The notes below the pieces were generated by a model. That model was given only the letters and a program-made list of their open reading frames with translations, did no database searches and had not been told where the DNA came from. This document shows, piece after piece, positions 1-64,000 of a stretch of 64,000 bases of DNA. The DNA is from Promethearchaeota archaeon. Lineage in GTDB: Archaea; Asgardarchaeota; Lokiarchaeia; Sigyniarchaeales; SOKP01. The stretch's first letter is position 1. Each line of letters opens with the position of its first letter. Made by a program: the position numbers and the translations under genes. The stretch lies in assembly GCA_048940445.1 (NCBI GenBank), contig JBHLON010000001.1, positions 128,001 through 192,000 of the forward strand. Direction: 5' to 3'.

Positions 1-498
1 TGAAAATTCACTAAAGGTCTTGATGAATTTTTCATAATCAAGAAAATCTAATTCTAATATAAATCTAGAATCTGCTTTTCTTAGATTGTAAATCATTTCT
101 AATTTTTTTAGAATTTTTTCTTTAAAGATTTGAAGTTTTGAATCTTGAGATTCATCTATAAAATCCAACATTTTTTTATAAAATAAAATAGATTTTTCAT
201 TGTTAACTAACCAATTTAATGCATTTTTAGTTTGATCAAGATTATTTTTAAGAGCAAATTTTGCGGCACTAAATCTTACTAAAGGTGATTCATCAGTGAT
301 TATACATTTTTCGACGATTTTAACAACTTTTTCATTAAAAAATGATAATTTTTCGATTAGGTTAATTGCTTGAACCCTAATTTCTTCCTTATCACTTTCA
401 TTGATAAACGATTCAAGATTCTTTAGGGCTTCAATTTTATTAACTTTATTCTTTATAAAATCTTCATAAATTCTATCTGGATCAAAATTTTTATCCAT
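1..498 (-). CDS. HEAT-repeat-containing protein, runs off the window start (partial)
   Basis: Not in the ORF track. ATG at 498; manual translation MDKNFDPDRIYEDF...EEIRVQAINLIEKL...DESPLVRFSAAK shows HEAT-like motifs and stays open to position 1. Confidence 0.7.
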   Translation of the reverse strand, partial: MDKNFDPDRIYEDFIKNKVNKIEALKNLESFINESDKEEIRVQAINLIEKLSFFNEKVVKIVEKCIITDESPLVRFSAAKFALKNNLDQTKNALNWLVNNEKSILFYKKMLDFIDESQDSKLQIFKEKILKKLEMIYNLRKADSRFILELDFLDYEKFIKTFSEFS

Positions 499-523
499 CT
501 TCAAAAAATCGTAAATTATTTAG

Positions 524-1660
524 TTAAATTAAACTTTCCTTTACCACTTCATGGTGACAAAAGTTAATTGATTGCATTTCCTTAGTATATAGCCTAATAT
601 CTTTTAAAACTTTAACATAAGAAGCTAGTATAACTAAATTCTCATTTTGTCCCTTTAATTGAACATTTTCTTCAAGAAGACAATTATCAGAAATTATTGA
701 CTTTTCAATCTTAACTTTTTTTGAGATATAAGATTCATTGTATATTAATGTTTCTTTGATTTGGGTTTCTTTATCTATATAAACATTATCACCGATAATT
801 ACATTCGGACCTATAACACAATTTCCTCTAATAATAACTTTTTTTCCTATTACACAGGGATGAATGATTTTAGTAGTTGGATCAATATCAACAGAATCAT
901 CAATTAATGATTTCCTTTTTTCATTTAGATTATGTAAAATATCGTTCATTAACAAGATACTTCCTTGATATAAATCATATGGCTTTCCAATATCTTTCCA
1001 TATACCTGTAATAGGAAAGTGAAATAATTTATTCTCAGCAGCTAATTTATGAAATATGTCTCTCTCCATTGAAAGTTTTTTATTTGGTTCAATGTAGGAG
1101 AATATTTCTGGTTCTAAAATATAGAGCCCTGCATTGATAGGTATTGGAGTATATTTACCGTTAGGAGGAAAATACTCTTCTTTTTCAAGAAACTTTTTAA
1201 GCTGATTAGTTTCTGGATTAATTATCAGAACTCCATAAGGAGAGGGATCATCGACGATTTTGCTAGCTATTGTACCTCTTGCTTGAGATTTTTCATGAAA
1301 TTCAAGCATATCTTTAAAATTAAAATTTAAAATGATATCTCCATTTAACATAAAGAAATTCTCATCTTTCAGATAAGATTCCGCTAACTTGATTGCCCCT
1401 GCTGTTCCCATAGGATATTTTTCATTTGTGTAATGAATTTTTACTCCAAACTTACTTCCATCTTTAAAGTAATTTTGTACTACTTCAGACATTACACTTA
1501 CAGCCAATATTATTTCTTTAACACCTGCGGATTTCAAGAGTAAAATCTGTCTTTCAATAACAGGTTTATTAACAATAGGTATCAAGGATTTAGGAATAGT
1601 GCAAGTTAAAGGTCGTAACCTTGTTCCCCAACCACCAGATAAAATTATCCCTTTAGTCAT
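524..1660 (-). CDS. NDP-sugar pyrophosphorylase (mannose-1-phosphate guanylyltransferase-like) with C-terminal hexapeptide beta-helix
   Basis: GGWGTRLRPLT..PK signature, GTAG and NGD motifs, LbH repeats (IGPNVIIGDNV). Confidence 0.9.
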   Translation of the reverse strand: MTKGIILSGGWGTRLRPLTCTIPKSLIPIVNKPVIERQILLLKSAGVKEIILAVSVMSEVVQNYFKDGSKFGVKIHYTNEKYPMGTAGAIKLAESYLKDENFFMLNGDIILNFNFKDMLEFHEKSQARGTIASKIVDDPSPYGVLIINPETNQLKKFLEKEEYFPPNGKYTPIPINAGLYILEPEIFSYIEPNKKLSMERDIFHKLAAENKLFHFPITGIWKDIGKPYDLYQGSILLMNDILHNLNEKRKSLIDDSVDIDPTTKIIHPCVIGKKVIIRGNCVIGPNVIIGDNVYIDKETQIKETLIYNESYISKKVKIEKSIISDNCLLEENVQLKGQNENLVILASYVKVLKDIRLYTKEMQSINFCHHEVVKESLI

Positions 1661-1797
1661 TTCATAAGTCCTTTATATGAGTACTTGTATGTAATTAATA
1701 TTTTCTAAAAAAAATTTAGGTTTCTGACGATAAATCTTCTGGTTCATTTAATAATAGAAAAATGAATATGTAACTTAAATTAATGATCTATTTCTTA

Positions 1798-3051
1798 TTA
1801 TTTATCATATACATGTTCATATTTAACAGACGACACGTTTGTAACTAAAAGTGTAGTAGTCACTACAACAACAATTAAGTAGGCAAAGGATAAATAAAGA
1901 GGGATAATCCCTATTAACGCTGCTAAAGTACCAGCCACCAAACTCCCTAGAGGTATTACAAACCATGCTAATGAAACAACGATGGACATTACTTTTCCTT
2001 GTTTTTCTGCTGGAACATGTAATTGGATGATCGTTAGAAAATTTGTATTAATCAAGGGAGTCATTGCGGCACGTATCATCCCACCAATACCTATCATCGC
2101 AAAAAAACCAATTGGAGAAAGTGCAGATATAACATAACCTACAGCTGAAATCAGAATACAACTTGTGATTACTAATACTCTATTTTTATAGTCTTTTTTA
2201 ATTGTCGCTATCACTGCCCCCACGATCATACCTATTTGCATTAACCCTACAATAAATGCATAAGAATATTGATTTCCATGATGAACATCTCCCACAAATA
2301 CCGGCAATAATGTACCAAAAGGTACACCTAAAAAGTTTACAACTGAGATAAGTATTAATAAAATTACAAGTCCTGGAACCTTCCTAAGTCCTCTAGTTCC
2401 TTGCCTAAAGTCTCTAAAAAAAGAAAACTTTTTCGCTTTAAAGTTGTTCTGCTTAACTTTTGGAATCCTAATCAATATCAGGGGTATTAAAGCAATAAAA
2501 AAAGTTATAACATCCGCCCATAAGATGGTTGCAATTGGAAAAAACCCATAAAGTACCGCTCCAACAGCAGGTCCAGCAATTTGAACGAGTCCGTTAAAAC
2601 CATAATCAATAGCATTCATTCTACTCAAATATTTTTTAGGAATCATTATTGGAATTATAGCTTTTACAGTTGGAAAATGAAATGCTTGACAAACTCCACG
2701 AAGACTATTAATAAGAATTACAATCGTTACATTTTCCATCCCAGACATAAAGATCAGTATTAAGCAGAACGTAATAAAAGCTTGCATAGAATCTGCAATC
2801 GCTATAACATATTTTCGATTCCATTTATCAATGAAAACCCCAGCAATAGGACTCAAAACAATTAATGGCAACATATTTAAGAAATTTGCAAAACCTAGTA
2901 AAAAACTTGCCAAATTTACATCAGGCGTGATTTCCCTAATCCACCAAACTATTACAAAACCTACTACAGAGGACCCAAGTAACGAAAATAATTGACCACC
3001 CCAAAAAAAAATGTAACTCTTAAAAGTATTACCTGTTGCTATAGAATGCAT
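1798..3051 (-). CDS. MFS transporter (Mef/DHA3-like)
   Basis: WGGQLFSLLGS start, motif A (GVFIDKWNRK), about 12 hydrophobic segments. Confidence 0.88.
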   Translation of the reverse strand: MHSIATGNTFKSYIFFWGGQLFSLLGSSVVGFVIVWWIREITPDVNLASFLLGFANFLNMLPLIVLSPIAGVFIDKWNRKYVIAIADSMQAFITFCLILIFMSGMENVTIVILINSLRGVCQAFHFPTVKAIIPIMIPKKYLSRMNAIDYGFNGLVQIAGPAVGAVLYGFFPIATILWADVITFFIALIPLILIRIPKVKQNNFKAKKFSFFRDFRQGTRGLRKVPGLVILLILISVVNFLGVPFGTLLPVFVGDVHHGNQYSYAFIVGLMQIGMIVGAVIATIKKDYKNRVLVITSCILISAVGYVISALSPIGFFAMIGIGGMIRAAMTPLINTNFLTIIQLHVPAEKQGKVMSIVVSLAWFVIPLGSLVAGTLAALIGIIPLYLSFAYLIVVVVTTTLLVTNVSSVKYEHVYDK

Positions 3052-3161
3052 ATTCTATGATTTTGATAAATAAAAATTCTTAATAAAATAAAAAATAAAG
3101 TTTTGTATTTGTAGTTTTTGTGCTTGAAGTTAAATTGAACTAGTTGTTTCTTAATTGAAAC

Positions 3162-4943
3162 TTATTTTTTATATAATGGATCCGCTTCTTGAAGTAGCCT
3201 TCTTTGAACTTTTCCCATTACACTTTTAGGAATTTCGTCAATAAATTCTATATATTTAGGTATTTTCCAGTGTGTCATATTTTCTTCTGCCCATTTTAGG
3301 AGATCTTGTTCAGAGATTTTTCCAATATAACCTGATTTTAATGCAATCCATGCTTTGGTTATTTCTCCAACTTTTCCCTCAGGATCCGGTAATCCAGCAA
3401 CTGCAGCTTCAGAGACAGCCTCGTGCTTCATAAGCATTGTTTCTATTTCAGTGGGAAATACAGAATGACCAGCAACTTTAATTAGTTGCTTTTTTCTATC
3501 CATTAATGTAATAGTTCCATCTTCTCGCATATATCCAATATCACCTGTTCTTAACCAAATTCTACCATCCCATTGTTGTAAAGTCTGTTTAGTTTCTTCT
3601 GGCTGATTCAAGTATTCTTTCATTACCTGAGGACCATAAATACATACTTCTCCTGTATAATGTTCTCCATATTTCGAACCAGGGAGTCCATCAGCTATAG
3701 GTCCATTATTTAATGTTGGTGCATTTGCATCAAAAATACTCCAATCTGTTCCTGGTAAAGGCATACCAATTGTTCCTATTGGAGATTCTCCGAATAGGTT
3801 ACCAGCACTAACAATGGGGCTTGCTTCTGATAACCCATACCCTTCTACAATTCTTCCTCCGGTCTTTTTCTCAAATGCATCCCTTATAGGAGCATGAAGT
3901 GGACCAGCTCCAGAGACATTTAGTTTCATTTTTCCCATCAAATGAGAGAATTTATTTAAATATGGATAATCTGTTATTCGTTTAAATAGTATCTCTGCTG
4001 CAGCATAAGCAAGACCTTGAGGGGCTGGTAATTTATCTATAGTTTTAAGTAAATCTTCTGTAGAAGGGGGTCTAGCAAAAAGCATCATCCATCCTCCAAG
4101 ACCAATTGCTACATGCATTACAGCAGTCATAGCAAAGGAATGAAATAAGGGTAAAACACCTATATCTCCTATACCCGGCTGTTCTCCTCCAAAAATTTCA
4201 ACTACTTGTCTAACATTAGATACTAAATTGAAATGAGTTAAAACTGTAGCTTTGGGTACCCCAGTAGTTCCACCCGTCATTATATAAGTTGCAGTATGAG
4301 TCGAGGGATCAAAACTAACTTGTGGAACATTTGAGGGTGTATTTAAAAGATCCAAAAATTTATGTGAGGGAATAAAATCAACTTTTCCAGAAGGTAATTT
4401 TCCTAACATTTTTCCTAAAATCTTTTTAAGACCCTTAAATCCAGATGCTAAGTCAATAATATTGGTATATATAACTAATTCAACGTCTGTCTTTTCAATG
4501 ATAGGTGCCGCTAGATCTTTATATAATGAATCTAAAACAATTAATACTTTTGCTTTAGTTAATTCGAGATGATGACGTACTTCTAGAGGTTTATACGTAG
4601 GATTTATCCCAGTAGAAATTACTCCCAACTTAGCACATGCGTAGAAAGCAATAATATATTGAAAACAATTCGGTAACAACAATGCTACTACGTCATTTTT
4701 AGTTATACCTAAATTGTGAAGAGCTGTTGCAAAAGAATCAATGTAATTTCCTGCTTCATCATAAGTCATCCAAGTATCTAAGAACCACATTACATTATAG
4801 TCAGAATATTTCTTCCTTTGTCTTTCAAAAAATTCTCCAAGGCTAATATTTTCGAAATCAGTATTAAAAGGGACTCCTTCAGGCCACCAACTATGAAACC
4901 AACTCTTTTCCTCGTTAATATGAAATTTTTTCATAAATAACAC
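3162..4943 (-). CDS. Long-chain fatty acid-CoA ligase (ANL superfamily)
   Basis: TGGTTGVPK, EGYGLSE, WLRTGD and C-terminal PKS..GK motifs. Confidence 0.92.
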   Translation of the reverse strand: MLFMKKFHINEEKSWFHSWWPEGVPFNTDFENISLGEFFERQRKKYSDYNVMWFLDTWMTYDEAGNYIDSFATALHNLGITKNDVVALLLPNCFQYIIAFYACAKLGVISTGINPTYKPLEVRHHLELTKAKVLIVLDSLYKDLAAPIIEKTDVELVIYTNIIDLASGFKGLKKILGKMLGKLPSGKVDFIPSHKFLDLLNTPSNVPQVSFDPSTHTATYIMTGGTTGVPKATVLTHFNLVSNVRQVVEIFGGEQPGIGDIGVLPLFHSFAMTAVMHVAIGLGGWMMLFARPPSTEDLLKTIDKLPAPQGLAYAAAEILFKRITDYPYLNKFSHLMGKMKLNVSGAGPLHAPIRDAFEKKTGGRIVEGYGLSEASPIVSAGNLFGESPIGTIGMPLPGTDWSIFDANAPTLNNGPIADGLPGSKYGEHYTGEVCIYGPQVMKEYLNQPEETKQTLQQWDGRIWLRTGDIGYMREDGTITLMDRKKQLIKVAGHSVFPTEIETMLMKHEAVSEAAVAGLPDPEGKVGEITKAWIALKSGYIGKISEQDLLKWAEENMTHWKIPKYIEFIDEIPKSVMGKVQRRLLQEADPLYKK

Positions 4944-5061
4944 CCCTCTTACAAATTCTTTATATCAAAAATTAATTTTATAGTACAAATAATATTTTTA
5001 AGAGAGTTTAATATAAAAAGTTTATAAGTATTAATCAAAATTTCTATAAAATGAAGTGGTT

Positions 5062-6168
5062 TTAAATATCATCTGTCACTTTCTTTGAAAAGTAAAATAC
5101 TCCTGGTTCAATCCCTCTTCTTTCAGCTATTTTATAGAATAATAGTTGAATAATAATTATTTCTAATATTGGTGCTAAGTGGTTATCCATAACATTATGT
5201 TTATAGACTAGCACTTTAGGATTATTGTGTATTGCTTCAAGTTCTTCATTAAAGTTTTGATTTGTTATATGCAGAAGTTTTTTGCATTTCCATTTGTTTA
5301 TAAGGTGCTCCAAAAATGTTTTACTCAACAGTAGATTTTTCTCATCAGCAGTGATTAAGATTATTATTGTATTGTCATTAAGGCATTCAATCCCTCCATG
5401 ACGGAATATTGATATTGAAGTAGCTTCAGAATAGATTTTTGTTATCTCCTTACAGTTTAAAGCTGCTTGATGAGCTGTAACCATTGAGGATCCCCGTGAG
5501 ATAATTTCAATAAAGTTCATATCATATCCAACAAAATTCACTAAATTATTCCAAATTTTATTGATTAAATCATTTAGAAGGATAGTAATCTCTTCAATTA
5601 AGAGATCGATATGTTCATGCTCTTTTCCATTTATGAAGAATTCACCAGTTATTGTTTTTGCCATTACATAGAGTAATAATAAAGTACAAACATAGCTTTT
5701 CGAGGTCACAGAAGTTTCCTCATCAAAATTCATTAAAATTTGTAATTCTGTCATTGAAGCAAGATAACTATTAGGATTATTTGTAATGCCTATAGTGAGA
5801 GGTGTATCCTCAATTGAGTTAATTTTTCTTAATAACTCTCTAATTTCACCTGATTCTCCAGATTGAGAGATAATCACGATTCCAGTGTTCTTAAATATGT
5901 CTTGCTTTCTTTCTGGGAATAGATTAAAGAGAAATTCTCCAGAGTCTCTAATTTCTGTTGTTATTCCATATTGATTTAAAATATAGTAAGGTAAATAGGT
6001 ACTGATAAAACTACTACCCATACCAGTGAAAATTAACTTGGTTATACCCCCTTTTTTAATAAAGTCCTTCACGATCAAAAATTGAGCCTTCCCTTCGTTT
6101 AAGACATAATTTAAAGTATCTCTTAACGCTTGAGGTTGAGATTTAATCTCTGCTAAAAACTGATTCAT
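5062..6168 (-). CDS. Double-SIS-domain sugar-phosphate isomerase/deaminase (GlmS-isomerase/FrlB-like, no glutaminase domain)
   Basis: EIKSQP, GMGSS, SQSGES, TSKSY, KE and FRHG motifs; ends in SKKVT. Confidence 0.85.
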   Translation of the reverse strand: MNQFLAEIKSQPQALRDTLNYVLNEGKAQFLIVKDFIKKGGITKLIFTGMGSSFISTYLPYYILNQYGITTEIRDSGEFLFNLFPERKQDIFKNTGIVIISQSGESGEIRELLRKINSIEDTPLTIGITNNPNSYLASMTELQILMNFDEETSVTSKSYVCTLLLLYVMAKTITGEFFINGKEHEHIDLLIEEITILLNDLINKIWNNLVNFVGYDMNFIEIISRGSSMVTAHQAALNCKEITKIYSEATSISIFRHGGIECLNDNTIIILITADEKNLLLSKTFLEHLINKWKCKKLLHITNQNFNEELEAIHNNPKVLVYKHNVMDNHLAPILEIIIIQLLFYKIAERRGIEPGVFYFSKKVTDDI

Positions 6169-6245
6169 AAATAATAATAAAAAAAAATATAAAATAAAAT
6201 TAATTTAAAGAACTCAAATAGAAAACTTTATTGAGTTAATAGTTT

Positions 6246-6605
6246 ATGATTTGTAGACACGGTCTTGAAATAATTAATTGTCCGGTTTGTCGAATATCCA
6301 TTAATACACGACCATTAAATGATTTAAAACCAGATCTAATTACTAAAAATTTAATTAAACCAATGAGTCCTGTCTTTAAGCAACACTTTAAAAATAATAA
6401 TGATAAGCTAAATTTTGGTATTTCAAAGACTAAATTTACTCATACTGTTCCATTACCTAAAATGATGGGCCAAATACCCAATTTTGAAAACAGATTATTT
6501 CTTGAAAAACTCAAAGAAATAAATGTTAAGAAATTTAATAAATATGGAGTTTCAAAGAACATTCCTTTTTCAAAAAAGGAATTTAATCTTGAAAATATAG
6601 AGTAA
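6246..6605 (+). CDS. Hypothetical protein with N-terminal CxH-x6-CxxC putative Zn site
   Basis: MICRHGLEIINCPVC; 119-aa ORF. Confidence 0.6.
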   Translation: MICRHGLEIINCPVCRISINTRPLNDLKPDLITKNLIKPMSPVFKQHFKNNNDKLNFGISKTKFTHTVPLPKMMGQIPNFENRLFLEKLKEINVKKFNKYGVSKNIPFSKKEFNLENIE

Positions 6606-6712
6606 TTTTCATTTTATATTAATTAGACTTAAGTATTAATTTTTCACTTATTTAAATTATCATTACATCTAATAATTATAACTCAATTTAAATTAATAGA
6701 AGGTGGTATATT

Positions 6713-7360
6713 TTGGATTATCAAATGGAAATTTTTTGGTTAGATCATGCTGCTTTTAAGATTAATATGTTTAATGGTAAAATTATCTATTTAGACCCTT
6801 ATAAAATCAAGGAAGCAAAAGAAAAAGCAGACATAATAGTGACGTCGCATACACATAGCGATCACTTTTCCAAAGCAGATATTAAGAAAGTATGGCAGGA
6901 TAGCACAATTTTAATTGGACCTGAAAGTATTGCAAGCAGTTTAGAGAAGTATAACGGAAAAGCTCTCAGAATTGGAGATATCGTTGATTATAAAGATTTT
7001 AAAATAGAATTAGTTCCCGCATATACAATTAAAAAAGCCACCCATCCTAAGAGTAATCGATGGTCAGGAACAATTATTGAGGCTGGGGGAAAAAGTGTAT
7101 ATCATGCTGGAGATACGGAAAGAATCCCAGAAATGAAAGAATTAGCTAAAAGAAATATAACAGTTGCATTACTACCATGTGGAGGTACATATACTATGGA
7201 TTTTGAAGAATCCACTGATGCTGCGATGGATATCCAGCCTGAAATTGTCGTTCCAATGCACACGTGGGGAGCTAATTTAAATCAATACAAGGAAATTATG
7301 AATAAAAAAGACCCAAACATTAAGGTCGAGATTTTAGAGAATAGATCCCTAAAGATTTAG
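6713..7360 (+). CDS. Metallo-beta-lactamase-fold hydrolase (UlaG/UPF0173-like)
   Basis: SHTHSDH, YHAGDT and PMH motifs; GGTGGT SD-like sequence upstream of the TTG start. Confidence 0.9.
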   Translation: MDYQMEIFWLDHAAFKINMFNGKIIYLDPYKIKEAKEKADIIVTSHTHSDHFSKADIKKVWQDSTILIGPESIASSLEKYNGKALRIGDIVDYKDFKIELVPAYTIKKATHPKSNRWSGTIIEAGGKSVYHAGDTERIPEMKELAKRNITVALLPCGGTYTMDFEESTDAAMDIQPEIVVPMHTWGANLNQYKEIMNKKDPNIKVEILENRSLKI

Positions 7361-7462
7361 ACTTATTTATCTTTTTTACTTCTTTCTTTTTTTACTCCTA
7401 TGCAAAATATTAAATAATACTTGAATATAATATTACACATTCAATTTATTAGGTGATCCAAT

Positions 7463-8239
7463 ATAGAAACAACAAGAGTATTAGATTTAATATTTAAAAT
7501 CCTTTTATTGTCAATTGGGATTATCTTTGATATATTTATAATGTTATTTTGCAATGATTATACATATTTGGGCAGAGTATTATTTTCCACGGGTATATTT
7601 ATTGGGCCTACTTGCACTATTTTTGGAATTTCTTTCTTATTGCCTAGTAAGCACTCTGTTAGGATCTATTGGGTTATTATTGGATGTTTGATTGGTGCAG
7701 GTTCGATATATTTGGGTACTTACTTCTTAGTTAATTCATTTTTCAAAATACCTCAATATGCTTACTCTATCTTACCTTATCTTTTGTACATTATACCATA
7801 TATTCTTCTAGTAGGGGGAACACTTTTAATTATAGGTGCTCCATTAAATTTTGCAAGAAATTCGAAGAAGATAAGGAAATTGGACTCATTGTCTCAAGCA
7901 GATTTAGTTAATTTGTTCAGCTGTCCCAAATGTGGAACAATTGGTGCTATTTACTTTGTAAAGCCTGTTAAAGATCAACTTTTAGTAAAACAAAAATGTC
8001 CCTATCATGGAGGAAGACTTTTTAAACTCCCAATAAGATTAAAAGATGATTCAATTTCCCACTTCCAGGATGCTATATTTCGTTGTCTTAAATGTGGACA
8101 AAGGGCTACATCTTTTCACGTAAAATATTCATTACCTTGGGCTTTAATTACAGTAGATTGCCCAACCCATGGATTGAAAACCTATAAAATATGGTACACT
8201 GTCTACAGTGAAATTTCTGAAGGGATAATTGAGCGTTAG
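7463..8239 (+). CDS. Membrane protein (about 4 TM) with two C-terminal CxxC...CPxH zinc-binding repeats
   Basis: CPKC...CPYH and CLKC...CPTH. The ORF track starts at TTG 7508, but the frame is open to ATA 7463, 6 nt after AGGTGA. Confidence 0.7.
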   Translation: METTRVLDLIFKILLLSIGIIFDIFIMLFCNDYTYLGRVLFSTGIFIGPTCTIFGISFLLPSKHSVRIYWVIIGCLIGAGSIYLGTYFLVNSFFKIPQYAYSILPYLLYIIPYILLVGGTLLIIGAPLNFARNSKKIRKLDSLSQADLVNLFSCPKCGTIGAIYFVKPVKDQLLVKQKCPYHGGRLFKLPIRLKDDSISHFQDAIFRCLKCGQRATSFHVKYSLPWALITVDCPTHGLKTYKIWYTVYSEISEGIIER

Positions 8240-8301
8240 AAAACTTTTTTATTGCTCTTAGTACAATAAATTAAAGAAATATTCTAGACAATAATTTTAA
8301 T

Positions 8302-9057
8302 CTACTTTACTAACTGTTTTAACATGACAAATTCAGCTTTTTTAGATAGAGTTTCCCTTATAAAACTTTTAAATCGATATAAGAACATATCTCCCGTATT
8401 AATCCATCTATCAGGTCTAAAAAGAGCGTTTTTCAAAATATCTGAAAGTTCGATTTGATTAAACAATAATGATCTCATCTCTATTGCCTCCCAAGGGTGC
8501 ACGTATAATACTAATAACTCTTTTTTATATATCCACTTACGTAAAGGAGAATAACTCAAGGGTAATCTAAAAATTATATTTAAATTTGGATGGAATTCTT
8601 GAATTTCTCCATTAATTCCATGAGAATTTTTTAGTATATGGATTGAATTATGATTTATTGAAGAATCATATTTAAATCCCTGATTCTTTAAAATAATAAA
8701 TAAATAATTTGGAACCTTTAAATAAGGAGCTCTAAAACCTATAATTTCTGAACTTTGAGAGACTTTTTCAAGAATCTTTTTGTTTTGAGTTATTATTTCT
8801 TCACATTCTTCAAAATCCAACTTGGTTAGTCTCTCGTGATTTAAACCATGACACGCAATCTCATGTCCTTGACGAATAATTAACTTTATATATTTTGGCA
8901 AACGATTAGCGATATTTCCAGTACAAAAGAAAGTTCCTTTAATATTGAAATCATCTAAAATCTTAAGTATTTTTACCAAACCGAATTCTATCCCAAAAGA
9001 TGTATCCAAAACATTAGGTATATCCCGTTCAATATCAAAAGTTAAAGCAATTTTCAT
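8302..9057 (-). CDS. Polysaccharide deacetylase (CE4/NodB fold)
   Basis: LTFDIE, GTFF, HEIACHGLNH, GFRAP, YDSS and YVHPWE motifs. Confidence 0.9.
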   Translation of the reverse strand: MKIALTFDIERDIPNVLDTSFGIEFGLVKILKILDDFNIKGTFFCTGNIANRLPKYIKLIIRQGHEIACHGLNHERLTKLDFEECEEIITQNKKILEKVSQSSEIIGFRAPYLKVPNYLFIILKNQGFKYDSSINHNSIHILKNSHGINGEIQEFHPNLNIIFRLPLSYSPLRKWIYKKELLVLYVHPWEAIEMRSLLFNQIELSDILKNALFRPDRWINTGDMFLYRFKSFIRETLSKKAEFVMLKQLVK

Positions 9058-9108
9058 TATTGTAATCTTTTATAGTAATTTTAGCTTAAATTATTCTGTT
9101 TATTTAAA

Positions 9109-9876
9109 TTATTCAATTTTCTTAGCTAAATCATGATAAATGTCTTTATTGGAATAATATTGGTGAACTCGTCTAAGGCTTCGTTTTACAGTTAAATTAC
9201 GACCACTAGTTAATACAGAAATGAACGTCAATGTTTTAATTTTTCCTTTCTTCAATTTACGAATTAAATATATCAGAGAATCCGAAAAAACTTTATCAAT
9301 TCCTAAAGAATATGGTGGTTGTTTAAATCCACCCGATTTAAAGAAAACATCTCTTCTAACAATCATATTAGTTCCAGATAATTCAGGATATCCAAATAAA
9401 CTTTTACAAAAATAGTATAAATGGCTCCCGAGATTTTGAAAAAAGTATTTAGTTATTGTGTATTTTGGGGTTCCGATATTAAATGAAAAGGCAATCCCGT
9501 CATAATATTTTATCCGAGCACTGCAAGCAAAAAGATTTTTATTTTTGTTAAAGATATGATATATTTTTTGTAAAAAGTAGGGGCCTATTAGTGTATCAGC
9601 ATCTAAAAACAACAAGATATCTCCAGATGTTTTCTGTGCAGCATAATTTAACTGATGAGTCTTTCCTTTTTTAGGTGATACAAATACTTTTGCAAAATTT
9701 TTAGCAATTAAAACTGTTTTATCAGTACTTTGTCCATCACTTACGATAATTTCATAAGGAAAATTACAAATTTGTTTTTCAACAGCTAACAAAGTTTCTT
9801 TTATTAATTTTTCCTCATTATAAGCCGGGATCACTACTGATATTTTGGGATTATGCAACTGGTTAATTGCCTTCAT
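9109..9876 (-). CDS. Glycosyltransferase family 2 (soluble)
   Basis: SVVIPAYNEE, DGQSTD, FLDAD and TSGR motifs. Confidence 0.9.
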   Translation of the reverse strand: MKAINQLHNPKISVVIPAYNEEKLIKETLLAVEKQICNFPYEIIVSDGQSTDKTVLIAKNFAKVFVSPKKGKTHQLNYAAQKTSGDILLFLDADTLIGPYFLQKIYHIFNKNKNLFACSARIKYYDGIAFSFNIGTPKYTITKYFFQNLGSHLYYFCKSLFGYPELSGTNMIVRRDVFFKSGGFKQPPYSLGIDKVFSDSLIYLIRKLKKGKIKTLTFISVLTSGRNLTVKRSLRRVHQYYSNKDIYHDLAKKIE

Positions 9877-9979
9877 TTTATTTTATATAAAGTAGAATGA
9901 TTATTATACTTTAATTCATTCATTTGAGAATATATGATTTTGCAATATTTAATATGAATTTAATTTTAAAATTTGAGTA

Positions 9980-11074
9980 GTGACAAAAATGAAAAAAGCA
10001 TTTATAATACCCTTTCTTTTTCTTATCTTTAGTTCTACACTTCTCATTTTATTCATATTGTCACGTTTGTTTTTCTCAATTCCTTGGATTAACATCCTAT
10101 ATGACTTTATAAGACCTTGGATGGCTCTGATTTTTTACAAATATAATATATATATCTATGGTGGAATTGTAATCTGTTTTGTTGCTTTATTACCTTTATT
10201 TGTTTTAGGATATAATATAGCAAAGTCTAATCAATTACTTGGTTCAATTATATATATTTTTAGTTTATTGGGTTATGTAGTAATTATCTTATTAGCTTCC
10301 TTATTCACATATTTCAGTATTCTATTCAATGAACAACTAACAATCAATACTAGATTAATGCTATTTCTCCTTTTTTTACCAGTAAATTTTACGATAACTC
10401 TAATTCTTTTTTTAGTAAACATCGATTTCTACCTTTTTTTAAAGGATTTGATGAAGGCTAGAAAAGTTTGGAAACATAAAAAACCTGAGTTTGAGGTCGT
10501 CGAGAAAGGTAAAATGACTTATATTAACATTGAAACCGATGAATTTATTTTTACTCCTGTACCAATGTTAATAATCGCAAAACATCTTCAGCAAAAGCGA
10601 TATTCTATTGCTTGGTTTGTAAAGGGAGCATTTAATCATTTATTTTCACTTGTTATTTCATACTTAATTGGGTGGCCGACAGCCAGAAATATGTTATTTC
10701 GCTTCTTAGGAATGAAAATAGGTAAAAATTGCCATATTTCGCAAAAAGCTATACCTGATCCCTTATTACCAGATTTAATTGAATTTGAAGACGGGAGTGG
10801 GTGTGGGATTGGTGTAAAGTTGTTGACTCATAATGCAATGAATATTAAACATGGAAGCTTCAGTTTTGGACCTATCAAAGTCTGTAAAAATGCGAGAATA
10901 GGAGCATATTCTATTATTCTCCCCGGTGTCACAATTGGTGAAGGATCTATTATAGGGGCTCATTCTGTTGTTGCAGAAGATATTCCACCATATAGCATCG
11001 CATTGGGATCTCCAGCGAAGGTTATCAGGGAATTAACAGAAGCCGAAAGAGAGGAAGTAAATAAGAACTATTGA
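9980..11074 (+). CDS. Membrane-bound hexapeptide-repeat (LbH) acyltransferase
   Basis: About 4 N-terminal TM segments, then GMKIGKN, LLTH, IGAYSIILPGVTIGEGSIIGAHSVV and GSPAK. Confidence 0.85.
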   Translation: MTKMKKAFIIPFLFLIFSSTLLILFILSRLFFSIPWINILYDFIRPWMALIFYKYNIYIYGGIVICFVALLPLFVLGYNIAKSNQLLGSIIYIFSLLGYVVIILLASLFTYFSILFNEQLTINTRLMLFLLFLPVNFTITLILFLVNIDFYLFLKDLMKARKVWKHKKPEFEVVEKGKMTYINIETDEFIFTPVPMLIIAKHLQQKRYSIAWFVKGAFNHLFSLVISYLIGWPTARNMLFRFLGMKIGKNCHISQKAIPDPLLPDLIEFEDGSGCGIGVKLLTHNAMNIKHGSFSFGPIKVCKNARIGAYSIILPGVTIGEGSIIGAHSVVAEDIPPYSIALGSPAKVIRELTEAEREEVNKNY

Positions 11075-11075
11075 A

Positions 11076-11858
11076 TTATTTCTCAATAAACTTTTCAATT
11101 AATTCATTTATCTCTTTATGATTGTCAACCATGACTCTATGCGTTCCATTATCAATAACAATCATTTCTGAATTCGGGATTAAATCCTTTAAATTATTAA
11201 GCATTGATTTGTCAATAATTTTGTCTTTATTTCCGTAGATTATAAGAGTTGATTGATGAACTATTAAGTTTTTATTATATAAATGATATTTTCTTGTCAT
11301 ATTTTTAAATGTACTTAAAACTATTGATTTGGGTAATTTTAGGGCATTTAAGTACAGTTTTTTAAACTCAGTATTATCATTTGTATTCGAAACTATTTGG
11401 TGAACAATAGATTTTAAAAATTTTTTATAGAGGATTTTAAAAATTAAATTTACCAAAAAGAGTATTATTTTATCTTTATAAGATGACGTGAATGAAGCAC
11501 TTGTACTAATTAAAATTAATTTTTTTACTAAATCCTTATTTTTTATGGCAATATTTAATGCAATCATTCCCCCTAAAGAATGGCCTACTAGTATAACTTC
11601 ATTATATCCTATAATTTTAAGAAATTCTAAAATTTGATTTGAAAAGAACTCTATAGAGTATTTGGTATTTGGTTTACTTGATTTACCAAAACCGGGTAAA
11701 TCTAATATAATAATATGTCTTTTGGAATTAAAATAGCATATTTGATAAATCCATTCATTTGAACTTCCTAACCAACCATGTATAAATAAAATGGGAATAC
11801 CTTGAATAGTATTTTCAGAATAAAAAATTTTTAAATTAGTAATACTAACAAATGGCAT
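11076..11858 (-). CDS. Alpha/beta hydrolase
   Basis: FIHGW, DLPGFGKS, GHSLGG nucleophile elbow, catalytic D (GNKD) and H (GTH). Confidence 0.9.
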   Translation of the reverse strand: MPFVSITNLKIFYSENTIQGIPILFIHGWLGSSNEWIYQICYFNSKRHIIILDLPGFGKSSKPNTKYSIEFFSNQILEFLKIIGYNEVILVGHSLGGMIALNIAIKNKDLVKKLILISTSASFTSSYKDKIILFLVNLIFKILYKKFLKSIVHQIVSNTNDNTEFKKLYLNALKLPKSIVLSTFKNMTRKYHLYNKNLIVHQSTLIIYGNKDKIIDKSMLNNLKDLIPNSEMIVIDNGTHRVMVDNHKEINELIEKFIEK

Positions 11859-11871
11859 TATTGTTTAACTT

Positions 11872-12903
11872 TTATTTTAATATATTTTGATAGATAAAAT
11901 TTCTAATAGGATGTTTAACAAAATTAGAAGGATTCCAATAACAAGGTTTAAAACAGTTGCAGTAATCAAATTTAAACGCTTTGACTGTTTTGACTCGTTT
12001 CTTATGATGTAATGTAATAAAATCATTAAATTGAATATTAGTATTTACATCTTCACAGAGCATTACGGAACCATCATTATCTATTGAGTAATATAAATCT
12101 CCAGCATCGCAATTCCAATAGCTTCCTTTTTGATACCATTTATTCATGTAATAATAATAGATATTCGGGGAGAAAATTTGGATACCTAATCTTTTGAGAT
12201 TTTGAATTGTTTTCCTTAATCTCTCCATTTGTTCTTTCTTTAACAATAAATCAGGACAATAATTTCTATATTGATATTCTTCAGAGGGCTTTAATGATGA
12301 GTGAACAGGATCTATTGAAAATCGACAATCTATTTTTGAATTGATAATTTTTATTAGAGGAATAAGCCTTTGTATATTCTTTTTAGTAGGTACAATATGA
12401 ATGCAATAATCAATATTATCAGGATACTTCCTTTTTATGTTATGAAGTAATTCAAATAATTCTGGACGATATCTTTTCGGACTAAAACTTGTTTCTCTTA
12501 AATCATCAATACTAATTCCTAAAAGGAAGTAACCATATGACGCAAATTCTTCAAGTAAAGGTTCAGATAATAAAGTACCATTAGTAACTACATGAGTGAA
12601 TGTATTTAAATTTATACAATATTTCAAAAGTTCCCCTAAGTCTGATCTAAGGGTGGGTTCTCCTCCATATATTGTAATAAACCTGCATCCTTGATTATAA
12701 ATTTGATTTATTATTCTCTTCCATTGATTTAACGATATATCTGCTTTTTGATTTCTTTTTGAAGCAGCACAATAATTACAATCAAGGTTACACTTCCTAG
12801 TAAAAAATAGGCTAACGAATACAGGTCCTTTTATTATTCTAAAAATTCTCTTTAAATAACTGACTCCAACTTTTCTTAAAATGGTGTTTTTTTTATTTGT
12901 CAT
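11872..12903 (-). CDS. Radical SAM protein with C-terminal twitch/SPASM-like Cys region
   Basis: CNLDCNYC, GGEP, TNG; C-terminal CDAG...GSVMLC...CNCFKPC. Confidence 0.9.
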   Translation of the reverse strand: MTNKKNTILRKVGVSYLKRIFRIIKGPVFVSLFFTRKCNLDCNYCAASKRNQKADISLNQWKRIINQIYNQGCRFITIYGGEPTLRSDLGELLKYCINLNTFTHVVTNGTLLSEPLLEEFASYGYFLLGISIDDLRETSFSPKRYRPELFELLHNIKRKYPDNIDYCIHIVPTKKNIQRLIPLIKIINSKIDCRFSIDPVHSSLKPSEEYQYRNYCPDLLLKKEQMERLRKTIQNLKRLGIQIFSPNIYYYYMNKWYQKGSYWNCDAGDLYYSIDNDGSVMLCEDVNTNIQFNDFITLHHKKRVKTVKAFKFDYCNCFKPCYWNPSNFVKHPIRNFIYQNILK

Positions 12904-12958
12904 CTTTAAATTTTCTTAATCGAATGATTAAAATAAGTAAATATACTAAAAAATATTA

Positions 12959-13948
12959 ATGACTCAAGTTTTGCAACCAGTGTCCATTGTTGTTCCTATA
13001 AAAAATAGGGGTAATTTTCTTCCCAGTTTAATTAAAAATCTCCAAGATTTAAATTATCCAAAATATGAGATCATTATTGTTGATGATGGATCAACAGATA
13101 ATACAAAAGATTTATTAAAAAAGTCTCAGATCAAATCAATTTTACTAACAAAATCGGTTGGATCTGCGGAAGCAAGAAATCTAGGGATTAGGCAAGCAAA
13201 ATACAAAGTTATCGCTCTTACAGACTCAGATTGTTTTGTATCAAGAAATTGGTTAAGAAACTTAGTTCCATTTTTAAATAAGTATGATATAGTTGGGGGT
13301 AAGGTCTTATTTTGCGATAAATCTGAACGAAAATTAAATCCATTTAGTCAAAATGATGAGGTAATCATACGTAAAGATTCAAATATTAATTTTCTTAATA
13401 CAAGTAATATGTTATTAAAAAAAGATGTTTGGAACTTAGCAGGTGGATTCCTAAGTTATAGAATTGAAGATTTAGAATTTTCCTGGAGATCTATAAAAAA
13501 AGGATTTAAATTAATCTACGTTCCAAAGGGCTTAGTAATTCATTATGGAAAAAGAAATCCTCTTCAAAATATTAAAAAATATTTTCATTATGGGAAAGCT
13601 TATTCAGAAATTGTATCAATCCATAAGATGGAATTTATATTTAAATCAGAGCCTATTTTTAATTCTAAATCAATTAGAGACTATATTCCAATAATAATCT
13701 ATTCAAATGTCGTATTCTTAGTGTTTTTTATAAGTGGTTTTTTCCTTTTTAATAAGATATTTGGATTTTCATTTTTAAACGTTGCATCCTTTCTTTTTGT
13801 TTATTTATTTTTTCGATTCATAATAAAAGTTGATGTAATTTACAAATTATATAAATTTAGTATCACATTTAGCATAATATTATATACTCTAATCTATATG
13901 CTAAAAAATAAGAAAAAAAGAAGACAGTTTAATAAAGCCAATCAATAA
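12959..13948 (+). CDS. Glycosyltransferase family 2 with C-terminal TM helices
   Basis: SIVVP, DDGSTD, ARN, TDSDC and ED motifs; hydrophobic C-terminus. Confidence 0.88.
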   Translation: MTQVLQPVSIVVPIKNRGNFLPSLIKNLQDLNYPKYEIIIVDDGSTDNTKDLLKKSQIKSILLTKSVGSAEARNLGIRQAKYKVIALTDSDCFVSRNWLRNLVPFLNKYDIVGGKVLFCDKSERKLNPFSQNDEVIIRKDSNINFLNTSNMLLKKDVWNLAGGFLSYRIEDLEFSWRSIKKGFKLIYVPKGLVIHYGKRNPLQNIKKYFHYGKAYSEIVSIHKMEFIFKSEPIFNSKSIRDYIPIIIYSNVVFLVFFISGFFLFNKIFGFSFLNVASFLFVYLFFRFIIKVDVIYKLYKFSITFSIILYTLIYMLKNKKKRRQFNKANQ

Positions 13949-15239
13949 TAGAGGAACAACTTTTACCTTGTACGTTTTTTAATCGTCCAATGATTCTAAA
14001 AGTGGCACCTTCATACCCACATTCTGGACAATTCTTTTTTGAAATAAGTTCTACAATATCATCGACTAGAACCGCTTGATTAATGCTTCCATTCACACCA
14101 TATGGCGTAATTACTTCTAGAAGGCCCTCCATTCCATCATTAACTGGTTCTAGACTTTCTATATCTCTTACTATAATCCTAGATGTATCTGGACAATGTA
14201 ATATGAAATCTTGATATTTTTCAGACCAATGCCCTCCAAAAAGTGTAGGTCCTTCAGTGAATGCATAAATATCAGCTATATCCTTTGGCTTGATATTAAA
14301 AACCTTTTCATAATTTTGAATAAACCTAAGTTTATCAACAGCATTTAATTTTGCCTCCCCTTTAACTCCATCCCATCCTCCTCCACCACAACCAACGAAG
14401 GACATACCATCAAGATCATAAAAAATATTTTCCTTCAATAATCTATTCTCAAACATATTATTCATTAATAGAGGACTCCCACCAAATAATAATTTGCATA
14501 CTTCAGTATTTTTCCATTGATTTGTTTTCACAATTTTTTTTATTATTTTTAACATTCTGCTTACATCTACGATGAAACCACCTTTCATTGAAAGAGTTGA
14601 CAGAATCGCCCAGATTGTTTTTAAAAATTTGGCTTTTACCATATATTCCTCAAAACCATAGTATTCCCATGGTTTATTCATACACGCCGTAAAGTAGCGT
14701 GTCTTTTTAACATATTCAAACCCTTTAACATTTTTTCTTGCCATCATTGCCATTAAGAAACGTCCAGGTGCAAAGTTAAAGATAACGCTCTTCTTATTTT
14801 CTGTTCTTAAATCTTTCCACCTGAAAAATTCATTAAATACTTTAATTGAATTATATTGGATTTGATCGAAATCTTCTAGTGTACGAGGGACTATAGAAGG
14901 ATCTCCTGAAGTAGAAGAAGAACATGAAAAAAGAACTATATCATCTAGAGGTACTTTTAGCAGGTTTAGAGTTCGGTTCTCACTTTTTTTATATAAATCT
15001 GAAGGGATATAGGGAATATTATCCAGATTATTACTATTTATTTCATCAGGAATGGAAAAGTCGAACTTTTTACACAGATCTTCTCGATAATACCTACAGT
15101 TACTATAAGAGAATTTTATTTGTTCTAAAACATCATTATAAAATGTCTTATCCGAATATTGATGCAATTCTGAATCAAAATATTTTCTCTTCAGTTCTTT
15201 GGGTAAATAATCATGTACTTTATATTTCAAGAAAATCAC
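13929..15239 (-). CDS. LuxE/PaaK-like acyl-protein synthetase (ANL-related)
   Basis: IPYIP, SSSTSGDPS (variant of SSGTSG), GGGW, YAFTE, GLLEVITP, DD, FRIIGR and terminal GKSCS resembling the LuxE acyl-Cys region. Confidence 0.78.
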   Translation of the reverse strand: MIFLKYKVHDYLPKELKRKYFDSELHQYSDKTFYNDVLEQIKFSYSNCRYYREDLCKKFDFSIPDEINSNNLDNIPYIPSDLYKKSENRTLNLLKVPLDDIVLFSCSSSTSGDPSIVPRTLEDFDQIQYNSIKVFNEFFRWKDLRTENKKSVIFNFAPGRFLMAMMARKNVKGFEYVKKTRYFTACMNKPWEYYGFEEYMVKAKFLKTIWAILSTLSMKGGFIVDVSRMLKIIKKIVKTNQWKNTEVCKLLFGGSPLLMNNMFENRLLKENIFYDLDGMSFVGCGGGGWDGVKGEAKLNAVDKLRFIQNYEKVFNIKPKDIADIYAFTEGPTLFGGHWSEKYQDFILHCPDTSRIIVRDIESLEPVNDGMEGLLEVITPYGVNGSINQAVLVDDIVELISKKNCPECGYEGATFRIIGRLKNVQGKSCSSIIDWLY

Positions 15240-15247
15240 ATTATATA

Positions 15248-15272
15248 AAAAAACCAGTCTAGTTGGTTTTTT
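15248..15272. terminator. Short inverted repeat flanked by A/T tracts between the GT2 and LuxE-like genes
   Basis: aaaaaacca-gtctagt-tggtttttt. Confidence 0.3.
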
Positions 15273-15348
15273 AATTGATTATAATAATTTTAGTCTATTT
15301 TTATATATATTCCCTCTTAACTAAAATAAAAAGAAAAAAGAAAAAGTT

Positions 15349-16701
15349 TTATTTTGTAGATAAAGCTATTATTTCAGCTTCTTGTTTTTCAAATAACATA
15401 GGAGTTTTTTCCCAACTTAATTCCTTTGGAAGTTTAAATTGACGTAAAAACATGTATAAATGAATATAACCACTAATTAGAAAGACTAGCAAAACACTGT
15501 AATGTTTATCGCCATACTTTCTAATAGCATTGAATAGATAGCCAAACATAAAAAGTAGACAAGAAGTACTCCAAATTAGTAAATAATATTCCCCAATTAG
15601 AAAGAAAAGGACCATAAATCCAATGACTATAGGAATCCAAGTATCTATATTCCCTATTAACATCATTGTCATATTTCTCGCGATAATTAAAGATTTGCCA
15701 TTTTTATGCTCGCTTTTCATTGCCATCAACTGAGGCATATCAAAAATAAACCCTGCAAGCCATCTTGTACGTTGTTGAGTTAATATTTCCCATGTACTTG
15801 GTACATATTCGTAAATTTTAGCTTTAGGAGAAAAGAGTATTTTAACTCCGTCTAAGTTTAAAAGTACAGATAAATAAAGATCTTCAGTCATAGAATCTTC
15901 ATTAAAACCTCCATATTTCCTTAAAAATTTAGTTCTAACAGCAAAATTTCTTCCGAATGAATAAGCTGAAGACCCCAACCGATTTTTAATTTCAAAAAGC
16001 AAACCTCCACCCGAAACCATAGCATAATCAAGAAGAATTCCTCGGGTTAAATTATTTTCTTTCCAATTTTTAACTAACACTGGTCCTATAACCGCATTAT
16101 TGTTATCATTTTGAAATGGTGAAATCAAATCTTTTAGGGTATCTGGTTCTAAAATACAGCCTGAGTCATAAAGTAGAACGATATCGTGTTTGACATATTT
16201 TAAACCATAATTCAAAGCTGGAGGTTTACCCTTCTTTGCTAAGCTATCTGATAACACCTCAATATCTATCATATTGTATGTCATAGCAAACTTTTGACAA
16301 AACTCTGTTGTATCGTCTGTAGAACCACTTGTGATTATGATTATTTGGATATTTTCTTTTGGATAATTTGAATTAACAATAGATGTTAATGTTCTTTCCA
16401 GAAGGATTCGCTCACTTTTAGAGGCAATCATTATGCTTATTTTTGGATAATAAGTTGTTTTAGTCTTATAACCACTTCCAAATGAGGCTAAAAAGTGAAT
16501 TCCATAATAAAGAAGCAAGCCCCATATCATTACAAGCCCTATTAAAGGAAATATAAACCACCAATAAGTTAAAGGATCAGTAAAGAAGGCATTAATAGAA
16601 TCTCTTACGCCTGAAGTCCAGAAAGATGGAAAGTATATATGGAAAATAACATATAAAACTACCAAAAAGAACCCATATAATATGATTTTTGACATTTTCA
16701 T
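15349..16701 (-). CDS. Integral-membrane GT2 (cellulose/PNAG synthase-like signature)
   Basis: KPPALN, TED and QRTRW (QxxRW) motifs; TM segments at both ends. Confidence 0.88.
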   Translation of the reverse strand: MKMSKIILYGFFLVVLYVIFHIYFPSFWTSGVRDSINAFFTDPLTYWWFIFPLIGLVMIWGLLLYYGIHFLASFGSGYKTKTTYYPKISIMIASKSERILLERTLTSIVNSNYPKENIQIIIITSGSTDDTTEFCQKFAMTYNMIDIEVLSDSLAKKGKPPALNYGLKYVKHDIVLLYDSGCILEPDTLKDLISPFQNDNNNAVIGPVLVKNWKENNLTRGILLDYAMVSGGGLLFEIKNRLGSSAYSFGRNFAVRTKFLRKYGGFNEDSMTEDLYLSVLLNLDGVKILFSPKAKIYEYVPSTWEILTQQRTRWLAGFIFDMPQLMAMKSEHKNGKSLIIARNMTMMLIGNIDTWIPIVIGFMVLFFLIGEYYLLIWSTSCLLFMFGYLFNAIRKYGDKHYSVLLVFLISGYIHLYMFLRQFKLPKELSWEKTPMLFEKQEAEIIALSTK

Positions 16702-16722
16702 TGAGAATCACGTTTTTATTTT

Positions 16723-17673
16723 TTATTTTAATACTCCATTTTTTTTATCCATTTCCTTTAATCCTTTATAGATGTATCGCCCAAATGGTATTACTGATAT
16801 GACCATAATTATAAATAAACTAATTTGAAAAATAAACATTGTCCATGTAGTTATCCATGTATGAACCGATGCCCATATTGTTGTACTAGAGGGATTGATT
16901 AAATATGTAATCAACATAGTTAGACTTGAGACTCCATACATTGCAAAAAATGTAGCAGTTACCAAAAATCGAGTAATTCTTTCACCTATAAAGGGCTTTG
17001 TTTCCTTCATTCCTAAACCTTCATGTCTCGCTCTCATATATTCATAAATAAAAATAAGGAATATATTTGTCCATACTATCCATCTAAAATTAAGACCATA
17101 AGCATTTATAATCATATAATTGGCGGGAATTAAGCATACAAACATAAGTATATCACAAATTCGATCAATTACATTATCTAACCAAGCACCTCGTTTTGAT
17201 TTAATGTTTAGTAAACGAGCTATAGCCCCATCAATTCCATCAATAATACCCGTAAAAAGTACCAATATTGCCAAAGGAAGAAACCATGCACCATAAAAAG
17301 GTTGTTCAGAGAATAAGTTAACACCAGGTAAAGTCCCGTCCCCAAGCATAACAACACAATAAAAGATTAGGAAGGATAAAATTAAATTCATAAAAGAAAC
17401 TTTATTTGGAGTTAATCCCCACCTTATGAAGATCTTTGCCCCTCTATATGTTATTGGCATATAAATCTTTCCAGAAGGGTCTTTTTTCATTTTGGTAAAA
17501 TAATCTTCTAACTTGTGAGCTGATCCATGATCTCTAATCCAATCTTTAATGAAGTCATCTAAACTCATAAATTCTTGATTTGGTTTCCTATTAGGAATTC
17601 CACTAATTAAAATAATTATAAGTAACAATATCAAAATTAATGGAAATATTACTTCGAAAATAATTTCTGTCAT
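16723..17673 (-). CDS. CDP-alcohol phosphatidyltransferase
   Basis: TPN plus the full signature DGIDGAIAR-x8-G-x3-D-x3-D (GAWLDNVIDRICD); YMRAR and ER motifs. Confidence 0.92.
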   Translation of the reverse strand: MTEIIFEVIFPLILILLLIIILISGIPNRKPNQEFMSLDDFIKDWIRDHGSAHKLEDYFTKMKKDPSGKIYMPITYRGAKIFIRWGLTPNKVSFMNLILSFLIFYCVVMLGDGTLPGVNLFSEQPFYGAWFLPLAILVLFTGIIDGIDGAIARLLNIKSKRGAWLDNVIDRICDILMFVCLIPANYMIINAYGLNFRWIVWTNIFLIFIYEYMRARHEGLGMKETKPFIGERITRFLVTATFFAMYGVSSLTMLITYLINPSSTTIWASVHTWITTWTMFIFQISLFIIMVISVIPFGRYIYKGLKEMDKKNGVLK

Positions 17674-17906
17674 CTAATACACCTATATTAACTAATTTAT
17701 TTGTTTAAGCAATAAATTTTGATTTGGTAATTAAAGTTAGAGTTTTCAATATATATAAATTTAGTGCAAATCCCTTTTTGTTCTAAAATAATTATTTTAT
17801 CTTATCTATCTTATTTATTAGAATTCTAAATTACTTTAAATATAATACACAGTATTAAATAATCACAGATTCATAAAAAATTAAACAATAGATAAGATGA
17901 TTAAAA

Positions 17907-19628
17907 CTGGAAATTGATGATAATCTAAAAAATAATACTTCTGTTGCTTATATATCAATGGAAATAGGTTTAGATTCTAATATCCCAACTTATAGTGGTG
18001 GTTTAGGAGTACTATCAGGAGATACAGTAAGATCTGCTGCTGATTTAGAGATCCCAATGGTAGCAGTTTGCCTATGTTACAGTTCAGGATACTTTTTTCA
18101 ATTATTTAATGAAGCTGGTGAACAAAAGGAAAAAGAAGTCGAATGGAATTTTTTCTATGAATTTGATAAAGTTGAGAAACCCATTTCTGTTAAAATTGAG
18201 AATCGAGAAGTTAGGGTCTCTGCATGGCTTTACAAAGTCATTGGTCAATCAGGTCATGTTTTACCTGTCTATCTTCTTACAACTGATGTTGAGGGAAATG
18301 AACCATGGATGAAAAAGATGACAGGATCTCTATACGATTCAACTTCGCGATGGAATCGCATTGTCCAAGAAATAATCCTTGGAATTGGTGGTGTTCGCCT
18401 CCTAAACTCCCTAGGATATGAAAATATTAAAACTTATCATCTTAATGAGGGTCATGGAAGTTTTGCTTCAATTGAATTATATAATATGTATAAAGGGGAC
18501 ATTGAAAAGATTAAGTCAAGTGTTGTTTTTACTACTCATACACCTGTAGCTGCTGGACATGATAGATTTGATCAAAGTTTGGTAACTAAAGTTTTTGAAA
18601 ATAGAATTCCTGAACGAATTCGAAAGTTTGGTGAGGATAATGGGCAATTTAATATGACATTTTTGGGGATGAACCTCTCAAGATATCGGAATGCAGTTTC
18701 AAGAAAACATGTTGAAATAACTAAACAAATGTTCCCAAAATATGAAATTGACTATATTACAAATGGAATTCATTTACCCTTCTGGGTATCAAAACCATTT
18801 AGAAAAATGTTTGATAGAAAGTTTCCTAATTGGAAGGCAAACCCATCTTTACTGCAAAATGCAATCGAGTTAGATGATCTAGATGTTTTCGATGCTCACA
18901 TTAAAAATAAATTCAATCTTATTAGCTATCAAAAGGGCCATTCATGGAATTTATTAGATGAAGAATTAATAACAATCGGTTTTGCAAAAAGATTTGCTAC
19001 TTATAAAAGAGGTACTTTAATTTTCCATGATATTGATAGATTAGGAAAAATCTGTAAGGGAAGTGTACAATTTATATTTGCAGGTAAGGCTCACCCTAAA
19101 GATGAAATGGGGAAGGATTATATCAAGAAAGTTTATGAATCAGGCAACTATTTGTATGATAACTATGGAGTTAAAGTCGTTTTAATGGAGAATTATAATA
19201 TGGATTTAGCACATATGTTAGTTTCAGGGTGTGATGTTTGGTTAAATACTCCTGAAAGATATCGTGAAGCAAGCGGTACTAGTGGCATGAAAGCAGCATT
19301 AAATGGTGTATTAAATTTCAGTATTCAAGATGGATGGTGGTTAGAAGGTTATAAAAAAAATGCTTTATCAGGATGGGCTATTGGGCCTAATGATCAAAAT
19401 CCAAAAGATCCAGGGATCTCTAATAATTGGGACATTGATTCGAAAGAAATTTATAAGATTTTAGAGAACAGTATAATTCCAACCTATTTAAATCATGACG
19501 AGTGGCTATTTAAATGTAAAAATGCAATATCACTAGCTGCTTACTTCAATACGCATCGTATGATTGAAGAATACGCTGAAAAAGCCTACAAATTAAGAAA
19601 ACAAAGACCTTGGAAATATTTTGAATAA
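17907..19628 (+). CDS. glgP: Alpha-glucan (glycogen/maltodextrin) phosphorylase, GT35
   Basis: YSGGLGVL, HLNEGH, FTTHTP, RFATYKR and the PLP motif EASGTSGMK. The conserved VAYISMEIG motif starts upstream of ATG 17958, so I place the start tentatively at CTG 17907. Confidence 0.9.
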   Translation: MEIDDNLKNNTSVAYISMEIGLDSNIPTYSGGLGVLSGDTVRSAADLEIPMVAVCLCYSSGYFFQLFNEAGEQKEKEVEWNFFYEFDKVEKPISVKIENREVRVSAWLYKVIGQSGHVLPVYLLTTDVEGNEPWMKKMTGSLYDSTSRWNRIVQEIILGIGGVRLLNSLGYENIKTYHLNEGHGSFASIELYNMYKGDIEKIKSSVVFTTHTPVAAGHDRFDQSLVTKVFENRIPERIRKFGEDNGQFNMTFLGMNLSRYRNAVSRKHVEITKQMFPKYEIDYITNGIHLPFWVSKPFRKMFDRKFPNWKANPSLLQNAIELDDLDVFDAHIKNKFNLISYQKGHSWNLLDEELITIGFAKRFATYKRGTLIFHDIDRLGKICKGSVQFIFAGKAHPKDEMGKDYIKKVYESGNYLYDNYGVKVVLMENYNMDLAHMLVSGCDVWLNTPERYREASGTSGMKAALNGVLNFSIQDGWWLEGYKKNALSGWAIGPNDQNPKDPGISNNWDIDSKEIYKILENSIIPTYLNHDEWLFKCKNAISLAAYFNTHRMIEEYAEKAYKLRKQRPWKYFE

Positions 19629-19629
19629 A

Positions 19630-20139
19630 TTAATTATGTATTAAAAATGGTCTTATTTTAACATAATCTTCAAATGCTTGTTGTTTTAAGTAGTCTTCGA
19701 ATGTTTGAGTAAAGATTTCTTCAAGAACGTTTATTCCAGACACTAATCCATCCATATCCTTTGCAATTAACAAAACATATTCAGAAGTTGATTCCAAATA
19801 ATAGCTTCCAGATTTATATTCCATCTTAACAAATTTCTCAACTATTTTGTTAGTCTTTCTAACGATATCATTAGTGGTAAAAAGAACAATTAAAAATTCT
19901 TCACTGAATTCTTCCTTTAGATAAGAATCACGAATTCCAGCCGCTATTAGAGGATTATCAGTATAATCCTTGAATAAAAATTGTAATTGATTCAATTCTT
20001 TTCTAAATTTATTCTTATTGTGAAAAAAGCTTAATTCATTACTTAAAATTAAAGGAGGACCCTCTAGATATGAAATATTTTTAGGAGATTTTTTAAATTC
20101 AAATTCTTGGAGATATTGATACATAGTAAATCTTTTCAC
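19630..20139 (-). CDS. Stand-alone protein resembling GH20 domain 2 (non-catalytic hexosaminidase N-terminal domain)
   Basis: P-K-x-I start and GSYYLE...VLLIAKDMDGLVSGINVLEEI pattern. Confidence 0.5.
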   Translation of the reverse strand: MKRFTMYQYLQEFEFKKSPKNISYLEGPPLILSNELSFFHNKNKFRKELNQLQFLFKDYTDNPLIAAGIRDSYLKEEFSEEFLIVLFTTNDIVRKTNKIVEKFVKMEYKSGSYYLESTSEYVLLIAKDMDGLVSGINVLEEIFTQTFEDYLKQQAFEDYVKIRPFLIHN

Positions 20140-20257
20140 TTTTATAATATTCTGATTAAGAATAAATCTTCAAATAATAATGGTATTATTTAATTAAAAA
20201 TCATTTTTTATTAAAATTTCGTGCTTATATTTTGAAAAATTAGACGGCATTAATATT

Positions 20258-21259
20258 ATGAGATTAGGAACTCTTCATTTAGAAAATAATTTACTGTTAG
20301 CACCAATGCAAGAAGTGACTACTGCTCCATATAGGAGATTTTGTAGAAAGTTTCAAGACATTGGTTTAGTTTGCGTTCCTATGATATATACTAAACGAGT
20401 TATAAAAAATCCAGATACTATCACCCCTGATCTACACAGAATTGAAGAAGAAGTGCCAATAAGCATCCAATTAATTGGATCGAATCTAGACGCATTGAAA
20501 AATACTATATTATTTCTTGAAAGTTATAAATTTAGTGTTATTGATCTCAATGCGGGATGTCCTTCTAGGCGAGCATTCAATTCTCAAGAAGGAGCTTATT
20601 TATTGAGAGATTTTAAGTTCTTAAAGAAACTTGTTAACACTGCCTTGAAATACGCTTCGAAACCAATATCCTTGAAGATAAGGACGGGTATTAATGATAG
20701 AATTAATTTACATGAATTTTCAACTTTAATAAATAATTCTGATATAGAATATTTAACAATTCATGGTAGAACTGTTAAAGACAAATTTGATGACTCTAAA
20801 TTAGATCTTGATACGATAAAAGAGTTAAAGAGCCTTCTAAATATACCAATTGTAGGAAATGGAAATATAGATGATCCCCTAAATGCAAAAAGATTTATAG
20901 ATTACACAAATGTAGACGCAATTATGATCGGAAGAGCTTCTATGGGAAATCCTCAAATTTTTAGTCAAATTAACGATTTCTTGAAAACAGGAAAATTTAT
21001 TCCATTTCAAAATGATAAAGATAGGATGCGAAAATATCTCAAAATTTATGAAGAATGTCTTAAGGAGTTTATTGATGATGAGTTATCAATTCCATATTCA
21101 ATAGAAAAATACAAGTTTAAAGAATTAAAAAGGAATGCTATCTGGCTATCAAAAAATATTGATCATTCCAATGAAATTAGGCAGAAACTCTCAAGAACAA
21201 GGGACTTAGCACATTTAAAGCATTTATTAAAACTCTTTTTTGAAAACCCCATGAATTAG
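20258..21259 (+). CDS. dus: tRNA-dihydrouridine synthase
   Basis: LAPM, IQLIG, DLNAGCP, SLKIRTG, IHGRT, NGNI and MIGR motifs. Confidence 0.92.
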   Translation: MRLGTLHLENNLLLAPMQEVTTAPYRRFCRKFQDIGLVCVPMIYTKRVIKNPDTITPDLHRIEEEVPISIQLIGSNLDALKNTILFLESYKFSVIDLNAGCPSRRAFNSQEGAYLLRDFKFLKKLVNTALKYASKPISLKIRTGINDRINLHEFSTLINNSDIEYLTIHGRTVKDKFDDSKLDLDTIKELKSLLNIPIVGNGNIDDPLNAKRFIDYTNVDAIMIGRASMGNPQIFSQINDFLKTGKFIPFQNDKDRMRKYLKIYEECLKEFIDDELSIPYSIEKYKFKELKRNAIWLSKNIDHSNEIRQKLSRTRDLAHLKHLLKLFFENPMN

Positions 21260-21516
21260 TTTTTACCTCGATAAAGGATAGCTATATACATCATAATATG
21301 AACTGCAAGAATTATTCCAATAACTATAGCTATTAAATTTACAATTTGAATGAGAAGGCCTTCAATTGTCGTTGTTAGTTCAATAGTTGACCATGAAAAA
21401 TTTCTAGCTATTCCTGAAATAACAAAATAATAAATCAAGCATAGAAATTCAATAATTACGAGTATGAATATTCTGAAACGAACAGACTCTCTTTTAGCAA
21501 GCTTCATAATCAGCAC
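21256..21516 (-). CDS. Small two-TM membrane protein
   Basis: Two hydrophobic stretches; AGGTG SD-like sequence upstream; follows mtnA. Confidence 0.6.
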   Translation of the reverse strand: MLIMKLAKRESVRFRIFILVIIEFLCLIYYFVISGIARNFSWSTIELTTTIEGLLIQIVNLIAIVIGIILAVHIMMYIAILYRGKN

Positions 21517-21532
21517 CTTACTAGCTTATTTA

Positions 21533-22564
21533 TTAAATATTTGAAATCTTATATTTTTTTAGTAAATCTTCGGGACTAAAAACACCATCTTCAGTAATTA
21601 TTGCTGTTACAAGTCGAAATGGTGTTATGTCAAAAGCATAATTTAAACACTCTACATTATCAGGTACTATTTGAATTTTACCTAATACACAACTGACTTC
21701 CGTACTGTCTCTCTGCTCAATTATAACATCATCTATAGTTTCTAGGAGTGACAGTGTCGATGTTGGTGCTGCTACATAAAAGGGAATGTTATTATCGTTT
21801 GCAGCTAAAGCCACCAGATAGGTACCAATTTTATTAAATACTGCATCTGAAGTTACCCGATCTGTTCCCACTATTACTTTATCAACTTTTCTTAAACGCA
21901 TTAATAATCCAGAGGAAGTATCGGAAATTACTTTAACAGGAATTTTATCATATTGCAACTCATAAGCGGTCAATCTAGCTCCTTGTAATCTTGGGCGTGT
22001 TTCGTCTGCAATTACGCTAATTCTCTTTCCTTCCTCAATAGCAGCTCTCACAGGAGCTAAGGCTGTTCCATATTGCACGGTAGCAAGGGAACCGGCATTA
22101 CAATGAGTAAGAATAACATCCCCATCTTTTAATAACTTTGCACCATTCCTTCCTATTCTTTTGTTCACATTAATATCTTCTTGTGCCATAATTTTTGCTT
22201 CTTCTATAACTAAATTGGATATATTTACAGGATTATCTGGGTACGTTCGGATAATATTTATAACCCTATCCACTGCCCAAAATAAGTTAGAAGCTGTTGG
22301 CCTTGTTTTTCTTATAATCTTTGCTGCTTCTTCCATTTTTTCTATAAATTTTTCTTTTGGTAATTGGTTATACTCAATTGTAGCTAAACCAATACCCATA
22401 GCAGCCGCAACTCCAATTGCAGGAGCACCTCTGATATTCATCACTTTAATCGCATTGGCAACATCTCTAAAATTGTCAAATTCAAGAAATTGAAGAGTAT
22501 GAGGAAGTTGAGTTTGATCAATCATCTTAACCTTGTTATTCTTCCATTCAATTGAAGGGATCAT
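21533..22564 (-). CDS. mtnA: Methylthioribose-1-phosphate isomerase (eIF2B alpha-like family)
   Basis: DQT.LP, IRGAPAIG, RPTASNL, THCNAGSLAT..GTA, ETRP.LQGARLT, NKIGT and FDITP. Confidence 0.9.
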   Translation of the reverse strand: MIPSIEWKNNKVKMIDQTQLPHTLQFLEFDNFRDVANAIKVMNIRGAPAIGVAAAMGIGLATIEYNQLPKEKFIEKMEEAAKIIRKTRPTASNLFWAVDRVINIIRTYPDNPVNISNLVIEEAKIMAQEDINVNKRIGRNGAKLLKDGDVILTHCNAGSLATVQYGTALAPVRAAIEEGKRISVIADETRPRLQGARLTAYELQYDKIPVKVISDTSSGLLMRLRKVDKVIVGTDRVTSDAVFNKIGTYLVALAANDNNIPFYVAAPTSTLSLLETIDDVIIEQRDSTEVSCVLGKIQIVPDNVECLNYAFDITPFRLVTAIITEDGVFSPEDLLKKYKISNI

Positions 22565-22765
22565 AATTATAAGAGGCGAAAATGTTAATTAAAACTTATG
22601 AATAAATAAACTCAGAACAATTTAACAATACGCATAGTAATTAAAGAAAAAGTTATAAGGATTATAATAATTTGTAAAAATTAGTTTTAGACTATAGAAA
22701 ATAGATTATTATAGGATGAGGGTATAAAAAAATTAAGTTCCAAGATATTTCTAGAAGAGAGTAAA

Positions 22766-24136
22766 ATGATTCTTCATAAGATAAAAAGTGAAGGTATTGC
22801 ATCTATATCATATTTTTTAGCGTCTGGGAATGAAGCATGTGTTATAGACCCGAGAAGAGATGCCAAAATTTTTCTTAAATTAGCTTGGGATGCTGAAGCT
22901 AATATAAAGTATGTATTTGAAACCCACCGTAACGAGGATTATGTCATTGGATCCAGAGAAATAGCAGATGTAGTTGATGTGAAAATATACCATGGACCTG
23001 GTTTGGATTGGAAGTATGGTAAAACCCTTAAAGATGGGCAGGAATTCACATTAGGTGTTTTGAAAATTAGAGTTATCCATACTCCTGGTCATACTGATGA
23101 AAGCACAAGCTATGCTGTGTTTGATACAACTACAGGAGACCAAACTATAATGGTATTTACGGGAGATGCTCTATTTGTTGGAGATACTGGGCGGATTGAT
23201 ATGTATGGTCCTGATAAATCAAAAAAAAATGCTGAAAATCTCTATAACAGTTTATTTAATAAAATTTTACCTTTAGGGGATCAAGCTGTTATATTACCGG
23301 CTCATGGTGCTGGGTCTGTTTGTGGAGTTGCCATAAATGAAAGAGAATTAAGTACAATTGGACTAGAACGTATGCAAAATCCAGTATTGCAATTGAAGGA
23401 TAGACAAAAGTTTGTAGAATTCAAATTAAATGAGAAACATTATTTTGCACCTTATTTTAGACAAATGGAAAAATATAACTTACAAGGACCTCCATTATTA
23501 AAAGATTTACCGAGATTTAAGCCATTACTCCCAAATGAATTTAAAAGTAAATTAGAAGAGGGAGGAATAATTGTTGATACCAGAAATCCAGCATCTTTTG
23601 GTTCAGTGCATATTAAAAATTCATATAACATATGGTTGAAAGGATTACCATCCTATGTGGGGTGGGTTCTCCCTTATGATAAACCAATATTGCTTGTTGT
23701 AGAAAATTTCAAAGATTTAAAGAAAGCATATAAATATCTTCTTAGACTGGGTTATGATAATATTATGGGATATTTGGTCGGAGGGATAATTGCCTGGTAT
23801 AGCAATCATCTTCCCATCGAAACAATTGGTATGATGACTGTTGATATATTAAAAAGAAGATTGGATCAAGGTGAAAAAACCTTTTTAATTGATGTTCGGG
23901 CAGCCCCTGAGTTAAAGGAGGGATATATTGAAGAAGCGAAGAACATTTATGTAGGTGAACTGGAAGAGAAATTAGTGGATTTACCTAAAGATGTTCCCAT
24001 AGTAACTATTTGTGGAAATGGAGCTCGAGCTAGCATGGCAACAAGCATTTTAAAAAGAAATGGATTTAACTATGTTTATAATGTGTTAGGGAGCATGAAA
24101 GCATGGAAACAAGCAAAATATCCGATTAAAAACTAA
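22766..24136 (+). CDS. MBL-fold hydrolase fused to two rhodanese domains (persulfide dioxygenase/sulfurtransferase-like)
   Basis: ETHRNEDY, TPGHT, FTGDALF, PAHG; rhodanese motifs D(T/V)R and active-site CGNGAR. Confidence 0.88.
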   Translation: MILHKIKSEGIASISYFLASGNEACVIDPRRDAKIFLKLAWDAEANIKYVFETHRNEDYVIGSREIADVVDVKIYHGPGLDWKYGKTLKDGQEFTLGVLKIRVIHTPGHTDESTSYAVFDTTTGDQTIMVFTGDALFVGDTGRIDMYGPDKSKKNAENLYNSLFNKILPLGDQAVILPAHGAGSVCGVAINERELSTIGLERMQNPVLQLKDRQKFVEFKLNEKHYFAPYFRQMEKYNLQGPPLLKDLPRFKPLLPNEFKSKLEEGGIIVDTRNPASFGSVHIKNSYNIWLKGLPSYVGWVLPYDKPILLVVENFKDLKKAYKYLLRLGYDNIMGYLVGGIIAWYSNHLPIETIGMMTVDILKRRLDQGEKTFLIDVRAAPELKEGYIEEAKNIYVGELEEKLVDLPKDVPIVTICGNGARASMATSILKRNGFNYVYNVLGSMKAWKQAKYPIKN

Positions 24137-24243
24137 TAATTACATTTCTCAGATTTATAATCTTGATTTTTAATTCATAAAGAAAATTTTTATTATTTCT
24201 CAAATCGTGTATAATTTAATAAAGAAATTTTGGTGAAACAGAA

Positions 24244-24585
24244 ATGGATGACGATATGAAAGAATATTTCAAAGCTGCCCAAGCTAGTCTTCAGAGACTA
24301 GGACAAGCACATCCCGATGCCATGAAAGGATTTCAACAATTTTTTAGAGCTGCGAAGGCTGATGGTGCTATATCTGCGAAAGTAAAAGAATTAATAGGAG
24401 TTGCTCTTTCAATTGCTTATCAATGTAAATTTTGTGTAGCATGGCATGTTAAACATGCATTAGATCAAGGAGCCACGAAAGAGGAAATAATCGAAGCAAG
24501 TATGGTCGCTGGAACTTTAGGTGGTGGTCCTTCATTAATGTTTACAAAATATGTGTTTAAAGCTTTAGAGGATTTTGCAAAATAG
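24244..24585 (+). CDS. Carboxymuconolactone decarboxylase/AhpD family protein
   Basis: KELI...C-x2-C-x3-H (CKFCVAWH), GATKEEI and GGGPS. Confidence 0.88.
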   Translation: MDDDMKEYFKAAQASLQRLGQAHPDAMKGFQQFFRAAKADGAISAKVKELIGVALSIAYQCKFCVAWHVKHALDQGATKEEIIEASMVAGTLGGGPSLMFTKYVFKALEDFAK

Positions 24586-24619
24586 AATTTTTTAACCTAA
24601 AATATACTTAATCAAAAAA

Positions 24620-25021
24620 GTGGAAGATATGGTTGATATATTGAAAAAAGCATTAAGTATGGATTTTAATGACGCAGTGGAGCGTGTTGAGAAAATTATT
24701 GTTGAAGAAGGCTTTAGTCATATGCTAACAAAATCTATAGATGAAATTTTCAAGAAGAAATTAGGAATAGATTACGACAGATATACTATAATACTAGCTT
24801 GCGGCCCTGAATTTGCTAAAGCGGCACTAGATGTATCAAAAAACGTTGGTTTGTTATTTCCATGCAGTTTTGTGATCTATGAAGAAAATGGAAAGGTATA
24901 TGTAAGTCACACTTCAATTATGAAAGTAGCCCCTGAAGCTGGATTAGCTCCTGCTGATAAAATGAAAACGGTTATAGAAATGACCAGTAAAGCAGTTCAT
25001 GCAGCTTGGGACAGGTTTTAA
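24620..25021 (+). CDS. DUF302 family protein
   Basis: Y.IILACGP..A..AL....GLLFPC pattern; real start possibly ATG 24629. Confidence 0.8.
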   Translation: MEDMVDILKKALSMDFNDAVERVEKIIVEEGFSHMLTKSIDEIFKKKLGIDYDRYTIILACGPEFAKAALDVSKNVGLLFPCSFVIYEENGKVYVSHTSIMKVAPEAGLAPADKMKTVIEMTSKAVHAAWDRF

Positions 25022-25022
25022 C

Positions 25023-25035
25023 TTTTTTTTTTTTT
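25023..25035 (+). terminator. Oligo-T archaeal-type terminator after the rhodanese-CMD-DUF302 operon
   Basis: Long T run immediately after the stop codon at 25021. Confidence 0.5.
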
Positions 25036-25097
25036 AATAAAAATTTTTAGATATCATATTCTAGTCTAATTAATAACAAAACTTCAACAATCTTATA

Positions 25098-27593
25098 ATG
25101 TACAGTAAACAAGTTCTTGAAAGAGATACTTTAAGACTAATTATAGATGAACATAAAGATTTTACTTCTGAGGTTATTGAAGTTAAATATAATGATTTTT
25201 GGGTACCTATTCTTGGAAATCATTCTGGTTTTAGTACATTAAATTATTGGGAAAGAGGTATCCGAAAAAGTAAAAAAACATTTTTTCTAAAAAGTAAAAA
25301 GAAAAAATTATATTATCAGATTAATGATAATGATTTTTTACTAAATTTAGACTACTGTTTTGAAGAAGATAACATATTTCATATTAGATATAAATTATCT
25401 AATAGAAAAGAATTAAATTTATCTAAACTTCTTGTAAATTATTCCGTCCTTCTTGAAGGTGAGCCAGACTTTACATGGGTTCCTCATCTTCGCCCAGAAA
25501 AGGAATATGTTATGGGGGATCATATATTTCGGTCTCCAGCGATTGTTTATAAGAAAGGCGCCATAGCTTTTGCCTTCATTCCAGATTTAAAGACTCTTGG
25601 GAATAATCGCCCTTTTCAATCATTTATAAATTTAAATCTAAAATCTGAAAATTCTGCCAATCTACCCCAAATAGATTACGGTTTTGGGAACTATCACTCA
25701 ACTCCTCACACATTTTTCAAATACGACTCGTCTAAAATATGGAAAATTGAAAAGGATACCGATTTAACCTTCCGATATTATATTATTATTTTTATTAAGA
25801 AAAAGGTATCCGAAATACTACAATCTATTAATAAATTCTTCTGGCAGAAATACCTTAGAAAATACCTATATGAAAGCTTAAAACCTCAAGTATTACCATA
25901 TGAAGAAAATGTTAGAGAAGGTTTTAAAGCAATTTTTGAAAGACATAAATATTGGGGAACGTTTTGGATTAATGGAATTGAATGTGGAGGAATTTGGCAA
26001 AGATCATGGGCAGGATCTAAAAAGAGATTGATTGAATTTATAAAGCCTGAGGATATCGAAAATCATAAACAAAGAAACACTACCGAAACTGCTAGCTCTG
26101 ATGAAGGCATTCACAAAATGATAAATGAAATGATTTATGATGCAGAACAAGTGAAATGGTTTGATAAGTATAGCCTCAGACTTGCATTTGTTCCTAGAAC
26201 TGCTGAAATCTGGAATAACGCGTGGTTTCTTAATATAAGGACTGCATATGGCTTGAGATACTTCGGAGAAGAATGGAAAGAAAATTCACTTATAGCAAGA
26301 GGAAATCTTATTTTAAATACAATTTTAAATTTACCGAGAATTAGTGGGCTTTTTCCGAGTATAATTTTTCCGGCAGGGCAAGATTCATCAATTGTTTCAT
26401 ATATAAATGGTTCTAAGGCTTATCTCTATAGTGATGAGTATAATTTAGTGGACATTTGCCTCGGAATGTATTGGACTCTTATTTATTACCATGAATTTGA
26501 GAAAAAAGATGAAATCATTGAAAAATGCAAAGATTTATTTAAATTTATCTCTAAAATTTGGCAAAAAACGTCTCACATTCCTGTTTTTATCAGTATTTCT
26601 AAAGATAAACAAATAGTAATTAACCATGTTTTATTAGATTCTGCTAGTTCTGGAGCCATATTACTATTCCTAACAAAATTATATAAAAGTATGAAAAGTC
26701 GAGAAATTATTGAAATAGCTAAGAAAATTGCACATTATATTCAAACAAACATAATCCCACAAAATAAATGGCACGATTTTGAACCGTTTTATAGTTGTAC
26801 TAAATTCTCTCTAAACTTCTTTGATAATTATACTAATAGCCATGTTATGAATACATTAAGTATCTATTGGTGTGCAGAAAGCTTTAAAGAACTATATAAA
26901 ATAACAAAAGAAGTAGAATATCTTGAAGGAGGAGAAGATATTTTAGCGGTACTATCGTTATTTCAGCAGGTTTGGCCTATGCCCTACATTAACTATAACA
27001 CATTCGGAGGTTTTGGAGTTCAAAATGCTGATGCTGAATTAAGTGATGCACGGCAAGCTTTATTCGTAAGAACATATATGGACTATTACCTTATAACTGA
27101 AAATGAGGAATATATGGAAAGAGGGCTTGCTGCATTACGTGCATCTTGGGCTTTACAATTGCTTAAACAATATGAAGAAATATGCCCTGGTAATATAAAG
27201 GGAATCTCCACTATTGATAATGTTGATAAAGGAGCCATCTATGAGAATTATGGTCATACAGGTAGTGATTATAGAGTTCCAGGTCAAATTACCTTTGATT
27301 GGGGGGTTGGTACTGCTGCAATGGCAACCGCCTATGTTAAAAAACATTTTGGTGATTTGTATATAGATTTTAAAAGAAAATTTGTATTTGGAATAGATGG
27401 GATTTTAATAAAGTCATTTGAATTTAATAATAGTGCAATAAAGATAATTTATGAAAAGCTGCCAGAAAAAACTCAAATTATAGTTAGAACCAGAGGCACT
27501 CCCCTTCCTGGAGTGAAATTATGCTTAAACAATGTCTCATTTGGAGTTATTACGAACAAAATGTTAAAGTCTGGATTTAAGGTTGATATCTAG
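25098..27593 (+). CDS. Large hypothetical protein, probably with an (alpha/alpha)-barrel glycosidase-like C-terminal half
   Basis: 831-aa ORF; repeated helical-hairpin pattern (LYKIT.E..YL, YYLIT...YMERG) and conserved-looking GGFGVQNADAELSDARQ and ENYGH motifs. Confidence 0.55.
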   Translation: MYSKQVLERDTLRLIIDEHKDFTSEVIEVKYNDFWVPILGNHSGFSTLNYWERGIRKSKKTFFLKSKKKKLYYQINDNDFLLNLDYCFEEDNIFHIRYKLSNRKELNLSKLLVNYSVLLEGEPDFTWVPHLRPEKEYVMGDHIFRSPAIVYKKGAIAFAFIPDLKTLGNNRPFQSFINLNLKSENSANLPQIDYGFGNYHSTPHTFFKYDSSKIWKIEKDTDLTFRYYIIIFIKKKVSEILQSINKFFWQKYLRKYLYESLKPQVLPYEENVREGFKAIFERHKYWGTFWINGIECGGIWQRSWAGSKKRLIEFIKPEDIENHKQRNTTETASSDEGIHKMINEMIYDAEQVKWFDKYSLRLAFVPRTAEIWNNAWFLNIRTAYGLRYFGEEWKENSLIARGNLILNTILNLPRISGLFPSIIFPAGQDSSIVSYINGSKAYLYSDEYNLVDICLGMYWTLIYYHEFEKKDEIIEKCKDLFKFISKIWQKTSHIPVFISISKDKQIVINHVLLDSASSGAILLFLTKLYKSMKSREIIEIAKKIAHYIQTNIIPQNKWHDFEPFYSCTKFSLNFFDNYTNSHVMNTLSIYWCAESFKELYKITKEVEYLEGGEDILAVLSLFQQVWPMPYINYNTFGGFGVQNADAELSDARQALFVRTYMDYYLITENEEYMERGLAALRASWALQLLKQYEEICPGNIKGISTIDNVDKGAIYENYGHTGSDYRVPGQITFDWGVGTAAMATAYVKKHFGDLYIDFKRKFVFGIDGILIKSFEFNNSAIKIIYEKLPEKTQIIVRTRGTPLPGVKLCLNNVSFGVITNKMLKSGFKVDI

Positions 27594-27667
27594 CAATAAT
27601 TTAAACCTTAAATTTATATGAACCAATATTAAATTATTTAATAAAATCAATTATCTAATATGATTAA

Positions 27668-28570
27668 ATGTTAATTTATTGGTTAGGCGTTTTATTAGCA
27701 ATTTTATCAGGCCTTTCACATTTCACTGGAATATTAATTGAAAAAATGATAATCAATAAATTAAATCCTGATGCAAAATTAATGAGAAGTCTGGTAAGAA
27801 CTCCATTATGGATATTTGCATTATTCCTTCGTTTTGGATTAGGAACTATTTTTTTTTTGATGGCTCAAATCTTTATTGGCCCAGCAATCATTCCAGGGTT
27901 AATGGCTTCTGGATTAATAATATTGGCAATTGGTTCAGTAAAAGTAATTGGTGAGAAATTAACATTTTCAGAAATTCTAGCTATCTTCATGATGGTTTGT
28001 GCTATTACCTTTCTTGGATTAAGTGAATTGTCAATAGAGTTATCTGAATTTAATTTATTACAATTTGATTTCATAATTAGGATGAGTGTTTATACGCTAG
28101 CTTTGGTTATAGCTGCGGTAACATTTCATTTTATTCAATCAAAATATGGAAAATATAGAGGAATTTTGTTAGCATTACTTTCGGGATGCATGTTCTCATT
28201 AGCAAATTTTTGGACTGGAATTTTAATGGGTGTAATCGCTAAAATATTTAGCACAATATTTAGTCTTGGAGATATAATCCTATTTATAATCTCGGCAATA
28301 ATTCTTGTTATAGTAAATTTGCTTGGAGTGGCTAAAATGGCCGCTGCGTTAAGATATGGAGATGCAAGTAAATTAGTTCCGATACAAAACCTACCAACAC
28401 AAACTACCCCTTCAATAGTATACTTTTTAGTGTTTTTATTAATTCCTCCAACTACTTTATCTGTTGTATTTTTTATAATAGCGATTATATTAATTATAAC
28501 TAGTTCATTTATATTAGCAAAGCGGCAAGCAGAGTTAGATAAGATAAAACAAATGAATTCTGAAGAATAA
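27668..28570 (+). CDS. DMT-superfamily membrane transporter (NIPA-like)
   Basis: About 9 TM segments; PLW, GEKL and G.AS.LVP motifs. Confidence 0.65.
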   Translation: MLIYWLGVLLAILSGLSHFTGILIEKMIINKLNPDAKLMRSLVRTPLWIFALFLRFGLGTIFFLMAQIFIGPAIIPGLMASGLIILAIGSVKVIGEKLTFSEILAIFMMVCAITFLGLSELSIELSEFNLLQFDFIIRMSVYTLALVIAAVTFHFIQSKYGKYRGILLALLSGCMFSLANFWTGILMGVIAKIFSTIFSLGDIILFIISAIILVIVNLLGVAKMAAALRYGDASKLVPIQNLPTQTTPSIVYFLVFLLIPPTTLSVVFFIIAIILIITSSFILAKRQAELDKIKQMNSEE

Positions 28571-28607
28571 TAGACTTAAATATTTAATGAATTTGTTATG
28601 ATATACA

Positions 28608-30218
28608 ATGGAGAAAAATAATATTATCAAAAACCTTCAAAATGAATTACCTTGGGATAAATTTTTATTAATAATGGAAAATGAAGGTTTTATAAAAACA
28701 GGTTTTCCTAATCTTTCTCAAATAGCAAATAAAAATGAATATACAAAATTATTTCTATCTGGAAAAACGATATTTGTTGACAATAAGCTCCAAGCTGCAG
28801 GTCTTAATGATCCTTCACATCTTTTTTTAACACCATATATAATTTTTAGACCTAAAACAGAGGAACAGTTAAAAAGTGTTATTATCCACTCACAAGAGTT
28901 AAAAATTCCAATAACATTTGCTGGTGGAAAAACTGGATTATCGGGAGGATATTCAAATTATGGAATAATAGTGGATCTTGCAGATCTACATACTTTTGAA
29001 AAACCTTTTTATATAGATTTTAATAAACAAGAAATACTAGTTGAACAGGGCGTAATCATCTCAGATTTAATCAAATATGTTCATTTTCTTAGTAACGGGA
29101 AGTTTATTTTTCCTATTCAACCAGCAAGTGCTTTAAAGCTTCCAGTAAGGGTGGGGGGTATTATAGCTTCAAATGCAAGTGGAATTACATCGGGAAAGTT
29201 AGGTTCGGCAGAGGATTGGATTAAAAGTATGCGAATCATGAACCCTAATGGTAAAATATTTCAATTAAAGAAAACTGATCCACTTTTCAATAAAATTATT
29301 GGTACTAATGGATACTTTGGAGTGATTTTAAGTGCTCGATTTAAATTATTTAAGCCATCCTTAGATGTAAAAAGAGCAATTCTCTTCGGAGATAATATAG
29401 AATTAGCTTTTAATGGGCTTCAATCTATTTTAGAATCTAAGATTTTTCCTCTAATTAGTGAATTTGTAGTCTCAAATCAAAAACTACCTGGATTATTTAA
29501 TAATCTGAAATTTTTAAGTAAAGTTGAATCTAAAATTAAGTGGGGAGTGATGATTAAAGGAACTACCGCGGAGGTAGATTCCTTTATTAATTTAATGATG
29601 AGACAAGGAAATTTAGAATATTTAATTTTAAATGAAGAAGATTTTCAAAATTATATTCAGGAAAGATCTGCTTTTGCTCTATTAGTACAAACTGCAGATT
29701 CATCTGCAGATTATATCGCATTTCCAGGGTTTGAAGATATTTTGAGCGAGCCTAAAAATTTACCAGAAATTATTCATACCATTAATGAGATTTTTGAGAA
29801 ATTTGGATTTCATAAAGTAATTTTTGGATATGGTCACATTAATTTTCGTCGAGGTCAAGGACTATTATTACATATGCGTTTGCCCGTGCCTATTGAATAT
29901 TTTTACAGAGAAAATAATGAGAGATTGAAATTAATATGCAAGACTGTTTACAATGTAATAATTACACTTAAACGGAAGTATCATATTAAACATAAAGCAG
30001 AACACAGTTCAGGACCATTTAAGATTTGGTTAGATGACAATTTTAGGAAGGTTTTACGAAAAAAAATTGAAACTAAGGATGCGTTTGTTAACCCACATTT
30101 AAAAATTTATGAAGAACTTCAGAAAAGACATGGAATTACACCAGGGGAATATCTTTCAGAAGAGGAGCACAAACGACTATTCTTGGAAGCTATGAACTTA
30201 TATCTCTCATTATTTTAA
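28608..30218 (+). CDS. FAD-linked oxidoreductase (VAO/GlcD/D-lactate dehydrogenase-like)
   Basis: GGKTGLSGG, P.S...VGG.IASNASG, GT.G.FG.I, GH and AEH motifs. Confidence 0.82.
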   Translation: MEKNNIIKNLQNELPWDKFLLIMENEGFIKTGFPNLSQIANKNEYTKLFLSGKTIFVDNKLQAAGLNDPSHLFLTPYIIFRPKTEEQLKSVIIHSQELKIPITFAGGKTGLSGGYSNYGIIVDLADLHTFEKPFYIDFNKQEILVEQGVIISDLIKYVHFLSNGKFIFPIQPASALKLPVRVGGIIASNASGITSGKLGSAEDWIKSMRIMNPNGKIFQLKKTDPLFNKIIGTNGYFGVILSARFKLFKPSLDVKRAILFGDNIELAFNGLQSILESKIFPLISEFVVSNQKLPGLFNNLKFLSKVESKIKWGVMIKGTTAEVDSFINLMMRQGNLEYLILNEEDFQNYIQERSAFALLVQTADSSADYIAFPGFEDILSEPKNLPEIIHTINEIFEKFGFHKVIFGYGHINFRRGQGLLLHMRLPVPIEYFYRENNERLKLICKTVYNVIITLKRKYHIKHKAEHSSGPFKIWLDDNFRKVLRKKIETKDAFVNPHLKIYEELQKRHGITPGEYLSEEEHKRLFLEAMNLYLSLF

Positions 30219-30317
30219 TTGAAATATATATGAGCTTCCATTATAAACATTTATAAATTAGATCAGAGAATATTAATTATTTAATTAAATTATATTAATT
30301 AGGGTGGCTCTACATAA

Positions 30318-32204
30318 ATGTCAAATGGTTTCTTTGGGAAGATCCTTTGGGTTGATTTAGATAATAGTTCCTTTAAAGAAGAAAAGCTCGAAGAAAATGC
30401 ATATAGACAATTCTTTGGAGGATACGGTTTAGCATGTAAATTAATATATGAACGACTTCCTCCAAAAATAGATCCTCTTTCTCCAGAGGCAATTCTGGGG
30501 TTTTTCCCCGGATTACTCACAGGTACTATAACGCCTTTAAGTGGTAGGTATATGACAGCTGCTAAATCTCCATTAACAGGAACTTGGGGAGATGCTAATT
30601 CAGGAGGATATTTTGGTCCAGAGATAAAAAAGTGCGGATATGATGGAATATTGTTAACAGGTGCTTTTGATACTCCAAAATATATCTCAATCATAAATGA
30701 ACAGAAAGAGATTTTAGATGCTAATGGTATTTGGGGGTTGGATACAGTGGAAACTGACATAAAGTTAAAAGAGAAATATGGGAATGTGCACGTTTCATGT
30801 ATTGGATTGGCTGGTGAGAAGCAATCTTTAATTTCTGGAATTGTCACTGATAAAGGAAGAATTGCTGCTAGATGTGGATTAGGAGCAGTTATGGGGGTAA
30901 AAATGTTGAAGGCTATCGTACTTAAGGGAAACAATAGAGTTCAAGTGGCAAATAAGGATGCTTTAACCTCTATAACTCAGAAATATAATGAAGGAATTAA
31001 TAATTCTGGAACAGGAACTATCACTGTTTATAAAACTTTGGGTACAAGTGGCTTAAATGATGTTAGTATTCAATCAGGCGATGCTCCCATAAAAAATTGG
31101 GGAGGTAACTTCAATGATAACTTCCAAATGGAAAAAACACGAAAAATAGGAGGTATAGAATTAAATAAGTATAAGATTAGAAAATACGGTTGCTTCTCAT
31201 GTGCAGTTCAATGCGGAGGAATTGTTAAGGTTCCTGAAATCAACCTTGAGGAAAGTCATATACCCGAATATGAAACTTGTGCTTCATTAGGAGCACTTTT
31301 ACTTAATGATGATAAATTATCACTATTTCAAATTAATGATTTATGTAATAGAGCGGGAATAGATACAATATCGATTGGGGGTACAATAGCCTTCGTAATT
31401 GAATGTTATGAAAATGGGATTATTGATAAAAGCCAAACCGATGGTTTAGAACTAAGCTGGGGAAATTCTAAAACAATCATTGAATTAGTTAAAAAAATTA
31501 TAAAAAGACAAGGAATTGGCAATATTTTAGCCGATGGTTGTTATAGAGCCTCAAAGCATTTCGGTAAGGACAGTGAAATATATGCGATACATTCAATGGG
31601 GCAAGAATTAGCTATGCATGATCCTAAATTTTTTAAATCTCTTGGTATGAGTTATGCTTTTGACCCAACACCTGGTAAACACACTAATCCAAGTATTGAT
31701 ATAATGGCTATAGGACCATTGATTAAGCCAAATGGATTGATTAATGGTCTAAGTCTACCAAAAAGATGGAAACGCGTTGGTAGTGAAGATAGAGCTACTG
31801 CTCAAAAAATAGTCGTTGGATTAAAACAAGCTACAAATGCTTTAGGATTGTGTGAATTTCTAAATCTTTACCAAGAATATCCATTAACGGAAGTAATAAG
31901 TTCAGTAGTTGGCTGGGATCTTTCTATTGAGGAAATCTTCGAAGTTGGATACCGTATTCACACTTTGCGTCAAGCATTTACAATTCGAGAGGGTATAATT
32001 ATGGTAAACAACTCACTTCCAGGAAGAGCAGTTGGTGATCCTCCTTTCGAAAGTGGACCTCATAAAGGAAAAATAGTTGATTATAAAGAGGATTATCAAA
32101 ACTTTTGTGAAGCAATAGGATGGAATCCCGAGAATGGGTATCCTTTAAAAGAAACTCTAAAAGATCTAAATCTAGATTTTGTTACAAAAGATCTTTATCC
32201 ATAA
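30318..32204 (+). CDS. aor: Tungsten-dependent aldehyde:ferredoxin oxidoreductase family
   Basis: KSPLTG..GDANSGG, R.G.GAVMG.K.LKA, CFSCAVQC, EYET and DLCN..G.DTIS. Confidence 0.93.
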   Translation: MSNGFFGKILWVDLDNSSFKEEKLEENAYRQFFGGYGLACKLIYERLPPKIDPLSPEAILGFFPGLLTGTITPLSGRYMTAAKSPLTGTWGDANSGGYFGPEIKKCGYDGILLTGAFDTPKYISIINEQKEILDANGIWGLDTVETDIKLKEKYGNVHVSCIGLAGEKQSLISGIVTDKGRIAARCGLGAVMGVKMLKAIVLKGNNRVQVANKDALTSITQKYNEGINNSGTGTITVYKTLGTSGLNDVSIQSGDAPIKNWGGNFNDNFQMEKTRKIGGIELNKYKIRKYGCFSCAVQCGGIVKVPEINLEESHIPEYETCASLGALLLNDDKLSLFQINDLCNRAGIDTISIGGTIAFVIECYENGIIDKSQTDGLELSWGNSKTIIELVKKIIKRQGIGNILADGCYRASKHFGKDSEIYAIHSMGQELAMHDPKFFKSLGMSYAFDPTPGKHTNPSIDIMAIGPLIKPNGLINGLSLPKRWKRVGSEDRATAQKIVVGLKQATNALGLCEFLNLYQEYPLTEVISSVVGWDLSIEEIFEVGYRIHTLRQAFTIREGIIMVNNSLPGRAVGDPPFESGPHKGKIVDYKEDYQNFCEAIGWNPENGYPLKETLKDLNLDFVTKDLYP

Positions 32205-32289
32205 TGTATTTCATTATTTATATCAAGATTAAAATTCTAATTCAAAAGAGTGACAAAAGGTTAAAGATTTAGTAATTGAACCCAAAATA

Positions 32290-33147
32290 GTGAAAACACC
32301 AATCATATCTTGTTCAAGAAGAACAGATATTCCAGCATTTTTGATGGATTGGGTCATTCAAAAAATAAAAGTGGGATATGTTGACGTAAGAAATCCATTC
32401 AATAGAAATCAGATTTATCGAGTATCCTTAAAACCAGAGCATGTAAAATGTTGGGTTTGGTGGAGTAAAGATTTTAATAATTGGATTCAATCTTATAAGA
32501 AATATCCATCTCTTTTCAATTCCTATAAAGGACACTCTTTTCAATTTACAATCAATTCTCCTTCAGAATTAGAAGCTAATATTACTACTTCACTAGAAGA
32601 GAGATTCAATCAATTAGAGTCGCTGATAAAGAATTTTGGGATCTTGGCATTAAACTTTAGATTTGATCCAATAATATTTTATAAAAGAAAAGGTTCCAAT
32701 CTTATTAAAAATAATCTTGATAAATTTGAATATATTATTGAAAAGATTTCTTCCTTAGGACTTAGAGAAATGATTTTTTCATTCGCAACGATTTATTCTA
32801 AAGTAAAATATAGAATGATCTCGAGAGGATTTATTCCAATTGACCTTACCTATGAGGATAAAAAAAGAATTATAACACGTTTAATATGTTTCTGTCAAGA
32901 GTATAAGATTAAAATGAAAGCATGTTGTCAACCAGACTTACTTGAAATACCCGATCTCGAACAAGCACATTGTATTGATGCATATAAGATTGAAAAATTA
33001 GTTGGTGAGAATATTCCAAAAGTTAGAGACTCAGGGCAAAGAAAAAGTTGTGGATGTTATAAATCGAAAGATATTGGAGGTTATACAGGAATTTTTCGTT
33101 GTAAACATAACTGTCATTATTGTTATGCATCTCCAGCTAAGAGATGA
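32290..33147 (+). CDS. DUF1848 family (radical-SAM-like) protein
   Basis: IISCSRRTDIPAF, NPFN, RFDP, and QR..CGC..S.DIG...C.HNC.YCYA. Confidence 0.88.
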   Translation: MKTPIISCSRRTDIPAFLMDWVIQKIKVGYVDVRNPFNRNQIYRVSLKPEHVKCWVWWSKDFNNWIQSYKKYPSLFNSYKGHSFQFTINSPSELEANITTSLEERFNQLESLIKNFGILALNFRFDPIIFYKRKGSNLIKNNLDKFEYIIEKISSLGLREMIFSFATIYSKVKYRMISRGFIPIDLTYEDKKRIITRLICFCQEYKIKMKACCQPDLLEIPDLEQAHCIDAYKIEKLVGENIPKVRDSGQRKSCGCYKSKDIGGYTGIFRCKHNCHYCYASPAKR

Positions 33148-33612
33148 TTACCTATTTTCCAATGATGAATTAAAATCAAAAAGATACTTATACAATTCAT
33201 GGAAAGGTGGAACTACGCCTAATTCTTCAAAAATATCATAAAAGCAAAAAGCACCCCATTGATCATACACTTTTCCTTCTGAATTAATATAGAGAATTGT
33301 AGCTCCTTCGAACTGAACTTTTTTATTTGTAGGCTTAAACCCCCATCCCGATCCCTTATGAGTGGCTTGAGCTTGATATCGAATCCAAACTTTATTTTCT
33401 TCACTAACCATTTCTAAGATTTCATACTTTAAATCTGGAAAAATCGACCTAAAATGCTTTATTTCATGCTGTACTTGAGACGGCCCTACTTTATCTATGT
33501 GAATCCAACTAGGATTATATTCTGAGTCCACAATTTCATTAGCTAGATGAACATCAGGTTTACTCCACATAATTTCAAACCACTTTCTGCCAATTTCTTC
33601 TAAATTATTCAA
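33148..33612 (-). CDS. SnoaL-like ester cyclase (NTF2 fold)
   Basis: FPDL, KVW.RY, THKG..WG..PT.K pattern. Confidence 0.82.
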   Translation of the reverse strand: MNNLEEIGRKWFEIMWSKPDVHLANEIVDSEYNPSWIHIDKVGPSQVQHEIKHFRSIFPDLKYEILEMVSEENKVWIRYQAQATHKGSGWGFKPTNKKVQFEGATILYINSEGKVYDQWGAFCFYDIFEELGVVPPFHELYKYLFDFNSSLENR

Positions 33613-33689
33613 TTTTACTCATCTTTTTTGTTTTGAATTAATTTATTATAATGTGCTTTAATTTTTAAGATCAATCAATAGGCTTTTTA

Positions 33690-33955
33690 ATGGAACATAT
33701 TTGGAATAATTGGGAAGTTGGTACAAAGATCGAGAGTTCTGGTCCAGAAGGTCATTTTTATTACAAACCGCTTCAAGATTCAAAATATATTATGGAATTG
33801 TAGATAGTTCAGGTATCACTCCATTTCGTTCCATGGTTAAAAAGATTTCATAAGGATGCACCAACGCAAATTTAACGATACTTTATGGCAATAATGAAGG
33901 GGTTGATATTATTTTCTATAAAGCGATGGAAGACGAGCTGCTGATAAGCTATTAG
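33690..33955 (+). pseudogene. Degraded FNR-family (ferredoxin-NAD(P) reductase-like) FAD/NAD-binding fragment
   Basis: Manual translation gives EVGTKIESSGPEGHF, then a frameshift, then GIVDSSGITPFRSMVK*, then NLTILYGNN..DIIF: typical FNR motifs broken by stops. Confidence 0.75.
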
Positions 33956-34016
33956 GTTTTATACATCCATGTCCATTGTATTTTATAAGTGATATTGAAT
34001 TCGAAGTTCCCAGAAA

Positions 34017-34916
34017 TTAAAAATCTCTAAATTCAAATTCCAAAAATATTTCTTTAATTCTTTTCTTCTGATCTTTTCTTAACCAATCACTATGATTATA
34101 CAATGGTTTCATTCCTAATTTATTATATTTAGAAAGATATAAAGGATTATACGGAATTAGTCCAATCTTTTTGATATTTAAGGATTTAAGATAATTTTTC
34201 CAATCAAATAAATTTTTTTCTGTAGATGTAATGCTTGGAATTAAGGGAATTCTTGGTAAAACGTCTAATTCCTCTTTATCCAATAGATATTCAAAATTAT
34301 TCAATATCTTTTCATTTTTTATTTTACAATATCGAATGTGTGATTTCTGATTAAAGAGCTTTAGATCAAAGTAGATTAGATCAACATAGGGTAAAATTAA
34401 GTCATCAAATTTAGCGTTATCAAAATAACCGCATGTTTCAATACAAGTATGAATATTATTCTCCTTTAATTTCTTTAAAAGTTTGTGTAAATAATCCATA
34501 TGATAGAGTGGTTCTCCTCCAGAAAATGTTACACCCCCACCAGAATTATCATAAAATATTTTATCTCTTAAAATTATTTCGAGTAAATTCTCAATACTGT
34601 ACTCCTTTCCTACATAACTTATAGCTTTACTTGGACATTTTTCTATGCATTTACCACATAAATTGCATAATGCTCTATCTATTCGATATTTATAGGAAAA
34701 AGATATAGCACTTCGATCACATACTTCTATACATTGTTTACATTCAATACAATCAGTACCATCAAATGAAATTTCTTGAAAAGGACTTTTAGCCTCTGGA
34801 TTTTGACACCATACGCAAGCCAATGGACATCCTTTAAAGAAAATCAATGTTCTTATGCCAGGGCCATCATCTAAGGCATTTCTCTTAATGTCTACAATTA
34901 AAGTTTTCTGGGTCAT
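34017..34916 (-). CDS. Glycyl-radical enzyme activating protein with ferredoxin insert
   Basis: DGPGIRT..F.KGCPL.C.WCQNPE, two CxxCxxCxxxC motifs, GGGVT.SGGEP. Confidence 0.93.
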   Translation of the reverse strand: MTQKTLIVDIKRNALDDGPGIRTLIFFKGCPLACVWCQNPEAKSPFQEISFDGTDCIECKQCIEVCDRSAISFSYKYRIDRALCNLCGKCIEKCPSKAISYVGKEYSIENLLEIILRDKIFYDNSGGGVTFSGGEPLYHMDYLHKLLKKLKENNIHTCIETCGYFDNAKFDDLILPYVDLIYFDLKLFNQKSHIRYCKIKNEKILNNFEYLLDKEELDVLPRIPLIPSITSTEKNLFDWKNYLKSLNIKKIGLIPYNPLYLSKYNKLGMKPLYNHSDWLRKDQKKRIKEIFLEFEFRDF

Positions 34917-34981
34917 TCTAATTAAAGATTAGGTATTTAAGATTAAAAATAAAATATAATAGCTATTTATTTTACTACTCA

Positions 34982-37945
34982 TCACGACATATATTCGTGG
35001 CGCTCAATTAGTTCCAATTGCATATTTTTATTTAATTTTACGAAATAAGCATTATAACCTGAAACCCTAACCAAGAGCCATCGGTAATCTTCAGGAGATT
35101 CCATCGCATTCCTTAGAGTATCTGAGCTTATAACATTAAACTGCCATTGCATTCCATTTAAATCGAAAAAGCTTTGAACATAACTCATGAATAGGTCTAA
35201 TGTCTCTTTGTGTGAATCTCCTGGATGTGGTATTAACTTTACGTTATAAGAAGCATTGTTTGGCATTTTTAAATAGTTTAAACTTGCAACACTTTGAATG
35301 CTGGGAAGCAAAATATCTGTTGTTCCTGGAGCTGGAGTTAATCCAGGTGTCAGAGATTTCCCTTTTTTTCGACCCGATGGTAAGGCTCCTGTTAGCATTC
35401 CAAATCCCGCATGATAACTTATTGACCAGTAACCTACTAAATATTTGCCTCCTCTGTAATTATTAATAGCATGGTATGTGTCATAACAAAAATTAATCAA
35501 ATCTTGAGCAAGCTCCACAGCACCATTTTGTCCAGATCCAAATTTTGGGACTTTTTCTATACTTTTAAGAATTGAGCTGTGTCCATTTTCAAAATTATGT
35601 TCAATTGCATCCATTAAAGTAACAAAATCTAATTCCTTTCTTTTATAAATTAAATCTCTTATTACAACTAAACTATCAATTACATCTGTAAGAGCAACCA
35701 GGGCAACTCCAGAAGTATTATAAACAGCACCACCTTGTACTAGATCTTTGCCTTTATCGAGTGGACCATTAAAAAACCCTGATAATAACGGAGTGGGATG
35801 GATATATTGATGTGACGTTCCTAAAAAGTTATTTATTTCAATAGATTGTTCTGCTAAATACTTTAATTGCGTTTTGTAAGCATCATAAAAGTCTTCAAAA
35901 CTTTTAAAATCATCTCGGGGATTTCCTGTAGAGGGCCCTACTTTTTCTCCAGTTAGAGGGATGATACCATCATTTAATACCATTTCTAAAGGAGCTACCA
36001 AATTTAAGAGCATACAATTCGTATGTCCATAATGCTTTCCTACGATTGTTGGTTCAACACATCCAGTAGCAGCCCAGTCTCTTGCGTCTTCTAAAATAAA
36101 TCCTTCATGAACTAATGCTTCAATCATGGTTTTATCATTATGAATACTTGGTGAAGCTCCCATATTAATATTAACTTCACACAAACGTCGTAGATACTCC
36201 TTAGAATTGATACCTGGATAATATCTTGCATTCATATTTGGATCTTGAAATCCTAGCACTTCATTAGTTTTCAAAATAATAAAAGTCATATCATTCACAG
36301 CATTATTACCATTTCTATCAACTCCACCAACAGTTACAGTATCGTCGGAAGAACTCCCACCAAATAATTTCCAACCAACATTTGGCATGAGAGGATCGTG
36401 ATCATTAATTCTTATGAATAAAGATCCTATTAATTCGATGGTTCTTTTTATGATTTTATCTTTTTCGGCTTCAGTTTTAGCTTGATTCATTTCTTTCAAA
36501 AAGAATGGTTGTAACATCTGATCAAGCCTGCCAATTGACAAAGCCGAATTTGCATTTTCACAGTGAAGACATACAAAACTAGTCCAAATTGATTGGATTG
36601 CTTCTTGTAAAGTTTCTGCAGGTTTAGCAGGTACTTTCGCACATACTCTAGAAATTTCTTTTAACTCTTCAATCCTTTCTGCTTGTTTAGGATTAGTAGG
36701 GTCTAAATTATTCATAATATTTAATGCTTCTTCGCTTAAATGTTTTGAATAAGTTAATACTCCATCAATTGCGATTTGTACTGCTTGATAAAAGTTTTGT
36801 TTCTCGTTATTTTCTGCTTTTTTTTCCATTTCATTGGCTTTATTTTTTACCTTCTCCAAACCATCATTAATTATCATTGGGAATCCTGGAACTGTGTGAC
36901 TAATAGCATTATTTTTCATCATAAAATAAAACACCCACCCTTCTTCTAATTGTTGTGAAACAGGATTATTATATTTCGCTCGATTATATTCTCTTACATT
37001 TCTTTCCATCCAATAAGGGAAAACTTCTAAACTTAAAATATCCGCATCTTTTTCTGATATATCGTTTGGATTAAGCTCACGTTGCCCTATTGTTTTTAAC
37101 TCTGGCCAAATGGCAGTACCAATAAGTTCCGGGTAAATGGGAATTCCCACTTCTTTTGAAGTAGTAGATCCAGCTATAAGATGTTTTTGATGAATTATTG
37201 GTATTTTATTGGTCATTATATGATTAACAGCTCTAGCTTGACGTAATTCAGGATCTATAGGAATTCCTGAATTATCTATTTCAAATCCATTCTCTCTATG
37301 ATATTCAGTAAGGAGTTTAGCTCGCTCAACGCAGATTGCGGGTTTTAATGCGAATCGTCTATTTTTCAAATATTTTAAACGTGGGAAATCATCTATAGAG
37401 TATTTTGATAAGTAAGGATCATCTAGGTAATGAACGTTATCTATTTTATAATTTAGAGATTCGTTTTTAATTGTTCTGCTCTTTTTTCCCTTATCAATAT
37501 CTTCAATTGGATACATTAATTGGTTTTCAGGACCTTTATAATCTTTTATTTTAGCTCCCATTACTAAAGAAATGAGGTAAGAGAATTTAGTGAGATACGA
37601 CATATTTCCAATATATCCCATCTCATTAGTTAATAAGTAATCAAGTGATTCTTCAGCACTTTTATCATAAAGGTTAGCTAAAGTTTCCTTGTTCTTATAA
37701 TAAATAGTAATGTTAGGATTTTCAATTTTTCCCTCATGGACTGTCATTTTCCCATCTTTAAAAATTACATATACACTAACTTTTTCGTCTTTTGTAATGA
37801 ATTGGTATTTTGCATTAAAAACAAATCCTGTCTTTTCATTATAGATTTCTCGACGCATCTTTCTTCTAGTATCAAATATCATAGCAAGGAGATTTAATTG
37901 TTCTTTAAAATTCTCAACCTTTTGATCAATTTCTAATTCATTCAT
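34982..37945 (-). CDS. Glycyl radical enzyme (PFL2/eliminase class) with N-terminal SCP2-like domain
   Basis: Cys loop ATGCVEP, Gly loop RVSGY, GRLDQ; about 130-aa N-terminal extension resembling SCP2 (YQF...YVIFKDGKMTVHEG...NITI). Confidence 0.9.
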   Translation of the reverse strand: MNELEIDQKVENFKEQLNLLAMIFDTRRKMRREIYNEKTGFVFNAKYQFITKDEKVSVYVIFKDGKMTVHEGKIENPNITIYYKNKETLANLYDKSAEESLDYLLTNEMGYIGNMSYLTKFSYLISLVMGAKIKDYKGPENQLMYPIEDIDKGKKSRTIKNESLNYKIDNVHYLDDPYLSKYSIDDFPRLKYLKNRRFALKPAICVERAKLLTEYHRENGFEIDNSGIPIDPELRQARAVNHIMTNKIPIIHQKHLIAGSTTSKEVGIPIYPELIGTAIWPELKTIGQRELNPNDISEKDADILSLEVFPYWMERNVREYNRAKYNNPVSQQLEEGWVFYFMMKNNAISHTVPGFPMIINDGLEKVKNKANEMEKKAENNEKQNFYQAVQIAIDGVLTYSKHLSEEALNIMNNLDPTNPKQAERIEELKEISRVCAKVPAKPAETLQEAIQSIWTSFVCLHCENANSALSIGRLDQMLQPFFLKEMNQAKTEAEKDKIIKRTIELIGSLFIRINDHDPLMPNVGWKLFGGSSSDDTVTVGGVDRNGNNAVNDMTFIILKTNEVLGFQDPNMNARYYPGINSKEYLRRLCEVNINMGASPSIHNDKTMIEALVHEGFILEDARDWAATGCVEPTIVGKHYGHTNCMLLNLVAPLEMVLNDGIIPLTGEKVGPSTGNPRDDFKSFEDFYDAYKTQLKYLAEQSIEINNFLGTSHQYIHPTPLLSGFFNGPLDKGKDLVQGGAVYNTSGVALVALTDVIDSLVVIRDLIYKRKELDFVTLMDAIEHNFENGHSSILKSIEKVPKFGSGQNGAVELAQDLINFCYDTYHAINNYRGGKYLVGYWSISYHAGFGMLTGALPSGRKKGKSLTPGLTPAPGTTDILLPSIQSVASLNYLKMPNNASYNVKLIPHPGDSHKETLDLFMSYVQSFFDLNGMQWQFNVISSDTLRNAMESPEDYRWLLVRVSGYNAYFVKLNKNMQLELIERHEYMS

Positions 37946-38074
37946 TTTAACATTCTAATGTTATTTTAATTCACTGAAAAATTGATTAATTATTTCTATA
38001 TTTAATAATTTTTAAAGATTTAATTGATTTAGTTTTCATATTAGTTAAGGGATATTTAAATAAAGAGAAGATTA

Positions 38075-38142
38075 ATGCCCAAATTATACACAAAACATAC
38101 GATATTGTTGTTATTGGAGAGAGTCACAGCAGATTGAGATAA
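38075..38142 (+). pseudogene. Possible remnant of the N-terminus of an FAD-dependent oxidoreductase
   Basis: ATG CCC followed, in a shifted frame, by TYDIVVIGESHSRL*, resembling a decayed YD(I/V)VVIGxGxxGL dinucleotide-binding motif. Confidence 0.35.
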
Positions 38143-38250
38143 ATATGAGTCCAAGATCAACTAAGGCTTTTTTATACTTAACATAAACTTTATTTAAAAT
38201 CCTTAATTCAAAATTTTTAATCTTCTGCTATAGAGAAACTCATTTTAAGA

Positions 38251-39693
38251 ATGGATATTAAAATTAAATTCGGAATTAGTGCCTTCTTAATAATTTTACT
38301 CCAATCTAGTTTGAAAATATTAGGAGTGATTGTTACTGGAAGTTTAAGTTTTTTATCTGAAACAGTTGATACTTTATCAGATATTGTATTTGCTTTTTTG
38401 ACGATTTATTCCATTTATCTTAGTCAACGTCCACCCGACTATGAACATATGTATGGACATTCTAAAATGGATTCAATTGGAGCGATGATCCAAGGTGCAT
38501 TTCTAATAACAACATATATCTTCTTAATAATTAATGCAATAGAAGCTATAATTAACCAAGCTTTTATTGTCAACAATGCCGATTTTGGATTCCAGATTCT
38601 AATTATTTCCTTTTTAATCAACATATTCTATTCCAGAATCTTAATCTGGCAAGGAAAAAAAAGAAGAAGCTTATCACTACAAATACAGGGACTAAATTTA
38701 TTTCAAGATTCTCTGAGGGCTATTATTGTTATTGTAAGTTTTATTTTGGTTTTATTTTTCAACATTACTTATTTAGATCCATTCTTTAGCATAGCAATTT
38801 CAATATGGATAATTTTGACTGCTATTAAGCTCTTGAGAAAAGGGGTGGCAGATCTTGCTGATGTTAATCCTGTTAGTTCTCACATTATAGAAGAATTAAG
38901 AGAAAAGATATTTAAATTAGAACATGTTAATGCTGTTGAAGATTTGAAAGTTCGTGCGAGTGGAGATAAACTTTTTATTGATGTTTGGCTTTCTGTTGAA
39001 GATCATATTTCAATAATTCATGCTAATGAAATTACTAAGGCAATAAGTTCAATGTGTAAGTCATATTTTCCACCATATTCAGTTGAAACCATAGTAGAAA
39101 TGAATCCTCTTGGGGGAGAAGTTTCTATAGGTGAGAAGATCATTAATTTACTCCATTCAATGACAAGTGAATTTCATGACATTCTCGAATTCAAAGATTT
39201 AAATGTTTTCAGTATTGAAGATGAGTATTTTCTTTCGATAACTATAGTGGTCGCCCAAGATTTGTCTCTTACAGCAGCTCATGAAATAAGTTATGATTTT
39301 GAAAAAGAGTTGAAAAGAGAAGAACCTCTTATTTCTCGTGTAATTACTCATATTGAATCAAGTATTTTAAGTGGAAGATTATCAACGAAGCAATTAGCAT
39401 GTAAAAGATTTAATCAAGAAGAATTAAAATTAATTCAGAAAAAAATTGAGATCATTCTAAAAACTGAACCTGAAGTCAAAGGCTATCATGGATTTGAATT
39501 GTGGTCAACCACAGATTTTTGTATACTTGAGTTACACATTTTTTTTGATGGAAGGTTAAACATCTCAAAAGTTCATGAAATTATTACAAAACTAGAGGAA
39601 AAAGTTTCTAAGTCTCTTAATATTGAAGATTTAAATGAAATAATCTTTCATTCAGAACCTCTTAAAGGCCGAAAAGATGGGATAATATTTTGA
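38251..39693 (+). CDS. Cation diffusion facilitator (FieF-like) with three C-terminal dimerisation domains
   Basis: PPDYEHMYGH; three repeats ending in H.I...(V/H)E(P) motifs. Confidence 0.88.
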   Translation: MDIKIKFGISAFLIILLQSSLKILGVIVTGSLSFLSETVDTLSDIVFAFLTIYSIYLSQRPPDYEHMYGHSKMDSIGAMIQGAFLITTYIFLIINAIEAIINQAFIVNNADFGFQILIISFLINIFYSRILIWQGKKRRSLSLQIQGLNLFQDSLRAIIVIVSFILVLFFNITYLDPFFSIAISIWIILTAIKLLRKGVADLADVNPVSSHIIEELREKIFKLEHVNAVEDLKVRASGDKLFIDVWLSVEDHISIIHANEITKAISSMCKSYFPPYSVETIVEMNPLGGEVSIGEKIINLLHSMTSEFHDILEFKDLNVFSIEDEYFLSITIVVAQDLSLTAAHEISYDFEKELKREEPLISRVITHIESSILSGRLSTKQLACKRFNQEELKLIQKKIEIILKTEPEVKGYHGFELWSTTDFCILELHIFFDGRLNISKVHEIITKLEEKVSKSLNIEDLNEIIFHSEPLKGRKDGIIF

Positions 39694-39696
39694 ATG

Positions 39697-40845
39697 TTAG
39701 AAATTAAACTCATACTTTTCTAATCCTAAATCATTCCTAATGTATCTTATATCCTCCTGAAGGCTTTTATTTAGTTGGATTCCAGCTTTTTTTATTTCAA
39801 TTTCAGTATTATATTCCTTTTCACCAGCAGTATATATCCTCTCGATTCCAGGCTCTTTTTTAGAGGTTCTTAAAGTTCTCATAATATTACCGGTTGTTTT
39901 TTTAAAAGATTTTGATCCCAAAAAGTTTTCTATGTTTATGGCTAAAAAGAAATGCCCCACGGGCAACCTTTTTTGGCCATTTTTATAAGTTCCAGCATTT
40001 TCTTTTAAGAAATTACCTTCTTGTAATGCTGATGAAAGAATTTCTACAAATGTCGCATACCCATATCCTTTATGGCCAGAAGTACTTTCTCCCTTTCCTC
40101 CCAAGGGTAATAAAGCTGCAGAAGCTTTATCTAAATCATGCAAAACCTCTTCTGGATTATCCTCAATTGTACCATTTTTAGTGATTATTAATCCAGAAGG
40201 AAGTGATTTATGCAACCTATTATAAACTTCAACTTTTCCTCTTTGTATAATTGAAGTAGCGCAGTCAATCAAAAAAGGAAATTCTTCATCAGTTGGAGCT
40301 CCCATGGTGAGAGGATTCGTACCTAATAGGGGTTCTACTCCAAAAGTAGGAGGGACCATTGGTCTTGTATTTGTAGTTGTAATTCCAATCATGCCCTCTT
40401 TTATAGCCATTAAGCTATAAAAACCAGCTATACCGAAGTGACTGGAGTTGCGTGTAGCAACAGCTCCCAATCCATACTTCTTAGCTTTTTTTATAGCTAG
40501 CTTCATAGATTTGTATGCAATCACAGGTCCTAATCCAAATCCCCCATCAATTACAGCTGTAGTTTTAGTATCTTTGATAACTTTTATTTTCGTTTTCGCA
40601 TTATAAATCCCTTGTTTAACCCTCTCATAGTAAGTCCTTAATCTTTGAATTCCATGAGAATCTATACCGCGCAGATCAGAGGCAATTAACACATCAGATA
40701 CTATTTTTGCATGTTGTTTGGGCGCACCTAACTTAATAAATACATCCTTGACGAACTGTTTCAATAATTTGTAATTCACATAAACTGAACCATTAAAATC
40801 TATCTTCGATTCAGGTTTAGAATTACTTCTTTCGGTCGTGTACAT
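39697..40845 (-). CDS. Ldh_2 family (type 2 malate/L-lactate/ureidoglycolate) dehydrogenase, paralog A
   Basis: DLRGIDSHG, NSSHFG, GTNPL, D.ATS and GHKGYG. Confidence 0.92.
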   Translation of the reverse strand: MYTTERSNSKPESKIDFNGSVYVNYKLLKQFVKDVFIKLGAPKQHAKIVSDVLIASDLRGIDSHGIQRLRTYYERVKQGIYNAKTKIKVIKDTKTTAVIDGGFGLGPVIAYKSMKLAIKKAKKYGLGAVATRNSSHFGIAGFYSLMAIKEGMIGITTTNTRPMVPPTFGVEPLLGTNPLTMGAPTDEEFPFLIDCATSIIQRGKVEVYNRLHKSLPSGLIITKNGTIEDNPEEVLHDLDKASAALLPLGGKGESTSGHKGYGYATFVEILSSALQEGNFLKENAGTYKNGQKRLPVGHFFLAINIENFLGSKSFKKTTGNIMRTLRTSKKEPGIERIYTAGEKEYNTEIEIKKAGIQLNKSLQEDIRYIRNDLGLEKYEFNF

Positions 40846-40964
40846 TAAATCATCAGAAATTTTATGATGATATTTATTTTACTTCCTTTCTATTTAATTA
40901 AAATCCTATTTAATATAAGGTGAAAATTAGTATATAGCAAGTAAAAAACCTTAAGAATCAATGA

Positions 40965-40989
40965 TCTTCAAAATCCTCCATTTTGAAGA
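40965..40989 (-). terminator. Perfect 10-bp inverted repeat just after the stop of the upstream Ldh_2 gene
   Basis: tcttcaaaat-cctcc-attttgaaga. Confidence 0.45.
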
Positions 40990-40992
40990 AAA

Positions 40993-42096
40993 TTAAAATC
41001 GAAATTTATACTGTTTTAGACCAAGTTCTTTTTGCATGGTTTTAATATCGTTTTGTAGGCTTTGGTTTAGTGGGATTCCTGTTTTCATCCTTTCTACTTC
41101 TTTATAATATTCTTTTTCACCCGCAGTATAAATTCTTTCAGCTTTTGGATCTTTTTTAGAAATTCTGAGGGTTCTCATTATTGTACCTGCTGTCTTTTTA
41201 AAGGAATTGAGCCCCGCAAAAGATTCAATATTTATCGCTAGAAAAAAATGGCCCACTTTTAATCTCTTTTGCCCTTCTTCTTCGATTCCGAGTGTATCTC
41301 TCAAGAAGATTCCCTCTTGTAATGCAGCAGATAATAATTCCACCAAGGTTGCATATCCATATCCCTTATATCCCGCGGTTTCTTCTCCTTTTCCACCCAA
41401 AGGTAATAATGCGGCCTTTTTATGAAGCATTCCCTCTAATACTTTATTTGGTTCGGTCATTATTTCTCCTTTATCATCTATTACAGTATTTTGTGGCAAT
41501 GATTTATTCACTCTCGCATAAACCTCAACTTTTCCACGTTGTATTATTGAAGTAGCACAATCTATCAAAAAGGGAAAATCTTCATCACTGGGAGCCCCTA
41601 ATGTTAAGGGATTAGTACCTAACATTGGTTCTACTCCAAATGTGGGTGGAATTGATGGCCTTGCATTAGTTGTTGCTAAGCCTATCATCCCTTCTTTGAT
41701 GGCCATTAAACTATAGTATCCAGCGATTCCAAAATGACTAGAATTTTTTACAGCAACAGCACCTAGACCATATTTTTTAGCCTTAGAAATTGCTTTACTC
41801 ATTGCTTTATAAGCGATTACATGACCCATTCCATTATTCCCATCCCATAACGCAGTGGTTGGTCCATCCTTGATTACATCTATTTTTGTATTTACCTCAT
41901 ATATTCCTTGCTTTATTCTATCATAGTACATTTTACATCTTTGAATGCCATGAGATTCAATTCCACGTAAGTCAGAAGTAATTAAGACTTCTGCGATTAT
42001 TGTAGCATCCTCTTTAGGAACACCAAGCCCAATAAAAACATCCCTCATAAAATTTTCAAGAGTTTTAGCATCAAGGTATATAATTTCTTCAGTCAT
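40993..42096 (-). CDS. Ldh_2 family dehydrogenase, paralog B
   Basis: DLRGIESHG, NSSHFG, GTNPL and GYKGYG; highly similar to the neighbouring gene. Confidence 0.92.
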   Translation of the reverse strand: MTEEIIYLDAKTLENFMRDVFIGLGVPKEDATIIAEVLITSDLRGIESHGIQRCKMYYDRIKQGIYEVNTKIDVIKDGPTTALWDGNNGMGHVIAYKAMSKAISKAKKYGLGAVAVKNSSHFGIAGYYSLMAIKEGMIGLATTNARPSIPPTFGVEPMLGTNPLTLGAPSDEDFPFLIDCATSIIQRGKVEVYARVNKSLPQNTVIDDKGEIMTEPNKVLEGMLHKKAALLPLGGKGEETAGYKGYGYATLVELLSAALQEGIFLRDTLGIEEEGQKRLKVGHFFLAINIESFAGLNSFKKTAGTIMRTLRISKKDPKAERIYTAGEKEYYKEVERMKTGIPLNQSLQNDIKTMQKELGLKQYKFRF

Positions 42097-42216
42097 TTTT
42101 CATTCCTAATTTTTGTAGTTAATATTGAATTCTAGAATCTTACTAATTTCAATTTTATTATTATATTATAAGCATATTATGCAATTTTTTGTACTTCAGT
42201 CCTTTTCTTAAGATTT

Positions 42217-42387
42217 ATGATTGTAAATGATATGAATATAAAAGTTAAAGGTAAGTTTTTTAAGGAAGTTTCAATTGAAGATGACAATGACGATAGTATT
42301 ACTTACGTTTTTCCTGATACTAGTGAATTTATCGCTATACTTAAAAGAAAATTAACTAAAGATTTGATAAAAGAAGATAAGATCTAA
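42217..42387 (+). CDS. Small unannotated hypothetical protein (51-56 aa)
   Basis: ATG at 42217 or 42232: MNIKVKGKFFKEVSIEDDNDDSITYVFPDTSEFIAILKRKLTKDLIKEDKI*; convergent with the SRP RNA. Confidence 0.45.
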   Translation: MIVNDMNIKVKGKFFKEVSIEDDNDDSITYVFPDTSEFIAILKRKLTKDLIKEDKI

Positions 42388-42395
42388 TTTTAAAA

Positions 42396-42702
42396 GACCC
42401 GATTCTCGTTCTCCAATTTTTATTACTAGTACCATAAATATCATACCCCTCCGCTCCCTTACCATAAAGCGCGAGCAACTCAACTTACGGCTGCTCCATC
42501 CCTGGCCTGGCCGGGTTCATTATTATAGGCTTATACCTTTCCTACAAAAGATAACACCTAGCTACCCGCCATTATGGGGAGAGTTTCTCTGGAGTACAAT
42601 ATAGGCTAATAATAGCTCATGGAACCTTAAATCGGGCAATTTCCGTTAGGAGCGTTTTACGGTCCATCTAGCATGAGACTTCAGGCATGCCCCAGTTGCC
42701 CA
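42396..42702 (-). ncRNA. ffs: Archaeal signal recognition particle (7S) RNA
   Basis: GC-rich island of about 307 nt. The minus strand has helix 8 GGCCAGGCCA-GGGA-UGGAGCAGCC (SRP54 site with GNRA loop), a 5' Alu-like domain closed by GGGCAA/UUGCCC, and helix 5 base CCGAUU/AAUCGG. Confidence 0.9.
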
Positions 42703-42763
42703 TTAGATATAAAATAACAAGAAATAAAAGATTAATGATTTGACTTTAAAGTGAAATAATTTT

Positions 42764-43210
42764 TTATTCGTTTTTTAGTTTTGTTTCTAAAACATATCGA
42801 CAGTGTCTGTTACTATGTTCATCAAGAATACATTCCTTAATTTGAGCTTCAAAAAGGTAATTTGGAAGAAGTGTATTTAAAAAACTTCTGGTATATGGAA
42901 TACAGAGATTATTTCGAATGATTTTTGCTTGTTTTGGATTTCTCTTTCCACCAATTGGGCAAAATCCTTTAGAATATTTAAGGATAATTTCATAAGTTTG
43001 ATCACCGATTTTTTTTATTGAGGTTTTTGCTCCCAAGGCTTTATATATCTGATTCAGAGCTGGTTCTAAGCCTACAATTCCTCTTGCTTTAATTATTTCT
43101 GCTAATTTTGAACCTAATTTAGTGGAGACGGCTCTTGGAAGATTCTCTCCACCAACATCGATCATTTCGTTAATAAATGCATGAAAAAATTTTAGTACGT
43201 CTTTTACCAT
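42764..43210 (-). CDS. V4R/methanogen-output-domain-like small ligand-binding protein
   Basis: Helical N-terminus, CPIGG...LC...EC...C.Y Cys pattern. Confidence 0.6.
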   Translation of the reverse strand: MVKDVLKFFHAFINEMIDVGGENLPRAVSTKLGSKLAEIIKARGIVGLEPALNQIYKALGAKTSIKKIGDQTYEIILKYSKGFCPIGGKRNPKQAKIIRNNLCIPYTRSFLNTLLPNYLFEAQIKECILDEHSNRHCRYVLETKLKNE

Positions 43211-43365
43211 GATTAATATCCTACTAATTTCTGAAAATTTAATCTTATGTTAAAACCTACATCAAAAATCAAAATAATCTTATTTAAATTTATTTTTTTT
43301 TGTAAAATAAGAAAGACTAGATATACGTTATTCACTTCAGATGAATTTTTTTTTAACTAATTAGG

Positions 43366-43974
43366 TTATGTATTGAGTTTCTCTACTAGAGTATATCTTA
43401 GTAGTTTATCTTTATCTTCTTGAGCATAATCGATTCCAATCCTTTTTCCAAGAATAATATTTCTTGGATTTATTGATTCCCCATTACTAAAAAAAAGTAA
43501 CGACTCCGGAGAACATGCATCCGTGCCATTGAATTTAATTTTAGTAATATTTAGAGCCATACATAATTTACCCGGTCCATCAACTAAATTTTTATAATGC
43601 TTTCCAACTTTAATTCTTCTGTTTTCCTTCATCATTTCAATTCCTTCAACTGGATAAAGTTTTCTTATCAATATAGCACAAGGCATACCTTCTGGTTCAG
43701 TAATCACATTTAAGCAATGATATATTCCATAGATTAAGTAAATATACAACGTTCCTGGTTTCATATACATTACATTAGTCCTATCTGTTTTTTTATAGCC
43801 ATGACTATGACTTGCTTTATCATAGGGACCTAAATAAGCCTCAACTTCAATAATTTTTCCTATAATGTTCCCTCTTTTCGTTTTTCTTACAAGATATTTG
43901 CCTAATAATTCTTTCGTAACTTGAACCGTTTTTCTATCAAAAAATTCCCTATTTAATCTTTCCAATTCACTCAA
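43366..43974 (-). CDS. mpg: 3-methyladenine DNA glycosylase (AAG/MPG family)
   Basis: IIEVEAYLG..D.ASH, YIYLIYG...CLN, GPGKL and RIGI. Confidence 0.93.
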   Translation of the reverse strand: MSELERLNREFFDRKTVQVTKELLGKYLVRKTKRGNIIGKIIEVEAYLGPYDKASHSHGYKKTDRTNVMYMKPGTLYIYLIYGIYHCLNVITEPEGMPCAILIRKLYPVEGIEMMKENRRIKVGKHYKNLVDGPGKLCMALNITKIKFNGTDACSPESLLFFSNGESINPRNIILGKRIGIDYAQEDKDKLLRYTLVEKLNT

Positions 43975-44018
43975 TTTAATTAAGTAAATTTTAATCTAAA
44001 CTCAAAATTAAATTACTT

Positions 44019-45560
44019 TTAAGTTGTTTTCTTCAAAAAAAAACGTTTCCTTATCATACGTGTTAATTGATCGTTCACATGAGATAGATTTATAAGCTCA
44101 GCTACGTTGGCTTTTGAATTTTTTAAAGTTTCCCACTTGCTTCTTTGATTGATGAGTTCAGCTTCTTCTATTAGAATCCTCTCTAATAATTGGTTTAAAC
44201 TGTATTTTTCAGCTATTTTTTTAGCTTTCTCTAAAAATTGTTGAGTTGCTTTTAAATCCAAGATTAATAGCCCAAATTTGGCTTGTAATAAGTGTGTTTC
44301 GGCAAGAAGTGAGTAAGATTTTTGATTTATAGCAATAACATGCATTTGATTAATGTATTGCTGGATTTCATCGAATAATTTAATGTTATTAGTGTTGGAT
44401 ATCCTAACTAAGAGTAAATCACTTAAGTTAAGCAGGATTACTACTTTATATTCGTTGTCTACTATCTTATCCCTTAAGGAGTTTTTAAATATTTCTTCGG
44501 CTTTCACATGATCACTAATAAGTGAACTCAATTTTAATATTCTAGCCATATTAACACGGTAAGCAAGATATACTAATTTATTATTTTCTTGATCACTGAT
44601 CCGCTTAATTTCTTTTAAATACTTCTCTGCGCTTTTGAGATCCCTCTTAAGGAGTGCTAAAGGAATTAACTCATCAAGTGTCATTACCTTTGCTATCTGA
44701 GCACCAATCTTTTCTTTAATTGCTAGCGCTTTTTCAAAATATTCTTTAGCTTTATCTAACTCATCTTTTTCTTGATAAACCATTCCCATGAGATGAAATA
44801 TTCCATACTTTCCATAATCATATTTCAATTCTTCTGGTAATTCCTCGAAAAGGGCCTTACTAAACTCAAAATAACCTAAAGCTTGATCCAATTCACCTTT
44901 GAATGAGTAAATCATTCCTTTTAGCATATAACATTGTTGTCTTTTAACTGTATAATTAATTTTTTCACAATATTCTATACATTGGTCTACATATTTTAAA
45001 GCAAGATCATTATCCCATTTAAAACAAATCCATCCAACTTGCCATAAAGATAATCCAATATCAGCTTTGAGTCCGAGAGCTTCTCGTATTTCCAGACCCT
45101 GCTTCGCACATTCTAAAGCTTTACTTATTTCACCTTGATCGTAATATAACCACCCTTTAATGTAAGATAGAGAAGCTTTCCTTTCAAAAAGTTCTTCTGG
45201 TGATTCTTCAGTAAGTATCTTGAGTTGTTCTTCAGATTTTCCCACAAACTCAAAAGAGTCCTCCCATTTAAACTTACGCATTAAACCCATAGCCATTTGA
45301 ATATAAACATCAAGCAATTGAAGAGAATTTCCTAATTTTTGTCTTTCCTGATAAGCCTTTTGAGCGTATTTAAGGTATTCCGTTTCTCTAATTAAGTAAA
45401 ATGAGAGAGAACTTCTAAGAATATAATATGAGACTCTTTCTGCAAGTGATAGGTCTTTCCTTTTCCCAAATTCATCCAGTAGTTTAAGAGCTTCTAATAG
45501 TTTTACTTCCTTTATGAGTCGTGCTGCTTGATTTAGTTCCTTAGGTTTTATACATGACAT
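44019..45560 (-). CDS. Tetratricopeptide repeat protein
   Basis: Multiple TPR consensus units (G.IY..KGELDQALGYF, GMVY...ELDKAKEYFEKAL). Confidence 0.88.
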   Translation of the reverse strand: MSCIKPKELNQAARLIKEVKLLEALKLLDEFGKRKDLSLAERVSYYILRSSLSFYLIRETEYLKYAQKAYQERQKLGNSLQLLDVYIQMAMGLMRKFKWEDSFEFVGKSEEQLKILTEESPEELFERKASLSYIKGWLYYDQGEISKALECAKQGLEIREALGLKADIGLSLWQVGWICFKWDNDLALKYVDQCIEYCEKINYTVKRQQCYMLKGMIYSFKGELDQALGYFEFSKALFEELPEELKYDYGKYGIFHLMGMVYQEKDELDKAKEYFEKALAIKEKIGAQIAKVMTLDELIPLALLKRDLKSAEKYLKEIKRISDQENNKLVYLAYRVNMARILKLSSLISDHVKAEEIFKNSLRDKIVDNEYKVVILLNLSDLLLVRISNTNNIKLFDEIQQYINQMHVIAINQKSYSLLAETHLLQAKFGLLILDLKATQQFLEKAKKIAEKYSLNQLLERILIEEAELINQRSKWETLKNSKANVAELINLSHVNDQLTRMIRKRFFLKKTT

Positions 45561-45666
45561 AAAACTTGAAGTACAGAAAAGCTTGAAATCTTATCAATTT
45601 TTTGTTAATATTAAGAATAAGTACATTTCTGTATAAAAATGCTTTTAACTTGAAAAAAAATAGACT

Positions 45667-46428
45667 CTAACTTTTTCTTGATTTTAAAAATTTATTTTTT
45701 TTTAGTTCAAATATCGCCTTTAGAGGTAATGAGGCATCTAAATATACAAATGCATTCTCTGGGTTCAACTCTTGTTCTCTCGCAAGTTTTTCCAATTTTA
45801 ACAAATATTCTAATCTTATATCTAAAAATTTTTCATACCGTTGGTGATCAAAATATAAAAGATTAAACCATGGTTCGTTTTTACCCGAAAGGTATGTGTT
45901 ATAGATGTTTTTTGCCCTATTTATATCATCTAGCTGATCCTCAAAGATGTTTAATAAAGGATTCATAAAGTCCAGAAGTTTATGAATATTATAAATGGCA
46001 CTCCTATAATTTTTAATCTCTGAGATAAAAAATTCGCGAAGCTTTTTTGGATCTTTAGGGAATTCTTTATCGCTTAATTTCTCTTCAACTTTTGTTCCAA
46101 ATTCTTTGTTTATACGATAGTATTTTGGGGGGATTTTTTCTCCTTCCCCTTCCTTGGTTTCACCTCTTCTTGATATAATCAATCTATCATTTTTCATCCC
46201 TATCAGTATCCTTGACACAGTAGATTTGCTCTGTTTTACCAAATGTGAAATTTCTGTCACATTCAATTCATTATATAATTTGAGTATAGCCCAAATCTCA
46301 TATCTTAATTCATGTTTATCCATTAAGTTCAACCAATCTTCTTCCAGAATAAAATCATTGTACATTTCCTGCTTATTAATTTTCTTATTTGAATTTGAGA
46401 TATCGTTTTTGTTAGTTTCTTTATACAT
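45667..46428 (-). CDS. Winged-helix (ArsR/TrmB-like) transcriptional regulator
   Basis: RYEIW..L....ELNVTEIS....SKSTVSR.L..M...YY. Confidence 0.8.
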   Translation of the reverse strand: MYKETNKNDISNSNKKINKQEMYNDFILEEDWLNLMDKHELRYEIWAILKLYNELNVTEISHLVKQSKSTVSRILIGMKNDRLIISRRGETKEGEGEKIPPKYYRINKEFGTKVEEKLSDKEFPKDPKKLREFFISEIKNYRSAIYNIHKLLDFMNPLLNIFEDQLDDINRAKNIYNTYLSGKNEPWFNLLYFDHQRYEKFLDIRLEYLLKLEKLAREQELNPENAFVYLDASLPLKAIFELKKNKFLKSRKS

Positions 46429-46589
46429 TTTAATCTAATTTCCTTTTAGGGTGTTGTATATTAATATAAGGTAATTAATGTTTAAAATTAGTAAATAAAA
46501 CGGTATTTTCATACTTTAATTTAAATTTTTAATTCTATTCTCTATAAAAATGATCACAATATTTAAATATAAATCTTTCCCATATATTA

Positions 46590-46642
46590 TTGATTATGGG
46601 CCATCCCAAGATCACCATCTTATCGGGACGGCTCATGATCAA
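46590..46642 (+). promoter_or_regulatory. 5'-leader hairpin upstream of the secreted-protein gene
   Basis: UUGAUUAUGGGCC/GGCUCAUGAUCAA stem with two G-U pairs, inner UCCC/GGGA and AAGAU/AUCUU; TATA-like TTTAAATATAAA at 46562-46573. Confidence 0.55.
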
Positions 46643-46668
46643 AATTTTAATAAAACAAGAGGAAAAAA

Positions 46669-47388
46669 ATGGAAAAAATAAAACTAAAAAGATTAGTATT
46701 ATCGATTATATTAATAACAGTTGTCTTCAGTTTAATTCCTGCAGCAGTGGCATATGGAGGAAAAGAAAGTGTTAACATTAGACCTATAGAGGATTGGTTA
46801 ATTCCTGTTGTAGAGGGAGATCTACCATTAGGAGGAATGCCAGATTATGATAAAGGTCTAATCATATGGCCCTTCCTTGATGATCCAGCGACCTCACATT
46901 GGGCTTGTGCATTGGACTACAATCCTGAAGGTTTTGTACTTGAAAGAGAATTAAAAAATAATATAATGCTAATCACTATTCACATGAGTGTCAAAGATGC
47001 ACCATTCTATATTACAAATTTTGTTACTCCGATTCCTATTGCTACGCTGATATTTAAAGGAACGCTGGATTTCACTTATGAGTTAAAATTTACTATTGAC
47101 TTAAACACACTTGGACCTGATGACTATGATGAGGATGGAGACATTATATATCATACTTGGGACTATTATGTTTGGCAACTTGGCAACTTCGAATCAGTTT
47201 TCTTATGTGGTCATGGATCTGGTGAATTTTTAAACTCATTCGATGATTGGGAAGAAGGAGACACAGCAAAAATGCATACAGTTAATAATATCGTTAAAGT
47301 AGGTGAAGATTATACAGGACCTAATCCATATTATAACTTTCTTGGACTACTTGAGATAACATTAGCAGATAACATAAATTTTCATTAG
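46669..47388 (+). CDS. Secreted acidic beta-rich hypothetical protein
   Basis: Basic n-region, hydrophobic h-region and AVA cleavage site; AGAGG SD-like sequence. Confidence 0.75.
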   Translation: MEKIKLKRLVLSIILITVVFSLIPAAVAYGGKESVNIRPIEDWLIPVVEGDLPLGGMPDYDKGLIIWPFLDDPATSHWACALDYNPEGFVLERELKNNIMLITIHMSVKDAPFYITNFVTPIPIATLIFKGTLDFTYELKFTIDLNTLGPDDYDEDGDIIYHTWDYYVWQLGNFESVFLCGHGSGEFLNSFDDWEEGDTAKMHTVNNIVKVGEDYTGPNPYYNFLGLLEITLADNINFH

Positions 47389-47443
47389 AAAACTAGATCT
47401 AAATAGATAAAGATCAATTGAGGGTAGAATCTCTAAATAAAAG

Positions 47444-47521
47444 TATAGAATAAGGAGGATATCGTTTAGATAACTGGCTTCTCGATAAACCACACCCAAA
47501 CTGATTATCCTCTATTCTATA
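47444..47521 (-). other. About 78-nt long hairpin (candidate structured RNA element)
   Basis: Nested stems UAUAGAAUA/UAUUCUAUA, GAGGAU/AUCCUC, GUUUGGGU/AUCUAAAC and UGGUUU/AAGCCA; three mismatches are G-U on the minus strand only. Confidence 0.55.
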
Positions 47522-47573
47522 TATATTTTTTTTTAAAAATTTATTAATATGTTTAAATTCCTGAAAGAATAAT

Positions 47574-48305
47574 TCATTTTATTATCTTATTTTTTTCAAT
47601 AATCCATTTATCTACTATAAAAGATTGATAATTTTCTTTGTTATCAACATCATATTGCGAATGTATAGTTGATTTTGGAATCCAAAATTCTTCTCCTGTT
47701 TCGAGAGTAATTAAAAGAGCTTTGGGGCTTTCTACTTTTAGCTTTACATTTACTTCTACTGTATCAACTGAAACACCGTATTCTGTTGTTTCAACTACTT
47801 GTAGTCCGTCTCTCGCGGTAATATGTTCAGAAAATAAGCTATATTCAGATCCTTCATCAATCTTCTCTTCCTTTTCTTTAGATTCAAATGTACCGCTTGT
47901 AGCAAATTCAATTTTTTCAGATAGTATATGTTCTAAAAGCAATGTCATTAAATTTAAATTTGGAAATCGTAGCTTTTTTGTATAGTCACCAATCTTAATT
48001 CTGATTACTTGACGAGTTTCATCTTCCCATCCAACATAAATCTCAGTTTGACGCTCTTTAAAGACATGGTAACCTCTCCAATTTGCTATTCTTCTATTAA
48101 GAACTTCCAATATACATATAATTTCTTCAATAGAAATCTTAACAGTTTTTCCTTCTCCTTTGCTCGAACTCTCCCAAGTTCCATCATCTTTTCTATTAAT
48201 ACAACTTAAAAAGATATAGGGCACCATTTTTGTAGGACTAGTGATGATCATACTTGATTTTTGTCCATAGAAGGTTTTAGTGTGAAAATCTGCCATTTGA
48301 AACAA
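47574..48305 (-). CDS. Hypothetical protein, Whirly/PC4-like N-terminal domain plus small C-terminal beta domain
   Basis: Repeated beta-beta-beta-beta-alpha pattern (KTVKISIEEII..L; KKL...NL..M..LL); C-terminal ESPKALL....EFWIPKS. Confidence 0.55.
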   Translation of the reverse strand: MFQMADFHTKTFYGQKSSMIITSPTKMVPYIFLSCINRKDDGTWESSSKGEGKTVKISIEEIICILEVLNRRIANWRGYHVFKERQTEIYVGWEDETRQVIRIKIGDYTKKLRFPNLNLMTLLLEHILSEKIEFATSGTFESKEKEEKIDEGSEYSLFSEHITARDGLQVVETTEYGVSVDTVEVNVKLKVESPKALLITLETGEEFWIPKSTIHSQYDVDNKENYQSFIVDKWIIEKNKIIK

Positions 48306-48414
48306 TCTAAAATAATTTAAAAAGCCAAAAGTTTGCTATTTAATACAAAGTATAAATTCAATGATTTAAATATGTTCATAAACAAATTGGACTTTAATCA
48401 AAAAAGTAGATTAG

Positions 48415-48720
48415 TTACATTAATTCTATTTCTACAAGCACCGATTCTGGAATCTGTATCTTCATAATTAAGTGCATGCTACGTTCATTCGCAATAATCT
48501 CAAAAAGTCTCTTATGTATTCGCATCTCATATTTAGCCCAATTATTAGTTCCTTGACCAGACACATTCTTCATGACAGGGACCTTTAAATGCTTTGTAGG
48601 TAAAGGAATGGGGCCATGCTTTTTTATTCCTTGACTTTTACATACGCTTTCAATTTGTTCGCATACGGAATTTAGAGAATCTAATTGTGTGGAACTTAAT
48701 CGAATCCGTGCTGCTTGCAA
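48415..48720 (-). CDS. rps10: Small-subunit ribosomal protein uS10 (archaeal type)
   Basis: ARIRL.S, GPIPLPTK and EMRIHKRL motifs. Confidence 0.93.
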   Translation of the reverse strand: MQAARIRLSSTQLDSLNSVCEQIESVCKSQGIKKHGPIPLPTKHLKVPVMKNVSGQGTNNWAKYEMRIHKRLFEIIANERSMHLIMKIQIPESVLVEIELM

Positions 48721-48872
48721 CTTTACTTGTACCTTTATTTGATGATAAAGAATTTAATATTTTAATTAGTAATAAAGAAAATAGTTAGCAAAATAAATAT
48801 TTTATCAGTCTAAAAGTTTCATATTATATTTTTGGAACAAAAAAAAAAGAAAGATTCCCTAAAAATAAAACA

Positions 48873-50171
48873 TTAATCCTTATTCATGATTCTAAACTTA
48901 ATTTTATAATAATTTTCATCAATTACAGCCATAATAAATAACATGAGAATAAAAATGAAAAATAGACATGGGAAAAATGATAAAAGACCAAGTTCATGAC
49001 CCTTTGACTTAAAATCCACTAATAAAAATAAACCAATACTATAAAAAATGATAAAATTCATAGAAATCAAGAAATACTTATCCGTAATTAGAACTTTGAA
49101 ACCCCTAGGAAATAGCTTTTTAACTTTAAATCGGTTTCTTTTAATTTCATTCTTATTCATACTATTTCTTTTAAAAAATTTTTCCTGTTTTACGTTAGTT
49201 CGCAACTCTTTGATTTTATTCAATTCATAAGCATCGTTTTTGCTCATCCAATCCGTTAATCGAATAATGATGCAATTTTTTAAAGAAACATCATTTGATT
49301 TAAAAAGAATAGTTTTCCTGATTAAACATTTTTCAAAAGTGACATTTTGGCATTCTTTTAGTTTTAAATCACGTGGAATGTTACATTCTATGAAGGTGAT
49401 GTCTGAGCAAGAGCTCATTCTGATAAGTCCAATCTCACAATTAGAAAAAGCAAAATTTTCACAATTTTCAAGATATAATTTAACTATTTGAAGGCTTTTA
49501 AAGTTAAAGTATAGTTTGTAATTCTTAATTGATACTCGTTTAGGAAGGTTTAAGGAATTATCAATAATAATAGGATCTTGAATGGTTCCTAATCCATAAC
49601 AAGTTATTTGCATTTTTCCATCTTCTGGAAACGTCCATATAAGAGGACTATTATAACGTCCATAAAATTCCCGATTCTGCTTTATAAGGGTAATTTTTGT
49701 CTTATTTATTAGAATAACGTCTTTTTGCTTAATTTTTGTAGGGGAAATCCTCTGCGTAATCTCATTCATGATATCTTTGTAGTTTAAAATCCATGAAATT
49801 TCGACGTTATAGACATCATTGACAAGTTGAATAGAAAGAGAATTACCTTTCTCGATGATAACTGCTTCAATTTGCTCATAAGGGATAAATTTTGGAATGA
49901 AATATGAGAAGATTTCTACTCTACTTAATGATTTTCGAACTTTTACTCCGTTCTCATAAACAATAATATAGGATATAAAACTCATCATTCCTGGAATTAC
50001 AAATAAGATACCAAGAAAAATGACAAGAAGGTCTAGAAAATTGATTGTTGAACGATCAATGAATTTAATTACAAAATAAGGGATAATCATAAGATTACCC
50101 AAAATCAAAAAGATGTAAGTCACACAAACCTTAGGTGTTTTACTTTTTAAGATTTTTTTTCCTTTTTTCAT
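48873..50171 (-). CDS. Membrane protein: 2 TM + PH-like segment + beta-helix repeats + 2 TM
   Basis: G.GT..DP.II motif followed by L.NC.N..F.NC-type repeats. Confidence 0.6.
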   Translation of the reverse strand: MKKGKKILKSKTPKVCVTYIFLILGNLMIIPYFVIKFIDRSTINFLDLLVIFLGILFVIPGMMSFISYIIVYENGVKVRKSLSRVEIFSYFIPKFIPYEQIEAVIIEKGNSLSIQLVNDVYNVEISWILNYKDIMNEITQRISPTKIKQKDVILINKTKITLIKQNREFYGRYNSPLIWTFPEDGKMQITCYGLGTIQDPIIIDNSLNLPKRVSIKNYKLYFNFKSLQIVKLYLENCENFAFSNCEIGLIRMSSCSDITFIECNIPRDLKLKECQNVTFEKCLIRKTILFKSNDVSLKNCIIIRLTDWMSKNDAYELNKIKELRTNVKQEKFFKRNSMNKNEIKRNRFKVKKLFPRGFKVLITDKYFLISMNFIIFYSIGLFLLVDFKSKGHELGLLSFFPCLFFIFILMLFIMAVIDENYYKIKFRIMNKD

Positions 50172-50211
50172 TTTTATAAATCATTTATTATTTAGATTGA
50201 AATAAGTATTT

Positions 50212-51354
50212 TTATAAGAATCCTAAAAGAAATTTATTTCCTAAATTAACATTGTCTAAATATTTTTTAGCTACTTTCAAACAATTTCGTACCTGATCCT
50301 TTGGAGTAATAGGGAGGTCTTGCATTTGGTAAGCTCGGTGGAATATTAGTAAGCTATATGGTATTTTCCTGTTTATACCTCCTACAAATCTTGCAATTTG
50401 TTCTACTTCTTCATAATTGACATATCCAGGGACCATTAAGGTACATGCACTTATTTCTGGCATAGTTTCTCCCCTGGTGCCAAAATAATTTTCTGCTAAA
50501 TATTGAAAATTTTCTAGGGTCCGCTTATTACTTACACCACATAAGGAAAGATTGAGTTTTTCAAAAAAAGCTTTTAAGTCAAACTTTATATTCCCTCCAG
50601 ATTCTAATGCAATCTGCATGCTTTTTTCAGCTAAATCCCTTCTTCCGCTTCCATTCCATTCCCAACAAACTCTAAATTTTCTTTTAGGCTCTTCATTTTT
50701 AATTTTTTCCAAAATTTTATTTGCTAAATTAATTGAGAAAGGTAATTGAGGTTCAGGAGTTCCTCCAAAATAACATATACAAGTAATTTTCTTATTTTTA
50801 GCAATTTGAGTTGCTAAAATTTCGACATCAGTTAAGGATTTTTTTGATATGTACTTATGGGAGGAATTTTGACAGAAGAGACAATTGAACGAACATCCGT
50901 ATAGGAATGCAGCATAAGAATATGTGCCAAATTCAGGTCCGTCAATGTTAGAATAGTGCGGATATCCAGAAGATGTACCTGCTGGACAAAACCACGCATT
51001 ACAGCAATTGGTAGGATTAGGATCTAGATAACCATGAATATAACCCTTAGAATGTGTAGGATAAGGTAATGAGTCATCTTTATTTTTCGATACATTTCTT
51101 AATCCACAATAGCTAGTATCTTCAGAAGATAGAATGCATTCATTAATACAAAAGTCACATTTTAATCGAATATCTGATCCTTCTGCTTTTGGAGGTTTTT
51201 GGGGTAAGTTAATCAGATTTCTAACCTGACTATGTATTGAAAGGATATAGGGTTTGATAATTTCCCAGTCCTTATTAAAAATGCACTCACGACATACTGA
51301 AAGAACCTCTGAAATGAGTTGATCATTTTTTCCACAAAATTTGCATTGCCCTAC
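50212..51354 (-). CDS. Radical SAM protein (PflA/AmmeMemoRadiSam-related) with N-terminal Cys-rich region, about 380 aa
   Basis: The frame is open 214 codons upstream of the tracked TTG 50712 and contains CKFC, CREC, CDFC..EC...C, NCCNAWFC, GCSFNCLFCQN and FGGTPEP. The only plausible start is GTA 51354. Confidence 0.85.
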   Translation of the reverse strand, partial: VGQCKFCGKNDQLISEVLSVCRECIFNKDWEIIKPYILSIHSQVRNLINLPQKPPKAEGSDIRLKCDFCINECILSSEDTSYCGLRNVSKNKDDSLPYPTHSKGYIHGYLDPNPTNCCNAWFCPAGTSSGYPHYSNIDGPEFGTYSYAAFLYGCSFNCLFCQNSSHKYISKKSLTDVEILATQIAKNKKITCICYFGGTPEPQLPFSINLANKILEKIKNEEPKRKFRVCWEWNGSGRRDLAEKSMQIALESGGNIKFDLKAFFEKLNLSLCGVSNKRTLENFQYLAENYFGTRGETMPEISACTLMVPGYVNYEEVEQIARFVGGINRKIPYSLLIFHRAYQMQDLPITPKDQVRNCLKVAKKYLDNVNLGNKFLLGFL

Positions 51355-51355
51355 G

Positions 51356-52030
51356 TTACATCACCGATTTTTTTAGCAAAAGGTAAGTTTGACCTTTTCT
51401 TTGTTTAGGATTTTTTTTAATCATAAATCCGTCAAATCCATTAGAAGTAAATGATGATTGAAAAAGTGATAATTCTTCCTCATTATTTGGGTAAAATTCT
51501 ATTATCGTTCTCCCATTTTTCTTTAAGATTTTGTTAAGCGATTTAGTAGTACTATCTATTGAGATAGCTTTTTCTTTATAATGATTTATGTTATGTAAAA
51601 TAAAATTATATGCTGAAATAGAAATTATGTGATCTATTGATTCCGTTCTTAAAGGTAAGTGTTTAATATCAGCGAGAATTAGATTTAGATTGGAACCTTG
51701 TTCTAAATAGTGTTTTTTATTTTTAGCTAGAGTTATCATATCTAATAAAACATCTATACCTAGAACTTTAAATCCGGAATCTATTAGCACTTCTGAAGAA
51801 AATCCAGTTCCACACCCTAAATCCAAGATTAGATAAGAATGGTTATCCAGAATATCCCCTCTTCCCACCATATCCAACTTTTTGTCAAATAAGTATCTGA
51901 GACAACGCATTGCAGTTTTCTTTTGATTCCTTTCCATCCATTTAGAGTTATCATACTCATATGATTTATGACCAATATAAGAATCTGGAAATTCTGGAAG
52001 CTTATTTTTTCGCGTCATACAGAACAACAA
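51356..52030 (-). CDS. Class I SAM methyltransferase, Bud23/WBSCR22-like
   Basis: LDLGCGTG.S, GID, ISISA, FYP.N, GF.G and K..YL.L motifs; likely start ATG 52018. Confidence 0.75.
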   Translation of the reverse strand: MLFCMTRKNKLPEFPDSYIGHKSYEYDNSKWMERNQKKTAMRCLRYLFDKKLDMVGRGDILDNHSYLILDLGCGTGFSSEVLIDSGFKVLGIDVLLDMITLAKNKKHYLEQGSNLNLILADIKHLPLRTESIDHIISISAYNFILHNINHYKEKAISIDSTTKSLNKILKKNGRTIIEFYPNNEEELSLFQSSFTSNGFDGFMIKKNPKQRKGQTYLLLKKSVM

Positions 52031-52145
52031 ATATAAAAATCAGATAAACTATTTAAATAGGTAAACGAATATATATTTGTTAAAAATAAACAACAATCAC
52101 CAAATTAAGACTGATTATAATCTAATATTGAAGATAGAGAGTAAA

Positions 52146-52538
52146 ATGGCTGAGAAGAAAACTATACTGGTCGTCGACGATGAACCCGATATTGTTAACC
52201 TTACACAAAAATTTTTAGAATTAGAGAAATATAATACAATAACTTGTAACAACGGTAAGGAAGCTTTGAAGATTGTGGAAGAAAAGTTCAGCGAAATCAT
52301 CCTAATCTTACTTGATCTTATGATGCCTGGAGTTAGTGGTTATGATGTATTACGAAACATAAAATCCAGTGATCTTTATAAAGATATATTAGTAGTTATT
52401 TTTACCGTTAAAAGTTTCAACGAAGATATTCAAAAAGGGAAAGCATTAGGAGCAGATGGATATATTACAAAACCTTTTTCAGGGAAAGATTTATTAAAGT
52501 ACGTTAAAAATCTATTAAAGGAAAAAGGAAAGCTTTAA
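52146..52538 (+). CDS. Stand-alone response regulator receiver (CheY-like)
   Basis: ILVVDDE, LLDLMMP.VSG, T and KP motifs; likely start ATG 52146. Confidence 0.92.
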   Translation: MAEKKTILVVDDEPDIVNLTQKFLELEKYNTITCNNGKEALKIVEEKFSEIILILLDLMMPGVSGYDVLRNIKSSDLYKDILVVIFTVKSFNEDIQKGKALGADGYITKPFSGKDLLKYVKNLLKEKGKL

Positions 52539-52585
52539 GATTCACTTTCTTTTTCTTGTTTTTTAATTAACATTAAGGTACCCTT

Positions 52586-53782
52586 TTATATCACCCAAAA
52601 ATAATAAACCAAAATCAAAATAATTATCGAAAATACTGAAAGAATACAAACTGTTTTTCTAATCATGTGTTTAATGTGAGTTCGAGGCATTCTATCTTCT
52701 TGATTTAGCAATTTTGGAAATAAGTTATGATCATGCGGTTCAATTTGATACCAATATGATGTGGAAGACCAATCATCTTTTCTATGGTTGTCATGACCAT
52801 GTTCTATGGATACAATTATTCCTTTATTGAAATATATTGGATCTTCTATATGGTAACGATAATAAGTAATTTTACCCCACCAGTTAAATCCTCCGGGTAA
52901 AATTGTACCATGATACGGTGCATGATACATAGTGCTCTGACTCCATGCTTGGTTAACATAATCTTCTGTTCCTGTTCCTTTTAAGGTAGGGCTTTTTTTC
53001 TGGATATCGTCATCAATAAATATCATATCATCACCTTCACCTGGCCAATTTAAAAACCATGGCATAAAAGTTATATTATCAATATCTAAATGACAACCGA
53101 CATAGTGTCCTTTGCCTCTTGCTTCAAGGATTTTATAATTATACTTTAAGGGGTCTTGATTCTTACCAGAGAACATAAATTTAATTGGTTTTGTAATTTT
53201 AAACTTTTTCCCTGAGTGAGCATCTACTCTTTTTACATTTGGAGGATTCTCTCGTCGCCATTGTACATGGAATCTACCATAATAGTTATTACTCTCAATA
53301 CCTTCTTCATAAATCTCATAATCAATATAATAATACATTTTAACTTTCTTTGATGTATCATTTTCAATCGTTATTTTAAATCCATTTGAATAAGGCATTG
53401 GCCACCAACAATTAAAACCTCTTCCATTCCTAGGGCTCATCTGTAACGGCAGTGAGACAAAGTTCTTTTGCTTCCCATGCCCCATTCCGAAAAAGTCTCC
53501 AATTGGCGCCTCTACACTTGGTTTATCATTAGGTTCACCATCCCAATACATTCTAATTATCACATTCCGTAAAAAATATTTTGCCTTACAAGCCATAGTG
53601 CACCATATGTGGGTAATACATCCAACTCCATTATCACTTGCTAATAATGGCCTTTCTCCAGGACCTATAGTAATCCAGTCTACATTTCCCCCTGTTTTAT
53701 CATGACTAGATATTCTTCTTCGTTTCACGAAGTCTGGTCTAATTTTAGCAATATTGTTTAAACTTGATCTACCAATTTTCAT
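52586..53782 (-). CDS. DUF2961 / GH172 glycoside hydrolase with C-terminal TM anchor
   Basis: G.ITHIW, YWDGE..PSVE.P.GDFF, W.GEGDDM, GTGTEDY, YRYH..DP and EHGH.N. Confidence 0.88.
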   Translation of the reverse strand: MKIGRSSLNNIAKIRPDFVKRRRISSHDKTGGNVDWITIGPGERPLLASDNGVGCITHIWCTMACKAKYFLRNVIIRMYWDGEPNDKPSVEAPIGDFFGMGHGKQKNFVSLPLQMSPRNGRGFNCWWPMPYSNGFKITIENDTSKKVKMYYYIDYEIYEEGIESNNYYGRFHVQWRRENPPNVKRVDAHSGKKFKITKPIKFMFSGKNQDPLKYNYKILEARGKGHYVGCHLDIDNITFMPWFLNWPGEGDDMIFIDDDIQKKSPTLKGTGTEDYVNQAWSQSTMYHAPYHGTILPGGFNWWGKITYYRYHIEDPIYFNKGIIVSIEHGHDNHRKDDWSSTSYWYQIEPHDHNLFPKLLNQEDRMPRTHIKHMIRKTVCILSVFSIIILILVYYFWVI

Positions 53783-54011
53783 AAATACTCATTTAAATTT
53801 TTAGGTGATATTAATAAAATTGTATTATAACTTAATTAAATATAAATATATCAATTCTTAAAAAAAGCATAATAAGACTTTTCATTTTTTTTCTTTAGTT
53901 GAGTTTTTGGTCGATATCCTTATTACAGAAAACTTCCCAATTATATTATCAAATCTAAAAATTTTTATATTTCCTAATTATTATTTAATAACAACCTAGA
54001 TATGATGATCT

Positions 54012-54638
54012 ATGGCGACTGGAGGGTTTGTTCCTGAACCAGCGGAATTTAACACAATAATCACGATGCTGGGATGCTTATGTGCTACAGTCCAATTAGG
54101 AACAGGAATATATGCGGCATATAAGAAGAGAAAAATTGCTTTAATCAAGACTAATGACGCTTTATTTAGAGCTCATAGAGCGTTTGGAAGTTTTGCTACA
54201 GTTTTTTACTTTTTAGGTTTATTTGCAGGATTATCTGGATTTATAGGTGCAATCTTATTAAATAACCCCCCCTTTGAAATCTTGGATATCAGTTTTAACA
54301 TTCACGTATGGCCTAGTTTCTTAGTGATGGTTGTAATCATTTGGAAGACTTTGATCTCTTATTTCAAGAAACCTTTAGTTTATAAACAAGGTAAATGGTT
54401 AGGTATTGCAACTTTTGTTGCATGGGCTTATACATGGATCACATCAGCTGTTTCTTTTTATCTTAGGACATTACCTTCAAATCCGCAACATTCTGAGCCA
54501 TTATATTTACTTGATATTGAATTAATTGTCCTCCAGATCATATTACCCTTCATAATTGGGGTCTTAATTAGTTATTTTGTTTTAAAGGCTGCGGATAAAA
54601 TTGAAAAAAAAAAATTAATTGCTAGTCAAAAGAAATAA
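54012..54638 (+). CDS. Integral membrane protein, possibly cytochrome b-like
   Basis: About 5 TM segments with His in FRAHRAFG and NIHVW. Confidence 0.55.
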   Translation: MATGGFVPEPAEFNTIITMLGCLCATVQLGTGIYAAYKKRKIALIKTNDALFRAHRAFGSFATVFYFLGLFAGLSGFIGAILLNNPPFEILDISFNIHVWPSFLVMVVIIWKTLISYFKKPLVYKQGKWLGIATFVAWAYTWITSAVSFYLRTLPSNPQHSEPLYLLDIELIVLQIILPFIIGVLISYFVLKAADKIEKKKLIASQKK

Positions 54639-54922
54639 TACTGCAATTATACCCAGATTAACTTAATCACTTCAGGATTATTCCTCTTTTTACTTTTCCT
54701 AATTCAATTCTAAGCTTTTTAAAGAAAGGGTGTAACGCAATAAGAGTATGCTTTATATATTAAATTGAATAGGTCAAATATTTTTGATGAGAAATTAGTT
54801 GAAGATAAGGGTTTTGTGTATAGAAAAGTGGGAGAAGGGATTAATAACCCTTTTTAATAATTTAAAATTTTTTGTCTCAAGCTTTCACTTCGCTTTAAAG
54901 ACTAAATCCTAATATTTTTGAT

Positions 54923-55078
54923 TTAGTCCTTGAGATCTTTATTAGAATTTATTTTTTTTTTTTGTCTTCTTCTTTTTAAATATCGGAAACATGAGACAAC
55001 ACCATCAATGATACCTCATCCTGAGCAAAATTGCTCGTCTGATTCCGTTTCACCAATTCTATATTTCCATTCAGACAT
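54923..55078 (-). other. Unannotated 51-codon ORF with in-frame TGA in a C-S-G-[TGA]-G context (selenoprotein candidate or Zn-ribbon pseudogene)
   Basis: MSEWKYRIGETESDEQFCSG*GIIDGVVSCFRYLKRRRQKKKINSNKDLKD*; TGA at 55016-55018. Confidence 0.35.
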
Positions 55079-55219
55079 AGATCATTCAATTTTATTAATT
55101 TATTATTTAGAGTAATAAGTTGAAATTATTAAAGCATATTTGTTATATTTAATAATTTTAGAAACTTACTAAAATTTTGAAATATTTCGTAAAATAATAT
55201 AGAAAAAAAGTGAAGCATT

Positions 55220-55486
55220 ATGGGTATAAAAGATGAACTCTCAGAAATGAGAAAAAGTATGAATCGAATGGCTGAGGAATTGCATGAGACAAATAAGGCA
55301 ATCAGAGAATCATTAAAGCTAACCTCTGATACTATAAATAATATGAGTGAAAACTTTTCCAAAACATTAGAGGAATCTCTCAAGATAATGCGGGATATGA
55401 AGATTCAAATGGATTTTAAGGACACTATATTTAAAACTCTAGGAATCGATGGCTTATTAGCTGATTTTTTGAAGAGGAAAAGATAA
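55220..55486 (+). CDS. Small coiled-coil protein
   Basis: Heptad-like helical 88-aa ORF. Confidence 0.65.
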   Translation: MGIKDELSEMRKSMNRMAEELHETNKAIRESLKLTSDTINNMSENFSKTLEESLKIMRDMKIQMDFKDTIFKTLGIDGLLADFLKRKR

Positions 55487-55491
55487 GCGCT

Positions 55492-55680
55492 CTATTCCTT
55501 TCGCCGATTTTTAAATACAAAATACAATATTATAAGAGAGATTATGTAAACTATAGTTATAATAAACCATATGACAAAATCAGTCGTAGATTGATTAATA
55601 AGTGCTTCAATAGTTTTATATATAAAAAAAATACTAAAGAGTCCTAATAAAGTTATTCGAGAGCGTAATTGATTGTTCAT
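55492..55680 (-). CDS. Small two-TM membrane protein
   Basis: Two hydrophobic segments and a basic C-terminal tail. Confidence 0.6.
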   Translation of the reverse strand: MNNQLRSRITLLGLFSIFFIYKTIEALINQSTTDFVIWFIITIVYIISLIILYFVFKNRRKE

Positions 55681-55764
55681 AATAGACTAAATTCTCAATT
55701 CTTTATTAAATAAAATAATTTTTAAAATTATAAGTATAATACACATTATTAAATTACGTTTTAA

Positions 55765-55977
55765 TTGAACAATAATATGTCAAAAAATCCTCCTTTTTGT
55801 TATATTTGTGGCAAAAAATGTGAAGACCTTCTAAATGAGTGTTATTACTGTATCTGTGACATTACGGTATGTAATGATTGTATAAATTCGGTTAAAAAAG
55901 ATGAAACTACTTGGATTTGCCCACATTGTCATGAAAGCCATACTATAGAAAAAACTAAACTGTTTCGAGACATTTAA
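55765..55977 (+). CDS. Stand-alone RING-like (C4C4) zinc-finger protein
   Basis: CYIC...CIC-x4-CNDC...CPHC; likely start ATG 55777. Confidence 0.7.
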   Translation: MNNNMSKNPPFCYICGKKCEDLLNECYYCICDITVCNDCINSVKKDETTWICPHCHESHTIEKTKLFRDI

Positions 55978-56079
55978 ACATTAGATTCTTTCAAATTTTT
56001 TACCTTTAAATAAAGATATAAATAAATATAAACATTCTAATTTTCTATGTATTTAATAGATATAATTAGGTAGGACTAT

Positions 56080-56574
56080 ATGACTAAAATCTCGAAAATT
56101 TTAGAAATTGAAAATTGCAACAAAGCTAATTTATTAAAAGCAATCTATTCACCTAAATTCTGGGAAGAAATTAAACCCACTAAAAAGTTGGAAGCCCAAT
56201 TCATCGCTCCTAACGTTCTTTTTACTAAAGTATATGATGAAATTAACATTATTAAGGTACCAATAGAAATGGAAGGGGAGTTAGTACTGGATGACAAAGG
56301 GGAGGAAGAAGGTAAAGGTAGATTAATTGAATTTAACGTAAGGAATAATAAAGATGTAAAAGAGTTGGAAGGAAGATTAAGAATTAAAGAGTTGAGTTCC
56401 AATAAATCCAAAGTGGGAGTATTTATCGAGAATTTTGTATTAAGTAGTGATTTTCTGAATTTAATAGGTGGAGCTGCTGATCTTACTCTGCAACTAAAAA
56501 TAACTGAGATGTTAAGAAATCTAGAAAAGTATTGTAAGACTAAAAATCTAAACGATTTATTAGAAAAAAATTGA
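56080..56574 (+). CDS. SRPBCC/START-fold-like protein
   Basis: Strand-helix(P.FW..I.P)-beta-sheet-C-terminal helix pattern like CoxG/START proteins. Confidence 0.5.
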   Translation: MTKISKILEIENCNKANLLKAIYSPKFWEEIKPTKKLEAQFIAPNVLFTKVYDEINIIKVPIEMEGELVLDDKGEEEGKGRLIEFNVRNNKDVKELEGRLRIKELSSNKSKVGVFIENFVLSSDFLNLIGGAADLTLQLKITEMLRNLEKYCKTKNLNDLLEKN

Positions 56575-56656
56575 TTTTCTTATACCAAAGAAATTTATTA
56601 AAGAAGGTTTATAATTTACTTAGAAGTAGTATCGAATAATTTTGGGGTAAACAGAT

Positions 56657-57505
56657 ATGAATATCTGGATTTTGGATTCACAATCTGGTATAACATTATT
56701 ATATAAATCATATTTAGATTTGGTTCTCAATGAAGATTTAATTTCGGGTTTATTAACAGCAATTAATCAGTTTACTGTCTTCGAATTAAAACAAGGTATT
56801 GAAAGTATTGATATGTCTGGCTTACGGTGGGTATACTTAGAAGATCATGAATTAAATTTACTCTTTATAGCAGCTGCGGAAAAGGATGTTAGTGCAGACA
56901 TTCTAAAAGCGAGGCTAAATATAATAATGTTAACTTTCATACAACAATACGCCCAAAATAAAGAAGAATGGAAAGCTTTATGGAAAGGAAACACAGATCT
57001 TTTTAATCCATTCAAAGATGTAATAGATGAATACTATTCCCAATGGTTAACAGCTGAAAATGTAAGCACTTTAGCCGAATATTTCGACATATTAGGAGTA
57101 TTCCAACAGATTTTGAATTTACTAACTAATGTTATCGAAGCGCATTTTCATCCTGATAGTAAAGAAAGAATTTATGAACTTATCGAAAGAATGTTTGCCA
57201 ATTATTTAAATCATGATTATGTGCAACAACATCAAGAACTAAGAAAGTTTTCATTTAATCGAGCTACAGGGATTAATATTATTAGTATAGATCCTAAAAA
57301 TGTTGATATGATTATAGTTGAAAAACAGATTGTCAATTTAATCAGAAGGATTGTAGAGATGATTAAATCTGAGGTTGGGTATCAGAAATCCTTAAATTAC
57401 TTTATAGAAGAAAATATTTTTGAATATTTAGTATCAAATTTAACATTATTAAACGAATTAAATCTCTTCAAATTTCTATTACAACTCTTCTTGCTAAATA
57501 AATAA
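56657..57505 (+). CDS. Longin-like domain protein
   Basis: N-terminal IWIL...SG..L.Y......DLISGLLTAI..F..E....IESI pattern typical of Asgard longin-like domains. Confidence 0.65.
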   Translation: MNIWILDSQSGITLLYKSYLDLVLNEDLISGLLTAINQFTVFELKQGIESIDMSGLRWVYLEDHELNLLFIAAAEKDVSADILKARLNIIMLTFIQQYAQNKEEWKALWKGNTDLFNPFKDVIDEYYSQWLTAENVSTLAEYFDILGVFQQILNLLTNVIEAHFHPDSKERIYELIERMFANYLNHDYVQQHQELRKFSFNRATGINIISIDPKNVDMIIVEKQIVNLIRRIVEMIKSEVGYQKSLNYFIEENIFEYLVSNLTLLNELNLFKFLLQLFLLNK

Positions 57506-57580
57506 GAATTTATCAAGATTTATTAAAAACAATTTATTTAAATTATTAATAGTAATCTCCTCCATAGCGTCGTTGTACAA

Positions 57581-58909
57581 ATGAATGTTCCAGTTCTTAT
57601 CATTCTATTCATACTTTTTATCTTAATAATATTAAGTTACTCTATTAAAAATACTGATTTTGTTGCTATTTCCTTACTTTGCATGTTCACGGGAGCAACT
57701 ATTGCTTTTGTGGCTTTAAACGTTCAATTTACGGATTTTATTCAAATGGTCGAGTGGCAAGCAATAATCATAATTCTTAGTATGAGTTTAATAACCAAAA
57801 TAGCTCAAGATTCAAATATCTTAGAATACGTAGCTGTTAAATTATTTAAACTTTCTAAAGGAAATCAAAGAATATTCCTATATCTTCTGTGTATTATTAC
57901 TACTTTATTAGCAGCTATTATTACTGATGTGGTGGTTGTTTTGATTTTAGCTCCAGTAGTGGTCCGGTTATGTCATTTTTTAAAAATAAGAGCTGGTACT
58001 TATTTGTTGGGTATGACAATATGTATAAATATTGGTTCAATGATGACTCCCTTTTCAAGTGGAGAAAACATCATCATTACTACTTACACTTGGACGTCAG
58101 CAGTACCTGAGTTGAATACCCTATATTTTATCCAATATTATTGGATATTTGCCTTCTTATTGCTCTTTTTAACAGTATTTCTGATTGATAAATTCTTATT
58201 GTCAAAAGAACCTAAAATCGAAGAACAGCAAAAGCAATTTGTATTAGAATTAGTAGATGCTGATATTATGATAAAAAATAAAAAATATTTCTATTTCAAT
58301 AGTATTGCCATAATTATTACAATAGCCCTATTTGCAATCCTTCCTGTTCTCTATTTAACAGCCATAATCTCTGCTTTAATTCTTGTAATTGTGAATAAGA
58401 GGTTTACTAAAAAGCCAATGGGAGAATTACTTAGGGATATTGAATGGGAAATTATATTTTTCTTCATCGCTCTATATGTCATTGTCGGTTCTCTTATACA
58501 AGCAGGATTTGATGAAATTTTTCAAACAATACCTTTTCAACTCATAGATCCAATACTACTTTCCTTTCTACTCCTCATTGCAATTTCTCTAATTTCGGGA
58601 TTTGTAGCTAACACTCCAACCGCTTTAATATTCTTGCCTATAATTAATACTTTAATATCTCCAGGAGGATCTTTTGCACCTTTTCCTTATATTCCTCTCG
58701 TATTTTCCTTAATCGTTGCGATTAATTTAGGAGGTAATTTTATACCACAAGGAGCAGCAGCAGATATGATGACTTTAAAAGTAGCAAGAGATAATGATGT
58801 GGAAAATCTAAATTATAGAAGGCTATTAAAGATGGGTGCAATTTTTGCAACAATTCATTTATTATGCGCAATGCTTTATTTAGTTATTCTTATACCATTT
58901 TCAGGATAG
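57581..58909 (+). CDS. ArsB/NhaD/SLC13 (IT superfamily) permease
   Basis: NIGSMMTP...NII, SGFVANTP and NLGGN..P.GAAA motifs; 12 or more TM segments. Confidence 0.85.
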   Translation: MNVPVLIILFILFILIILSYSIKNTDFVAISLLCMFTGATIAFVALNVQFTDFIQMVEWQAIIIILSMSLITKIAQDSNILEYVAVKLFKLSKGNQRIFLYLLCIITTLLAAIITDVVVVLILAPVVVRLCHFLKIRAGTYLLGMTICINIGSMMTPFSSGENIIITTYTWTSAVPELNTLYFIQYYWIFAFLLLFLTVFLIDKFLLSKEPKIEEQQKQFVLELVDADIMIKNKKYFYFNSIAIIITIALFAILPVLYLTAIISALILVIVNKRFTKKPMGELLRDIEWEIIFFFIALYVIVGSLIQAGFDEIFQTIPFQLIDPILLSFLLLIAISLISGFVANTPTALIFLPIINTLISPGGSFAPFPYIPLVFSLIVAINLGGNFIPQGAAADMMTLKVARDNDVENLNYRRLLKMGAIFATIHLLCAMLYLVILIPFSG

Positions 58910-58918
58910 TTTTTTCTT

Positions 58919-60187
58919 TCAAGGAAAAAAGCCTCTTAATTCTATAGCTTTAGCAAGTCTTCCAACAGCAATAATATAAGCTGCTGTCCGAAGGTTAATA
59001 CTTCTTTTTTGAGAGATTCTATAAGTTTCCTCAAACGCATCCAAAATAATCCTCTTTAATTCTTCATTAATTCGATCTAATTTCCAAAAGTATGAATGAA
59101 TGTCTTGGATATATTCGAAATAAGACACACAAACACCGCCACTATTAGCTAAAATATCAGGTAATACATGAATACCTTTCTTAAATAGTATCTTATCAGC
59201 TTCAGGAGTTGTGGGACCATTTGCTCCTTCCAAAATGATTTTGCAATCTATTTTTTCAGCATTCTTTAGAGTAACTTGATTCTCAATTGCTGCTGGAATT
59301 AACACATCGCATTTAGTCGTAAGTAGGATTTCATTTGTAATGAATTTGTATCTATTATCCTTATAATCTTTTAAATAATTACCTTGATTAACCCATTCCA
59401 AAAGTTTAGGAACATCTAACCCCTCTTCACAAAATATACCTGTTGAGACATCTGATATTGCTAGAATTTTACATCCATCATCATAAAGGATTTTTGCTAT
59501 CGTTCCACCAACATTTCCACACCCTTGCACGACATAACTCAGTTGTTTGAAATCATAATTTAGTTTTTGACATAACCCTTGCAACACAAAATAGAGTCCC
59601 ATACCCGTTGCAGATTCTCTCCCAACAGAACCTCCAATTTCAATAGGCTTCCCTGTTACTACACCTGGAATTGATCTACCTTTTTGCATTGAATATGTAT
59701 CCATAATCCAAGCCATTACTCTCTTATCTGTGGCGATATCTGGAGCAGGAACATCAATATCTGGACCAATAACATTGATAATTTCCGCAGTATATCTTCG
59801 AGTTAACCTTTCTAACTCTCCAGGTGAAAGTTTTCGGGGCTCTACACAAACACCTCCTTTTGCTCCTCCTAGTGGTAAATTTAATAAGCTAGTCTTGAAC
59901 GTCATCCAAGTAGCTAAAGCTTTGACTTCATCTAAGTAAACATTTGGTGAATATCTAATACCACCTTTTCCAGGACCTCTTACAGTAGAATGATGTACAC
60001 GATAGCCTTCATATATTTTCAATGACCCATCATCCATAATGATTGGAATTGAAACGATTAAGGCACGTTCAACTCTCTTAAGATATTCAGCCACATTAGG
60101 ATGTAGTCCTATTTCCTTTGCGACAATATCAATTTGCTTTTTAGCAACATCAAAAGGGTTAATATCATTGGGCATTGATGATTTCAC
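58919..60187 (-). CDS. gdh: Glutamate dehydrogenase (Glu/Leu/Phe/Val DH), copy 1
   Basis: GPGKGGIR, GGAKGG, DVPAPD, GCGNVG and EGANGP. Confidence 0.92.
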   Translation of the reverse strand: MKSSMPNDINPFDVAKKQIDIVAKEIGLHPNVAEYLKRVERALIVSIPIIMDDGSLKIYEGYRVHHSTVRGPGKGGIRYSPNVYLDEVKALATWMTFKTSLLNLPLGGAKGGVCVEPRKLSPGELERLTRRYTAEIINVIGPDIDVPAPDIATDKRVMAWIMDTYSMQKGRSIPGVVTGKPIEIGGSVGRESATGMGLYFVLQGLCQKLNYDFKQLSYVVQGCGNVGGTIAKILYDDGCKILAISDVSTGIFCEEGLDVPKLLEWVNQGNYLKDYKDNRYKFITNEILLTTKCDVLIPAAIENQVTLKNAEKIDCKIILEGANGPTTPEADKILFKKGIHVLPDILANSGGVCVSYFEYIQDIHSYFWKLDRINEELKRIILDAFEETYRISQKRSINLRTAAYIIAVGRLAKAIELRGFFP

Positions 60188-60433
60188 TCTAGAAAACTAA
60201 TTAAAAATTAATTAGGGATTATATATTTTAAATTTAAGAACTACATTAAATATAAAAGTTACGGATTAAATCAGTAAAGATCTAAAGGAATATGCTATTT
60301 TTTGAATTTTCCCAACATGTTCCCCTAATAAATTGAAAACTGTTTAAATAATTGCCCCCATTATATAGAAATATTGAAAAAAAATTCAAAAAAAATATTA
60401 AATAACTTAATTACATAGATTGAGATAAAAAAA

Positions 60434-61684
60434 ATGTCTGAAAGTTTAGATCCATTTATTATTTCACAAAAACAACTAAGGGAAGCTTGTGATTTAAAAG
60501 AGATTGACAATGATATCTATCAAACGCTAAGTGAGCCTGAAAGGTTTGTTCAAGTTAAGGTTACAATTAAGATGGATGATGGAAGTATAAAAACCTTTAA
60601 AGGATTTAGAAGTCAATACAATTCAGCCAGAGGTCCAATGAAAGGAGGAATTCGATGGCATCCAGATGAGAGTGCTTCTTTGGTTAAAGCTCTTAGTGCT
60701 TGGATGACATGGAAAACAGCATGTGTAGATATTCCACTTGGTGGAGCTAAAGGTGGTATTATTTGTGATCCCAAAGGTATGAGTAATAGAGAGTTGGAAA
60801 CTTTAGCTAGAAGCTACATTAGACAATTGGCAGACTTTATTGGCCCTAACATAGATGTACCAGCTCCTGATGTTTATACAAATCCACAAATCATGGCATG
60901 GATGATGGACGAATACGAGAAAATTGTTCGTAAACATTCTCCTTCTGTAATTACTGGTAAACCTCTACCTTTGGGTGGAAGTGCTGGAAGATCAATAGCA
61001 ACGGCCAAAGGAGGAATATTCACTATTAGGGAAGCAGCTAAAGACATTAACTTAGATTTAAACGGAGCAAGAGTAGCTATACAAGGGTATGGAAATGCTG
61101 GTTCTTGGGCAGCTAAAATACTTCACGATGATTTTGGCTGCAAAATTATTTCTGTATCAGATTCAAAGGGGGGAATATATAATAATGATGGGATCGATCC
61201 ATACAAAGCTGCAAATCATAAAGAAAAAACAAGAACTGTAGTAGGATTAGATGGAACAAAAAAAATTACTAATAAAGAACTTCTTGAATTAGAATGCGAT
61301 ATTTTAGTTCCAGCAGCTTTAGAAAATGAAATCACTGAAAAGAATGCGAAAAATGTTAAAGCAAAAATTATAGCTGAATTAGCAAATGGTCCCACAACTC
61401 CTGATGCTGATAGAATACTATTCAATAACGACGTATTAATAATTCCTGACTTTTTATGCAATGCTGGGGGAGTAACTGTTTCATATTTTGAAATGGTTCA
61501 AGGTTATTACATGTATTTTTGGACGGAAAAAGAAGTATTTACAGCTTTGGATAGAATCATGACAAACGCGTATAGATCAACTGTGGAACATGCTAAACAA
61601 TATAATACACACAATCGAATGGGAGCCTATATGATTTCCATCGATAGAGTTATCGAAGCTATGAAATTACGAGGTTGGATTTAA
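60434..61684 (+). CDS. gdh: Glutamate dehydrogenase, copy 2
   Basis: [36 protein letters not shown] and SYFE.VQ. Confidence 0.93.
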
Positions 61685-61814
61685 TAATTCAATAACCTTC
61701 ACTTTTTATTTTCTCTTTTTTATTAGAAGATAATAATCTATATAGGCTAAACTTATTTTAATTCAAGTAATTATGTTTCATAATTAATTTGTATTTTTGT
61801 GTAATTATATCACA

Positions 61815-63368
61815 ATGATAATCGTATTAGATTTTGGAAGTCAATACACTCATTTAATTGCTAGGAGGATAAGAGAATTAGGAGTGTATTCTGAGATCTA
61901 TCCTTTTGATATTAATGTAGAAAGTATAAAGAAGATAAGTCCAAGTGCGATTATTTTATCTGGCGGACCTCAATCTGTTTACGAAGAGAGAAGTCCTCAG
62001 CTTTCAGATGAAGTATTTCAATATATCCTAAAAGAAAAAATACCTTTATTAGGTATTTGTTATGGATTTCACCTTGTCGCATTGAAAGCAGGAGGAAATA
62101 TCATTGCTAAATCAACTAAAGAATACGGAAAGACCTCATTAGAAATAATCCAAAATGATCTTATTTTTAAAAATTTAGAAAAGACTCAGATTGTTTGGAT
62201 GTCTCATGGAGATCAGGTAATAAACTTACCAGCTGATTTTGAAGTGCTTGCCAAAACAGACACCTGTCCTATCGCAGCTTATGCGAATCAGGAAAAAAAA
62301 ATTTTTGGCCTTCAATTTCATCCAGAAGTGAGACATACTCTTAATGGACAATCAATTTTAAAAAACTTTATATTTGAAATCGCTGAATGTAAAAAAGAAT
62401 GGGAACTAACGAATTGGATAACAAAAACCATAAAAAGTATTCAAGAGAGAGTAAGTAATAAACATAGGGTTATTTTAGGGCTTAGTGGGGGAGTTGATTC
62501 ATCCGTCACGGCTGCTTTAATTCATAAAGCAATAGGGGATAGACTGCATTGTATTTTTGTAAATAATGGTCTTTTACGTAAGAATGAAGAAATAGAGGTT
62601 CAAAAGTTTTTTCGGGATCAATTACAATTTAAAAATTTTCATTATGTAAATGCTGAAGAATTATTCTTAGAAAAGTTAAAGAATGTTGAAGATCCTGAAG
62701 AGAAACGTCAAATTATAGGACACACATTTATAGAAGTGTTTGAAGAGAAAACCGTTGAATTAGAAAAGCATTTTCCAAATATGAAATATCTTGCTCAAGG
62801 GACAATTTATCCTGATCGTGTTGAAACTGCGGTAACAAGTAAATCAGCAGCTAAAATTAAATCGCATCATAATCTCACTCTCCCCGAAAACATGAAATTA
62901 GAATTGATTGAACCATTAAAGGATATGTATAAAGATGAAGTCAGGAAAGTAGGATTAGAATTAGGGTTACCAAGAGAATTAGTGTATAGGCATCCATTTC
63001 CTGGACCAGGACTTGCAGTAAGGTGTCTTGGAGCAATAGATAAGAAAAAATTAGGAATATTAAAAGAAGCTGATTCAATTTTATTAGAAGAAATCGAAAA
63101 TGCAGGTCTCTATGAAAAACTTTGGCAGATTTTTTGCGTGCTACTCCCAATAAAAACAGTTGGAATTATGGGTGATTTTCGAACATATGAATATATATGT
63201 TCTATAAGAGCCGTAGAATCTATTGATGCTATGACCGCAAACTTTGCAAAACTCGATTGGAATTTATTAGAACGAATTGGAACTCGAATTATCAATGAAG
63301 TCAAAGGGTTTAACAGAGTCGTCTATGATATTTCAAATAAACCCCCAAGTACAATTGAGTATGAATAG
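61815..63368 (+). CDS. guaA: GMP synthase (glutamine-hydrolysing), fused single-chain type
   Basis: DFGSQYT, GICYG, QFHPE, SGGVDS, IKSHHN and KPP.TIE; likely start ATG 61815. Confidence 0.96.
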   Translation: MIIVLDFGSQYTHLIARRIRELGVYSEIYPFDINVESIKKISPSAIILSGGPQSVYEERSPQLSDEVFQYILKEKIPLLGICYGFHLVALKAGGNIIAKSTKEYGKTSLEIIQNDLIFKNLEKTQIVWMSHGDQVINLPADFEVLAKTDTCPIAAYANQEKKIFGLQFHPEVRHTLNGQSILKNFIFEIAECKKEWELTNWITKTIKSIQERVSNKHRVILGLSGGVDSSVTAALIHKAIGDRLHCIFVNNGLLRKNEEIEVQKFFRDQLQFKNFHYVNAEELFLEKLKNVEDPEEKRQIIGHTFIEVFEEKTVELEKHFPNMKYLAQGTIYPDRVETAVTSKSAAKIKSHHNLTLPENMKLELIEPLKDMYKDEVRKVGLELGLPRELVYRHPFPGPGLAVRCLGAIDKKKLGILKEADSILLEEIENAGLYEKLWQIFCVLLPIKTVGIMGDFRTYEYICSIRAVESIDAMTANFAKLDWNLLERIGTRIINEVKGFNRVVYDISNKPPSTIEYE

Positions 63369-63466
63369 TATTTTTTACTAGTAAATAAAAATTAATTTTT
63401 CTAGCAAATTTTAATTTCTTTTTTAATTAAACCAAAGTAAAAAAATAATTTTATTATTTGATCGAT

Positions 63467-64000
63467 ATGACAGCACAAAAAATCGCATGGGATTTAACAG
63501 GTTTATTTAAAAGCCATAAAGATCCAAAAATAGATTCTCTTATAGAAAATCTAAAAAAGGACGCTGCGAATTTTGTACAAAACTATAAAGGAAAAATAAA
63601 GAAACCAGAATTTACGAATAAAGATTTGCTTGCTTTATTTAAGAAAATTGAAGAGTTTGATGCAAACTTAGATGAGTTCGGGACATACGCTCATATTTTA
63701 TACGATGCAAATATGAAGATTCCAGAATCTGAAATCTTAAAAAATAAGATGCTGCAATTCAGTACTGAAATAGCAAAAAAATTGGCTTTTCTTGAATTAG
63801 AAATAGGAAAATATGTATACCAGAATAAAGATTTAATTGATGATAATCTTTTACAGAATTACAAGCATTATTTGGAGAAAATTAGGAGAAGGCAGCCACA
63901 TCTATTATCCGAAATAGAAGAACAATTAATCCTAGAAAAAGATCAATTTGGTATAATCCAATGGAGTCAATTACAAGCTAAATGGTTGAATACAAGAAAA
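63467..64000 (+). CDS. pepF: M3B oligoendopeptidase F, N-terminal part (runs off the window end)
   Basis: Not in the ORF track. MTAQKIAWDL..LF..., FLELE, YKHYL...RR..PHLLSE.EE; the catalytic HExxH lies outside the window. Confidence 0.75.
   Translation, partial: MTAQKIAWDLTGLFKSHKDPKIDSLIENLKKDAANFVQNYKGKIKKPEFTNKDLLALFKKIEEFDANLDEFGTYAHILYDANMKIPESEILKNKMLQFSTEIAKKLAFLELEIGKYVYQNKDLIDDNLLQNYKHYLEKIRRRQPHLLSEIEEQLILEKDQFGIIQWSQLQAKWLNTRK

Follow-up and report, generated by a model that had tools for sequence, protein, structure and literature searches.

Nine adjoining genes of a Lokiarchaeia genome form a genuine gene island that is retained or lost as one unit, and most likely represent a dedicated accessory pathway with which one family of uncultured Lokiarchaeia makes a membrane-anchored amino-sugar glycoconjugate. 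We base this on which genes are present, on their motifs and predicted topology, on their conserved adjacency and on their co-inheritance; the literature searched holds no description of the island. The genes lie in a window (the whole stretch of DNA analysed) of 64,000 nucleotides, in whose ORF listing exactly nine ORFs fill positions 8302-17673, with a possible tenth member beside them:

16723..17673, minus strand: 9_CDPOH, 316-aa CDP-alcohol phosphotransferase (PF01066)
15349..16701, minus strand: 8_GT2syn, 450-aa integral-membrane GT2 with a cellulose-synthase-like fold (Glyco_tranf_2_3)
13929..15239, minus strand: 7_LuxE, 436-aa LuxE/PaaK-type adenylate-forming, acyl-protein synthetase-like enzyme (PF04443)
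12959..13948, plus strand: 6_GT2tm, 329-aa GT2 with a C-terminal TM hairpin; optional module C (PF00535)
11872..12903, minus strand: 5_rSAM, 343-aa radical SAM with a C-terminal auxiliary Cys cluster (twitch/SPASM-like); module C (PF04055)
11076..11858, minus strand: 4_ABH, 260-aa alpha/beta-fold hydrolase or acyltransferase; module C (PF00561)
9980..11074, plus strand: 3_LbH, 364-aa membrane-anchored left-handed beta-helix acetyl/acyltransferase; module B (Hexapep)
9109..9876, minus strand: 2_GT2s, 255-aa soluble GT2; module B (PF00535)
8302..9057, minus strand: 1_CE4, 251-aa leaderless CE4/NodB-fold de-N-acetylase; module B (PF01522)
7508..8239, plus strand: possible tenth member, 243-aa polytopic protein with two CxxC...CxH zinc-ribbon units

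Gaps of 1-110 nt separate the nine genes, two convergent neighbours share 20 nt, and the genes, on mixed strands, make up five apparent transcription units (9-8-7 / 6 / 5-4 / 3 / 2-1). A preliminary description of this DNA had assigned these families to nine contiguous genes, which the ORF listing and Pfam bear out; the motifs and topology that it named are likewise present (QQRTRW and TED, DGxDGxxAR...G...D...D, CNLDCNYC, GHSLGG, the N-terminal TM region of LbH and one GT2 with a C-terminal TM segment), and the catalytic motifs are intact in all nine proteins. Pfam scores are given in bits and judged against the gathering cut-off, NCBIfam scores against the equivalog cut-off. None of the nine proteins reached a curated NCBIfam cut-off, all scores falling far below, and none of the genes could be placed in a characterised pathway, in agreement with the earlier remark that no described pathway could be recognised.

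Conservation and modularity of the island

The full set of nine recurs in unchanged order at L015, L016, L029, L037, L055-57 and L060, in at least four genera, and this retention of order in many genomes with differing flanks points to conservation beyond chance. G011 and G014 also hold all nine, but separated by a 10-12 kb insert. Recurring copies are 56-93% identical and free of internal stops. Gene-neighbourhood comparison thus revealed conserved adjacency and not scattered orthologues, as the earlier proposal of a dedicated pathway had required. Among the 126 genomes of the family (f1), orthologues of both CDPOH and LbH were present in about 50, neither in about 68, and one of the two alone in 5 and 3 genomes (mostly contig-end cases), counts that overstate the statistical support because related genomes are non-independent samples. 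CDPOH orthologues occur in 55 of the 126, and the LbH distribution nearly equals theirs. The island is an accessory, patchy trait: neither orthologue was found in 13 genomes of the sister family, to which the closed genomes of 4.4 and 6.0 Mb belong. These closed genomes are, judging by their sizes, probably those of the cultured strains, and cultured relatives probably lack the island, so that the check in Prometheoarchaeum/Lokiarchaeum cultures suggested earlier would probably fail. G060, from a distant family, keeps GT2s, GT2syn, CDPOH, CE4, B12-rSAM and LuxE together at 26-49% identity.

The island is modular, consisting of a CDPOH-GT2 anchor, the LuxE-like enzyme, a block of LbH, GT2 and CE4 (B) and an optional module of GT2, radical SAM and hydrolase (C). 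Counted over 44 related loci, CDPOH and GT2syn are same-strand neighbours in 42, with gaps of 18-28 nt (in the window, 8_GT2syn starts 21 nt downstream of 9_CDPOH); 2_GT2s and 3_LbH occur together in 27-28; and module C, which the window carries, is found in 12-13, 6_GT2tm (12/44) being nearly always accompanied by 5_rSAM and 4_ABH. The "nine-gene" cluster described earlier is one architecture of this modular island. Its supposed bounding by unrelated genes also needs amendment upstream: the TM/zinc-ribbon protein at 7508-8239, with zero Pfam matches, has homologues (41-75% identity) that adjoin CE4 or sit within the island in G017, G019, G011, G014, G034, G150 and G072, and this gene may therefore belong to the island.

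Islands of relatives carry further genes, namely extra B12-radical-SAM genes, a putative NoeE-like sulfotransferase (weak match) and an ABBA-prenyltransferase/U32/SCP2 operon. One B12-radical-SAM protein, encoded between GT2s and CE4, is nearest HpnJ; another scores 271 bits to a "lipid biosynthesis" B12-radical-SAM.

Enzymes of the anchor and modules

9_CDPOH (CDP-OH_P_transf, 48.2 bits against 22) has an intact DGIDGAIAR-x8-G-x3-D-x3-D motif, and ahead of its 6-TM core come one additional TM helix at the N-terminus and about 60 aa of soluble sequence. It is the fourth, divergent paralogue in its genome, surplus to two AIPS-like enzymes and one serine-type enzyme. Its top NCBIfam match is archaetidylinositol-phosphate synthase (69.7 bits against 180) and its top PDB sequence matches are AF2299, PIPS and DIPPS; the AIPS/PIPS-type Y-x-RAR-x-E is common to 9_CDPOH and the two AIPS-like paralogues and absent from the serine-type one. 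Its partner 8_GT2syn matches Glyco_tranf_2_3 (106.9 bits), Glyco_trans_2_3 (74.6) and Glyco_transf_21 (36.2), with two N-terminal and about three C-terminal TM helices predicted. TED and QQRTRW are invariant across 22 homologues, the top NCBIfam match is PgaC (96.4 bits against 422), and the AF2 model (pLDDT 87) finds hyaluronan synthase, PcManGT and BcsA as top folds.

7_LuxE, predicted to be soluble, carries a LuxE domain (94.6 bits against 24.9), gave zero PDB sequence matches and has orthologues confined to Lokiarchaeia MAGs. Its orthologues and paralogues invariantly keep the SS.T P-loop, GGGGW, TE.P, HWS, DD and CxxCG, as well as a C-terminal G-x-x-CSS whose Cys lies 9 residues from the end. 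At loci without the orthologue, a LuxE paralogue (33-38%) sits between CE4 and GT2s, a placement that fits a deacetylate-then-reacylate pair.

In module B, 3_LbH (Hexapep, 38.2 bits) has 4-5 N-terminal TM helices ahead of its LbH domain, and its top NCBIfam match is heptaprenylglyceryl-phosphate O-acetyltransferase (76.9 against 300), followed by galactoside/maltose O-acetyltransferases. 2_GT2s (99.8 bits) has LDADT as its DxD motif, and a 40% homologue adjoins GT2syn in G060. 1_CE4 (Polysacc_deac_1, 71.1 bits) carries TFDIE, HGLNH, RAPY and VHP and stays below the NCBIfam cut-offs for the XrtA-system deacetylase (94 against 276) and NodB (58 against 240). It lacks both TM helix and signal peptide, with only 51 nt to the upstream gene, and is, being leaderless, predicted to be cytoplasmic. 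Since the same location is predicted for the ATP-dependent LuxE, the GT2s and the acetyl-CoA-type LbH domain, the substrate would not leave the inner side of the membrane once GT2syn has acted, a logic that matches Nod factors, lipid A and hopanoid head groups and differs from PNAG synthesis.

In module C, 6_GT2tm (Glycos_transf_2, 105.5 bits; TM segments at 245-291) is nearest MftF (125 bits against 280). 5_rSAM (82.3 bits) combines CNLDCNYC with a C-terminal Cys cluster, C38/C42/C45 and C265, C283, C315, C317 and C321 being invariant in 15 orthologues; among NCBIfam models it comes closest to the PTO1314 family (72 bits against 306), and a weak structural model (pLDDT 65) has SuiB, PqqE, SkfB, viperin, DesII and BlsE as fold neighbours. 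4_ABH (Abhydrolase_1, 123.8 bits), encoded 13 nt downstream of 5_rSAM, has a GHSLGG nucleophile elbow and reaches no NCBIfam equivalog (OlsI O-acyltransferase, 58 against 385 bits; BioH, 83 against 207).

A candidate route and its closest parallels

We favour, with moderate confidence, assembly at the cytoplasmic face of a phospholipid bearing HexNAc, or of a short lipid-primed glycan, that is de-N-acetylated and then re-acylated; the substrates, the order of steps and the product are what we infer from the evidence above. The AIPS/PIPS-like CDPOH would join a CDP-donor, most likely CDP-archaeol, to an inositol-phosphate-type phosphorylated polyol, giving a dedicated lipid anchor. An obligatory inositol-phosphate acceptor is less likely, since myo-inositol-phosphate synthase was not found in four island-positive genomes (G021, G072, G119 and G129, 92-99% complete). 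The co-transcribed GT2syn would use a UDP-sugar to attach a single HexNAc or a few of them, and might afterwards also move the product across the membrane; the leaderless CE4 would take off the N-acetyl group; and the LuxE-like enzyme would adenylate a carboxylic acid, load it onto its own C-terminal Cys and deliver it to the freed amine or a hydroxyl. Soluble GT2s may then extend the glycan and the membrane LbH may O-acetylate it. In the window's genome, the TM-tailed GT2 of module C could carry out a further sugar step, its twitch radical SAM enzyme could modify a sugar or a head group by radical chemistry, and its ABH could act as an acyltransferase or esterase. We identified no flippase, and neither an acyl carrier nor a transferase partner for LuxE.

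Such a pathway works like the HpnI/K/J, NodC/B/A and PIM pathways and is a member of none. Hopanoid head groups are built by HpnI, HpnK and HpnJ from bacteriohopanetetrol via GlcNAc-BHT and GlcN-BHT to the cyclitol ether, and here too a QxxRW membrane GT2 would attach HexNAc to the head group of a lipid, the amine would be exposed by a deacetylase in the cytoplasm and, in relatives, a B12-radical-SAM may remodel the sugar. However, the matches of GT2syn to HpnI (38.9 bits, weak) and of the relatives' B12-rSAM to HpnJ (137 bits) lie far below the cut-offs of 310 and 577, the deacetylase is CE4 and not HpnK-type, the window has no HpnJ-like gene, the organism lacks hopanoids, and the hopanoid pathway has no counterpart of the CDP-alcohol transferase, LuxE or LbH. 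The Nod-factor enzymes NodC, NodB, NodA and NodL share the entirely cytoplasmic sequence proposed here, of a short HexNAc chain made by a GT2, a leaderless CE4, re-acylation of the amine and LbH O-acetylation, and the putative, weakly matched NoeE-like sulfotransferase of relatives adds to the likeness; yet GT2syn scores 39 of 550 bits against NodC and CE4 58 of 240 against NodB, NodA was not found, and where that system uses NodA and acyl-ACP the island has a LuxE-type adenylating enzyme and a CDP-alcohol transferase. The mycobacterial pgsA1-patA-pimA operon encodes phosphatidylinositol-phosphate synthase, an acyltransferase and a mannosyltransferase for acylated PIMs. Its likeness lies in combining a PIPS-type CDP-alcohol transferase (CDPOH is nearest AIPS/PIPS), a glycosyltransferase and an acylating enzyme, there for an acylated glycosyl-inositol phospholipid, whereas it uses GT4 and PlsC-type acylation in place of membrane GT2 and LuxE-type chemistry, and CDPOH scores 69.7 against 180 for AIPS. 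With LuxCDE, the fatty-acid reductase of bacterial lux systems, the island shares the LuxE domain above cut-off, the adenylation motifs and the invariant Cys about 9 residues from the C-terminus, but a whole-genome search found no LuxC, LuxD-type transferase and luciferase are absent, and the island partners are glycan/lipid enzymes. The earlier statement that the locus is not lux, hopanoid or mycofactocin stands.

Other products considered

A secreted or capsular PNAG/chitin-like exopolysaccharide is unlikely, with GT2syn as processive HexNAc polymerase-translocase, CE4 deacetylating partially, LbH and LuxE O-/N-acylating, and CDPOH supplying a phospho-alcohol decoration or lipid primer. PgaC/IcaA is the top curated match of GT2syn, Chitin_synth_2 and NodC also match, and its top structural matches, the hyaluronan and cellulose synthases, build polymers processively; its homologues share an invariant C-terminal QF.LP...W..T after the last TM helix, which we presume may be gating-loop-like. 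The trio of membrane GT2, CE4 and membrane acyltransferase mirrors PgaABCD/IcaADBC (IcaA/IcaB/IcaC), and module variation among close relatives is typical of surface polymers. However, PgaB and IcaB act outside the cell, whereas the missing signal peptide and TM helix of CE4 and the ATP need of LuxE place tailoring in the cytoplasm. The most constant partner here (42/44 loci) is a CDP-alcohol transferase, and we know of no synthase-dependent exopolysaccharide system that has one; PNAG systems also lack counterparts of LuxE and GT2s. PgaA/D-like, IcaD, Wzx/Wzy and ABC export genes are absent from the island, and GT2syn falls short of PgaC (96 against 422 bits).

It is improbable that the island supplies the glyco-phospho-acyl half of some larger locus of secondary-metabolite type, resembling aminocoumarin (prenyl-hydroxybenzoate amide ligase) or moenomycin logic, in which an ABBA/U32/SCP2/radical-SAM operon would make a prenylated, hydroxylated, methylated aromatic acid without oxygen and LuxE would activate it and couple it to the de-acetylated amino sugar. 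In favour of it, G011, G014 and G034 carry the ABBA/U32/SCP2/SPASM operon as an insert that separates 6_GT2tm from 7_LuxE; ABBA-prenyltransferase orthologues occur in 24 of the 126 family genomes, 23 of these carrying the island, usually at a distance of 5-15 kb; in the distant families f3 and f4 (L050-L052) a U32 gene is flanked by CDPOH/GT2syn and a LuxE-like gene; and the window's genome has an ABBA operon about 40 kb from a LuxE paralogue. That operon, however, is on contig C119 and the island on another, more than half of the island-positive genomes lack an ABBA orthologue, so the island works without it, and the nested distribution could mean a shared mobile region, not a shared product.

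It is highly improbable that the island builds a lipid-linked oligosaccharide destined for N- or O-glycosylation of proteins, in which case its TM-tailed GT2 would be a dolichyl-phosphate sugar synthase. The GT2s weakly match AglJ, AglG, dolichyl-phosphate hexose transferase and DPM synthase, and the 6_GT2tm hairpin resembles polyprenyl-phosphate glycosyltransferase topology, but all Agl matches are far below cut-off, the island lacks oligosaccharyltransferase, flippase and phosphosugar-initiating transferase, archaeal N-glycosylation as known has no place for its CDP-alcohol transferase or LuxE, and it is an accessory, patchy trait. A chance neighbourhood of unrelated genes, suggested by mixed strands and five transcription units, is contradicted by co-inheritance and by synteny kept across genera with differing flanks, and we discount it almost entirely.

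We conclude that the dedicated gene set proposed earlier stands. A link between its LuxE-like enzyme and fatty-acylated Asgard lipids is possible at most; for the product itself the likeliest candidates are a phosphoglycolipid and a short glycan built on a special phospholipid as primer.

Layout and gene products of the island

The nine open reading frames of the island exactly fill positions 8302-17673 of the window, as claimed in the preliminary description. They are separated by gaps of 1-110 nt, with a single convergent pair overlapping by 20 nt, and form five apparent transcription units:

Apparent transcription units of the island
Unit 1, minus strand: 9_CDPOH (CDP-alcohol transferase), 8_GT2syn (450-aa membrane GT2), 7_LuxE (LuxE-like adenylating enzyme)
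Unit 2, plus strand: 6_GT2tm (TM-tailed GT2)
Unit 3, minus strand: 5_rSAM (radical SAM), 4_ABH (alpha/beta hydrolase)
Unit 4, plus strand: 3_LbH (membrane LbH acyltransferase)
Unit 5, minus strand: 2_GT2s (soluble GT2), 1_CE4 (leaderless deacetylase)

Pfam placed every product in the family first assigned to it, each above the gathering cut-off, and an NCBIfam search with the nine island proteins returned sub-threshold resemblances only, none reaching an equivalog cut-off. The translations show intact motifs in 5_rSAM (CX3CX2C and a C-terminal Cys cluster), 4_ABH (GHSLGG) and 1_CE4 (TFDIE, HGLNH, RAPY and VHP). By hydropathy, CDPOH, GT2syn, the N-terminal half of LbH and the tail of GT2tm are located in the membrane, and CE4, GT2s, LuxE, rSAM and ABH are soluble. 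The CE4 protein begins at its catalytic TFDIE motif; it shows neither a TM helix nor a signal segment, and the mere 51 nt upstream of it leave no room for a leader peptide. In PDB sequence searches, LbH, CE4 and both small GT2s drew generic matches. An Rfam search of the window found no RNA element, and a scan for sigma-70 promoters and terminators, which is ill-suited to archaea, gave background levels.

Three further reading frames lie within or beside the island:

7508-8239, plus strand: polytopic membrane protein that contains two zinc-ribbon units (CxxC...CxH) and is unmatched in Pfam
14924-15262, plus strand: 112-aa ORF on the strand opposite the 5' end of the LuxE gene, unmatched in Pfam and probably not a gene
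17958-19628, plus strand: short (556 aa) glycogen-phosphorylase-like protein flanking CDPOH, here and in two congeners

Homologues of the 7508-8239 protein adjoin CE4 or sit within the island in other genomes. In many relatives, LuxE and CDPOH are bordered by other Zn-ribbon membrane proteins of ~190 and ~260 aa, unrelated to the 7508-8239 protein. The glycogen-phosphorylase-like gene directly adjoins a LuxE orthologue, without CDPOH or GT2syn, in two other bins (L108 and L109); its position could reflect regional synteny or a functional link. On the same contig of the source genome, ~70 kb upstream, three tandem alpha/beta hydrolases (C101:59693-62228) are 24-25% identical to 4_ABH.

Conservation, modularity and co-inheritance

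The window belongs to contig C101 of a 3.64 Mb assembly that is 93% complete. LuxE and GT2syn have close homologues solely in metagenome bins of uncultured Promethearchaeota (Lokiarchaeia, including Helarchaeales). The bins behind loci L073-L121 share one GTDB genus with the source genome and carry the diverging NCBI labels Promethearchaeota, Hermod-, Hod-, Thor- and Heimdallarchaeota; because these labels are inconsistent, name-based taxonomic tallies for the island would mislead.

We mapped the nine proteins by tblastn onto stretches from ~50 genomes of the class and onto 78 further loci. Gene order and content are kept across genera with differing flanks, so that the cluster proposed in the preliminary description holds at the level of gene neighbourhood. 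Two congeners (G017 and G019) have the whole block and its flanks in common with the window and say little on conservation, since the flanks are also shared. G012, G018 and G068 have all nine genes plus two additional ones, between different flanks, and in other genera the nine keep their order, again between other flanks, at eleven loci (L029, L037, L056, L057, L060, L083, L085, L086, L089, L093 and L104). GT2syn is adjacent to CDPOH on the same strand in 42 of the 44 loci with a CDPOH orthologue; among these 44, a LuxE-type gene is present in 34, the LbH/GT2s/CE4 block in 25-28 and the GT2tm/rSAM/ABH module in 12-13, all lower bounds, as many contigs end within the island. In a genome of another family (G060), GT2s, GT2syn, CDPOH, CE4, a B12-radical-SAM gene and LuxE lie within 10 kb, at 26-49% identity.

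The constant anchor of the island is thus CDPOH with GT2syn, the LbH/GT2s/CE4 block is a second constant unit, and GT2tm/rSAM/ABH is optional. LuxE usually lies 3' of the anchor; otherwise a LuxE paralogue of 33-38% identity sits between CE4 and GT2s (L027, L028, L031, L040 and L058). Islands of other genomes also hold Zn-ribbon membrane proteins, three tandem B12-radical-SAM genes and, between GT2s and CE4, a B12-radical-SAM gene whose product is nearest to HpnJ. A recurrent 470-480-aa neighbour, considered as a flippase, proved to be a B12-radical-SAM enzyme. In the source genome, three tandem B12-radical-SAM genes on another contig (C85:349-4448) resemble the tandem triple.

A 10-12 kb insert separates GT2tm from LuxE in G011 and G014, and in G034 it lies between LuxE and the LbH block, in a stretch without GT2tm/rSAM/ABH. 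These three genomes had been candidates for islands reduced to a trio of genes, a reading rejected when wider stretches showed that G011 and G014 have the complete set of nine. The insert encodes a putative sulfotransferase, B12-radical-SAMs, two rSAM-SPASM proteins, an ABBA aromatic prenyltransferase (PF11468), U32 proteins and SCP2. Of the 126 home-family genomes, 24 carry an ABBA orthologue and 23 of these are island-positive, a nested distribution; in the source genome this ABBA/U32/SCP2 operon lies on a different contig (C119:1-8700). Loci with the operon, including the two rSAM-SPASM genes and B12-rSAM genes, are L017, L022, L023 and L070-L072.

Co-inheritance was assessed by counting CDPOH and LbH in a single set of 151 genomes drawn from the class. 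Of the 126 family genomes, 55 (~44%) have CDPOH orthologues and 53 have LbH orthologues: ~50 carry both, five CDPOH only, three LbH only and ~68 neither. The single-gene genomes mostly show a contig end beside the gene or a weak paralogue match. CDPOH is patchy within genera (14/39 and 23/50), and the 13 genomes from the sister family, to which closed genomes of 4.4 and 6.0 Mb belong, yielded neither gene. Because relatedness makes the genomes non-independent samples, no P-value is attached to these counts; qualitatively, they describe an accessory island that is acquired or lost whole. The island is a frequently exchanged accessory pathway of one Lokiarchaeia family.

Comparison of the enzymes with known systems

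The CDP-alcohol motif D-x2-DG-x2-AR-x8-G-x3-D-x3-D is present in 9_CDPOH as DGIDGAIAR LLNIKSKR G AWL D NVI D. The protein scores well below the AIPS/PIPS equivalog cut-offs (NF040950, 69.7 bits vs 180; NF045883, 52 vs 170), and two other AIPS-like proteins of the source genome reach 142 and 153 bits. As the genome encodes these two elsewhere, together with one serine-type enzyme and MIPS, 9_CDPOH is an extra, divergent paralogue. Its best sequence relative in the PDB is AF2299. A Y-x-RAR-x-E motif that it has in common with the AIPS-like paralogues and RsPIPS is the sole, and indirect, sign that inositol-1-phosphate may be the acceptor. Co-occurrence with MIPS is uninformative on this point because MIPS is near-universal in the class, though four island-positive genomes gave no MIPS match.

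The LuxE domain of 7_LuxE is clear (PF04443, 94.6 bits vs a cut-off of 24.9). All adenylation motifs are kept in every orthologue and paralogue compared, and C428, in a G-x-x-CSS motif nine residues from the C-terminus, is invariant in 16 sequences, orthologues and paralogues together. The enzyme thus has the domain and the C-terminal acyl-accepting Cys of the lux system, whose other components did not turn up: LuxC (PF05893) was not found in the source genome, whereas control genomes matched, and the 14 alpha/beta-hydrolase Pfam families that 4_ABH matches at E<=0.01 do not include that of LuxD (PF02273). A PDB sequence search with 7_LuxE gave no match, and a protein atlas search for LuxE returned archaeal LuxE-domain clusters only. 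Two LuxE paralogues of 32-38% identity lie elsewhere in the source genome (C119:48085-49260, equivalent to L026:9565-10749, and C131:63052-64260, L025). The former overlaps a GNAT gene and adjoins genes for an enoyl-CoA hydratase and a 3-hydroxyacyl-CoA dehydrogenase, neighbours that weakly hint at acyl substrates for LuxE; the latter has genes for an MFS transporter and an ABC permease nearby. On an 8.7-kb contig labelled Bathyarchaeia (L122), a LuxE-like gene (37% identity), a B12-radical-SAM gene and a 3_LbH homologue (34%) are adjacent, the sole association of these families seen outside Asgard archaea. The 5_rSAM model is poor (pLDDT 65), and its fold neighbours, which span RiPP maturases, viperin, DesII and BlsE, indicate no substrate.

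Comparison with other characterised systems upheld the preliminary exclusion of lux, hopanoid and mycofactocin pathways. For hopanoids, 8_GT2syn scores 38.9 bits against the HpnI model (TIGR03472, cut-off 310) and the B12-rSAM proteins of relatives 137 against HpnJ (TIGR03471, cut-off 577.6), with no B12-rSAM in the island of the window. For mycofactocin, 6_GT2tm reaches 125 bits vs 280 for MftF and 5_rSAM 59.7 vs 265 for MftC. The island also differs from PNAG systems, as 8_GT2syn falls short of PgaC/IcaA (TIGR03937, 96.4 bits vs 422.3) and the leaderless 1_CE4 is unlike the extracytoplasmic deacetylase PgaB/IcaB. Nod-factor scores are likewise low (NodC TIGR04242, 39 bits vs 550; NodB TIGR04243, 58 vs 240), and NodA (PF02474) had no match in the source genome or in any control genome. 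The early GPI steps (PIG-A/PIG-L/PIG-W) need GT4 and LmbE-type enzymes, whereas the island has GT2 and CE4, so that likeness is one of analogy only. By analogy, the island may work like the HpnI/K/J and Nod-factor pathways and the mycobacterial PI-mannoside operon, and in part like PNAG systems. A search of the literature on LuxE/acyl-protein synthetases, associated glycan enzymes and Asgard head-group lipids yielded no description of the cluster, in agreement with the equivalog comparison and with the earlier view that the combination matches no described pathway. Every enzyme of the island comes from a known superfamily; the island itself is real, conserved and without description in the literature searched.

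Candidate products and their significance

We lean towards a decorated amino-sugar phosphoglycolipid or a lipid-primed short glycan as the product. A PIPS-like transferase and the membrane GT2 are constant partners in one operon, as would be expected if they served a phospholipid anchor or primer dedicated to the pathway. That CE4 and a LuxE-type gene repeatedly occur together fits removal of an N-acetyl group followed by re-acylation: CE4 would strip the acetyl group and the LuxE-type enzyme would re-acylate.

An exopolymer resembling PNAG or chitin is an unlikely alternative, despite the features of the glycosyltransferase. In 8_GT2syn, TED and QQRTRW are invariant and DxD is reduced to DSG; its AF2 model (pLDDT 87) is a membrane GT-A, cellulose-synthase-like fold closest in the PDB to hyaluronan synthase (HAS), the non-processive PcManGT and BcsA (TM-scores ~0.5), so that it has the motifs and fold of processive GT2 enzymes of the BcsA/HAS/CHS type. 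Fold alone does not settle processivity, since non-processive enzymes such as PcManGT have it as well; ceramide glucosyltransferase is another. Against a polymer stands the predicted location of the tailoring enzymes: LuxE (using ATP), LbH (using acyl-CoA), CE4 and GT2s depend on cytoplasmic cofactors or are leaderless, so that they must act on the inner side of the membrane once GT2syn has done its step, which argues for a lipid-bound mono- or oligosaccharide over a polymer extruded during synthesis. A joint product of the island and the prenyl-aromatic (ABBA) operon is improbable, and a precursor for protein glycosylation more so still. Chance co-location of the nine genes is scarcely credible and was rejected on the synteny data.

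Within the preferred phosphoglycolipid reading, we tentatively propose a more specific and rather doubtful version, in which some Lokiarchaeia would make an N-acylated glucosaminyl (inositol-type) archaeal phospholipid. A LuxE-type acyl-protein synthetase working without a carrier would load the acyl group, either a fatty acid or, in genomes with the ABBA/U32/SCP2 operon, a prenyl-aromatic acid produced anaerobically. Such a route would be analogous, not homologous, to those of GPI anchors, PIM and Nod factors, and the link of the island to fatty-acylated Asgard lipids is a hypothesis.

Eukaryotes have no closer known relatives than Asgard archaea, and models of eukaryogenesis have a central gap over the construction of Asgard membranes and surfaces. 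The island gives a functional context to orphan LuxE-family enzymes and brings a phospholipid head-group transferase together with predicted enzymes of amino-sugar transfer, de-N-acetylation and ATP-dependent acylation, a combination not found in a characterised pathway or in the literature searched. If the product is a surface glycan, the island would be a candidate for determining how cells interact with one another or with viruses. If it is an acylated glycophospholipid, the island would offer a testable gene set for 'mixed' acyl/isoprenoid Asgard lipids and a target mass series for sediment lipidomics; an N-acylated phospholipid would make it the first gene-level route for an acyl chain on Asgard membrane lipids.
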